Source of the DNA: Lingula anatina
Taxonomy: Eukaryota > Animalia > Brachiopoda
Direction of reading: 5' to 3'
DNA length: 64,000 nucleotides
NCBI GenBank assembly: GCA_051362555.1
Contig: CM120642.1
Span: 24,366,001-24,430,000, forward strand
Shown here: in pieces, positions 1 through 64,000 of the stretch
Position numbering within the stretch: position 1 is the stretch's first letter
Layout of the letters: every line of letters begins with the position of its first letter
Made by a program: the position numbers and the translations under genes
The notes under the pieces: generated by a model
What the model was told of the DNA's origin: nothing
Databases searched by the model: none
Seen by the model: only the letters and a program-made list of their open reading frames with translations

Positions 1-3000
1 CCCAAGTACCCCACCACCCACGAACAGGGTGGCACCACCCCCCTCTATATCAGGCCTGAGTCACTTTAGGATTCACACGGGTGGTGTGATGAACAAGGGG
101 ATCTCCCCATCGCGCTCCACCAAGCTGTCTATCGGACCCATAGGTGGTGAGGAGAGCGGCGAGGAGGAGGACATAGAGGTGGAGAAGACTGACAGAGAGA
201 TGGCGGATGAGAAGGCAAAGAAAGGTATAATATGTGGGCTTAAAAACGTTTGAAAAAATACTTATTATTTTTTATATCAAAGTATTTTATCAGCTGTATT
301 TTAAGCTGTTAGTTTCTTAAACCAACAATTAACTTACATTGAATGAGGAAGCTCTGAAAAGTTGATATGACAATGTAACATGTCTGTAGCCCCCTGAAGA
401 CATCTTGCAGGATTTTATCAATACAATATTGAAATGCAAATAATTTGTAATTGAGCTGCTTTTTTATGTTTTTTTTATCTTTACCAAAAAGGAAATTCCC
501 CCTGAATCAAATTTTTTTGGCAGATCTGTTTTTTTTTAGTTAGATTTTTAAAGTACTTCAGAAGAAACCCCAGTTTTTATTCTTTTACTAAGAGTGTTAA
601 AAGGAGTTCAGGGAAAGATACTGAAGAAGTCTATTTTAAGGAGATTGTAGTGTAGAGTAGTCAAAATTGAAATATGACTGGTAACAACTGAAACTATCAT
701 AGCTTATATGATGCAGTCAGTTTTGTTCATTTTCTGATCATATTTTCTGAATTTGAAGTAGCGTCAACTTGAAAAAAAAAGGAAAAAAAGTAATTAACAA
801 ATCTCGTATGTTCATGTGCAACAAACTGTTACAGTATCCAAAAACGAAAGGCAATTGTGTTTAACGGATGCCCTTCTTTAGATAAACCTAGGCCAATGAC
901 AGCCTCTGAACTGCTGCGTATAAAGAAGATGCAAATGTCAAAGCCACCACAAGGTGTCACTGCTCTGGACAAGATCAAGGCGCAGATAGGGGCTGGCCCT
1001 ACTGCTGCTGGGGATATAAACCTTGTGAAGGAGCCTCCCACTGAAAAACCCATTTTACCAGCTCCTGTTGTTGTTCAAGGTTTTGGCCTTCCTGGTGTGC
1101 TCCCATCTATATCAGGTATGAAGATATATCTCTGAACATTGTCATCTTTTCCCTGAAGTGTTGTCAACTTAAATACAGAAGCACTAATATATATATATAT
1201 TAATTTTAACAATGTGCGGGTTATAGCACATTCAGCATAAATGAAAATGTTTCACCAGTTTATACATATATGAGTAAGTATGGGCAATAAGAACATAAAT
1301 AATGAAATTTGGAGTTTTTAATACCCTTTTATGAAACTTGAAAACATGATACATAAAATTATTTTGCTGTGAACATGACATTGCTTTATTTTTATTCACT
1401 TTGAGCATATCTATTTCAAACATATATTCACAAGGGTCTTTGTGTTTATTTCAGAAATTCCCAAGAGTCAAAATAATGGTGAGGTCAGCACATCAGTAGC
1501 CCCAGAACCTGTACCAGTCCAGCTCTTGTCCTCTGAGGCACTGAGATCTCAGCAGGCGGCAGCACCAATTCAGCTGGTGTCAGGCCAGCAGGGTGCAGCA
1601 GCAGTACAACTAGTTTCTTCTCAACAGGGGGCAACACCAATTCAATTGGTGTCTAGCCAACAAGGGGCTACACCAATTCAGCTGGTGTCTAGCCAACAGG
1701 GGGCTACACCAATTCAGCTGGTGTCTAGCCAACAGGGGGCAACACCAATTCAGCTGGTGTCTAGCCAACAGGGGGCAACACCAATACAACTGGTACCCTC
1801 ACAGCAGGGGGTAGCACCAATACATCTGGTGTCCAGCCAGCAGGGGACAGCACCATTTAATGTGGTATGCCCCCAGGGGGCAGCACCAGTTCAGCTTATG
1901 GCTGGTCAGCAGGGGGCTGCACCAGTACAGCTAGTATCTTCACAGCAGGGGGCAGCACCAGTGCATCTTGTTTCAGCTCAGCAGTTGCCACAGACCACAT
2001 CTGTGGCACCAGTGTTAACAGGCAGTAAAACAGCTTTGCCGACAGATCTTTCTACTGTAGGCAAAGAATCTGGTAACACCAGTTCTAGTAATGCCAGTAG
2101 CACAAGTCTCCTTGGTGTCACTGGTGCCAGTGGTACTGGTAATAGCTCTGGTTCTGGAATACAAGTAGTGCCTGTTCCATTGTTGATTAAAGCTACAGTG
2201 CCACAGGGTCCAGGAAAGCCCCCAAGGATAGAGACAACAATCGTGAAAATCCAGGTATCTGTTGCCCCTGGACAAACAGTGATGTCAGCCATGAAGCAGC
2301 AGGGTTTGCCAGTCATGGAGGAAGACTCCAGTATTCAGCCTATTCCAGTGTCAATTCAAACCAAGCCACAAGTGACACCAGGGCAGCAGGCTGCTGAAGG
2401 TGCATCTGCCGGTTCAAGTGACAGCAGTAAACCCATGCAGCAGCCCCAACCTGAAGCCATGTCTACCAACAGCAGTCCAAATGATACCAGTTGTAAAACA
2501 GAGAATCCTCAAGAGATGGCTAAGCATCTGGATGGAATGGGAGCACTGGTTGCGAAGATCTTAGAATCAGCTGTCAGTTCTGCTGCTGCTTCTACTTCAG
2601 TGGGGGCTGCTGCTCATACCATGATTACAACTACAGTAAGTGCAATCTCTGGAAACACCATGCAGCATGTAGGGGCCTCCACTTCCACTATTGGTGCCAC
2701 AGCAAAGCTCAACCAAGCAACATCCACTTCCACAACATCCAAATCTGGAATGTTCAGTGGTCAGCAGTCATTACTTACCAGTGGTCAACAGGCTGCTACA
2801 GTCATTACCCAGCAGCCTGTAGTTTGCACAGGGCAGCATTTGGTAGTTATGAACACAAGTGGACAGCCATCTATTGTAAGTAAAATTCCACAGCCTAAAG
2901 GGTTGACCACTCCAAAGAAGACATCTAGGTCCAAGGTGGCCAAGAATTCCAATGCTGTAACAAAGCTTCTTATCCCTGTCAGTGGGACTGCCAAAGTGAG

Positions 3001-6000
3001 TCCACTTCTAATTCCTGTGAATCCCCAGCATTTGATGCCAATGATGAGGGTGGACAGCAGTACCAAGGAGACAGGAAAGGAAGTTGTACATTTGGTGCCT
3101 TTGCCACCCTCAGGTATATTGTAATACTTGAAAATAAATTTTAAAGTTTTTTACCCAAGAGGTACAGTCAAAATCCATGTTCCCATCTGTGCATGGTTTC
3201 AATTTCACAAAATCCTCAAATGCCAAGCATGCTATTTTAAGTGGGTATTCTTTGCATACAAAGATGTTGTTCACAAGTATAACAACATTTGGCTGCAAAA
3301 TTTCCTATTAGTATTAAAGCTCAGTATTTTATATTTTGTCATTTTAGAACAACAAACGAGGACAGCAGCACCAGTTCTCCCATTGAAGGTCCTCCAGAGC
3401 ATGCAGGGGGCTATCAGACTGGCCAATGGGCAGTATGCCATACCATTAACTTACAGTTCAGGCAATAAAAAAACATCTAGTTCACTTCTACTTCCAACAG
3501 CAAGTCAGAGTCCCCTAATAAATAAGGCACCAGGGTTACAGGGTGCCATAGGTGCCTCTGGCCAATCCGTGATACTCCTTACTCCTAAGGTTTCTACTAC
3601 TACTCCTATTAAAAGTACTACACTCACTGCAAGTAAAGCAAGCACAATGAGTCAGAAGAAACCAGAACACAGTCTAGGTGTTACTACCACTACCACTATG
3701 ACCTCAGTAACTGAAGCTAATAACCCCTTCGCAGCAGTCGGAAACAAGCATATTATCTTTTCTGCCACTGTAGCATCCGATGGTAATCTTTCCATTGCCC
3801 AAGGGGGAAATCCCAAAAAGATAAAAGCACACACTGTAAACATCCCTGTTGGTGAGCCAAGTAGAGAGGCTGACACAAACACAGTGAATACTGTCGGGAC
3901 TACCATGACTCCAAAGGAACATGTATCTTCAAAAGCCACAATCCCAGTTGAGCAAGATTCTGCCCAGAACAAGAATTCCACTGTTCAAACAGATGCATCC
4001 AAAACTGCCACCACTGAAAGCATCTCCTCAAACAAGGCAACTGTGCAGCCAGTTACCTCGTTACCTCAGACTGTGGCCTCAACTGAGCCAGTTTCTGCCA
4101 ATGCCAAGAATACCACAGCCTCTAAGATTTCTCCAACAGGCAATTCCAACACTTCCATCATTGGCAGCATCTTAAACAAGCCAACTTTGAACCAGGTCAC
4201 CTCTCTACCTCATACGCTGACCTCCCTTGGTCAAGATTTGGTTGGTGCCAACAGTACCATTGGGAACCAGCTTCCTTCAGAAGTTGCCATCAAGACTACA
4301 GTCACAGGTAGCAGCTCCTCAACCCACATGGCACCTATGAACCAGACCTCCTCTCTTCCTCAGACCACAACCCATAGCATAAAGGACTCCACCACTACCA
4401 CCACCACCACCACCACCACCACCAGCACCCCTGTAGACCAGTGCGCGATGCAATTCCCTAACAAAAATCAGAAACGATCTGCATCTGATGCAGAAATGGA
4501 GGCTGATAAAGCACCTAGTAAAAAAACCAAACTGGCTGGGGCAGAAGAGGGTAATGCAGAATTCAATGAAGAGATATTAGACTTCAAGTTCTTTGATGAT
4601 ACCACAGGTGAGGTGATAACAGTGCGTCAGGCCCAAGCTGAGGAGAGCAGTGATGAGGATGGAGAGGTCGGAGCTGGAGATGTTGCCCCTGTGAGGATTG
4701 ATGATGAATCGGAAGATGCAGGCAAGGCTGAGAATAGAGAAGTGGTGAAAAAAGATGCTGTGGTAGATTCTAATGATGCTGCATGTACGAAGGATGTTGG
4801 AGAAGTTGACAAGAAGGGTGAGGGTGTCAATCGGGATGTCAGGAAAGAAATTTTAAAAGAAAGTGAGACCAGTGAAGATGAAAGTGTGGTTTTAATGTCA
4901 AAACCAGTTTATAAACAAAGTGCACATGGTCCTAGTGGTGCCAACAAACCACAGGGACAAAAAGAGGATTTACCTACTGTGCCAGAACCAAATGTCACTA
5001 CTGCTTCCAGTGCATCCATAACTTCTAATTCCCCGGCAGTAGTACAGCCTGCAAGCAGGGCATCAAAACGCAAGTCAAAACAAGAGGTTCGTGTTGAATC
5101 TCCTGTACCGTTGCCACAAATCAAGAAGGTGTCGGCAGTGCCTGCTACATCCCCAGCACTAAGCCGGTCAAGCTCCCCTGGTCTGTCATCAGACAGCGAG
5201 GTCAGTAGACTAATGATTTTCATGATAAAATGATGTCTTGATATATTTTATTTGGAATTGTTGGGTAGTATTTAATGGATGTTTGAAAGTTTGTAGAAGT
5301 TCTTGCTTGGTACACTGATTGCAGTATTTGCATGAAAAGAATATAATGGTTAGTTTGCAGAGGGTTTTACAGTGCATTTTTTGTAGTCTTTATGAAATAT
5401 TGAATTATATGAATACATATATGAGTGGTGTCAATTTTTTAAACTTTATAAAATGCACAATCTTGAGGAGATTAAGGATCAACTTTGTTGAGATTATTTA
5501 AGCTTAACTAATGTTATGACAATATTTTACTTGTTTTTATGTTGATTGTAAGTCATCGAAATGTAGCTTCCACTAAGGTTTTCTATATTTTATTTTTGAT
5601 ACAACTGCAGTATGACAGTGAGGAGATAGACATAGAGACTTATGAAGAGACGGAGGCAACCCGACTGCGCATGATGGTAAACCACGAGGCAGTGGTGGGT
5701 CCTGGGGCAGCAGTGAGTGTTAAGAGGAATAAACGAAAGTCTCCCATCCAGGCCAAGCAGCTTACTCACCAGGTGGAGTTCACAGAGGTATGAGGACAGC
5801 CTTAGCCTGAGGCAGTGAGCAAGAATTCTGCAGCCAAATTGAATTAAGGGAATAAAGGCTACATATTTGAAAAAAACAAAAACAATCATTTATCGACCAA
5901 GTTGGATTTCAAAAGGGGTGGATGGAATAATGAAGTGGATTAGATGATGGGAATGGAAATAAATGGAGAGTAAATTGTTAAATTAATTAAATGGATGACC

Positions 6001-8431
6001 TAATTAAATTATGATAATAATAATAATAAGAGTAAAATAAAAAGGATGTAAAAAAGATGAAAAATGATTAAAATGCCAGAGTCAGTTATAATGTTGATAT
6101 TTTTTGCCAATGGTAATTCTTACTTTTCAAATTCTTGAAACAGATTTTAGCTACCAGTGTTAGGGTGCATTCCAAGAGATTTAGATCGATCCAGAGATTT
6201 AGATTTAGATCGACCTAAGTCCCTGGGGGTTCACGCTAAATTGCAGTCAGCTGAGTGCGCACCATAGGTAATTTCCCCCTTTCAGCTTTTAATAGGCGGG
6301 ACAGATTCTTAAGCCGGCTAAGCTGACAGTAATCTAGTGAGACTCCCCACAGGGATAGATCTATCTAAAATCTATGGGAATGGGGTCTTAGTTTTGCTTG
6401 CTCCTTTTACCAGTGAAACTAATATGGTTGTTTTCTTTCAGGAACTGGTCATGATTGAAGGTGTAAAGGCACCGTCATACATCCGCTTGGATAAAAAAAT
6501 ACACATGACTAGGTAAGGCAGATTGAAGGGAAAACTTGATTTTTACTATGCTGACCAAAATTCTGTGCATCTAAATTCTGTTCTGAACAATTCAAAGATT
6601 TGAATGAAAGGGCAAAATCAGAAATTCAAATGATCAGTATTTTAGGGGGAGGTTGTTAAGTTGGTTGGTTAAGTTGATCATTTTCTATGGAAAAGTGTAA
6701 TAAACATTTTATATTTTTTAATTTTTATCATTTACAACGTGTAATTTTACTCCTTTGATAAATTTTCAAGAGTTACAGTGAGTTAATATATTTCTTTATG
6801 ATATCTCAATTTGCTCTCAATTAAAAGATGAGTCTGTGGTAAAAGTGCTGATAGACTTTACTTTAAAGTGAAATTGAATAAAATTATCTACTTCTTCAGA
6901 GAGCGTGCCAGGAGGACAGAATTGATGTACAAGTTTAAAGATTTAAAACAGATTGTCTACCCAGATGAATTGGATGAAAAGATCTCAAAAATTAATGTAT
7001 TGAATGGGGTATGTGTAATCTGTTTGTATTAATTTTAAATTATTTTTAAATTTATAAAATTTTGAACATAGACACCAATGATGCAGTTCCTGGATATCAA
7101 ATTTTTTGAAGTTAAGTTGATCTTTAAGCACATTATACTGTGGGCACTTTCAATCATCCCCGAGAGATATTTGGAAAAGGGGATTTTATTTCAAATCATC
7201 ATAAATTGATCTTCTTTCATATTCTCACCATCAATGAACATCTGAAGTCATGCTTTCTCTAAGGATTACTTCTCAGCCCTGGAGTTATGTCTTTTACTTC
7301 AGTTTAAATTGGGAGAAATGTTGGGTAAAAATGGCAGGTTGTTGTCTTTCTCTTTTAATACCTTTCCTAATTCTTAATATACAACTTTGCTAGTGTACAT
7401 ATGATATCAGACTTTATAAAAAAAGCTATTTTATATGAATGATATTTATTTTAGGCCATTCAGTTAATTGATCAACTGGTGAGAAAAGATGCAGAACTGC
7501 AAAATCAAATACGTCTACATACGAAGCAGCAGGAATTTCTGAAAAATAAATTGTTCAAAATAAAAGGTGAGTCAGCTATTTAATTTTTATGAATAAAAAG
7601 TGCAGGAAGAAAAGGGGTCTTGTCTTTTCTCTAATTTTACACACATGCATGCACACACACACAGGCACACACTGTAAGAGACATACTGAACATGATTAAA
7701 CCATATATGCCTCGAACAGATCTAAGCACAGTAGATTTTACATTAATTGGACACCTTTTGGAATGGAAATCCTCGAGTGAAACAGAAAATTGTCAGTATT
7801 AAAAGATAGTGTTATGCAAAGTGGACTGTATGTTTTAAGTTTCTCTACTAATGTTAAAAAACCATTATGTCACTGTTTACTGATAAAGTCAGTCTGCATT
7901 TCTCCCCTGAAGCAGGGCTGGGATTTTACTAAGGGGTCAAAAGACTTTGGAAGAGGGGTTAGAAATCGTGCTTGCAAATGCAAATGTACCCCAAGAAATC
8001 TGATGAGGAAAAGAGGGGTCAAACCTCCTTTTGCCCCTCACATCTTCTCCCTCTTATTCCATTTTGTTTAATTTGAAGATGTTCAAGTGACGAAGACAAG
8101 TTGAAATTTTAGAAAATGCAGTTTGGTTGTTAAATAGAATATTTTTGCATTGATATGATTTCATAGAAAACAAATCCACTTGTGTATTTTAGATGCGAAG
8201 AGACGCCAAGAATTAGGAATAACTGAGGGATTCACTATTGTGGAGGATAAAAGTGCAATCATGGAAAAAGTACCAACAGGTGCTAGATTCTCGGTTGAAT
8301 CTAATACAAAACAACCAGATGTGGGACCTGAAAACCCAGAAATGGCTCCAAAGACTATAATAATTAAACAGGAGCCAAGGAGTGACTTTGATACTCCAGA
8401 ATTTGAAATAGTGTCTCACTCAGAAAACTAA
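1..8431 (+). CDS. MGA: MAX gene-associated (MGA)-like bHLH-leucine zipper transcription factor, 3' part; 5' end lies outside the window
   Basis: Phase-consistent GT-AG exons: <1-224, 882-1115, 1455-3113, 3348-5200, 5611-5787, 6442-6512, 6900-7008, 7455-7566, 8193-8431 (TAA). The spliced C-terminus HMTRERARRTELMYKFKDLKQIVYPDELDEKISKINVLNGAIQLIDQLVRKDAELQNQIRLHTKQQEFLKNKLFKIK is a Myc/Max-family bHLH-Zip. It is preceded by the acidic motif DSEEIDIETYEE and very long S/T/Q/P low-complexity exons, an MGA-like architecture. Orthology comes from recalled motif similarity; no T-box is visible in the window. Confidence 0.75.
1550..1985 (+). repeat. Coding 36-bp tandem repeat (about 12 copies of QQGATPIQLVSS-like 12-aa unit)
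   Basis: Repeated caacagggggc(a/t)acaccaattcagctggtgtctagc units, near-identical in the middle and degenerate at the edges. Confidence 0.9.
4391..4423 (+). repeat. (ACC)n trinucleotide repeat encoding poly-Thr
   Basis: accactaccaccaccaccaccaccaccaccacc lies in frame in the 3348-5200 exon. Confidence 0.9.
6163..6387. mobile_element. PIF/Harbinger-type MITE, family A, copy 1
   Basis: TTA on both sides (6160-6162, 6388-6390). Imperfect TIRs gggtgcattccaagagatttagat / atctaaaatctatgggaatggggtc. The body aligns by eye, in reverse orientation, to 58722-58936. Confidence 0.8.
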
Positions 8432-9021
8432 GAATATTTTTTTCTTATCAGAATAGGGAATCAGATACATTATTTGCATTTGTGTTTTTATTTCTTAATG
8501 ATAACTTTATTGATTAATTTATCATATTTTGATTTTCTTTATTATTTTTTTTCACTTAATGCTTTTGGCCATGTTCACCAATTTTGCTTATATTTAATTC
8601 AGAAGGTTGTAGTGTAGCAATTTTGAGTTATATTTAAATTTCTTGTAGCATACCTGCTTGTATTGAATTAAATTGTATATGCATGAATTGCCTGAGATAT
8701 TCACAGTATCAATTTTTTGTTTTCCTGCATATTGAGGTTTTTTGACATGGCTTTTTTATGCCAGGCATAGCATTAGAAATGCATTAATTTTATATTGTTA
8801 CATATTTAAGAATTGTTGTCAGATTTACCAGAATTCTTCTTTACTGATAAACTTTCTGTATCTTATTTTCTATGAATATTGTCAGTATTTTTTTTTTTTT
8901 TTTTTTTTTTTTGCAGGTTGTTTTCTTGAAAATGAATTTTGCTTTGTGAAAAAGTGATATTTTAAATATTTTAGTTCATTTCTAGGTAAATAAGTTGCAT
9001 TTTGACATAAAGTTTTAAATT

Positions 9022-9027
9022 AATAAA
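9022..9027 (+). terminator. Candidate poly(A) signal of the MGA-like gene
   Basis: AATAAA about 590 nt after the stop codon, followed by T-rich sequence. Confidence 0.4.
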
Positions 9028-9519
9028 TATGATGAATTTTTTTATCATTCAAAATGCATTTTATTATTGTTTTGGGAAATTAAGCTGTAAGTTAAACATT
9101 GGTAAATATATGATGTATATTTATACATTACTTAGTAAGTAACTCACCTTTCAAAAAGCCGAGACTTAATATATAGTTATTTTCATTTTCCCAAACAAGT
9201 TGGTAATCAACTAAATGTTTTACATGTAATCAAGTGAAATGTTGGTGTATATAGTCGTAATTGAACATGTGTGCTATATGGTTATTGTTGTTGACAAGGG
9301 CGTGTATATCGTTTTGGTACAAAATGCGATTTTTTGCTCCGTTGGTTTGAAACAAATAACATATTATGTAGATAAAATAGATTTCATGTACATAATGGAA
9401 TAAAAGCCAAAAATGGGGAAAATGCTTTTTTTTTTATTCCTGGTCCCATTTCGTTGTTCCCACTATGAATGAAAGAAGATCGTAGAGTTATAATTCTAAA
9501 AATAGAAATATGAGGGAAT

Positions 9520-10210
9520 TCCTGCAATTACCCGGATGTTTAGTAATTTCCCTCGAAATTCAAATCGAGGCTAGCATGTTGCTAAGCCTAACAACATGCT
9601 CGAAGTGCTGATGCTGGAATCCCTAGTAGGGCGATCGATATTTTTCTCAGACAGAACTGAATTTATTAAGAGTGAGTGTGCCGTATGGCTGGATAATACA
9701 TTAGTTGAATAATATCATCCCAGGAGACGCCAGCGTGCGCGGCTTATTCATCGGAGCCGTACATTCAGTTGAGTCACTTTTTACGACTGGGTAGGAAGAG
9801 GCAGCTGCACTGGACGTGGAGCGGTGAGCTTTTTTTTTTGTATTTTTTTCTCTCCACAAAAAAGCCACCTATGGAAAAGATTTTTTACCGCAGTTAAGGA
9901 TAGATTTTTAGAATTAGTGTACAATATTGATTCGGTTAAGAGTGCGTTAACTTGATTTCTAACGATTTGCTATGAGCAGTTAAACATCGATCTACTGGCG
10001 TTTTTCTTTTGTGTGGGTTTTGCCAGTAGTTCCTAGGCTCAACTCAGACACTTAAGACCAGTAGACGACTCGGAGCAGATCCCACGCGCAGACGTGCGTG
10101 CTCTGTGAATTGATAATTGTAGGTAAACAAAGACGCCGTGGCAAGTGGGTTTAATTGCCACTGCGATCAAACTACTAATAATTAAGATTACTGGCACACT
10201 AAGGCAAGGT
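9520..10210 (+). promoter_or_regulatory. Probable DCLK promoter and non-coding 5' exons
   Basis: Local CpG/GC enrichment in AT-rich DNA, an ETS-like ccggatgt, and donor-like sites (agagtgagt near 9672, gcggtgagc near 9824). These lie upstream of the acceptor tttcag at 10530-10535 that opens the first coding exon. Confidence 0.45.
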
Positions 10211-10590
10211 GTGCAAGTGATGACTTTCAATTTGGGAGAATATATGTAAAATCTTTGAAAGAACATGTTGGTGATACATTATTGCATTTGAATTACTATA
10301 TGTACATAGATTATTATCATGATTCTTTCTTATAATATTTGTTATCACAAGTGCAGCACACAATGTGGCATATGGTTTTGAAGATGTTTACTTATTTAGA
10401 AACAGATGCTAATAATTATGTCAATTTAAAAGTAAATAAAGTGAAGAATAAATATCTTTCAGGGATCACACATAAGGACAATACCATAAGGCATTTAATC
10501 AACTGAACATTTATTGTATTTATTTGCTTTTTCAGTAACATCTATTTTACAGGGGATCCAAAACACCCACCATCCTAAGAGAGAAAAAAT

Positions 10591-13500
10591 ATGGTGGATT
10601 ATTACAGCAGCAGTGCCATGGATGAACACTTTCCACCCTCAGAAGACCGTTTCAGTCGGCGTGTTGGTTCCCGTCAGAGTGCCGGAGCAGGAGGGCGTAT
10701 CAGCCCCACACATAGTGCCCATGGGAGTCTCATACGCTCCAGCATCATTCGCATCAGTGAAGAAAAACGTGCCAAGAAAGTGCGATTCTACCGCAATGGT
10801 GATCGCTTCTTCAAAGGAATGATATATGCTGTGTCGCCTGAGCGTTTTCGGACTTTTGAATCTCTTTTGGCTGAGCTGACGAGTAGTCCGCTGTGTGATA
10901 AGAATGTGCTTCCTAGTGGTGTGCGCCATGTTTTTTCCATTGATGGATCCAAGAAGATAACACATCTTGACCAGCTGGAGGAGGGAGAAAATTATGTTTG
11001 TGCATCGACGGATGCATTTAGAAGAGTTGATTACTCTAAATGCTGGACGCCCAATTGGAATCCCAATGTCCGCAGCCCGGCAACTGGGCAAGCTCATGAG
11101 GGAGCCTCAGCGTCCAATACCCCCGCCCCTCCAAGGCAAGAAACACAGGATGAGTTCAAGAATTACATACGACCAAAGTTGGTCACCATCATACGCAATG
11201 GAACAAAACCGAGAAAAGCCGTGAGGATTCTTTTAAATAAGAAGACTGCTCACTCCTTCGAACAAGTCCTGAATGATGTTACTGAGGCAATCAAACTGGA
11301 CACTGGTGCTGTGAGAAAGATTTTCACTTTGGATGGAAGACAGGTGAGTTTACTTTAAGACATTGCAGATATAATTAAATCTTTGATTTTTGACTTTTGA
11401 TTATTTGGATTTTTTGTATCTGTTTATGATATTTATCCATCCTCTAAGTTTTGATATGGTTACCCATACATGCTGGAGTTGACCACATATGTAGATAAAA
11501 AGTTAACTTTGTTGGGAAAAAAATGGATCCTAAGGCTGTTAATCCAGTGCTGTACATAGGCTGGCTGTAACCTAAATTAGTGAATGGTAGAAAAAGGATG
11601 GACAATCAGAAGCATTTACCATGGATGCACTTCTGTTAATATGTTCATTAAGAAAAGAAAGAAATTATGAGTAAAAAAAAATGGTATTTTTTGTTGTAAC
11701 TGGTTAATATATGCCTGGCCAACATATCACGCAGTCTGTTCAGCCTCCAAAGGAACTACTGTTTTTATAGAGAAAACTATTGTTATCCTATTTGAAAGGT
11801 CAATTACTGATACCTTGCAGCTAAAGTTTGTCCAAACAAACTTATCTATCTAGCTGTGGCAGTCACAGCTCAATAATTGAAGCATATACATTATTTATAG
11901 CAATGGGTAGCATGCCAGTTGTCAGCACTTGTTTTCTTTTTGATTGACTTCACTTCTGACATAATTGATAGTGCAGGAAAATCATCACAAAATGTTTGAA
12001 AGAAGGTCTTTAAAATGCTCCTTATTCAAGGCTGAGATGATTGAATTGAAATTAGATTCACACTATTATTTAGAATGAAATTATTATATCTATTAAATAC
12101 TACATGTTTTGCATACAATCAGCTACCAAAGGGCTAATAATGATGACTTACATATATAATCCAGGCCCTTGTTAGCAAGTATGTAGCCCTACAAGGCATT
12201 ATTTGAGCTAATTTAGGATTAACAATGTAGTGTCTGTGTGCACACTTTTCATCTGAATTATTTATCTTAATCTCTGCCACGTACTGCAAATAATTAGCCA
12301 TTTCACCAATATTCCCAATCCCCACTACTATGTTGATGAAGTATATTTATCAGGTAATTGTGGGAGCATTTTGAGTAACACAGAAACCCAAAGCCCATGG
12401 CAAACTTGTGTAGTGTACAGCCTCAAAATCTCATTTGAAAAAAAAAACTCAGAATTGATTTTTATTTTGAGGCAAGAACTTTGCTCACTTCTCTAGTGAA
12501 TAGTTGCTGGAAGGCTCCAAGAATAGCTAATACGGAGTATGACTCATAATGTTCCATAAATTGTTTTCCCTTTTTTTTCCATATGAGAATCTGCACATAT
12601 GATAGCTTGGGAAAAGCTTAATGGCCTGGCTGCAGCTAAAATTTTATAGCTGAAATTCTGAATTAAGGCATTGTCTCAAAATGGAAGGTTTACATTGGAT
12701 TTTGACTGAAACTCAATTCAGAGCTATTTAGGTCATCAATAAACAGTTTGTAATGAATTCATACCTAATTCCAGCATAATTTTGGTAATGGCATTGAGGA
12801 TACACCATGATTGAAACGCATGGTCAAGTGCTTTTTTTAAGTAAAATGTTCAACTTGGTACAGTATCTGCAATTAAATTAATGATCAAATTAAAAGTGTA
12901 AAATCAAGGGCACTTGGCCCTAATGGCTGATGCCATGTGAGATGTGTTATCAACCAATATACTTAACAAAATGTTGTTAAAATCAAGCAAAAAATTGGGG
13001 AAAATGGCTCCTTACACAATCAGACTTAAATGGTGCAATACTTTCAGCAGCAGTAGAACAGCTGAGCATTACTGACAGTTAAGTAGTCAATATTAATCAC
13101 TTTTTACACTCAAAGGAAATTAAAGATAAAGTATAATTTGCGGTTCGTTAGTGTTAATACGGAAATGAATTATACGCCAGTATACAAGATGTTGATTTGT
13201 ACCACACAAGAAAAATTGAAAGTGAACTTTTGTATCAGTTCACCTTTCCTTAGCTACAAGTAAGTGCTTGGTTGGGCTAATTGTTAGTTTTATATTACAT
13301 CCTCTGAAGTGTGGTCTTTGTAAATAAACTATGTACACACTAAGCATATACTTCTCCTTCAATATAACCCAATCTCAACAATACTAGAAAGTAAACAAAG
13401 CTTCAAAAGGCTTGGTATTTAAAGTTATTCTAACTTAGGTGTCACTGTGAAAGGGGATGTGATTGTATTGTACGTAAGAATTGGGCTCTGTGTGCAGTTC

Positions 13501-16500
13501 AGAGTTGTTAAGTTTGGATTTACCAGCAAAGAGTTGAAGAGAAATATTGTGATATGATGTGATGATATTATGGAGGAAGCATTTTAAATATTATCCTTTA
13601 AGACGGGTGTAGAAGGGCAAATAGGGACGCATCAAGATTTTGAATTTATAATAACAAAAATGAAGAAATTTATACAATTTTTTGGTTTGCCAGGTTTTTT
13701 CTTCTTGTATATGTACTGATATGCAGGGGTGTTTATCAATTACTTTACATAATGTAAAATCTACATTTTGATGCAAAGAATGAGGGAGATGCCAAGAAAG
13801 ACTGCTCTAAGCATACTTGAAAGTAAACATGAGATTCAATAAGAAACAAATCACCAAACAAACCTATACGCATAATAAGGGAAACTATATATGTGTCTAT
13901 GTTGTACTTGAAATTCAGGTAGCATGTTTACATATAGCTAATTAACCAGTTAGTAGCATATAGATATACCAACAATGAAATTGTTGACATCACTCAATAC
14001 TATTTGCACAATTTCACTGAAATAAATGACTTGTCACTGGCAGGGTAAGAGTGGATAAACGGGGGATTTCTGAATTGCCCTTATGGTTTTAGTAGGTAGA
14101 TTTTGATAAGGAAAATAATGTTTATATTTGTTTACAATGTTTGAGAGCAGATTATATGTCTATAGTATATGTTTGCGCATTTCACAGCCTAAGGTTATAA
14201 GAGCAGGTATTAAATCTGTTTATGATTGTTAGCTTCTAAGCTATGGTCATACAAGTACACTAAGTTGAAATAGTGAAAATCTGAATTGCATTGATATAAA
14301 AGTCCTGTAATAAAGGCCCATTATATAAGCACCCTAGTTATTCATATCATTATAAAGCATGTGCCATGCACTTCAGATGTTTCATTTAGTTGAAATGGTG
14401 AAGACTTGAGCATTTTTGTCTCTCTGAATAAGAACTTGTTTATTTTTTACTAGTACGAGCCTACTGTATATTTAATCATATTAGAAAAGCATGGAGGGAG
14501 TTCTTATTAATATTAATTGTTTGATTAATTGATTAATGGGTTTCCTCCAAAATCTTATAGAGACTTAAGTAAGACTTTTTCTGACCTATCCTGGAAATTT
14601 TATCAAATTCTGCCATGACTTTTAAAGTTATAAGGTGTTTAGTAACAAATCAACAAACCAACAAAAATGAAAACCTAACATCCGTGACAGAGGTAATTAT
14701 ATTATTATGTTTCTCATAGCAACATGATAAAAATGCACTGTTCACTGTTTGCTCCATGGTGAGCAATTAGGAACATGATTAAAAAGAAAACCCACATAAA
14801 GGGAAAAAATGATTAACTAAAATTAAAACCAAAGTATTAATATCCCCTTTCCATTTGTACCAGTGCAATCAATCCCTAAGGTAATTTCCTATGCGGGAAT
14901 ACTTAGTCTAGTATACTTGTATACGTGTCTGTGAAAATGGAAATTCAGTCAGCTGTGAACATTTGGTGACCCCCTCAATATTAAACTTAATCAGGTTTCA
15001 ATAATTGAGATACCATTAGATGCAGTCATTAGGATGGAGATGAGCAGACTAATTTTACCCTCATAGCTTGTGAATATGGAGGTATCCAAACCTCTATGGA
15101 TTTATTTCTGTATAGTCAGTCTATTAGTTCTTGTTTATCATTAATTGGTACATAAACTCTGATTAAGTATATTTTATTTATAAGCAGCAATTTTACTTTT
15201 TAACCTTATATAGTATAAAATGGCAGATGGATTTAATTTTATTGCGTTAATATTAGTAAACTTTTTACCAATTTGATTATAGATTTGGAGACCATACTTT
15301 AAATCAAATCCAAGCATCATATCCTGACTCATTTTGAGGTTAAAGTGATTTATGATACAGAAATTTGGCTGAAATATGATTTCTGTAAAGACAACATTTC
15401 ATTGATTTTTGTTATGATAAATCTAAATCAATACACCTACATATTCTTGCTTTAAACAACTTGCCTTAAAAGCCTGTATTTTATTTGAAGAAATGCATAA
15501 CATATTGATCCTGGAATTGTCTAAAATGAAAACTAATCAGCATTAATGGGAAGTTGTACAGTTATGGAAGTAATTGGGGATAAAATGAAGTCAGTGTCTG
15601 TGTTTGAACTTCCATCACAAGGCATGACTGTCTGTATTTGATGATCAAATACGGCAGGTTGATCCACCAGACAGTGATTCACAGATGTTTGTATAGTTCT
15701 GGGGTGACATCAATACTCTTTGTTCTCTTGGAGTTTGGATGAGGCTTGAGTGCCGTCTTTGTTCTTAACTTAGTTTTTTTTTATCATGATATTAATCACT
15801 AAATTATAACAGTTTGAATTTGCATTGACATCATGTCAAGTGCCTCATCTGGAATCGAAGCTTTATCCTGGATTTTGGACTCATTTTGCAATTATTATCT
15901 TTGCATCCTTTTGATCTTTAAATTGATTTATATTATGATACAATGTTAAATCTTTTTGATTAATATTTCACATGCATTTAAAGCATTGTCATAAATATTA
16001 AATGAAAGAAGTTCTTTGTAAAAAGTTATGCTGAAGGCCTGTCACCATTGCAGATGGGTCGACTTTATTCAGTACCTCCTAAAGGCTTATTTCCAGTAGA
16101 GAAAGGTTGACCTAACTTAGTGCCACTTTTAAGACCAGTGTTTCTCTGGTGGAGAAAGATAGCCCTAAGTACTTGTACTCTCTGCAAGTGGTCTGATAAT
16201 GATTTTATCCACAGAACACCAATCTATACCTATAGCTAGGGATTTCCCTCAGTGATGATAATGATAATGTTGATTCAGTCAGTGAAATAGAAGAAGATAG
16301 AAAGCCATAAAAAGAAAAACATTTTTGTGGTCTAGATCTTGTAATTGGCAACATGACAGTAGTATCTATATGGGTAGATCTATTTTGTAACATCATATGA
16401 ACAATAAAATTACGTAATTACATAACTCTTGTAAACAACGGGAGTCTGTCCTAAGTAATGCATGAAATAGTCACAAATGCATAAAGCTGGCAAATATGAG

Positions 16501-19500
16501 ATCTTTCAAAAAATTTACTCAAAGCACAATATGAAGCATCTTAATATGTTTTTATGTTCTATTTTTTATCCCTTCAGGTAACTAATTTGTCTGACTTATT
16601 CAAAGATGACAGTGTGTTCCTGGCCTATGGACCAGAGCGATACTCCATGGATGACTTTGACCTGGATGACAATGGTAAGTGATCGTGTTTCAGAATCTAA
16701 CTTATGATTACAGACAGATATGAAGGCCGAGGCCCTTTTCAGATTTGGGGGTAGGGAGAGGGGCACAGTTTTGGTGACTCTTTCTTAAGTAACAGCCAAG
16801 GTATTAATTTGTCAGAAATCTCTCAAACTTAACTGCAGTTTGAAAGCGAAAAGATTCTTACATATGTTGATATACGTAGTACCAATAAAGCACCAATAAA
16901 GCATCTACTCACTTACAGAGGGCATGATCAACCTCAATATTAATTGCTGGATTATAATTTACAAGAATTCACAGAAAAAAATTTTTTAATCCCAGTAAGG
17001 TAATAAATGAAGTAGATGAATTGCTTATAGCCTGCCAACAAAGATACAATAGATCTGTTTAAAGAACAGTGCGATATCCTAGTTGCGTGTGATTAACAAA
17101 GCATGGATCAATAACCATTTCTCTGCCACTGACTGAAATACAGACAGGTTGAATCATGCAAGCTCTGTGAAGTCTCCAGACACAATATCACTTCAGATAG
17201 GAGAAAATTAGCCTGTGCTTCTCAGAACAATGTAATTGAGCATTGTTTTTGTTTTTTTTAAATCTCACATTTAGCTTTGGAGTTGTTTTTGGTATGAATT
17301 GATAGAAAATGTAGTGTGGGTAATGGGCTGCTTTTATACCAACAACAATATGTTCATTGTTTCTTTTATTTTAATTTAATCTTTATTCTGAAAAATAATT
17401 ATGTGTAATAAAGCTTATAGAGTCAATTGTTGATGATTCAGAAGTTCTCAAAAGAAATGGCTCTTGTCAGAAAGCTTGCTTTTGCCAATAACTTAAGATG
17501 ATATAACTTTAAAAAAAAAAAGGTGTTCATTATTAGGGATTGAAAATCAGACTTAACACACCTGAAAAAGAGAAGAATATGGATCACTAAATGTTTCAGC
17601 AGCTGCCAGTCAGCTAAGCTGTTGAAAAGATTAAATGGCTTACAAAGAAAAAACAGCCCAGTATAGACTGAAACTAAATTCATAATAATGGTGTGTGTGA
17701 TTGATGAGTGCTTAATTAATTCATCTCAGTGAATTAATCATCGTACAGGGATCAACATTTAGTCATTGAACTGGCTTCTCTGTTTTCATCAAATTATTGC
17801 AATCCGTGATTGCTTCGGCAAAAGCAAATGAACAAACAATTAAACAAAAAGGAGAATACAATGATTATGAATAATTTAAAGAAGGAAAATTTGATGTGTG
17901 CATACATTTTGAATTATCTGGTGTGTATATATCAGAGATGGAGAAAAGTGCAAGGATTTTAAGATTTTTATGTTCTTACTTTCAGGATATAATGTCAGAA
18001 AATATAATCAAGATGTTGATTTCTTGTAGGTGAAGTACAATTCTTCCTGCAATCCACATATATTACTTTTGAATAACGTCAAAGTGATGCTAAGACACTA
18101 TGGTGATGAAAATAACATTGTTTACTTAGTGATTAGTTTCTGAACTGATTTTTGATAGCTAAACATCTCCATATAATCACATGATATTCATATTTCAACA
18201 TGTAAATTTTGCCTTTGTCAAAGCAACATTTTTTTAAATTTTAATGAAAAATTGTGCATTTACTGTCGCATATTTCCCAAAACCTGTTTTGCGTATTACT
18301 CAGCAGCATAAATTCGAGAATGAAAAAATCAATATTGGTCCTGCACTTAGCTAGGGAAGTGTTTTGTGCAGCCAATTATGCAGCAGCTTCTTTACCATAA
18401 TGTAATGACTCGACAGATAATGCTGTCGGCACAAATATCACCATGATGTTTTGCCAAGACATGTATGTCTGCCAATCTCTGGCAGAATTTTCCAATAATA
18501 AATCTCGGAATGGATAATAGAAGATTGTGAATTAAATGTGAACTTTGTTAACTTGAATCATTTATGAGTAACTGACTGTAGGCCTTTCATTTGTTTTAGT
18601 CAGTTGGCATAGAATTCAGTGATATTTTTGAATACCATAATCAATTTTTATCAAAGAAATGGCAATATTTCAGATACGCTGATGGTTTTTCATTCTGTAG
18701 CAGGTGATTTTGACATTCAGGTTTACTCCTACATCACAAAATGAATAACACACTCTCTTGGGCTGACATAAAACAGTGGCTTTTTGGATTGGGTAATAGA
18801 AAATAACAAATCTAATGGGACTGAACTTTGTTGACTGACAGCCAATTTGATCATAGCATATATATTACTGATGCCAGCTCCTATTATTTCTGCAAGTTTT
18901 CTCATATGTAGACTGTGGGCTAAATTTATAGTGAATGAATACATGAATACATATTTATTGTTAATGGTGCTTAATATTGTTGTATCAGGGGTGTTTTAAT
19001 TATTTTAAATTATAAATAATAATTATAATAGTTTATTGAGTTGTAAATAATACTGCCAGAATGCCAGCTTTCTATATACGGTAACAAAGTACTGTAATGT
19101 AATAATGACATAGATGTTAACAAAAAGAAAAACATTCAGAGACAAAGTGACATTTAACTGTATTACTGTTACATAGATTGCCTTCTTTAATGTGACAGTC
19201 GGTGATTGGAGTTGTTGGGTCTTTTTGTAATGACTATTTGGATGGATTTCTTCTGGGTATAACTCTTGTAGTCTATGATCTTTGCAGATTGTGGAAGATT
19301 TAATGATTGAGTGAAGTGTACTTGGTTTCATATTGCAGTACATCAAGATATCAGTTGTCATGGTAACTGACTTAAACATGTGAGAACTGTTTGATTGAGT
19401 GTTCCTTCAAGTTGCATTAAATATACTTATGGAATATTGCTTTTTTGATGTTGGCAAAGTTATTTCTTTTTCTAATCTTAAAAAAGTTTTTAAAATTGAT

Positions 19501-22500
19501 TTTGGATAATTTGGTATAATTGAAATTCAAAATTTAGTTTGTGTTCAGTTTTTAGATTACATGCATATATTTGTATGGAAGTCATATGTTGTAATATGAA
19601 AATTTGGATACACAAAGGATGACAGTTTGTGTCTTTTTTCTTTGATTTTCTCTAAACCAAAAATCCCTACAGAGACTATTATAACAAAACAAACTGATAA
19701 TAGTGCAGTAACCAGAAAGGCTGAAAATTGTTCACATGCAGTGGTACAAATCAATGATAGAAATATTCTGTTCCTTTACATACATTTTACCCACTTGATT
19801 CCGTGTGACCTTACCTATTGTTACTGTGATGTTAACAAACAGTTCTATTACAATTGTCACTCCCTAATCCCATCAACCAGTAACAAAATTAGTCCCATTG
19901 CCTGCTGCTTAACTTTCCCAACACAATACACCACACTATGTTCAGCTAACTTGACATCTGTTCTTTTGTTGGACCCTCAGCTAGGCTTACCATCTGTGCT
20001 CAACTGAGAGAATTATTTCCCTGATGATTCTTTAACCACTTAATAAAGACTGTTCGCAGCAGTGACTGTTCTTAAAAATTGATTTTAGACTAGGGGTGCT
20101 GTTTCATAATCTAAAATTTTTGGGCTAAAATCAGAAAGCTGACTGTGCAAAGTCTACACTATATTATTTATATAAGAGCTCCAGAAATGATTGACCACTA
20201 ACAAATGTATTTGCCATACCTAAATTTTGAGGTATTAAGTGTCAGGGTAAAAATATTTTTTGGACCAAGAAGACGTCTTTTAACCAAATAAACTACATGT
20301 ATATATGGAAAGAGTGTCCAATACTTTTGTTTTCATATTTTTGTCTTAAGTAGGCAGCCTAACATGAAAGTTTATAAACATATTGTATTCAAGGGTGAGT
20401 CTGGTATTTGGTCATATGGGGCTCAAGACCGGTTTTGAGTGGTTCGAATTGTGCCTCATGTGAACAAACCCATAGAGATTTTCTCTACAGTGTCACATCA
20501 TGATTTGTAAGGTTAATTCATATAATAATTGGATGTAACAAGACTAGAAACTTATTTACCGCTGATTGTAATAGGATATGCAGTTGGATTCATTCTATAG
20601 AAAACAACTTGACTGCCAGAATACTTAATGAGAATATAAGTCGTTTTTTACTGATTTTTCATTGATTTTTATTAAATTGGATGCCTAGGTCTTAACACTA
20701 CATTAAATGATAAATATTTCATTAGTACAAGTTTTTTTTTCTGTGCACGAAAAAATATGAATATTGATTTTGTCTCAGTTTTAAAGACCATTCTTTGTCT
20801 ATTATGTTTGGTATGTAAATGTGGTAATGATATAAATGATTATATACCATTGTAACAAAATATCACATTTGATTATTTTGTGTTTATTCAGAATGAGATA
20901 CTGAATTTGGTGGGATTTTTTATTATTATTCTTTGGAATGATGTACAAGAAAACAAACTGAAAAAGAATATATGAATGATCCCATAGCCTGAAATGTGTT
21001 AATTTGTATTTTGTCTGTAAAGAGATACAGGGGGTCCTTAAAGCAGACTGAAGGCAAATCTTTTTTGATGAAGAAGTCAGGTAAAAAAACTAGTTATGGC
21101 CCCATTGATTATCTTGAAGTTTTATTTTTCTACAGAGGTGAAGTTTGTAAGTGCCTATCGGTCAGTGAGGCAGAAGGAACGTGTGACCTTGAGGTCACCA
21201 AGGACACCTCGAAGGTCACTGTCATCATCATCAGGAAAGGTTAATGAAGGTAAATTTAAGTAAGATGTTTAATCAAGATTATAATGTGATAAATCCTGAT
21301 AGCACAGTTTTATTTTGATTTAATTTAACAGAAAATAGTTCTGTGTTTCAGGCAACTTGCAATTAATTCTGAACTAGTCTTTTGACCACTGTTAAAATGA
21401 ATATGAATTTTAAAAAGATGCAAAACAATAACATCTGAAAGACATTAAAAACATTTTGTTAAATTATTCAACTGACTCTCTCTCTCTCTCTCTCTCTCTC
21501 TTAGTTAACCACAAAAGTGGTGAATACTTTTGGTGTATTGGAACTTTTCTGTTTTTCTTTGATTCTTACCCTCAGTCTCATTTGTAATGTACTCTTAAAT
21601 GTTTCAGCTGGTCTTCGTTACACCCTCCGTTCTAGTCCCGCTGGCTCTCCAGTCATGCAGCGGAAACAGAAGCCACCTGTACCAGTGAGTAATTTTTTTC
21701 AAATGTCATGCCCAATGCAAATGCGTTTTGCACAGTTACAAGGACATATTTAAGTAGCACCCTGAGTTTCAAAGAAGACCAGGAACTTACCTCTCCTCTA
21801 TCAGTATGTCACTGCCGTTTCCAGGGACTCATTTTGATACTGGAGATGGCAGCGGCATGCAGAGAGAAGAGAGGAGTTTCCAGTGCCCTCTGAAACTCAG
21901 GGTGACTTAGAGATTGTGTTGTTTGAAATTTCATTTACTGTCCACATCATTTGACCACCTCTCTTATATCTCTCGCTTTATTAGTTGTAAGTTTTATATG
22001 GGGAAAATGATAATGAAATGTAAGTTTCTTTTTAAGTGTAAAAATATTTAATAAGCCTTAACAAAAACAATAATTATTTTATTTTGCTGGTAAAAAAATA
22101 GGAAACAAATATACTTGCTTGGCATATTTACTTTCTTGGTGCCTTCACACATAACTAAAATTACAATAAAAAACAATAGTCTTGAAATTTAAGTTAATAG
22201 TGATGTCATACAGTATAAACTGAATAAAAATATAGAGAAGAATATGGGGTAAACATATGGCAATCAGTATGAAAAAAAATATTCTAATTCTTTAGATAAG
22301 TTGAATTGAATTCATCTTCAGTTTAATATTTATATTTTTACTTTCTAGGCCAAGCCATCCTTGAAGACAAATGGAATAAATGGAGGTAAATTATACAGCT
22401 GGAAATATTAATGGAAATGGTCAATATTTGAATCAACAGCTGCAGGGAAATGTTTTTTGAAATATTGAATTTGGTTGTAGATTAACATGGGATATTGGAT

Positions 22501-24071
22501 TCATTCCAACATATCTAGTATATTCTTCAGTCTCAGAAATATGATAAATGACTTTGTTAAGCCTCAATTAATAGGAACATTATTGAACATAGAACATTTC
22601 AGCTGGGAATTGAAATATATTATAGTTTTTTTTTCTTTGGAAATTGCTGTTGTTTGTCCTCTTTTAATTGTGCCTAATATTTTAACTTTTTATCACATTG
22701 ATATATACCGAATGTGCATGGTAATTTTTAAGGTGGGAAGTCTGCAGAAATCAGTGGTATTTGTATGTATTGCACTGTGATGGCACCCTTACTTTCAGAG
22801 ATACTCATCTGGTTCTCTTCTCTATCATCATCAAACTGATGAAAATTTTAGAGGGTGATAGCTGATGTTTGCTTAATCCATCATCAATTTAGTCTATGCA
22901 CTGGTTGTAAGTCTGATGTGGAATTCTTGCAAATTTTGATCTCCAGGGAATGACCATGAAATTGTCCAGTTCTTGTCTTTAATGAAGTCACCTTTTGCAC
23001 ATGTACAAAATATGTCTAGATTACTCTGAGTGAATGACTGGATAATAGTTATGCATCTCCTGGCCGAACATGAGATATGAAGTATTATTGACAATCAATA
23101 TGCGTTGGTGTAAAAATGCTCTCTATCCTGCAGGACAAAATGGCATCCCAGAGGAGTTGCTGGAAAAATACAGAATTGGTAACGTTATTGGCGAGGGAAA
23201 TTTTGCAGTTGTCAAAGAGTGCACAGAGAAGTGAGTGTAGATTTTAAAGCTACAGATCCTAATTTTCATTTCTATAGCAAAAATATCAAGGATAATTTTA
23301 GTTTAGCCCTTAAATCACTTTTATTTAATTAACAATTCAGGACACTTTATTCAAAATAGAAAATGATTCATCACGTGAAGTAATATGAATTATATCACGA
23401 AGTTAATGATCTCCAGGTTTTCACCATTTTTAGCCATCTATTCTTTGTTTTAGGTACAACAAGAGGGAATATGCTTTGAAAATCATCAGCAAGAACAAGG
23501 TGAAGGCCAAGGTAGGTCAAAAGTATATTGACACGACTTTTTTTTCATTTTTGGGAAGGATGATTGGCAAAAACCCCATAATTGACTGGTTTTAGCCTGG
23601 TCCTATTTTAGCCTAGTCCTTCATGTTCTGATTTATTTGAAAAATCTGTATTTCCTGCAGGTAAAAATAGAAACAAAGAACAGATTCGAAAGTGTATATA
23701 TCAACATTCAGTATTTTATTTTTCAAATTTTTAGGATTGTGATCAACATGAGAACAAAATCTCCATTTTGTCCAATGTATTCTGAGCACTTCATATTATA
23801 GTTTAAACATGATGATTTCATTGCCATTGTATTGGTCTTTTCTCTTTTGGTTTGTTTGCGCAATACTGTTTTTCATGGAGTCACTGATGTGAGTCATTCA
23901 TTTAGCTGGGTCGATTTTACCCTTGAGGTATAATATTTCATATCTGCTGCAGTACTTAATCCCTAATTCTTGCGGTTTCAAATATCCCACATCATTGATA
24001 ACTGTGTATAAAAAGTAGCTCATTCTCTTAAATTGATGTGTCTTACGTACTTTTTAAAAAATGCACATACT

Positions 24072-24108
<37 letters not shown>

Positions 24109-26900
24109 ATGCATGCATGCGTTATAAATTAGCCATAAATGTTCTTTACTAGGTTTTTATTTTTGGGATATTAATATTATCATGGAACTAATTTGATGTT
24201 TTTATGGAGACTAGTAACATTATATTATTTGGGAGGGGGGTCACTGCTCTCTTCACTTTAGGCTACTATAATATATCTGATGAAGGTGTTTTAATGTTAG
24301 ACACTAAAATACTGGAGTGGTAATAGTTCTGAGTTTAGCAGTAGAAAGGAATTTTACATAGAATAGCTAATGTTAGAGTGCTCTATCATATCCATCATCT
24401 GTGTAATTTACTCTCTGGTGGTTAATCTAATGTGAAATTCTTGCAAATTTCTCCAGGGAATGTCCATGATATTGTCCAGTTCCTGTCTTAATGCTCTTTA
24501 GACCATGGGGATTATAATTTAGTACAAGATGAAAAGAAAGTAACTGAGCAGCTTTTCGGCATTTTGTAACATTTAACATACCTGTCCATTTAACATAATT
24601 ATGTTATCATGGCAAGGTTTCAAATAGGTTTTCATGTGCTGATATGATCAGTTAGGCAAATGATGTATACAGGATGCTGTCTGAAACTTATATCAGTCTA
24701 TTCATGACATTATGCAATATTTTTTATTGTGTAAACATACTTAAATCGACTTTACTGGCAGAGCTCCTTGTGATTGATTTGCAAAAACAAAAAAAAAAAA
24801 AAAACATTTTCAGAGCAGCAAAGTGTATATATCAGAAAGACGATTGGATTTCTCATTTCAGTAATGAAATCTCATTTAATTAGCCCCATCATGAGGTTGT
24901 AATATTGCTTTATGGGAAGGGGCTTAAAGTAATGAGTTCTTTCATTTCTTACAATGGAAATTGTTGTGTCTCTCAGTATCTGTTTTCTTTGATCATGATT
25001 CTCACTTGTTTAATATGATAGTTATTAAAATTTTTCTTTTTTTTTTTCAAATATTTTTTAACTATTTCACTTTTTCAAGACTTGCCACTTTAAGACACTT
25101 GTAGCAGTTAACTTACAGACAAAAGGCCACATATTAACTTAACAAAACTTTGAAATCGGTATTTTTAAGTATTACTTACAAAACATTTTTTTATTTTTGA
25201 AAAATGATTAATTTATGTCGCAGGAATTTATTGAGTAATTACCGTAGGATTTTTTTCATCACCCTCTGAGGTCATTGTATTGATCGGAATAAAAATGAAT
25301 AATGTGGGACAATCCATTTGATGAACATAGCTGCCCTAGCATAGCTTTCTACTTGGTAGGAATTCTAAAGTGAGCTCCAAGAGCACAGAGCTCCATTGAG
25401 GAAAAAGACAATATTTTCTTTTTTATATTAGGTGGCCAAGATTCACTTGAAACTGTTATCACTTGTTTTCTTTCCTGAATAAATCATTTCTCTCTGAAAA
25501 TGTCATCAAATTTGTGTAGAAGTGTTTTGGATATCTTCTCAGGAAAAATAAATTGGCAAACCAATAACAATGAAAGCAACCTTCTTTGATGGCAGAGGCA
25601 CAATCATGCAATTAAGTAACAGAGAAATGTCTTTACTTCTAACTTGATTAGTTTCCTTCATGCCTGTAATAGTTGTTTTTATGAGGTCCTAAAACACTGC
25701 AGGAAATTATCAGTCTTCTTTTATTAATAGCCCTGTGTTATACAATAGATTAATGAGCATGGCCTTTAAAGAAATCAAGAAATTGGTTGAAAGGGGGAAT
25801 ACGCAGCTGCAATAAATTATTCTGAATATAAATGTTAAATGTCAAAGGCAAAAACATCAGTGCTGATGCATTGTAATAATGGTATTTTATCTTGCCATAT
25901 GTAGCAGCAGGCTATCTTTAACTGATGCATGGATGCCACTTAGTATATACATGTTCATAATAAATACAATATTAAGGCCATTGAGTAAATTTTCATTCTT
26001 CTTCAATTATAATCAGGCCTTATACATGAAATACTTATTTGTGATCTTGGGTTTGTGACAGTGAATGCCAAATTAACAAATCAAGCCATGATTTAAAAGC
26101 ACAAACATAAAAATATGAGGCCTGTAATGAACTTAATGTTATGTCTCACAGTTCTTCTGAGCGCCTGTCATGTTTACTGTCCTCACAATGGTTAATCCGA
26201 TCGTTTTCAGAAACAAACCAATTGTTACAATGATGGTGTTAGTTTGTCTTGGCATGCAGCAGATGCAAACATATATACACATACATTTTCTGAATGTCTA
26301 GATGAACCAAAATATTTTATTTCTGAAAAGTACTGTTTGATGCCAATCATATCATGGCATTCTTTTGGGGCATTTATTTTTTTGACATGGATTTATGTTA
26401 GTAGAAATACTGTATGAATAATGCTTTCAATCCTGACTATATATACAAATTATTGGAATATTTAAGATTTAAAATTCTGCTATTCCCCAAGCTTTTGATT
26501 TGTTTATAGTTAACCAATACTATTACTGATCATTTTTGCTCATATAAAGTTTTTTGTTTTCCAGAAACAAATGATTGACAGCGAGGTGTCCATTCTGAGA
26601 ATTGTGAAGCACCCAAACATCATTCAGCTGCTGGAGGAATATAGCACAGACAGAGAACTTTACCTGGTCATGGAACTAGTCAGGGTAGGCACAAATAAAG
26701 GAACTAGTCATGTTGTGCCTGCTTGTCTATGTGTCAGACCCTGTCTTCGTGCTCGTGTGATTGCGTGAGTGTTCTTGTACATGTATGTGAGCATATGAGT
26801 GAATTTGTGCATGCATGTTCGATTGCCTATGTTTACTCGGGTTATCCATATGAGTGAACTATTAATGCAGGTGTGACTAAATTTGTAGCCGTATATTACA

Positions 26901-26932
<32 letters not shown>

Positions 26933-29900
26933 TTCATGTGCAGATGTTCCAATTTTGTAAGCACGAACTTGAGTGTGGATGAATGCACATGCATGCAAGT
27001 GTATAGTTGTCAATATTGAGAGGATTTTAGAGACTTTGTCTGTACCTTTGCTCTTTCAATTAGTTTTGAACAGAACTGCATATATTATAAATTACACACC
27101 AAATTATAGAATGAGACATTTGATGATAAATAATGTACATGTATATATTGAATATATATACTTCTAAAATAAGAATTGTACTTATAGAGAGGTGACATTT
27201 TTGAAGTAGAGTAACAGTGCACAATAAAAATAACAAATTGAAATATAATTCATATGACTTAGAGAATTCTGTTTTTGTTTACATAGGGTGGTGATTTGTT
27301 TGATGCCATATCCTCAGCCACAAAGTACACAGAGCGTGATGCCAGTGGGATGATGTACAACCTAGCTAGTGCCCTCAAGTATCTCCACTCTCTTAATGTG
27401 GTACACAGAGATATTAAGCTGGAAAATCTTCTGGTAAGTGGAGGTTCTCAGACATCTGTATTTCAGCAGCTCGATGTTACTTTTATCTGCAGAATTATTG
27501 ATAGCGGAACCTAGGGTACTATCTTGTAGTAGGTAGTGTGGGTAATGCTTTTTTTTTTTTTGTCTTGTTATAAATTCACAGTGCCTTGTAGTCTGAATGC
27601 CATTTCTATTTTATCATTTCTGCCCTCTCTCTTTCAGGTATTTGAGCATGAAGATGGCAGTAAATCGCTAAAACTTGGAGACTTTGGACTGGCCACATTT
27701 GTGAAGGGAAAGCAGTACACAGTATGCGGAACCCCCACTTATGTAGCCCCAGAGATACTGGCAGAGACTGGGTAGGCCATATAATATTACCTTAAAGTTT
27801 ATAATTGATTTAAAAGCATAATTTGATCCTGTTAATGGTGTGAATTTGGTATAATTTGTTTATTAAAAAAATTTATAGAAAAAGGTAATTTAAAAGCAAA
27901 ACCTTCAGTTACTTTTGCGGTGAAGATATTTTATTTAAAAAGTATGTGGATCAGTCTGAGATGAATTTTAATTTTTCCTTCACAAAACAAGAATAGGTGT
28001 TACAGTTTATGAAATTGTTCAGGAGGTAGCATTTTGCAACTCAGTTGCAGTTTTCAGTGAATGGTGTCATTTCACAAAGAGTAAGCTGTTTAATTCTTAC
28101 ATTTACCATATGTTATATAATCGTTACAGCTATGGCTTGAAGGTTGACATGTGGTCATCCGGAGTTATCACCTATATTCTGCTGTGTGGTTTCCCACCTT
28201 TTGTCAGGTACGTATACCTCTCTTCTTCCTTCTCCTCATCCTCCTTCCACTAAGAAGAAGAAGAAGAAGAAGAATGATGATTATGATAATCTTTAAAACC
28301 ATGTTACATTTGCCTGAGTATTAATTGTACATAAGATTTCCTAAATTTAAAGAAGTTCAAGACAATGTTTCTTGTTTGTATCAGCTGTCTAAAAATAATC
28401 TATACTCACAGACAGAATTTATCCACTGGAATGATGTCATCGCATATTATACCAATTATAATTAACTGTCTAGGCTGATGCATGTAACTGATGACTAATG
28501 AACTTTAGTTGGCATTTATACCTCACTTGAGTATTCAGTGTCATGTCATGTTGCACAACTGGTTTTAATTGTCTTTGTTCCTTCCTTTTCTATCTGCCTA
28601 ATGGTATCTTTATAGTGCCGAGGGGATGATAATAATGATAAAGGATGTCACCATAAAAAGGACATCTGCGACATACTCCACATTGCCTTGTTTATACTGC
28701 TAGGCGTAAATGCTGAATGTGTTTTCAGTAATTAAAAAAAATATCTTAGTACACAATAGTATGTAATTTTGTATAGATAAGTTTTAAGTTTATTATACAA
28801 CCCATTGGCTGAAATTTTATGCATGAATAGATAGATAATTATATAAGAACATGAACTATTTATTTTGTATAAATATTTTCTCTTCAGTCAATCCAATGAC
28901 CAGGATGAGTTGTTTGACAAGATAATGGAGGGGACATTTGACTTTCCGTCTCCATACTGGGATGACATATCAGAATCTGCTCAGGACCTGATCGAGGGTC
29001 TGCTACAGGTCGACCCAGGGACACGTATGTCTGCAACACAGATGTTGGAGCACCCGTGGGTTGCTGTGAGTGTTAAGATTACACAAAGAGCATTAGACTT
29101 TTAAATATCAAATATTAAATTTTTCTGAAAATTTCAACACATTTCCTTTTATCACTAAGGTATACCCAATCATATCAAAACTCATTGACAAAATTTGAAT
29201 TATATGCTTAGGTTTTGAGTTCTAAGTTTCCTATTTTACTAGATTTTAATATTCTCAACAGTTTTGGTTGAATTAGAGCATACTTTGGTGATAAATTGAA
29301 AATTGGTGAAAATCCCAGGAAATTGCATATTTTTACTAATTTTAAATAATTTTAAACCTTATATTGTTTTGTGTAATTCATGGGACTTCTTGCCATTTTT
29401 GTAAAGACGTCAAAGTCTTAGAATATAAAATGTTATATTTTTCCCGTTTTTGCTTTAAATATTTGGTTAATTTTATCATATTTTTAACTGAAAGAAGTGT
29501 CCATTTATTTCTGATCTTGCTTCTAATAGACAATTGTAAATCATATTTGGCAGGATGACACGGCGCTGGACAATGACATGCACACCTCGGTTGCCAGGAA
29601 ACTAAGCATGCACTTTGAGAAAAGGCAATCAAAATTCCCAGAGCTTTCTCCAGGAGTCAAACTTGTCGCTGTAAGTACTGAATCCAAGCAAGTTTGTCTG
29701 TGTGAAGGCCAATTTATTTCTTACTATCTGTTATTAACATGCAGTAGCTTCTTTATCAATACTGAATCCTTTAACAAATAACATTTAGAAAAATGCTTAT
29801 CAGGATATTTTTATTTATGTGACAAATGGGACATTTTAATCATCAGATGATTATTTTTTAATAACTTTGTTTGCTTCTGCCATTAAGTATAAATTAATGC

Positions 29901-30158
29901 TTCAGTTTCAAAATAGTATCTAAAGGTTATGACATTTTTTATTAAACTTCTGTAATTAACAGTTACATACTTAGTTTATTTTTTTATTTTGTCCATGTGG
30001 TAAATAGAGTACCATGCAGTTCATATCTTTTTCAGATGACTGCTTTGGACAAAGGCTCTCGGTTCTTTGAGGGGAGGGGTCATTCACCTGTACGCCAGCT
30101 CCAGCCGGTGGTCAAGCAAAACGGATATGACGACTACGATGATGACGAGATCTTTTAA
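10591..30158 (+). CDS. DCLK: Doublecortin-like serine/threonine kinase (two DCX domains, S/P-rich linker, CAMK-group kinase)
   Basis: Exons: 10591-11343, 16578-16674, 21136-21249, 21608-21684, 22349-22385, 23134-23230, 23454-23511, 26565-26684, 27287-27433, 27638-27771, 28130-28207, 28888-29065, 29554-29670, 30036-30158 (TAA); all phases join. DCX motifs [17 protein letters not shown]-like (here [17 protein letters not shown]) and [34 protein letters not shown]. Kinase motifs [39 protein letters not shown]. Confidence 0.95.
14430..14700 (-). mobile_element. Short non-autonomous interspersed repeat remnant
   Basis: Ends in an (AACA/AACC)-rich microsatellite plus aaaacctaacatccgtgacagaggtaa. 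A similar end occurs at about 25495-25545 (caaaccaataacaatgaaagcaaccttctttgatggcagagg). The family assignment is inference. Confidence 0.4.
22900..22985 (+). repeat. About 85-bp direct repeat, copy 1 (copy 2 at 24415-24494)
   Basis: gaattcttgcaaattttgatctccagggaatgaccatgaaattgtccagttcttgtctttaatg versus aaattcttgcaaatttctccagggaatgtccatgatattgtccagttcctgtcttaatg. Confidence 0.8.
24415..24494 (+). repeat. About 80-bp direct repeat, copy 2
   Basis: Aligns by eye to 22900-22985. Confidence 0.8.
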
Positions 30159-32941
30159 GTCTTTTATTAAGACTACTGCAGTCAAGTTATTTTACAACAT
30201 GTCTTAATGAGGAAAAAGTTATTTAATGACTGGTACTTTATTTGTAAGATACAAATGTCTCAGTTCAAATGTAATGTACTAACGTAATGTGACTTAAAGG
30301 ATGAAGGCACCAATTGTTGGTACCTTTATGAATAATGTCACACAAAGTCAAATTTAATTTAGAAAAATTTCGGAATTAAAACAACCCTTGTACATCTATT
30401 TGGACTGATGAATGACTGAACCTTTATCTGGCTTGATGTCTGTTTGATTTACCAACTGTAACTAATATAGCCGGAAGAAACCTCTCTGTAAACTGAAAAG
30501 GTGAAAGTTATTAAACCTGTTGACAAACAAATTCATTGAATTAAAAGCCTTTGAACTGAGAGTTTTGTATCAAACTTCAGTACTATAATATGATATTTTT
30601 ACTCTGATGAGGTACTGAATTTTGAAATGTAAAAAGTTTTATAATGTGGTTGGTCCTCTGTTGAATTTGTAGGGACTGCTCGTGGCTGCATGCCTTGCAG
30701 GCATAAATGATGAATAATGATGTGTAGAATAAAATGATAGCAAAATCATTTGTAGAATGTAGCAGAAGGCAGTGCTTGTTTTAGGTATGTTTATAAAAAA
30801 AGGAAACTGAACCGGTGAATGGAGTTGAGCAGTATTAACTCATGTTGTAAAATGACATGTAAAAATATTTACACACTTCGGATATGATATTTAATTAGAA
30901 GTTGATGTGCACTGCCATACACACAAAGCTACATCTTAGAGTAGTATATATTGTGGCAATATGTTCAAGTGGTCTTAACAAGGCATGCTCTGGGTAAAAT
31001 TTGGATGACCAAGAGTCAGATTTGCAGCCTAGGAAAATCTTATACCTAAGTGTCCATGATAAGTGTCAGCTTTCAATGACAAGTGCTTTTGCAATTAAAA
31101 AAATTGTTGCACTTTACGGGGTATAGGCAAAGCTTAAAGTCTTGCTAATCTCTTTTTATTTTCACCAAGAGGATTGCAGGGTAGAAATCAAACTGACACA
31201 AGTTGATGCACAACTGAGACAGAAGCAGTACAGCTAAACTTACATTTTGCAATGTGTGCTAGATTTCAAAGAGAATCAAAGCTTTTTCTCCATTTAAATG
31301 AAGGCTATGATTAAAGAAAGCTGGGGGCCTCCGCTGAAGAGAGAACACTCTGGCAGTGAGGGTACCTCACTCTTCATCATTGCAACCTTTTGGGGAGCTT
31401 TTTTTCTAATCTTTGAAAAGCTCTTTGCATGTTTTTTGCAACTATTATGACTGCAAAGTAAACACTTACACTTTGATCTTTGAAATCACTCTGGGAAGGT
31501 ATTTTCATCACAATAACTTTAAATACATTATACACAGACATTAGAGTGAGACTTATGAAGATGCTTCCTACTACTTAAACTATGAAGAAATAAGTCAGCC
31601 TTCCTAAGTTTCAGGTACCAGAATGTCCTGCTGTTTCCAAAAAGTTCTACCTCAGTGAAGAAAATTTATCTAATTTTGAGGATCTTCAGAATTGTTTTCC
31701 GTATCAACCAAGAATTGTTTGGCAGTGCCTCTTATGTGCATGTACCTCAAAGTACTCAATGTACCCACCAGGATGTATTTAACAATGACATGACAGTTCT
31801 AAGTTTAAGAATCTTGCATACTCCCAAGTGCAATATGTACATAGCAGGCTTTTGTCAGCCGTGGATGTAATATACCCTTGTTGTATAATTTGTAAAAGTG
31901 GATGTTATTTTGTCTTTAGATTTACAATTGTAAAGCATAGAAGACGATGCTGCTTGAGGTCTACTCTGTGCAAGAAACCAAGGAAAACTTCTCAGCATTT
32001 TATCGAGTCTCAGAAATGGATTGTCTGTCTCTAACAAGTTTTAACTTGTTAAAACAAGAAAAAAATTATATATAAATTCAATATCTGTCTCATTATCTGC
32101 CAGTTTAATTTTGCTTATGTTGTTTTATATAATATATGACCTGTGATCTGTTGTCTTACGTGTCTTTGTTTGTATAATAATCAGCATTGTTTGCCTGCCA
32201 TCAAGACAGTAAAATATTATTTTAGGACCATATAGTCTCAGTGCTGCAACTTTTGTATTTGGGCACCCTTATAGGGGTGTTGGTAATTATAGTCTTTGAA
32301 GACAAAATACACTTGGAAACAAAGCTTTTTACATTGATCCATGTTGTACAGACATGTAAAGCTACAGCAATGTTATGTTTATAATGTGTGACTAGATTTT
32401 AGTCAGTGAGTTTTAGACTTATTATCAGATTTATTTTTTACTGATTTTATATGATATGTTACGCATGTAATGTAAAAGTTAAGCATCTTTGGACCATTTT
32501 AGACTTCTTCACGAGGATTTATTGATATTGTGCCTATGGTTTTTGTAGGTTTGTCTCGTATTAACTTGAATAGGTTTATTGCCTTACTGTGAAATTGTGT
32601 ATTTGTTTTAAAAACCCTCAAATTCAGTTCCATGACATTTTGAAAAATATTTATACATTAGATATATTACAGTTTTATCTGTTCAAATTGCACAGGAGCA
32701 CTGAAATGTTTGAACCAGTATATTTGTATTTACCGAAAGGATAATGCAGGCAGGATGAGAGTTCAGATATGCCTTATCAAGGATACCAATTTATTTCCCA
32801 TGTGCAAGACTGAAAATTCTGTAAATTTAGAATCGAAGTTTGCTATTTATTATAGAAATTCCAGTAGCTTCTCTTATTGTGGCCAGTTACATATTACACG
32901 CACAAGTGTTGTTATTGCACTTTGCTTCTGTGACTGAAAGT

Positions 32942-32947
32942 AATAAA
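32942..32947 (+). terminator. Candidate distal poly(A) signal of DCLK (3' UTR about 2.8 kb)
   Basis: AATAAA followed by a GT-rich element, gtgttgtttgtatgtatttt. Confidence 0.5.
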
Positions 32948-33923
32948 ATATAAGTGTTGTTTGTATGTATTTTATTCTACAAGTGATCAGACTAGCACTT
33001 TTTTGTGCATTTAAAGTTCTACAATATATTTGTTAGTTCCAATCCAAATTACAACTATTATACAAGCGCTCAACTAATCTCATTTGTTAGTATAAGGGAA
33101 TTTCTAAATCTAAGTAAATCGAGCCACACTTTGGTCCAAAAACTCTAGACAATTCATTGAGTGTAAATGGGAGGTTCATGGAATGTTTAAAAACTGCCAA
33201 ATACTGATATACCCTATTGTAATACAGTATCACCATCAAGTCTTTTCTTGCTTTTTTGTAGTCACCAAAAGCACTACTTATGGCACATTTAGTGTTCTTA
33301 AATCTAGTCAAATTGATTGGAATTGGAATGGCTACTATCCTTGATCAAATATTGCTGCACATTTATTCCAAGCTGACAGAGACCAACAACTTGGGTCTTG
33401 GAAGTAATGAGCAGTTTACAATGTCCCTGCTTCTACAAACAGAAAGAAACAAAATCTAAAATAAACCAACCAACTAATATTTAGTTACAAGCCACCACTA
33501 GCAGAAAGCAAGTGTTATCAAAAGCAAAAAAGAAAAATTATTTTCAAGCTCAGTATAAAATAACAAAATTGTAAAAAGCAAACATATTCAGTAAAAAATC
33601 TAAATAATGCAGTTACCCCCTAGAAGTTACAACACTGAGTCAAGTGCAAACCATACAAATATAAAGTGCACAGAAAATATCAGCTAATAACATCACTCTT
33701 CATGTCCAATATGAAACATCACCTGTTGCCAGGATATACCCATTATCATATTCTCACACTTAAAACTGTACCCCACCCATCTTCAAATAGCATTCTTTGG
33801 TAATGTTACAGACACTTAAACGTTGTGCAATGCTCCAGCTTGAGATTCGATGAATATTTTTAAAAATTTCATTGCCCCCTCCTGCATATTTCAGCCATCT
33901 CCACTCCCACACAAAGTAACCGA

Positions 33924-36900
33924 CTATTCCACAGTCTGCTCGGTGCGGCACTTTTTGTCCACCTTTTTGAGGCCCAACCAGGTGTTGAGTTTGTTAGCGC
34001 GTAGACGGGACCAGATTAAGTGGTCGTGAAGGGACATAATCTGCGCAGCCATCAAACCTGCAGCCTCAGGAGATATCACTGTTGAACAGCCAAGACCTGA
34101 AATGGAAAATTTAAAGAAGAAAGTTACTATCACAAATATTATTTGGCAAAGCATTTTTCCAAAAATGAATAAATGGTACATTTCGCACTATGACCTATTA
34201 AGAACAGAGTACAAGGGGTAAAGGAAGGACGCTTCTCTGTATATGTTTCAAATCCTATCGCAGAAAATTTAAAACAAGAATTTCTTAATTGCAAAAATCT
34301 CTCTAGACTTTCTTTACACATCAAAAGGAGGAAAAGGAGGAAACCCTAAAGGGAAAAATATTCCCCCTACCCCCCCCCAAACTTAAGTATTTAACTTTAT
34401 AGATACAGAATATAATCAATCAGAAAATCAAATAAAGCTCACAAATATAGAAGTAATACAGATAAAGTATAAATAAATATTACTCTAATGTCAATTTCAA
34501 CTTTAAGGGAATAATGTTCCTTGTAAAAGTATAACTTACCAGAAGGCAGCCTCAAAGATGACCAAACATCTTCATTCCCCCAGTCTGCCTTAATGGGTGG
34601 GCAGTTGATGACCGGCCAGCTGGCATTGCCAGACAAGACTGGACCAAGACCATTGCTTCTGCCAGCCACTGCTATAAACACAGTGGGGATATTTTCACCT
34701 GAAATGTGACATTTGTGAAGTGTAATTTATGTACTTTAAAATTAGAGACGTAGCCCATTTACTCCTAATTGACTAAGTATGGACATTTTCATCTTTCATT
34801 CCACAATAAGCAGTACTAAAATAGGTTATTGAATGTTTTTTCCACAGGACCAAAAATTACGATCAAAATTATAATATTCTGACACATTAAACCAAAATAT
34901 TTTTTAAGATTTTTCACTTTGAAAAATCAACTAGACATGCATAATTGATGAAGTCAAATCAAGGAAATGAAACAAAGTTGTTACATTTCATTACAACTAA
35001 TTTCTATACTTAAGTCAAACAAATTTGCACAATGACCCCAAACTAAATTTAACCAAACTACATTACCTTCATATTGAGCCAAAATGTTCAAGGTCTCATC
35101 TGTCCCTTTGTGAGCAGAGGACACCCTCATCTCACATGGGAGACCATATTTTTGACAAGTTTCAGCTATCTTCTGACTAAAGGCAAAATCCGAGGGAGAA
35201 CCCATAAAGACCACTGCTCTGCAGTTTGGCTTTGGGGTCAAATGCTAAAAATATTAAAGCAAATGTCAAAACTGAGTGATTTTACTAAAAAGACATATCT
35301 CTGTACAATACTCCAAAGGATGGGATGATTGTTCAATCTGCCTTATGAAAAATCCTGAATCAAATATGCTATTGAAATGAGTTCAATTTATATATCAAAT
35401 CATTTCTACTGTATTTTGTTTGGGTATCTGTATGAAAGATAATTTCTTTCAAATAACAAGTCACTGTAAAAGACACTGATATAATATGACTGTCCAATAT
35501 AAAATTTATTAAGTATCAAGTTGAACTCAAATGCTTAATATCATGGTGAATTCAAATCGTGTTAATGAACATTGTTTTTAGAAGTTCAAATTAACAGATT
35601 AATTTGAACTTAACCCAAGAATTCCACCTACGTCCAATCTTTCTGCCACCCACTCAAAGTTTCTCTTCACTAATGCCAGTCCCTCCTCTGTGACCTCTGC
35701 CATGTCTCTGTACACCTGCTTGTCCTTCATCAGGCGTTTGTCACCAGAGGGCCACAGCCGCCAGGAGTCGCTGTCAATTATGTCAGCCAAGACAATCTCA
35801 CCTGATTTACAGGATTGAAAATAAAGTGTATGACAAATGCTAGTTTAATTTGAAGAAAATGATTTGGCTAATATTCTTCAAAAAATGTCTTGTTTATTAT
35901 ACAAGTACATAATGATTTATTATTCTGAAAAGTGAGTCGACTTCATATCAGGAGCCTGTATGCAAGCAACAAAATATATATTGTGTGGGTACCTAACAAA
36001 TTTGTATACATTTCAACAATGCTTTCTACACAGGTCAAAATTTTATCCTGGCTATGACTGTGAATTCATACCCTTGTTATTGACCCCAAACTCTATCTTC
36101 ATATCAATCAGGCTGCAATCCAGTGTTGCCCAGGCTTTCTCCAAGATCTCAAACACACAAACGGTCACCTTGGACATCATGTCCACCTCGTCTGGACCTA
36201 TGAGGAGGCCACCATGGGTCATCTTGCTCTCGAGGATCTGTTCCCTTGACCACTGTGGGTCTCCAGCAGCATCGTCCTAGAAAATAGGCTCGACCTTTAA
36301 ATCTTTGGGAACTATGATAATTAAGTAAAACAACATATGGTAGAACTCCAGATAGAAGCATATTAATTATTATCTGAATGACCTTTATGGTTCAAATTAC
36401 GACTATATCAAATGCATGCCCTATTTTTATTATTTTTTAGCAAATTAAAAACCAGGATATTTTACATAATGTATATATACATATTTCAGAAAAAGAGGTG
36501 AGAGATATCTTATCGAGGACAGTGTATTTTTGTAAATGTTTGAAAATAGATGCTTTTTTAGTTTGTTTCCAAACTAATTTTTTTTAATTTCAAAAATGAA
36601 TAAATAAATAAAAATTTTAAAAAAATGTTTAAAAACCATGCATACTTTATAAAACATTTCAAGTTTAGGAGGACAGAACCTATAGCCCTCAGTGACTCCG
36701 GGGTTACGTTTGAGGAAGGACCCCGTGGCGACTCTCCTGGTGACCCACTCTATAGGGATCATGTCACATGCTTCGGCAATAAAAGCTGTATCACTGTGTT
36801 GCTTGATGAAGTGGGACTTAACACCTGAAAAAAACATTTAACTTTTAATAAGGGAGATATTATAATATAATATATATATATATATATATATATTGTAAAA

Positions 36901-39693
36901 TATGTGTTTAATTCAGTATGGAAAAGGGCTCTACCCATGGTAGCTGGGAAGCTTATAGAGAAAGAGAAAAATGAACTAAATCAGTCTGTTTAATCTATGT
37001 TTATGCCCTACAGCTGTTATGACCGGAGGCCTTATCAGGAGCACAAGCTATTACATGGCTATGTTTTTACAGATCTGTTTGTGCCCCTGATGAAGCCTCT
37101 GGGTTGAAATGGCTGTAGGGAACAATAAATATGGAACAAACAGACGGAACAAATATCACCAGAACAGTTATTGTCACCATAACACAGTGACATGATGCAT
37201 AATTTCTGAATCAATGCTTTTTGTTTCTCAGGCATCTCAATGTGGCTCAGACTTCAAACTATCTAGACAATTTATTCTACTTTGGTTAGTTAAATTTTAA
37301 AAAAATCTTTCATAGGTTTCACTGGGAGTCAGAAATGATCATTTAAACTGACAAAAACACTCGACAACAAAAATCATATGCTGCCCTTACCAGCAATAGC
37401 CAGTAACTCAAACACCTTAGCAGCAGTTGCCGTGGATACAATAGCTTTTCCTTTCATCTCATGTTGCCTAGCAGCATTTCCTGCCGTGATCTTGTCCTTT
37501 GATTGTAGTAGCACTTTGCCTGGTTGTGAGGTAATCTCATACACGATCTTGGTCTTCCCCTCATTAAGCTGTTTGCCAAGCTTAACTGTATCTGCAAAAT
37601 AAAAATTGTTGGGAAAAACTGTACAAATGCCAAATATATGAATAAGTAAGAATTTTGTGAGAAACAAAAATTTACATTTTAATCTTGGCTTAATGGATTG
37701 AAATAATAGATCAAAAGCAAAATATGGCCAAACATTGGGACTTGTGTAATATCACCTCCAACATTCACCTACATGGACCCTCAAACTTCTTATAGTTTTG
37801 ATCTCTGGCCTTTTCACATTGATGTTGTATTTTTTTTTTTTTTTTTTTTTTCAGTCTTTGAAATTGTTTTGAGGGTTTTTTCCTTTCATTCAATTGGGTA
37901 ACAAAGACTATAACAAACAATTTTTTAAAATAATGAAAATAAAAACTTTGTACACACAGAAGAAAAAATGACAAACAAATATCTGTTTTGGCTTCCAATC
38001 TTTTTTATTAGCATGTTCACAAAATGGTCAAAGATGTGGACAAAAAACAAATTTTTTCTCTGTACTTTCATTTTTGATCTGTGAACAAAATTAACTCCGT
38101 GCATATTGAATCCATGTCATGAGCAAGGAGTAGGAATCAACAGTTCGCACTCATTAGTTAGATGCTGTATGGGAATATTTTGTCCTTCTGGAGAGCGCAC
38201 ATGATAGTATTCACTCATGTATGTACATATTCTCCAAAAGCAGTCTTGCAGCAAGAAAGATAGCAAAATACAACTTGATGTCTCCCTCAGAGCTTTCACT
38301 GGATATAGTCAGCCATAGTCAATTACATGATAACACCATACTAGAATGTGCACCATGGCCTTACTTAAGACACTATGATAGGCAGAAAAGCAGATAATTA
38401 AAAAAGAAATACTATGTGATGCCTGGTGTGTGTGTGTGTGTGTGTCTGTGTCTGGGGGGGGGGGGGGGGGGGGGGGGGGTGGATACTGTAAAAGTTTCCA
38501 GTCTCCTAGAGTTCTGTGAGAGTACTAGTACAATACATAAATAACATTAATCCCTGCACCTTAAGGCTGCATGCATACTTGAAGTTGAAACTTAATGAGG
38601 AAAGTGTTAATATTTCAATCAAATTTTGGACCTACCAGGTATTGCACTTTGACTATACGGAATACCTTTGTCTGCATCTGGCTCTGATTTTAAGAGACAA
38701 ATAGGTGAAACACTATATGGACGTGAGCCCAATATTCTGTCCAGTTGTTCAAAGTGCTCACATCTTAATCTTCCCTGTGTTCTGACACTGAAATATAGTA
38801 AAATATACAATATTATTCAGGGTGGGGGATTACGAAAACAGATCAACTATGTATTATATACATTTAAACTTCTGGATACACTAAAGGTGAGGGTGTCGGC
38901 ACATTATAAGTAACAATTAAATCACACACATCAAACAAGAGAGAGAGAGAGAGAGAGAGAAACTTAATTACCTGTGGCTGCTCTTGCCAAGCACTTTGGT
39001 TTTCCTGTACAAGAACTTCAGCTTCTTGATTTTGGCACGACATGCCTCTGGGGTCTTGTGCACCCCGTGTTCCGTTTGTAGTCGGTCAGAAATCCGCTTA
39101 AACACATGGATATTCCTCTTTGGGTCACTCTTTAACTGTTCTTGTATGGGGTCATCGCCCCAAACACTGATGAGACTGTTGATTTGATTATGACTCCACC
39201 AAAATCCTCCTTCTGACGCCGCCATCGTATGTATACACGATGCGCTCGTATTTTAAACTGAGGGGTGAGGCGTATAATTTCTGATCCACTATTAGTACTA
39301 AATCTGCTAGACAAAGAAGAGGTACCGTTTCCGCCCCGAGAGCCCGCATGTACAAGCCTAAATGTACTGGCCGTGTTAACGAGCTGAGAGATCGTCTTAC
39401 ATAATAGGCGGGCTATTAAGCTGTCAATGTTTTAAAACATAACGCTGAAGACTGCACGCTAAAAATAGAACGTTCCACGTGAGGTGGCCTTTTTGTGAAT
39501 CGACCGTCCAGACACATGAGAATTAATGAACTTCAGCGCCACCTGTCGGGTGTCTGGAAATCATGACCTTATACTGACCCTTGTACGTAACCGATTTTTT
39601 GTGTCAATTAACAGTGAAAGGTGTCCCAATTATAATTACTTTTCAATAATTTTAAAAAGAATTAAAACATGCCTTACCTGTTTTTTCAGACAT
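33924..39693 (-). CDS. PAICS: Bifunctional SAICAR synthetase / AIR carboxylase (de novo purine synthesis)
   Basis: Exons in transcript order: 39693-39678 (ATG TCT GAA AAA ACA G|gtaagg), 37591-37391, 36824-36646, 36276-36072, 35801-35632, 35244-35067, 34698-34540, 34096-33924 (TAG). Motifs [87 protein letters not shown]. Confidence 0.97.
37003..37129. ncRNA. Inverted pair of degenerate minimal type-I hammerhead ribozyme motifs (Penelope-like element remnant)
   Basis: Plus copy: gtgccc-CTGATGA-agcc(tctg)ggtt-GAAA-tggctg-TA-gggaac then AATAAA (37081-37129). Minus copy (37044-37003): gtgctc-CTGATAA-ggcc(tcc)ggtc-ATAA-cagctg-TA-gggcat. Confidence 0.65.
38619..39225 (-). CDS. Myb/SANT-like (trihelix, Myb_DNA-bind_4 type) DNA-binding domain protein nested in PAICS intron 1
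   Basis: Exon A 39225-38972 ([77 protein letters not shown]..., donor ag|gtaatt, phase 2) joins exon B from 38787 (ttcag|) in frame: [24 protein letters not shown]. The pattern W..LI.VW..RN..VF..IS..L..G..KT..CR.KIK.LK..Y..C.(H)F..LD.IL is typical of MSANTD/ZSCAN29/Harbinger ORF1 domains. The 3' end is uncertain (stop at 38619 if unspliced). Confidence 0.8.
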
Positions 39694-40249
39694 TTTGGAC
39701 GGCTCAATTATGGCTGTATATCCTGTTGTTTATTTGCCGCAACACGCTTGAAAGGTCGAGTTGGAAATTTCCACGATTTCGAAATAAACCACCGGATTAT
39801 GTAAAAATCTGTATTTTCTTATCGTAGCTCTAAAGTCGTTTTTGATGCAACAGATCAGCAATTTTTGCGCCGTTGTAGTCGAAAGTGCACTCAATAACAG
39901 GAGTGGGTCTCAACCACGTGCGTCTGAAAGAGGTCAGTGGGAACGTCGGGCTAGTCCAAGTTAAGGGGTGATGGGTTTGAAATCTACGACGTAAACAAAA
40001 CCATTTGAAACAAACAAGTAATATTTGGAATTTATTGATTCCATAAAATACAACAGTTTATCTTATTTGGTTTACAAAAGTAAAAAAGATCAGTATGGGG
40101 ATGTTTTGTTTGCGGTTTTGTCATCATCAATTTAATCCTTTTCCCCCTAATGCTTCTCCGAAAAAGTCCATGTGCTTTCCAAACAAGATGAATGAAAAGG
40201 AAAGCTAACACAAGCTCTCGCTGGTTGTATTGTACGATCTGATATTTGA
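39694..40249. promoter_or_regulatory. Bidirectional PAICS/PPAT promoter region
   Basis: 556 bp between divergent ATGs, CpG-enriched. CACGTG E-box at 39915-39920, a second one at 39476-39481 in PAICS intron 1, and an E2F-consensus TTTGCCGC at 39733-39740. Confidence 0.8.
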
Positions 40250-40969
40250 ATGGCGGAGGCAGAGGGTCTGCAAGAGGCTTGTGGGGTATTTGGCGTGGTG
40301 GCGGGCGGTGAATGGCCGACAACGCTTGATGTGGCTCACACGACGGCGTTTGCTCTTGTGGGTCTTCAACATCGGTGAGTTTTCATTACAGACTACAGTG
40401 ATTTGGCGATGTCAGCCAGTGTGATTTTTATTGTATAAATTATAGAAAGTGCTGTGATCTAATTGCTTTAAACCCTTGATTTGTTTAAATGGAAGTTTAT
40501 TCGTTAACGCCTGATTAAAGTTCCATATAGATCATAAGTGACGTTGGCTTCACTTAATCTATGAATTTTTAATCTATGATTTTATTTACCACGCGCGCGT
40601 TGATAAGAAAGTGAATAATATTAATAATTAAAATGATAATAATAATTGTCAGGAGTGTATGTGTAGGGACAAGGAGTGGTGACCTTAAAGTTTTTACAAT
40701 AAATAAAATTAAGAATTAACAAGCCTCTGCGGTGCAAGGTACCCCCCCTCCCCCCCCAGACTCGTATTTTGTTCTATCCCAATCCCAATATCAAGACAAA
40801 TTAACACACAGCAGGTGCGTCAGGTCACCTTGGTGATTTCTCTCCTACTAGTACATTGTAAGGCACCATTACCTTTTAATTGCGATGGCCACACTGCTGT
40901 TATAGTATATCAGTCCTAATTTCTTCTCCTTTGTTAAGTCTGTCTCATCATATCCGGGTTTACAATTAA

Positions 40970-41058
<89 letters not shown>

Positions 41059-44000
41059 TACAAATCACAGTATTTCCTGTTATTGATCTGGGGAGAAGTG
41101 ATTGGGCTCATTAAAATCTGCCATTCTTGTTATTATGATAAGTAATATTGAACTCAGTAACTGATATAGTTGTGATTTTTTAAAAGCTGTCATTGAAAAA
41201 ATATCACATGAGATTTTTGGTAAAATTGAAAACAAAAAAGAAAATTGCATTTCAAATGCCAAGAAAGCTTCTAAAAGTAAGCAATATTCAAAGCTGCATT
41301 TGTGATTGTTTTTTAGTCAGTAAGTGTGGTGACCTTCTATATTTTAGCTACAATACATGATGTTTATTGCTACAGGAGAAAAACATTAGCTTGTTTTCAT
41401 AGCATTACTTTATGTCATTCATTTGAAAGGATGGATTTCCACTTATATTTCAAAGTCCATCTAAAGAAGAAGAGTTAACAGTGCCCCCATGTTAATCCAA
41501 AACAATGCCTGAAATGTTGTCCAGTTTTTTTCTTTAATGGCATCAGGGATAATCACATTTTTTCCTGGCCTTAGATATACTAGATATGACAGTTGTGTTG
41601 CCAGACATCATTGGTGGACTAAGTATTTTACACCTATATATTTTTTCAGTTTTGATCATTAAATTTTTTCTTCAAATAGCAGGCACTATATAAACTTATT
41701 AACTTTATTTGTTTTTTCTACCCAGGTAAGATTACCTAATTTGTATTAATTATATATCTGATCATAGAAGTAGAGAAATGAAATCCTGTCTACAACATTT
41801 CTGAAATAATTTCTTTCACAGTGGTCAAGAAAGTGCAGGCATTGTGACCAGCTATGGAGATGACCCCCACAAAATTTTCTGCCACAAGGAGATGGGACTG
41901 GTCAACACAGTGTTTGATGACCATGCGCTGTCCAGACTGAAGGGCAATCTGGCCATTGGTACGTTGGTGCATGTGTCTTCTGTTACTGTATCACATTTTT
42001 TATGTCAACAAAAGCTCCATACTAAACACCAATAAAATAAAAGCAGAGCCATTAATATTGTGTTAACTTGTTTCTGCTTTAGTTCAGTAATTTTTTGGAC
42101 CCTGCCTTGGTGGACAAACTTTAGATCAGTAGCCTTAATATCAGTTTGATGTACTTTTTTGTTTGTTTGTTTGATTTTGCTTTTGTCTGATAACTTAATT
42201 GCTTTCATCAATTCAATATTGCATTTTAAAATAGCTGTTCATGAAATAAACTATACTAGATTTTCCTTCTTCACCATGGCAAATTTTGTTTAGAATTTGC
42301 TACAAAAATAATATGTGATAGCTGAAGAAAATACTTTTTATATGAAAATAGTATGTAAAAAAAAACTCATGAATGAATGCCTGGTTTTAGTCTATTTTAT
42401 AATTATTTAAAACCAATGTTCAAAGTACATGAGGCAAAGTACACGAAAAGCTTACATATTCAGCATGATCAGTCTACAAAAGATACATAAAGATATAAAT
42501 ATTTTTCCCTCCAGTTACATAAATATCATAAGCTCTGTCATCCAAAGGTTGCATCAACACCTGGTATTGGAACTTTTGTTTTGTTTTTTGTTTTGTTTTG
42601 TTTTTCGGACAAGAGGTTCATTTCTAACTGCACTGTAGAAGCTTTTGAATAAGTCAAAGTTCTTCTATCTGTCCATCTGCCTGTCCATCTATCCATTTCT
42701 CCCTTTATTCCCAATTTGCATCTTGTAACATAAGTTATGAAAATATATATCGCCCTCCATAACATTTGTAGTATGTGAGTAAAACAATAAAAAATATTAT
42801 ATTCCAGGTCACACACGCTACTCCACAGCCGGGGGCTCTCAGCTGGTCAACTGTCAGCCATTTGTAGTGGACACAATGCATGGTTTGATTGCTGTGGCCC
42901 ACAACGGAGAACTGGTCAATGCTAAAATGCTCAGGGAAAAGGTACATATTACTTTCATTCTTTTAGTTGATTATTTTTTAAAGTGGAAGAAATTAGAAAA
43001 GTAATAATTTCTTGTGTTTTGTCAAGACTCATTATTCACACTGTTTGTTTGTTTGTTTGTTTCACACTGTCAAAGTGCAGTTTTAATAAAATGCTGACAA
43101 CAATCTATCTCTCCACTTAAAAAAGTGACAACCAAACCAGGATGCAAGTATAAATGCTTAAATTATACATTCCTGTAAATTAACAAACTCACAGATTTTT
43201 TTACATGTATGCAGACAGCACCAATTTGCATTATAATGCATTCACAGTACTGGCAAAACTGAAACAAATTGTTTTTCTTTGCAGGTCTTACAGAGAGGAG
43301 TTGGTCTGTCCACTAAGTCTGACAGTGAGTTGATGACACAGTTGCTTTGTTTATCACCTCCAGAGAGTGAAGAAAGTGGGCCTGATTGGCCTGCAAGGTA
43401 AAGATTGTGTTAGATGTTCTTTGACAAGTGTTGAAATGCGTTGGGTAAATGAGGTCAAACAAGCAGTTTTTCTTTTCATTTTCTTTTTTATGTACAGACA
43501 CAGATGTGTCTGTACATATTGCCATCACCTGCGTCTGTCGTCGCCGATGGCGATGCCGATGGCGATGCCGATGACGATGCCGATGGCGATGCTGGCGCCG
43601 TGCACTTTCCTTGTAAACACGATAAGTGGAGGGCAGTTTTACTTTTTGGCTTTATATTTACAGAGCTGATGAATATTCATAAAACGCAGGTCAAGTTCGA
43701 AAATCAGCATGATCGGGCCATTATTGTAGAAGTTATGCTGTTTTTTCACTTTTCAGCATATTTTTCACATTTCCTCAGATTCAATTCTTAGGCATATTAA
43801 CAGTCTCATTATTAAACTAATAAGATACGTAAAAGTTTTTGTTTGACATTTCCTGCATCTTTACAACATTGTTAGTTGATTTTGTAAAAGTGATGGTAAA
43901 CTTGTTATCGTGTATTGTGTAATAAAGTTTCAAAAATGGAAATAAACTCATATCATTGCAGTTTGTCAGATTCAATCATTCACTATGTTCAGAATCTCAG

Positions 44001-47000
44001 AATGGAAGAAATTGGACATTTAACACTGCTCTATTGATATTTTTCCCATCTCATCAATTTTCTTAGTTGATCATATAAAAATGGCAGTAAACTGTTAATT
44101 TTGTTTTATGTTAAAAATTGTTAAAAATGGAAAAAAAAAACATTTTAGAACAGTGCTGTCTTGTTTACATTTTGGCATTTTCAAGTTGTGACTTTGAAGT
44201 TCCATGGGCCTGAAGACCTTTGCTAGTCAAATTTTCTGAATATCCATGATACTAATATTTTATTATTAAAAATTGATGGTCATTATGATGTTAAACATTA
44301 TGTAATATTGCATCAAAATTTGAAAAAAAACTATTTTGGGCACTGCTCCCATGATGACCATTTAAGAAAAACCATGTCACTTACTGTTCTCAAACAGTAC
44401 AGTAAATATATATAGATGTGTCTGTACATATTGCCATCACCTGCGTCTGTCGTCCCCGTCATCGCCGGTGCCGGCGCCGTGCACTTTCATTGTAAACACG
44501 ATAAGTGGAAGGCAGTTTTACTTTTTGGCTTTATATTTACAGAGCTGATGAATATTCATAAAACGCAGGTCAAGTTTGAAAATCAGCATGATCGGGCCAT
44601 TATTGTAGAAGTTATGCTTTATTTTTCACTTTTCAGCATATATGCAACACTGTAAACACTTTCCAAGGAAAACCATAGGCCTGTTGTCATGAAACTCACA
44701 GGAGTAATCTATCTTACTAAAACGCAGGTCAAGTTAGAAAATCGGCATGATCAGTCCACTATTTTAGTAGTTATGCTTTTTTTTCACTTTTCAGCATATA
44801 TGCAACACTGTAAACACAATATAAGAAAAACAGATAGGCCAATTGTCATTAAACTCACAGGAGTGGTCAATAGGCCAATTGTCATTAAACTCACAGGAGT
44901 GGTCAATCCTGCTAAAACACAGGTTGAGTTAAAAGATCAGCATAATCGGGCCATTATTTTAGAAGTTATGTTGTTTTTTCACATTTCCTCAGATTCAATT
45001 CTTAGGCATGTTAACAGTTTCATTGTTTAATTAATAAGATATTAAAAGTGTTTGTTTGACATTCCCTGCATCTTTACAACATTGTTAGTTGATTTTGTAA
45101 AAATGATGGTTAAATTGTTATCGTGTATTGTGTAATAAAGTTTCAAAAATGGAAATAAACTTATATCATTGCAGTTTGTCAGATTCAATCATTCACTATG
45201 TTCAGAATCTCAGAATGGAAGAAATTGGACATTTAACACTGCTCTATTGATATTTTTCCCATCTCATCAATTTTTTTAGTTGATTATATAAAAATAGCAG
45301 TAAACTGTTAATTTTGTTTTATGTTTAAAAATGTTAAAAATGGAAAAAAAGCGTTTCAGAACAGTGCTGTCTTGTTTACATTTTGGCATTTTCAAGTTGT
45401 GACTTTTAAGTTCCATGGGCCTGAAGACCTTTGCTAGTCACATTTTCTGAATATCCATGATACTAATATTTTATTATTAAAAATTGATGGTCATTATGCT
45501 GTTAAACATTATGTAATATTGCATCAAAATTTGAAAAAACCTATTTTGGGCACTGCTCCCATGATGACCATTTAAGAAAAACCATGTCACTTACTGTTCT
45601 CAAACTTACAGGAAAGAAACATGGGACTAAAATATAGCTTCAGTAGGCAATGCAATCTGCCAGTTAAACAGTTTTTTTTTTTTTTTTTTTGTGAAAATTT
45701 AATTTTTTCACATTTTTACATTTTCAAGGTGTGACTTTTAAGTTCCACAGCTTGAAGACCCATGCTAGTCACATTTTCTGAAAATCCATGATACGTATAT
45801 TTCATTATTAAAATTTGACGGTCATTATGCTGTTAACCATTATGTAATATTGCATCAGAATAGAAGAATACACAATTTTGGGTGCTGCTGCTATGATGAC
45901 CATTATGGGAAAACCATGTTTCTTATGATTGCCAAATGTTCAAAACAGAAACACAGGACTAAAATGCAGCCTGAGTTGAAAAAGCAGTCTAATTGTCTTC
46001 TTTTTCTGGAAGTTTTACATTTTCAAAGGGTGAACTTGAACTCCCATGGGCCTGAAGCCTTATGTTTGTAACACATTTTACTTACATTGGTATTACCTGT
46101 TGAGCATAATTAAAATTTGATGTTGAATTTGCAGTTTAACATAATGTACTTTTGCATCAGAATTGACAGTAGCCTATTTTATTTCCTGCTTTTTTAGGTG
46201 ATCATATAAAAATGGCAGTAAACTTTTAATTTTGTTTTATGTAAAAAAAAAAATTGTTAAAAATGGGGGGAAAAAACATTTCAGAACAGTGCTGTCTTGT
46301 TTACATTTTAGCATTTTCAAGTTGTGACTTTGAAGTACCATGGGCCTGAAGACCTTTTCTAGTCACATTTTCTGAATATCCATGATACTAATATTTTATT
46401 ATTAAAAATTGATGGTCATTATGCTGTTAACCATTATGTAATATTGCATCAGAATAGAAGAAAACACAATTTTGGGTGCTGCTGCCATGATGACCATTAT
46501 GGGAAAACCATGTTACTTATGATTGCCAAACTTTCAAAAAAGAAATACAGGACTAAAATGCAGCTGGAGTTGGAAAAGCAGTCTAATTGACTTCTTTTTC
46601 TGGAAGTTATACATTTTCAAAGTGTGAACTTGAACTCCCATGGGCCTTATGCTTGTTACACATTTTACTTACATTGGTTTTACCTGTTAAGCACAATTAA
46701 AATTTGATGTTGAATTTGCAGTTTAACATAATGTACTTTTGCATCAGAATTGACAGTAGCCTATTTTGTTATTTCCTGCTTTTTGTCTGTACATTTGACA
46801 GCTTTGCTGCCTTGTACTTAAATTCTTTTCCTACAGATAATTGTAATATAATGAAATATTGAATAAGCACCAGCCAAGCTGAATAATCTCTAGCTTTTTA
46901 TAGTGAAACTTCAAGGTGTGCTCAAAATCATTGGAAAGAGTTATATTATGCTTGGATATTGCATTTTTCTTTAATATCTTTTGATATATTTTTGTTTGTC

Positions 47001-50000
47001 AAATGAATAATAGTTCATATGCTACAGAAACTGTTGATGGCTATATTTATCATCTTTTCAAAAAATATAATAGAGATCATGATACCCGTGTAATGAATAA
47101 GGTTTTGGCAAGTAGTGTTTTCTGTTATGCATTTTGAAAAAAGACCAGTAGTTGTAAAATAATAAATTTTTTTTTCTTGTAGGATTCGCCAGTTTATGAG
47201 TGAGAGTCAGACTTCATACTGTGTATTGTTGTATTTTGGGGACAAAATTTACGCATTTAGAGACCCATATGGGAACCGTCCACTCTGCCTGGGGAAGTTG
47301 ATGGGAAGTCCAGGAGGAAGAATCTCAGGTATCATATAGTTTGGGTATGGCATGTCTGGGTGTGACAACAGATTCATCCCATCTGAAAATACAGAATTTT
47401 CAAGTTAGAGACTATTTCCAGAGACTGTCGTACTAACTTTGGATCAAACTATAGCTAAGGGGATTCTTGCTTAATTGCAGTTAGCTTGAGCAGCTTAGAT
47501 GTTTGTCACCCCTACTGAAGCAGATAAGGGGTAATTCACTATTGTTTAGCAGCTTTACCAGGCGTGCCAGACACCTAAGCCACTTAAACTGAAAGCAATT
47601 TAACGAGAAACCTCGTGGAGTTGGACCGATACTGTAAAATCGATCTAGGGAAAGGAACCCCGTCTTAGAGTTAATGTTAATCAGTTTTATTTGTGGCATG
47701 GACCACAAGTAAGATATAAACAAAACATTGAAGAAAGAGTTGCTTCAAGATGAACAGTTATTTTTCATTTTCAGATAGCCAAAATGATAATGCAGAATGT
47801 GACGGTTATGTTGTATCATCGGAGTCTTGTGTCTTCACCTGTATTGGAGCTGCCTATCACAGGGAGGTTTTACCAGGTTGGTTTTGTGGCACTACAATAC
47901 ATTCTGCACAGCAACTGCTTAAATAAAGGGCTATCTAATCTTCAGGGATATCGGCTACAAGTGTTATAATAATTGTAGTTCCTGCCTGTGGTGTTCAATT
48001 GCTACCTCTCTTTCCTTGTGCATAAGACATATAGGTTGGCTATATTTTTGACAATGTGTTGCATTTTTATTTGTTTCAATTTATAAGTGTAAAAATGTCT
48101 AAATGTTTATAGACCCGCCACTGAATTATGACGATCATAGAAACAAAATCTCATCTGATTCTCATAGTACAGGCTCATTCTTTCCTCGAAACAAATTTCC
48201 TATCAAAACCATTCTTCCGCCACAACATAAAATATTCTAACTCTTGTTTTCATGTGTAGAATTGTTAGTGAAACTTTTTGAGTTGAATGTTTGTCTTGGC
48301 AGTTAAGGTTTTTAAAAGTTTTCACTATTTAAGGATAATGAGAAGGTATGAGTTTTTAAGCCTTGATATGGTCATCCAAGTTTTTTTGCTTTAAATAATT
48401 AGGTTTTTAAGCAATAATTTTAAAGTATAAATGGTCCATGTGTATTTTACCTAGGAGAGATTGTTGAAATATCCCGCAGCGGCTTTAAGTCAGTGTGTGT
48501 AGTGCCCCGTGCAGAGGACAGAAAGGCTGCATTTTGTATATTTGAGTATGTCTACTTTGCCAGGCCTGACAGTATATTTGAGGGTAAGTAGTGAAGTGTT
48601 TTATATTTACTGTTTTAGCATTGGATCTCTTTTGTGTGGCTAAGAGACAGACTTTGTATCTGGGCTTTTTACCTGTAATTTTGGAACTTTGTTTCTCAGT
48701 GCCTTTATGAATATACTTGTCAAGTTTCAAAACTGTCCAGATGTCTCAATAAAAATTGTCACCTTTGTCGTTGGTACAACAGTAATGTGTATGAGTAAAT
48801 TGGGCAGTTATAATTAGTGAAATAAAACAATGAATTTTCATCCCTCCCAAGATATAACTGAAAAAGAGACCAATTTTTGATTTGAATTTCTATATTGTAC
48901 ACGTCACTGAGGCAAGTGTGAGGCAAGGTTATTAGGAACCAATATTATTATCATTATTGTTATGATTATTATTATTATTATTAAAACTTGCACTCCTTTT
49001 AATTGTTCATAAATTATCTATTTCAGGTCAAATGGTTTACAATGCCAGATTTCGCTGTGGAGAGATGTTGGCCAAAGAATTACCAGTGAAGGCTGATTTA
49101 GTAAGCACAGTACCAGAGTCTGCCACACCTGCAGCACTGGGATTCTCCAAACAGGTGAGGAAAAATAGTGCCATCAACAAGATAATGATTAAAGAAGTTT
49201 TATTGTAATCAATTACCCCACATGTAGTGGTTACTAAGCTGGTTCATTAATTTTTGAAAGTTTTTTCAAATGAAACAAACACCATAACATTCAGTATACA
49301 TACATAAACATTTTACAGTAATTTTTGGTTAAGAAATAAAGTGCATTGCGTGACCGTGCCAAGCCTTAGCAACTTGCTTCACTGTGCATCATTCAGACGG
49401 TGTTGAAATGTTTTCCAAAATGATAATTCTTTTTAACTTTAATGGGATTACAGATATTTTCAAGCTTTTTAAACTCCTGTTTTGCTTGTATTGTCTATGC
49501 AATGTGTTAATTAATTCTAATTTTGTTCCATTTTTATTTTCAGGCAGGAATACCATATGTAGAAGTCTTATGTAAGAACAGATATGTTGGCCGCACATTT
49601 ATCCAGCCCAGTTTGAGGCTGCGACAGATTGGAGTTGCTAAGAAGTTCGGACCACTCACCGAAAACTTTCGCGGCAAACGTGTGGTTCTAATAGATGATT
49701 CCATAGTTCGTGGGAACACCATGGCACCCATTGTGGGGCTTTTAAAGCAATCAGGAGCCAAAGAGGTAAAGTACAAAGGACTGGAATTCTGTGTAAGGCC
49801 CCATTCAGAATAGGGGACTAGCTTGTCTGAGGGTCAAATATGGCGACCCACTACAAAGCTTGCCGTCTAATCCGCTAATAGACACCGAATAGATATCCTT
49901 TGGGGAAGTATTCAAGTGGGTCAGCCATATTTGACCCTCGGACTAGTTAGTCCCCTTTTCTGAATGGGGCCTAATGTGCATTCTTTATCAGTTTAATGCG

Positions 50001-51853
50001 ATTTAGATTGAGATTTTTTTTGCTGAGGGTTTACGTAAAGGTGTAGAAGTATTTGGAAACTTTTTTTTTTTTGCGTTCTTTTTTCCAGGTTCATGTTCGT
50101 GTGGCCTCTCCACCAATTAAGTATCCATGTTACATGGGGATAAACATTCCAACAAAAGAAGAGCTCATAGCCAACAAGCTATCCCTTGACAAATTGTCAG
50201 TTTACTTGGGTGAGTCTAAAAAAAAGTGCCTTTGGTTTGGCTTTCATATTATTTCATGTGTATTAGACTTCTATATAGAGAGAGCAAAAAATTGAATTTT
50301 TTCATGAAAATTCAGTAATTTTCATTTATGCCTTACCCTAAGCAATACTAAGGATTACCATCTAAAAACCCATTTTAGAGATTTAAGTTTTTGATTTTTG
50401 CAGTTGCAAGAAAATTTTACCTTTCTCTTTCACCACTCTTAAGAGTGATTCAAATAACTAGAAGCCCAGAACTTATCAACAGATTTATGGATTGTAATTC
50501 TGCAAATGGTTTTGGATATGATATACTTTCAAGTTGGTAAATAAGTGAAAAATGTTAAAATTCACCCAAAAATTAAATATTTGCAGTGATATAAAGGTTC
50601 TGGCCCCCATTTCACAAAAAATCTTATCTAGTCGACTAGCTCGGGCTGGGTGGCCTAGCTAGGTCGACTACATTGCAGTCGACTAGGAGTGTTTCACAAA
50701 GAATCTAACGTCTTAGCTTGGCGTGCTTACCGTAGTCGACGCACACGAGAAACTCTTCAAGAAAAGGAGGTGTAAAATTTCAAAAGTTTCACAAGACATG
50801 ACGTTTCATGGCCTCTTTCGGCCGAGAACGATTGTTTATCAACAATAAAAGTCAGCCAAAACACAAACAAAGTTTGTTTTTGAACTTTATTGATTAGTTT
50901 AACTTCAATACAACTTCAAAGTAACAGTTAAACATTAGCTTGTCGTGGAACACTGCTGACTTGTTGTCTAGCGGTCAAAAACATAAACAAACACGCGATC
51001 GGCTGGGTAAAGTGGCATTTTATTTTTTATTTCAATATTCCATAAATGTGAGTGCTATTCAAGGATATTATAACACAATATCTTGAAGGAGGTATGTTCT
51101 TTCCAAATTTTTGTTTATGCTCTCATTTACCTAGTTTTAGTTGAGCTTGCCGACTTAAGTCTCCTCCCGAGGAGGCTAGACATCGTCGACTAGCAGCTAA
51201 GAAAAAACGACGTAAGCAACCTTTTAGATTCTTTGTGAAACGGGACTTAGTGACGTAACGACTTAATTACGTTGGTAACCAAGCTCTTAGTCAGGGAAAC
51301 CGACTTAAGTATTTTTGTGAAACAGGGGCCAGCACTGATTGTTTTTTGAGATTTTCTTTTGAAGTTGAATCTTGGAAGTAGTCTAATATTAAATTGGTTT
51401 AAATTTGTTAAAATAAGAATTGTTTCTGATCTTTCTCATTTTGCATCATAGTGTGCATCTTCAGTAATCTTTGAATCTAATATGATTATACCATATTTTG
51501 GGAATTCAGTTGAAGAAATCCAGAATGAAGCATTTTGCCCCCCCCCCCCCCAACCCCATCCATAAACACACCTGCATTGATTTAAATGATAGTACGAAGT
51601 TCCACCTTCATTGTGCTTGTTGAGCCAATTAGTATGTGAACTGTGACACACAATTAGAAGACATTGTGGTAGTTGAGATGGTCAGATGTGACACAATTGT
51701 GTTCCTTATATTTCAGGAGCAGACAGTGTGGGGTATCTCTCTGTGGATGGTTTGGTCACTGCTGTTCAGGAAGGAATTCCCAACAAAACCAAAGGCACTG
51801 GACACTGCACTGCTTGCCTGACTGCTAACTACCCAGTAGAGCTGGAGTGGTAG
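40250..51853 (+). CDS. PPAT: Amidophosphoribosyltransferase (glutamine PRPP amidotransferase), Fe-S type
   Basis: Exons: 40250-40374, 41822-41958, 42808-42941, 43285-43397, 47183-47328, 47775-47876, 48455-48583, 49027-49154, 49544-49765, 50089-50209, 51717-51853 (TAG). Propeptide [10 protein letters not shown]|[54 protein letters not shown] motif [22 protein letters not shown]-terminal HCTAC...YPVELEW. Confidence 0.97.
40973..41056. repeat. (AT)n microsatellite
   Basis: About 42 uninterrupted AT units in PPAT intron 1. Other simple repeats: (CA)n near 24078, 26901 and 56646; (AT)n 56986-57039; (AAT)n 62692-62728; poly-G 38454-38479 and 51867-51894. Confidence 0.95.
43484..46815 (+). mobile_element. 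Composite Helentron-associated (HINE/CvA-like) non-autonomous element with internal repeat array
   Basis: Starts in a T-run with a perfect 12-bp hairpin atgtacagacac-agat-gtgtctgtacat (43490-43517), then a GCCGAT/GGCGAT microsatellite, then long internal repeats. Ends with the sub-terminal repeat tgtctgtacat (46784-46794) and a short palindrome gacagc-ttt-gctgcc. A second, 5'-truncated head starts at about 44413. Confidence 0.75.
49797..49971. mobile_element. PIF/Harbinger-type MITE with long TIRs
   Basis: TAA on both sides (49794-49796, 49972-49974). About 65-bp TIRs ggccccattcagaataggggactagc...gagggtcaaatatggcgacccact and the reverse complement at the right end. Confidence 0.9.
50600..51332. 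mobile_element. Non-autonomous TIR DNA transposon (Harbinger-like termini)
   Basis: Ends ctggcccccatttcacaaaaa / tttttgtgaaacaggggccag. Inner inverted pair gtttcacaaagaatctaa (about 50692) / ttagattctttgtgaaac (about 51224). Many subterminal gtcgact / cgacttaag motifs. No ORF. Confidence 0.8.
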
Positions 51854-51866
51854 TATTTTAATATTT

Positions 51867-51897
<31 letters not shown>

Positions 51898-53831
51898 ATG
51901 AGTATGAAATGCCAGGATGAGATGGTAAAAATATAGAATTTGAAGTGCATTTATGGTACAGTTCAAGTCAGATATGAATATTGAATCTCAAAAGATGATT
52001 TGGATTAAGCTGCATTTAAAGTTCTTGGAAAATATGGATTGTTATACAGGTTCACAACCGTAGGTATTCTTTGGTTTTAATATTTTTCATTATTGCATTA
52101 TTACCATTAAACATGATATTTATTACAATGCAAAAAAATAATTAAGACTGTCATCGAAAAAAAATTTAGTGTTAGAGTTTTAAAAGATACTTTACACTGT
52201 ACTTGAAATTTTGAAATTTACAAGAATGTTTCTAAAAATTGATTTTCCTTTAAGAGTGTCACATCACAAAGAGTTATTGTTTTATTGTTTTTCACTGTTA
52301 TATTTGCACCACATAAGTACTATGTGGCCCCTTATCTAAATGTTGTAGCTCTAGCTTTTCATTTTCTATCATAATGGCCATTGTATTATTTGTTTTATTT
52401 TACATTATTTAAGTTGTGTTGTCCATGTTCAAATGCCTACATATTGTTTTTGGTACAATTATCAAAAATGATAGGGATTATTATTTCTATTATTTTTATA
52501 TTTATTATTAAAGCTTTAAATCTGTTCACAGCTTTGAGTACAGATTATAGTTGCATATTAAGCCATAAACTTATCAGCTCACTAGCCATTTGGACCACCA
52601 CTTTCCTGAAATAAACAGCCAAAAATAGCTTTAAAATAGCTTTGAATTTTTTAGTTGTAAATTAATCTATTTATTCGTTCATTTAGTTAGTAAATAATGC
52701 AGTACTGTGTGCATTTTTTAATCATCATTCCAATGTATGGATGTAGCTGTGCCTGCTATTGCATGTGTATACAAATTAGTTGCCAAAAATATCCGAGGGA
52801 TATATAAATTTGGCAAAAAAAGAAAGAAAGTGTTAGTCAAATATCATTTTTCTGGAAATATGAAACAATTTCCTTTGATATTATATTAAGTTATACTATT
52901 TGAAACTATATGGTAGCATTTGGTTGGGTTTTGTGGTAAAAATTTGACTTCAAATGCATATTTCATATTAGTAATAACAAGACCTTGGTTTTGTCAAAGT
53001 ATTTTTTTTTTTACTTTTTATTTAAAATCATCATGTAACAGTTACAATTTCAAAAATATAAAATCAAATTGAAAACTTTTGAAAACGTATAGAAAAAAAA
53101 AATTTGATGGCCATGTTGGACCACTGGATTAAAAAAATACTGATAATCCACTGGTTCAAACAAAATTTTACCATCCACGGGTGTAGAAACAGCGGTTAAG
53201 GTTGCAGACTGATATAAGTAGGGGCAAGTAATTAGTTTTTTTTTTTTTTTTTTTACAATTTTTTTGTATTTGCTTGAAAACCAAAGCTTAAGAATTTTTG
53301 ATAGTTATTAAATTATATCAGTTTTTTGTAACATGGCAGCAAGAAGAAAATTATATTACACATTTTCCAATTTCTTTTATGATAGAAAGTGCACTTCTTG
53401 GTAAGATTTCTTGAATTTGCTGGCAAAATTTTTGTTCAGCATACTGAATATTATATTGTTTTACACATGAATTTACACACATTTTTGTCATGTGGAATTC
53501 GCTAATAAAAAAGAAAAAGCAATACTCTTGTTGACTTTTGTTTAAACAAAAGATCAAAGAAAAGTTATTTGGTTTGCCAATTTTATCAAAAACACCAAAT
53601 ACGTATTTGCAAGTGTTTGAAGTACATTAATTGCGACTTTGAATACAACATTCTCAATTTTTAGAAAGTAAACAACAAATATTAAATAGGAAATGCTTCA
53701 AAGCAAATAAGTTTTAAAATGGAAACAACGGCATTGATAAGAATAGTTACGTAGTAAACAGCATTTACATGTTCGTGTAGTTTTGATAACTACATGCACT
53801 TTCTCCAACGAAGTAAGTTATATTATCGTCG

Positions 53832-54668
53832 GCGCTGGTTTTTCAGTTATTGGACAAAATCTTAAAACGTTTTAGAAAAAAATTGGTCAAGTTCGAGAAG
53901 TGAGGAAGAGAGATGGGTACAATTATAAAATAGAGGTCCTATTAAAATAATTCTATTGTCCCATTTTTGTCATCACATCTGATGTCATCTCACTGATATC
54001 ATCTAGATTCGAAGATAAAATCGTCGTTTGGCATTCAAGTTTCTAACTATCCCAAAAGTAAAAGACGCGTCATAGTGTCAGTGTTTGAAGAGGCGGACTG
54101 TAGAAAAGACTACAGGATCAGATAATAAAAATAAAAGTTGTTGTCACGCGTCAGTTATGGGATGCATTGACCATGTACTATTATGTAATATAGACCAGAC
54201 AAAGATCAGTGATAAATCATGCATATAAATAGTAAAATTATAGAAATGGCACAAAGGCCTTCAGCCAAATATTTTTTTAAAAAATAGAAGAGGCGACATG
54301 TATTAGAACATTAGTAAATATCAGTTAAATGTAGTTTCGATAGTATCTGTCGCAGACAAAGAGGGTTATATTTTCATAGTCCAGCGCTGGTTTTTCAAGT
54401 ATTAGGAAAGATCAGAAAAGTTTTACAAAAGTTTGATAAATCTTTTGGGGTGGGGAACTTTTTAGAGTGTCATTTAGCTTCTAAGAAATTATGGCCGTTT
54501 TGGCAGATGTATTCCTGTATGAAATTATACCAAAAGAGCAAGACGCGTCATTTTGTCAGTGTTAGAAACGGCAGTCTACAAGTCAGTCTAAGATCAGATA
54601 AAGAAATAAAGGTTGTTGTCACATGTCAGTCATGGCATACTAATTCAAGCGTGTAGCATTATGTAATA
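53832..54668 (+). repeat. Diverged tandem duplication upstream of the metalloprotease gene (53832-54190 versus 54384-54668)
   Basis: Collinear shared blocks gcgctggtttttca, ccaaaag..aagacgcgtcat..tgtcagtgtt, gatcagataa..aaataaa.gttgttgtcac..gtcagt, attatgtaata. Confidence 0.8.
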
Positions 54669-54873
54669 CATCGTACTTTCGGACAGCCATTTGCCAAACA
54701 CTTTTATTCCATTACTCTGTGATAACGACACACACCTCCGATAAATAAACGGACATTTTACGACAAAAGCAGTTTAATATTTCAAGACAACACCAAGAGA
54801 CGGTTAGGCTGTGTCCCCAGCTCGCCATTTTACAGTGGTAAAATTGTGAAATAGAAGTTCTCTTCTGGTCGCC

Positions 54874-56644
54874 ATGAAGCTTGGTTCAATTCTACCTACC
54901 TTGTTATTGGGATCATGCATCACCTGCCTCGACGCGGCTCATATTGACTGGGCACCTGATGAAGGTTTAGGTACGTTTTTTTTTTTTTTAGCAAACTTAA
55001 TTTTGAGGGAATCCATAAAGCTTTGTTCTTCTTTTCAACTCATGTAGTGGACCAGTTATCTGTTCAAAACGATAGGGAATGAGGGAGGTTATATTATTTA
55101 CTCTATCTTTCGGAGGGTACAAGACGGGGTCTCCAAATCGATAGAGATCGCTCCAAGGTGACATGACAACTGCTCACCATCACGTTGTCACTGGGTATCC
55201 GGAATTGCGAGCCTCCATGCCTCCACGGCTGTCATCTCGATCGGTTAATCGAATTTAAAAAACACGGTACTAGTTTAAACATGTAGTTAAAAAAGAAAAC
55301 AAACAAGATGGGTATTTTATCTTAAAACAATTGTGATACAATGAAATCGCCACACGTAATGAATAAGTGTACTAAATTCATTTTGACCTTTTCTTCACTT
55401 TGTTATCGTATACTGCAGTGATATTTGAAGGGAGTGCAGCTAAGATTCTTTGAGCGATCAAATTGAAAATTTATAAAAATGTAAACTTGTAAAAATTTTG
55501 TAAAAAACACACTTCCCAGTGTTTCCCTTCGGGGCTCTTTATACAAGGGAACTCAAATAAAAACAATTGGATTTCAACAAAGATTTCTAATAATTTTAAA
55601 TGGTTAAGTTGCGTTTCACTTATAATCTAAAAGCATGCGTTCTGTGCTTATGCTAAGCTGATTTGTCGTGAATCAAACGTTTATGACGCTTTTAGACCAA
55701 TATGCAAAAACAGCCGCTGAGATAGCAGTTATTTTAATAATTCTTAAAAGAATTGAATATTTAGTTTTTAAGACCAAAAACATCACTAGGCGCAAAGAAT
55801 TGTTGGTCACTTTTTCTAGATATGTACATATGAATGAAAACAGTAGATTGATTAAAACACGCTTTAATTACATAACATGCCAAAATGCAGGGTTTTTAAA
55901 AAGCTTATTTTGCAGACTTTCAGCTGGTAACAGTTCGCGAATTGCCGCAAGCTGCCGTGAGGGGTCGGGTAGAACGAGGACTGGATAAAAATCTCGCTAC
56001 AAGACGGTACCAATTTGATGCCTATAGTAAGCACTTCGATCTTCGGTTACATAGGAACAGTCGCATTGATATCAATAACATCCCAGTGTATTATGTGGCG
56101 GACGACGGGAGTATCCTGAAGAAAGAAGAAGAGAGTGAAGATGTATGTAATATCAAGTTTCTGATCACTTAAAAACACAGAATGAGCTTGATGCCTTTAA
56201 GTGCCAAATAAACAAGTATCAATTTATCACCAAGGTATTCCTATCCAATAATGTTGATCATGTTCATTGTTCCATTGCACCTTTGAATCTAGAGTATAAT
56301 AGTTTATTTCTTTACTTTCTGTCTTGTGGAAAAGTCTGTGACCTATTTTATTCTTTATATTTTTAAAGGTTTTAACACAGCGACGCTTTTACAGGGCAAT
56401 TTATACCCGATTTTGTATAAATAACATAGTTATAGCCTAAATAAATATTCATCTTAAAATTTGAATTTTTCACCTCTTCAGGATTTCGTCTTGTACCAGG
56501 ATAAGGGTAGTAATGCGGCTGTTGGCATGTTTGTTGTGGCGGATAAAGAGAAATTGGTAAGTAAAGTTTAAAGAGACATTTAAGAGCTGACTATCCGACC
56601 GAAAAAAGGTAGTTTTTTAACATTTCAGTTTTATATGTATCAAT

Positions 56645-56687
<43 letters not shown>

Positions 56688-56981
56688 GAATTACGTATAC
56701 GCTACTTGTATTCAGTCTTGAATAGTGATTTTTGTACATTTTTCCACTGCCGTCTTAGAAAAAAATTGCATTTCCAGGAGGGTTTTGTTGTTGACGGTGA
56801 CACGATGTACGAGTTGAGGCACGTAGCAGACGATAACTATCACGTGTTGCGAAAGAAAATTGAAAGCATAAACGCAGTCGACGGCAGGGGTTTCATTGAT
56901 ACAGACACGGAAGTTCGACATTTTGGCGGAACGAAGGGTAAAGGAGACGATTGCATAAATTACCTTATCAATATACATTTT

Positions 56982-57042
<61 letters not shown>

Positions 57043-60000
57043 ACCATAGTATTGGTGAAATGAATTATTTTCATAGTTTTCAAATTTTAATTTCCCTTAA
57101 AACTGATTTGCTGTGTTTCAAGGTTTATCGGAAATATTTGCTTTACCATAATGGTCTAGAACCTAGAAGAATAAGGTTTATCTGAACATTTTCCTTAACC
57201 ATAACGTTATTCTAGAAGGGAACGCTCGAGAACGTCGGTCCGCCAAAACGTTTTTTCTGCCCAAACCACCGTTACTCCGAACCAAAAGACATGGAAAGAA
57301 GTCGAAAAAACCTAAAACTAAAAAGAACAAAAAATCACCCAAATCGAAAGGATCACCCAGGTTCAGTGGGAACCATGTTGACGCCTGCATCGAGCTTCTT
57401 ATTCTCAGTGATGACTCGATGTGGGATTTTTATATGGCAAGGAATGACCAGAACGTCGACAAAACTGAACGGGAATTGAAACGGCTTTATGCTAAAATCA
57501 CGAATATGGTATGTTTTCTTGAATCTGGGATATTATTAAAAGATGTATATAAAGCAAAAGCTTATGTCAAACCGTGACTGCTTTTAGACTAAAAGTATTT
57601 AGATCAATTTAAAACAAATGAAAATCTATTACTTTGGTTGAGTTATTTGAATTAGTGTAGTATCTTGAAACCTCTAGGTTGGTTGGATCCCTATCCGAAA
57701 AATCTTTGCCCGTGAACTCCCATTGAATATTTCGTTTTCTTTCTTATCTTTTGTCTGTTGTATTTAAGGCCGGTGGAATATTTATTTTTATTGCACAACA
57801 AGATATTTATTTAAAATTTATCTTGAACAACGTGTGGCATCTTCGAGTAAAATATAATGAATTACATTCATTTCTCTATATGGTTTGATTTTCATCCCTA
57901 CATTGGCACATAGTTTAGCTCTTTATGTTTGGACTTTGAATTATTTTACAGCTGGACCTCACATTTCAAAGAATAGAAGATCCAGATTTGAATATCCACG
58001 TGGTGTTGTCAGCTTATGTCATTGTAACGGTAATTGGAATTTTTTAGCTCTTTGACTAAAGACTCGTTGTTTGTATAAAATCTTAAGGCTTGACTTAAGA
58101 TTCGTTGTTTGACTTTGTAAGCTGAAGGAAGAAATAGAGGTCAAAAGGTACACTAAAAGAAAAAGTCGTTTTGAGTCGAAACATTTCTTTTTTAACCAAT
58201 AATGAAATTCTAAGTAATCGTCAATTTTAAACACAATTTTTACTTGCTGTTTTATCTATCGTAACACCTAGTCATAAAAACACTTTTAGAAAAAATGTAT
58301 CTGGCTTATTTTGTGTTAATTTTTTTCTGTTTTATTTCATCAGAACTCCTCCCAGGCACCCGGCTTCGGTAGATATACTTTCCCTGGAGAACCGGAGAGA
58401 TTGGACAGAGTTCTGGTTGACGGATACGAAACTTACGATTATTGGAGAGAATTCCTACAAAAATCTTATAACTCATTTCCAAAACATGACCACGGCATGG
58501 CTTTTACAAGGTGTCTTAAATGGGCATACAAAAGATTTGAAATTTTCACAGTCTTTTTGTGTTGATATTTTCAGATTTGTGATTATTTTATGAAAATTGT
58601 AAAATTAAGATATTTTAAAATACATGATTATCAATTTATAATACCTACAATACCAATCAAGCAGAATCCTAGCTTTATTTTGATAGAGCCCCTTACGCCC
58701 CAACCCGAGTCCGAGTGTTTAGGCTGTATTCCCAGAGCTTTCAGATCGATCTATCCCCGCGGGGAGTCTCACTAGATTACTGTCAGATAATCCGGCTTAA
58801 ATGTCCGTCCCGCCTTCTACGAGCTGTAAGGGGGTAATTAACTTTCGTGTCCGCTCGGCTGACAGCTATTTAGCGTGAACCCCCAGGGAGTTAGGTCGAT
58901 CTAAAGTAGATCGATCTAATCTCTGGAAATGGGGTCTTATTTCTAGTAGGCCTAATGTTTCATGTTATTTTTCGCAGGCGAGATATAACAAGCCGTACGC
59001 CGGAAAAACCTTACCTTCTCGGTCTAGCTAATGTGGGTGCAATATGTAATAGAGCTGGTTCCACGTCTCTTGTTGAGGATTCCGGGCTGCTGTCCTACCT
59101 CACGGCAGCACATGAATTAGGCCACAGGTATGCGCGCGCGCTCGTACTACAACTTGTCTCTAAAAGAAAGCAATGCTTCTCTTCTTAGTTTCTTAGACGA
59201 CCTATGTTAATGTAATATTTCATGACACAACGTATGCCTTATTGTAATGTTGTGCACTGTATTTTCTTCTTTTCCAGCCTCGGAGCTCTTCATGACGTCA
59301 CTCCTGCCTGTAGGGGCCACCTGATGACTGCCTCTATTTTTGAAGTCAATGTGACGACTCTTTTTCAATATTATAAGTTCTCCTCTTGTTCCATAGAGAA
59401 ATTTAAAGAAACCCTGACGTAAGTAACTCCCAACGCATTGCTCAAATGTGGGTTACCGCGGGCCTAATAAGTATTTCAATTTGATCGAAAAAGAAAATAA
59501 ATTTCGGAAAAGACTTAGGGATGTTGAGCTTAGCGACGGCTAAAATCGGATAGCCGACTAAGTGAGGTAAATACTGCTATAGGTGATCATTAGTGCCATA
59601 CTGGTCTGAGAGTTTTTGAGTATGATTGGCCCATAATAAATATGAATTTGGCAGAAAGAAATGGGCTACTTTCACCTATATCAAACGTTTGTTAATTGCC
59701 AATCACAATTTACGTAATAAATTATTAACAATAAAAAGACAGCCTTTTAAAATCTTTGTGAAAAGCAACCTAGTTGAAAAAGTTTTTGTAGGTTTTGTAT
59801 GTAACACAAAAAACTGTATTGCTTTTTTTGTTTTGTATTGTTTTGTTTATGTAAATTAAGCTTATTAAACATATGTATAGGTTTACGTGTTGTGCGTAAT
59901 TACTACTGTATATAGATACAACAGCATTTTATGTTAGTTTATAGTATTCCACGATAAATATCGTTTTTTTCCAAGCATGAAATAAATGTTAAAATAATTA

Positions 60001-60210
60001 TTAAAATGTTATTATATTTTTACCACTCATCAAGAAATGCCTGTTGTCTCGCTGACAGTGGACAGTACGAAAATGAGAAAGAATTTAAACATATGACGAA
60101 AAAGCTTCACGGTGAACAATACAATGCAGACGAACAATGTCAGCTGGTATTTGGAAACGAGTCGAAAGCATGCACGGTAAGATCTGGCCCTTCTTCATCC
60201 TTCTTCAAAG

Positions 60211-60245
<35 letters not shown>

Positions 60246-60739
60246 TGAAGTTTCTTAAAGATTAGTTCTGTTAAAAAGTTATCATGTTTTCAGTGGAAAC
60301 CGCCTGCCACTTTGATTGTACTTTCAGCCTATCGAATCTCCAGAATTTTGTCATTTTCTACTATGCAATACTACGACGTCATGCCATAACCAGCTGAATC
60401 CGATGGATGGCACTTTCTGTGGAAAAGGAAAATGGTGTATAGAGGGCGACTGTGTAAGTAAAAGGGCGCCTCTTCCCTCGCACTATACTCAACGACGCGG
60501 GGCTAGTGGTGAACCGACTTCTTGGTGTTCAGAAGGTAAGGGGACGAGAAGTGTAAAATACGGCTTGGTTAAGGCTTGAAAAGGTTTCTTCAAGTTCTCA
60601 TGGTAATTATAAAGCCCAATGTTCTCATTCAACTAGGATATTTGACTTTAACCACGACTTTGTCTCGTACAAATTAACCATTTTAACATTAAATAAATAA
60701 TAAATAGGCCTAAGTATTATTTTTACAGATGGATTTTAG
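54874..60739 (+). CDS. Secreted ADAMTS-like zinc metalloprotease (M12B/reprolysin): signal peptide, prodomain, catalytic domain, disintegrin-like domain; C-terminus uncertain
   Basis: Exons: 54874-54970, 55916-56142, 56482-56556, 56778-56937, 57216-57508, 57952-58029, 58344-58510, 58978-59127, 59278-59418, 60035-60176, 60328-60535, 60729-60739 (TAG). Signal-like [21 protein letters not shown]; furin-type sites RERR and RTKR; IELLILSD; HDHGMAFT; GLANVGAIC; zinc motif HELGHSLGALHD; Met-turn HLMTA; [12 protein letters not shown] and [17 protein letters not shown]. Confidence 0.88.
58722..58936. mobile_element. PIF/Harbinger-type MITE, family A, copy 2 (inverted relative to 6163-6387)
   Basis: TTA on both sides (58719-58721, 58937-58939). 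Shares ggggagtctcactagattactgtcag, ccggcttaa and tttagcgtgaacccccaggga.ttaggtcgatctaaa with the reverse complement of copy 1. Confidence 0.85.
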
Positions 60740-61631
60740 ACCTACATGCGTCGAAGTCTAGGCAATGGCAAGGAGTTAAAAAAACGCCTATTATCTTATC
60801 ATAAATTGTTTGACTACCAAGTACATATTATCTTTCGTTTTTCAGTGCGGCGGAAATGACGGGAATACAAAGACTTGTAAAATGCCCAGAGAATACCTCC
60901 ATACGCCATAGGTCTACCAAGTTTCTTTTATTTGTAGTCCAGGAAATACATGTATGCGCGAGCACTATATTAATATTGTTACAGTGGTTTCTATCAATAC
61001 TATATGGAACACGGTCCAAGACAAGATCCACAGGACAAGAAAGGGAAAGGTGGAATATATTGTCCTATGCAGCATTCTATTTCTTAAACATATTGTCATA
61101 GAACAGACTTATATGCACTGTATAATATATACATGTAAAAAAAGTATCTCAGCAGTGTAAAAAGGAATGACACAATAGGTTTTTACTATCATTTATTTCT
61201 CGATGTTTGCATTTTCAGTTGGCAGCCCAATTTTGTAATCAATATAATGTGCTTTATTGTTTTATGTGATGAAACTCTTGGATGACACGATAATTATTAC
61301 AATTATTTTAAATGGTATTTTTTCATCATATTCCGACGTTTTATTCTTGGTTTACGTGGATACATGATAATGTGTCCAAATAGCACCAAAGATGTAAAAT
61401 TTTATTGAGACATTTTAATTGTTTTTCCTTTTTTAAAAATAATTTTTAAAAAGTCTAGACTTGCTTCACCAAAGCTATTTTAACTCATTACATTACTTGC
61501 AATCTACATCTTTGAGTAGTCTTAGAGCTAGGGTCACCTTACCGTCTCTCTGTCGTCTCTCTCTCTCTCTCTACATTTGAGAGCCACGGACTTTATAGGA
61601 GATCATGCTGATTTCTGCTTGCCACAAATCT

Positions 61632-61799
61632 CAGGGGCGGATCCAGAGATATTTTCTGACAGTCTTCCAAATTATCTTTGTTAATCCATCCTCCATTTTT
61701 GACCGTCTTCCGACAGAAAACCTTAGATACCCGTCAATGTAAACTTAAAAATCTGACCGTCTTCCGAAAGACCCAGAAGACGGCCTAAATCCGCCCCTG
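61632..61799. mobile_element. MITE with CAGGGGCGGAT termini
   Basis: TIRs caggggcggatccag / ctaaatccgcccctg, an apparent 5-bp target-site duplication AATCT on both sides, and an internal repeated tgaccgtcttccga. Confidence 0.8.
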
Positions 61800-62690
61800 A
61801 ATCTACCATTCTATCTACTGTACATGTACATATGTCTTGTAATAAAATAAATTTATCATCCATCATCACTATTATTTTCACACAGGATTTTTTTTTACTT
61901 TACTTTATCTCTGACTGTATGTTTGTGTCTGCTTGGTAAACAAGATGAATAAAACTGAATACTGGGACTTCATTACTTCTTTTAGTTGCCCTAAACATGA
62001 ATATATTCTCCGAGTACGTACCTGGGGCTCGTACCTGGGACTGGCTTAAACCAAATTACCCCACCTCTGGTGACTTTTTTAGGTGGACGAGATCAAAAGA
62101 GCCAAATAACAGTAATGTACCACAACTATTTCTTCAACTTTAGAATCGTTACCTGATCTCCCTTTTCCGTCAGCTTTAAGTGGGTGGATATTTATTATTT
62201 AAAATCTATTACTTTGAAGAGACCTTAGTTTCTTATTTAGACTTCTCTTTCATGGTTTGGATTTACATTTAAGATCGAAAATAAATAGTGTAACACTACC
62301 GCTATATTACTGTTTACTGGATTTATATCCCTGTACTGTACCAGACCATGTGACCCCAAGGTTTTCTTTCCTTTTTCTTTTTTTAACTACCTTTTTTAAA
62401 CTAATCATGGCACGTGTAGGTCTACCTTTCTCCTGTATTTGAAGGTCTTTGCCACTGGCGGTTTGAGTTGTTTTGGACCGTCTCATCTGCTGTCTTTAAA
62501 AAACCACAGGAGGGGATCTGCACCAAACAAACTAGCTGCCTGCTGCCTGTCAGTGCCAGTTGTAATTTATTTCTTGTCAATGGACTCTTTGCCCAACACG
62601 ATCGAATTAATTAATTACGTCAACAACAATTGTACTTATGCAACAAGCATTAACATCCCATAGCTGTACATTGTCATACATGGTCCACGT

Positions 62691-62729
<39 letters not shown>

Positions 62730-64000
62730 TTATTCGAGCATTAAATGTGACAGTAACATTTGTTAGCCCTCTATACTACAAATAGATAAATGTTTTAAAG
62801 GTTATACCCAGACAAACTCAACGAGGTAAAAGAGTGCATTTTGTTTTGGTACTGATAACGCAGGATTTCGGTGGGAACCCGACCAATAACTTGAATGCTC
62901 CTCGCTTTTTATTTGTCATTTGTCTCACCAGTTATCCACGCTGCCGAGTTCCATATAGGTAGTTGATAAAGACTATCAGGTTGGATGAATACAAAGAAAG
63001 GCTTGAAAGAGAAAAGGGGTGTTTATATGTTGAAAATCCGAAATATAAAGGTCAAAATCAGAAAAAAAATTTTTTTAAAAAGTTATGCAAGGTGCACATG
63101 TACTTCTTTTAGAACTAACGTTATCTGCAATAAACTCTTCTTCCAGTCGTTACAAATTTTGATAATAATGATCATTTTACACTAGAGAGTATTTGTGAAA
63201 ACGGATGGGGGGGGGGGGGGGGGGGTATCTGGGTCACAACGGCCTGGCACTCATCGTCAAATGATGCAACTTTTTGTAGATCAAATTATTTCTGTGCGCG
63301 CTCTAACCTTCACTTCTGAAAATATAACTATATGCATCTTATGCAGTTCGTCTCTTTCAAATTTAAACAGTGACCTAGACACTCCTGCGGCACCTGTGCG
63401 GAATTTTGAGGCTGGCGCGACAGATATGACGAATTAGAAAATGCAATTTTGATGACATGTTTTCGGTGTTGAACTTTCCTGATTGGTTAATAAGCGAACA
63501 CTGTTGTGTCACCCCCTCGTTTTTCACTAACCTTCTTCAGTTTTATCAACAAACCCGTTTATATAATTTAAATATGTTAAGAAGAAAACTCTGCCGAACA
63601 AACACAAAGTTTGCAGCTTATACCTGTTTACAATCGGACGTAGCGGGACAATTTCACCCCCCCCCCCCAAAAAAAAAAAAAAAAAAAGTTGCAAAAAAAG
63701 TAAAAGTGCCGCCAGTGAGGGGAGGACATACAATATTTACTATGAATTGCTAAAAATATTTTTAATACAGACACGTGTACAGTGCAACACGATTCACACC
63801 AATAACTAAATAAAGTGGAATTGGAAAGACAGTGAAATATGGATAAGATAAGCAAGTACGAGTGAATAAGGTTGAATAGAGAAAGTCCTGTTGCTACCAG
63901 TGAAAGGGAATACTTAGGTTTAACGGGACGGAACACGTTAATATCACCAATAAGTTAATAAAGATCATTTCCATTTTTCATTGCCTATCTACATTGATAT

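Follow-up and report, generated by a model that had tools for sequence, protein, structure and literature searches.

The PPAT-PAICS locus and the exons of PAICS intron 1

The 64,000-nucleotide stretch of Lingula anatina DNA analysed here (the window) contains PAICS on the minus strand, arranged head-to-head with PPAT at an ATG-to-ATG distance of 557 nt (Table 1). PPAT is recognised by the translation of its first coding exon and by a later exon in the window that matches GATase_6. The first PAICS intron, which separates the very short native start exon from exon 2, contains two further minus-strand exons, here called A and B. The preliminary description placed exons A and B at these positions and in these phases, with an ATG of their own preceded by an in-frame stop, and all of this holds. 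Exon B is 152 nt long to the donor at 38636 and has an alternative end at 38666; both are phase-1 GT donors, and the A-B join as well as the join to exon 2 from either donor is open in frame. Because 9 of the 15 GT sites listed within 38800-38560 are in phase 1, agreement of phase alone is a weak argument for a functional connection to PAICS.

Table 1. Features of the PPAT-PAICS region of the Lingula anatina window.
Feature	Coordinates	Strand	Description and basis
PPAT (amidophosphoribosyltransferase), first coding exon	40250..40376	+	Translation; PDB amidophosphoribosyltransferase match, E 2.8e-9
PPAT/PAICS common promoter region (inferred)	39694..40249	.	Between both ATGs; CpG observed/expected 1.09
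Native PAICS start exon, short isoform X2	39678..39693	-	16 nt coding, MSEKT + 1 nt, phase-1 donor
CpG-rich stretch upstream of exon A	39226..39677	-	452 nt, CpG observed/expected 1.19, contains 6 ATGs
Exon A, ATG and Myb/SANT-like (trihelix) helices	38972..39225	-	254 nt, phase-2 end; profile match, model
Exon B, end of Myb/SANT-like domain and ~25-residue linker	38636..38787	-	RNA depth; alignment to Harbinger Myb proteins
Run-through beyond donor 38636	38575..38635	-	Minor, RNA depth 1-5
PAICS exon 2, acceptor common to both isoforms, SAICAR synthetase start	37391..37591	-	Profile, phase, RNA reads
Other PAICS coding exons, six blocks, approximate ends	33924..36824	-	tblastn with both RefSeq isoforms; SAICAR synthetase and AIR carboxylase

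The stretch that separates exon A from the native start exon differs sharply in composition from the remainder of the intron, with a CpG observed/expected ratio of 1.19 as against 0.10 further along PAICS intron 1. Judged from this base composition, it is likely to be a promoter or a 5' UTR belonging to a longer PAICS isoform.

A Myb/SANT-like domain encoded by exons A and B

The translation of exon A has a strong profile match to PF13837 (E 5.5e-14; 52.8 bits, with a cut-off of 27; profile positions 3-72 of 89), and the remainder of the domain aligns in exon B, in keeping with the earlier assignment of a Myb/SANT-like domain to the two exons together. A structural model of exon A (pLDDT 81.9) contains a long helix at residues 59-81 and its best match is the GT-1 trihelix domain (2jmw; Z 10.8, rmsd 2.1, 76 residues aligned), although this Z score is middling for a small helical domain and under the level that the tool treats as 'safe'. 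A sequence search of the PDB with exon A returns GT-1 alone (E 0.24). Conserved residues of the domain are W10, W22, C62, K65, K67, L69 and Y73, in agreement with the aromatic core and the basic last helix of a trihelix fold, and its pI is about 10. The cassette formed by exons A and B is thus predicted to encode a basic Myb/SANT-like trihelix, a domain of the DNA-binding type.

The fusion transcript in Lingula RNA

Four of nine species-labelled raw RNA runs were aligned to positions 38500-38920, which cover the exon B region only. Two of them (X1 and X3; polyA RNA from two samples of one study) contribute 48 and 37 reads respectively, equivalent to 3.9 and 3.1 per million records. All of these derive from minus-strand RNA, and their depth, about 12-32, is restricted to exon B. 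The other two runs, X4 and X7, gave 0 and 1 reads over the same positions, the presence of the organism in either run being unconfirmed by another stretch. Reads crossing the A-B junction, recognised by loose ends at 38790, number 20 in X1 and 13 in X3, and the loose ends agree with the 3' end of exon A at all 30 positions. Reads crossing from exon B into exon 2 have loose ends at 38636 or 38638 and number 18 in X1 (12+6) and 19 in X3 (15+4); placed at the beginning of PAICS exon 2, their ends show 2 and 1 mismatches over 30 positions, whereas the next-best sites in the window have 9 and 11. These reads come from two alleles, one of which carries the T7A change of a second RefSeq locus (P0003).

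Both of the junctions that the preliminary description had proposed looking for are therefore found, on the minus strand and from the donor at 38636. Of the two donors it had put forward, both do open onto exon 2 in frame, but 38636 is the only one seen in use: no loose ends are listed at 38666 in X1 or X3 and read depth continues across it, and 38666 is ruled out as the main donor by the absence of such ends. Spliced reads exceed run-through at 38636 about four- to six-fold (18 against a depth of about 5 in X1, and 19 against 3 in X3), and no other downstream splice partner of exon B is listed in these two runs. The run-through itself could be unspliced RNA, or could lead to a Myb-only product of 140 residues. 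The two joins, the strand, the choice of donor and the presence of both alleles are shown directly by these reads, and the splicing of exons A and B onto PAICS is confirmed.

The predicted long isoform

A protein search with exon A yields 25 candidates, of which one is a close homologue within a longer protein. This homologue is a protein of Lingula anatina itself, named 'multifunctional protein ADE2 isoform X1' (XP_013410133.1); it is 100% identical over exon A, is 556 aa long and contains PF13837, PF01259 and PF00731. It is built from exon A, exon B to donor 38636, and exon 2, and departs from the window sequence in a single residue (T119 against S). Because it has the same exons and the same donor, the Lingula fusion already exists as a RefSeq prediction. 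Residues 136-556 are identical to positions 6-426 in the short isoform X2 (XP_013410134.1), such that the alternative 5' cassette swaps 5 residues for 135 in the predicted protein and leaves the enzyme entire, with both SAICAR synthetase and AIR carboxylase; residues 135-550 match human PAICS (2h31) with E 1.3e-182. An in-frame isoform with MSEKT replaced and the whole enzyme retained had been anticipated from the DNA alone; its splice joins are now seen in RNA and, apart from the one residue, it equals this record. XP_013410133.1 is an automatic prediction whose name omits the Myb/SANT domain, and we found no paper on this protein.

A probable Harbinger origin for the cassette

Among 1.84 billion representatives searched, 767 proteins are related to the cassette at E <=0.001. 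The nearest single domains among the best 150 of these are mostly in ENA-assembly proteins, and the proteins share a layout in which the Myb domain is followed by an acidic linker, a basic patch and a charged tail. Alignment of the nearest proteins led to 11 metagenome loci, 12 of whose 46 long ORFs were scanned, and in two of the loci (L001 and L009) a Myb ORF faces a DDE_Tnp_4 ORF. A Myb gene accompanied by a transposase gene is the two-gene plan of Harbinger elements set out in PMC9392472. Across the two exons the cassette shares 36-41% identity with the L001 Myb ORF (36% in exon A, 39% in exon B), and it breaks off at the point where the acidic linker of L001 starts, so that it corresponds to the N-terminal half of a Harbinger Myb protein. 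An intron cleanly interrupts the Lingula domain at a point where the L001 ORF is continuous.

Nothing else of a mobile element is evident nearby. Two Harbinger transposase queries give a best tblastn match of E 0.81 in the 64-kb window, none of 33 ORFs in the intron matches a transposase family, and there is no second copy of the cassette in the window. Among 27 inverted pairs between 37500 and 40300, the 25 shown are short or of low complexity and none is convincing as terminal inverted repeats, although decayed ends could escape this search. Compared with the autonomous PIF/Harbinger element represented by L001, the Lingula cassette lacks all four of the facing DDE_Tnp_4 gene, the acidic linker, the basic patch and the charged tail. 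The Harbinger affinity proposed in the preliminary description gains support from the relatives that adjoin a transposase ORF, and its proposal of a host exon, as opposed to a silent part of an intact element, agrees with exons that are expressed and joined to exon 2 and with the lack of transposase or terminal repeats nearby. We conclude that the cassette is likely to derive, by domestication, from the front part, about half, of the Myb/SANT gene of a Harbinger transposon.

Myb/SANT-PAICS models in bony vertebrates

With XP_013410133.1 as the query, a Myb/SANT domain and both PAICS domains are present together in 103 of 119 other listed proteins (the best 120 of 1556 matches, 305-973 aa), and in all 120 listed of 260 matches among longer proteins. 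The ranking favours fusions, and these counts should therefore not be read as frequencies. Among the carriers with a name are cats, cattle, New World monkeys, chicken, crocodile, turtles, snake, caecilians, frog, lungfish, coelacanth and teleosts, with chicken XP_040554691.1, cat XP_019685025.2 and coelacanth XP_064422471.1 as examples; all of the vertebrate fusion proteins are predicted gene models. The ESM Atlas holds four Myb/SANT-PAICS clusters of 58-130 members, in which Chordata are commonest. Myb-only models are found in seal, cat, capuchin and tilapia. The other 16 listed matches are unfused PAICS of the invertebrate type (those named being from Owenia, Ptychodera, Glandiceps and four bivalves).

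As in Lingula, the vertebrate long forms have the Myb/SANT region N-terminal to a whole PAICS and occur alongside a short isoform, but they contain 2-4 repeats and long linkers, with lengths of 759 to >1400 aa, whereas Lingula has one domain. In a tree of the enzyme core (29 rows of the 240 after removal of near-copies), all of the fused rows other than Lingula form one clade with support of 100. Between cat and coelacanth the repeats are 68-79% identical and the enzyme 80%, while one linker is 31% identical; the repeats being about as conserved as the enzyme and the linker far less so, this points to purifying selection in vertebrates. A similar fusion is thus predicted across bony vertebrates, where it has most likely been kept under selection.

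One capture or two

The two fusions differ in their layout around the native start exon. A methionine lies 14-18 residues before the EGKTK motif in 219 of 223 vertebrate models, as against 172 of 892 background windows, and this site is the start of the short forms. Because the start methionine is kept in the vertebrate long proteins, the vertebrate Myb exons, as read from the proteins, should lie upstream of the start exon, whereas those of Lingula lie downstream and the Lingula long form replaces that start. Human PPAT and PAICS are given as 70 bp apart in PMC2871058; a gap so small makes it probable that the vertebrate Myb exons fall within PPAT, antisense to that gene. Because of this difference in layout, we consider two separate captures likelier than one, with a clear but not decisive preference.

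The alternative is a single fusion, in which a Myb/SANT gene present at the PPAT-PAICS locus of ancient bilaterians joined PAICS once and was kept in Lingula and the bony vertebrates, the cassette having crossed the start exon in one lineage and being lost or unannotated elsewhere. It draws on the likeness of domain family, host gene and enzyme end, and on the apparent improbability of one gene making a double capture by chance. A tree built from 103 domains (22 repeats of vertebrate PAICS, taken from 9 proteins, and 80 others, with weak degenerate repeats omitted) places the vertebrate repeats, together with six rows resembling Myb-only products of that locus, in a clade (100/97) that leaves out Lingula, but the position of the Lingula domain is unsupported, and a grouping of Lingula with the vertebrate repeats in one clade is not rejected by an AU test (p 0.30). 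The vertebrate repeats are 33-37% identical to the Lingula domain, which fits a long divergence, although free Harbinger-type proteins are nearer to it at 46-48%; likewise 38 of 349 domains, which were picked for likeness to the Lingula domain, outscore every vertebrate PAICS repeat. Besides the cassettes being on opposite sides of the start exon, a single origin would require many losses: no non-vertebrate fusion other than that of Lingula is present among the 240 listed matches, where one would rank at the top and where the 16 others are plain PAICS. We regard a single fusion as a serious but minority reading of these data.

Possible functions

The reading that we favour, and think probable, is that a domesticated Harbinger cassette gives Lingula a predicted 556-residue PAICS that is nuclear and DNA-bound, and that the vertebrate fusion was gained separately and kept by selection. 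Transcription of the long isoform would begin independently, downstream of the native start exon but upstream of exon A, where the CpG-rich 452 nt could act as the promoter. By analogy with related domains, the basic trihelix may import long PAICS into the nucleus and bind DNA there. PAICS is an octamer, and its assembly could substitute for the charged C-terminal tail that is present in the transposon protein and absent from the cassette; long subunits, whether by themselves or combined with short ones, would therefore display several DNA-binding heads. The long form might then place SAICAR/CAIR synthesis, or the sensing of these metabolites, at chosen DNA sites. For Harbinger Myb proteins and NAIF1, DNA binding and nuclear import are described in PMC9392472, and bioRxiv 10.1101/2021.02.09.430442 reports that the Myb-bearing tSNARE1c isoform enters the nucleus. 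A more far-reaching version, in which PAICS captured a Harbinger domain on two occasions (once in a brachiopod, once at the root of the bony vertebrates) and the long isoform is a sequence-specific, multivalent nuclear transcription factor-enzyme that produces or senses SAICAR/CAIR at particular genes and is conserved from fish to monkeys, is a tentative possibility that we would put below even chances.

Against these proposals stands the view that the cassette is a young transposon remnant that is simply tolerated, in which the Myb exons supply a promoter and splice to the next acceptor, and the head is harmless or merely shifts PAICS between nucleus and cytoplasm without a sequence-specific role on DNA. 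A phase match is easily obtained, as noted above; the Lingula exon B alleles differ by 2 synonymous changes and 1 amino-acid change, too few for a selection test; and the exon A candidates include no close relative in another species, the 1 in 25 being the Lingula protein itself. The Myb domain of tSNARE1 is a precedent, in that it had no effect on the function tested and its authors allow that it may be a relic, according to the same preprint. We nonetheless think such a remnant less likely than the reading that we favour: the transposase, terminal repeats and C-terminal half are all gone, the domain is divided by a clean intron at a position where the L001 ORF has no break, a single donor dominates with the frame kept in both alleles, and the vertebrate counterpart is strongly conserved. 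Less probable still, in our view, is that the functional protein is a short Myb protein encoded on its own within the intron, with the PAICS join as read-through. The reads at depth 1-5 beyond donor 38636 and the Myb-only models of seal, cat, capuchin and tilapia would suit such a protein, but in Lingula the excess of spliced over run-through reads and the lack of another listed downstream partner speak for the join to PAICS, and the Myb product would terminate only 5 residues past the donor.

Relationship to known systems and implications

Host genes that have gained a Harbinger Myb domain are a kind already known. TSNARE1 is a parallel to Lingula PAICS, being a host gene with a gained Harbinger Myb domain whose inclusion depends on the isoform and whose Myb-bearing major isoform is nuclear; unlike PAICS, the partner is a trafficking SNARE protein and not a core metabolic enzyme, and it represents a single vertebrate event. 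MSANTD1-4 and NAIF1, and by proposal MYPOP, ZSCAN20 and PRDM11, also have domesticated Harbinger Myb-like domains according to PMC9392472, but these are stand-alone or regulatory proteins, unlike the PAICS fusion. The lungfish ACCS-like protein XP_043938093.1 likewise has a predicted Myb/SANT head on an enzyme fold (aminotransferase class I/II), although the enzyme family is different and its Myb domains fall in a separate clade.

PAICS and ADE2 have no mention in the main text and one supplement of PMC9392472, nor does 'Myb' occur in the accessible part of a purine synthesis review (PMC10912719). The preliminary description knew of no described fusion of this type, and we found none in the literature searched, which excluded subscription papers and bioRxiv supplements; the statement does not extend to the databases, where the fusion is annotated automatically in Lingula and in many vertebrates. 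The PAICS fusion is thus annotated, expressed and apparently unstudied. What is new here is the parallel, conserved isoform predicted in vertebrates, and this is the part of greatest interest.

PAICS is a much-studied housekeeping enzyme and a cancer target, and is treated as a 425-residue cytosolic protein. A head of the DNA-binding type would provide a purine enzyme with a built-in means of reaching chromatin, and the open question of nuclear purine metabolism becomes directly testable. If the two fusions are separate, they would represent a rare convergent capture of transposon sequence by one host gene; if there was a single fusion, an ancient isoform of PAICS has been overlooked.

Alleles and reads at the Lingula PAICS locus

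RefSeq holds two Lingula PAICS loci, whose protein models P0002 (XP_013410134.1, the short form) and P0003 (second locus) differ at 2 of 426 residues and which are probably haplotypes. The P0003-type allele is present in the majority of the RNA junction reads at exon B of the Myb/SANT-like cassette. Reads that run past the exon B donor at 38636 (window 38575-38635) carry four mismatches to the window within 38593-38601 and have loose ends at 38575; they would be intron of another haplotype, either unspliced or from a minor 3' end. In the neighboring PPAT introns, near-identical blocks occur more than once within window 43300-46600, and they are likely a tandem or dispersed repeat.

Repeated blocks in PPAT introns (window positions) and Harbinger-like elements in loci with Myb ORFs related to the Lingula cassette
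Feature	Position	Source
PPAT-intron block, matching ORF text	43453-43791 and 44416-44655	
PPAT-intron block, matching ORF text	44227-44415, 45769-46071 and 46363-46590	
Harbinger-like element, Myb ORF facing DDE_Tnp_4 ORF	L001:670-2755	Metagenome contig
Harbinger-like element, Myb ORF facing DDE_Tnp_4 ORF	L009:196-3669	Metagenome contig

Related Myb/SANT architectures

The vertebrate PAICS-linked cassette also has Myb-only models (P0129, P0147, P0185, P0155 and P0159, from seal, cat, capuchin and tilapia); that of seal is named 'trihelix transcription factor GT-2', and that of capuchin ends just beyond the site where PAICS is joined in fused forms. All that the 585-aa model P0128 retains of the cassette ahead of PAICS is a portion of the final Myb repeat, a hint of cassette decay in some lineage. 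Many long proteins (P0192-P0194, P0199-P0201 and others) pair a TINF2_N domain with up to eight Myb/SANT repeats and, frequently, C2H2 fingers; in the tree, some of these repeats group as sister to those of vertebrate PAICS (support 97/85). An N-terminal Myb/SANT domain also precedes an aminotransferase class I/II fold in two predicted proteins, lungfish ACCS-like P0289 (XP_043938093.1) and an unnamed relative, P0303, and this predicted layout is a second Myb-on-enzyme architecture.
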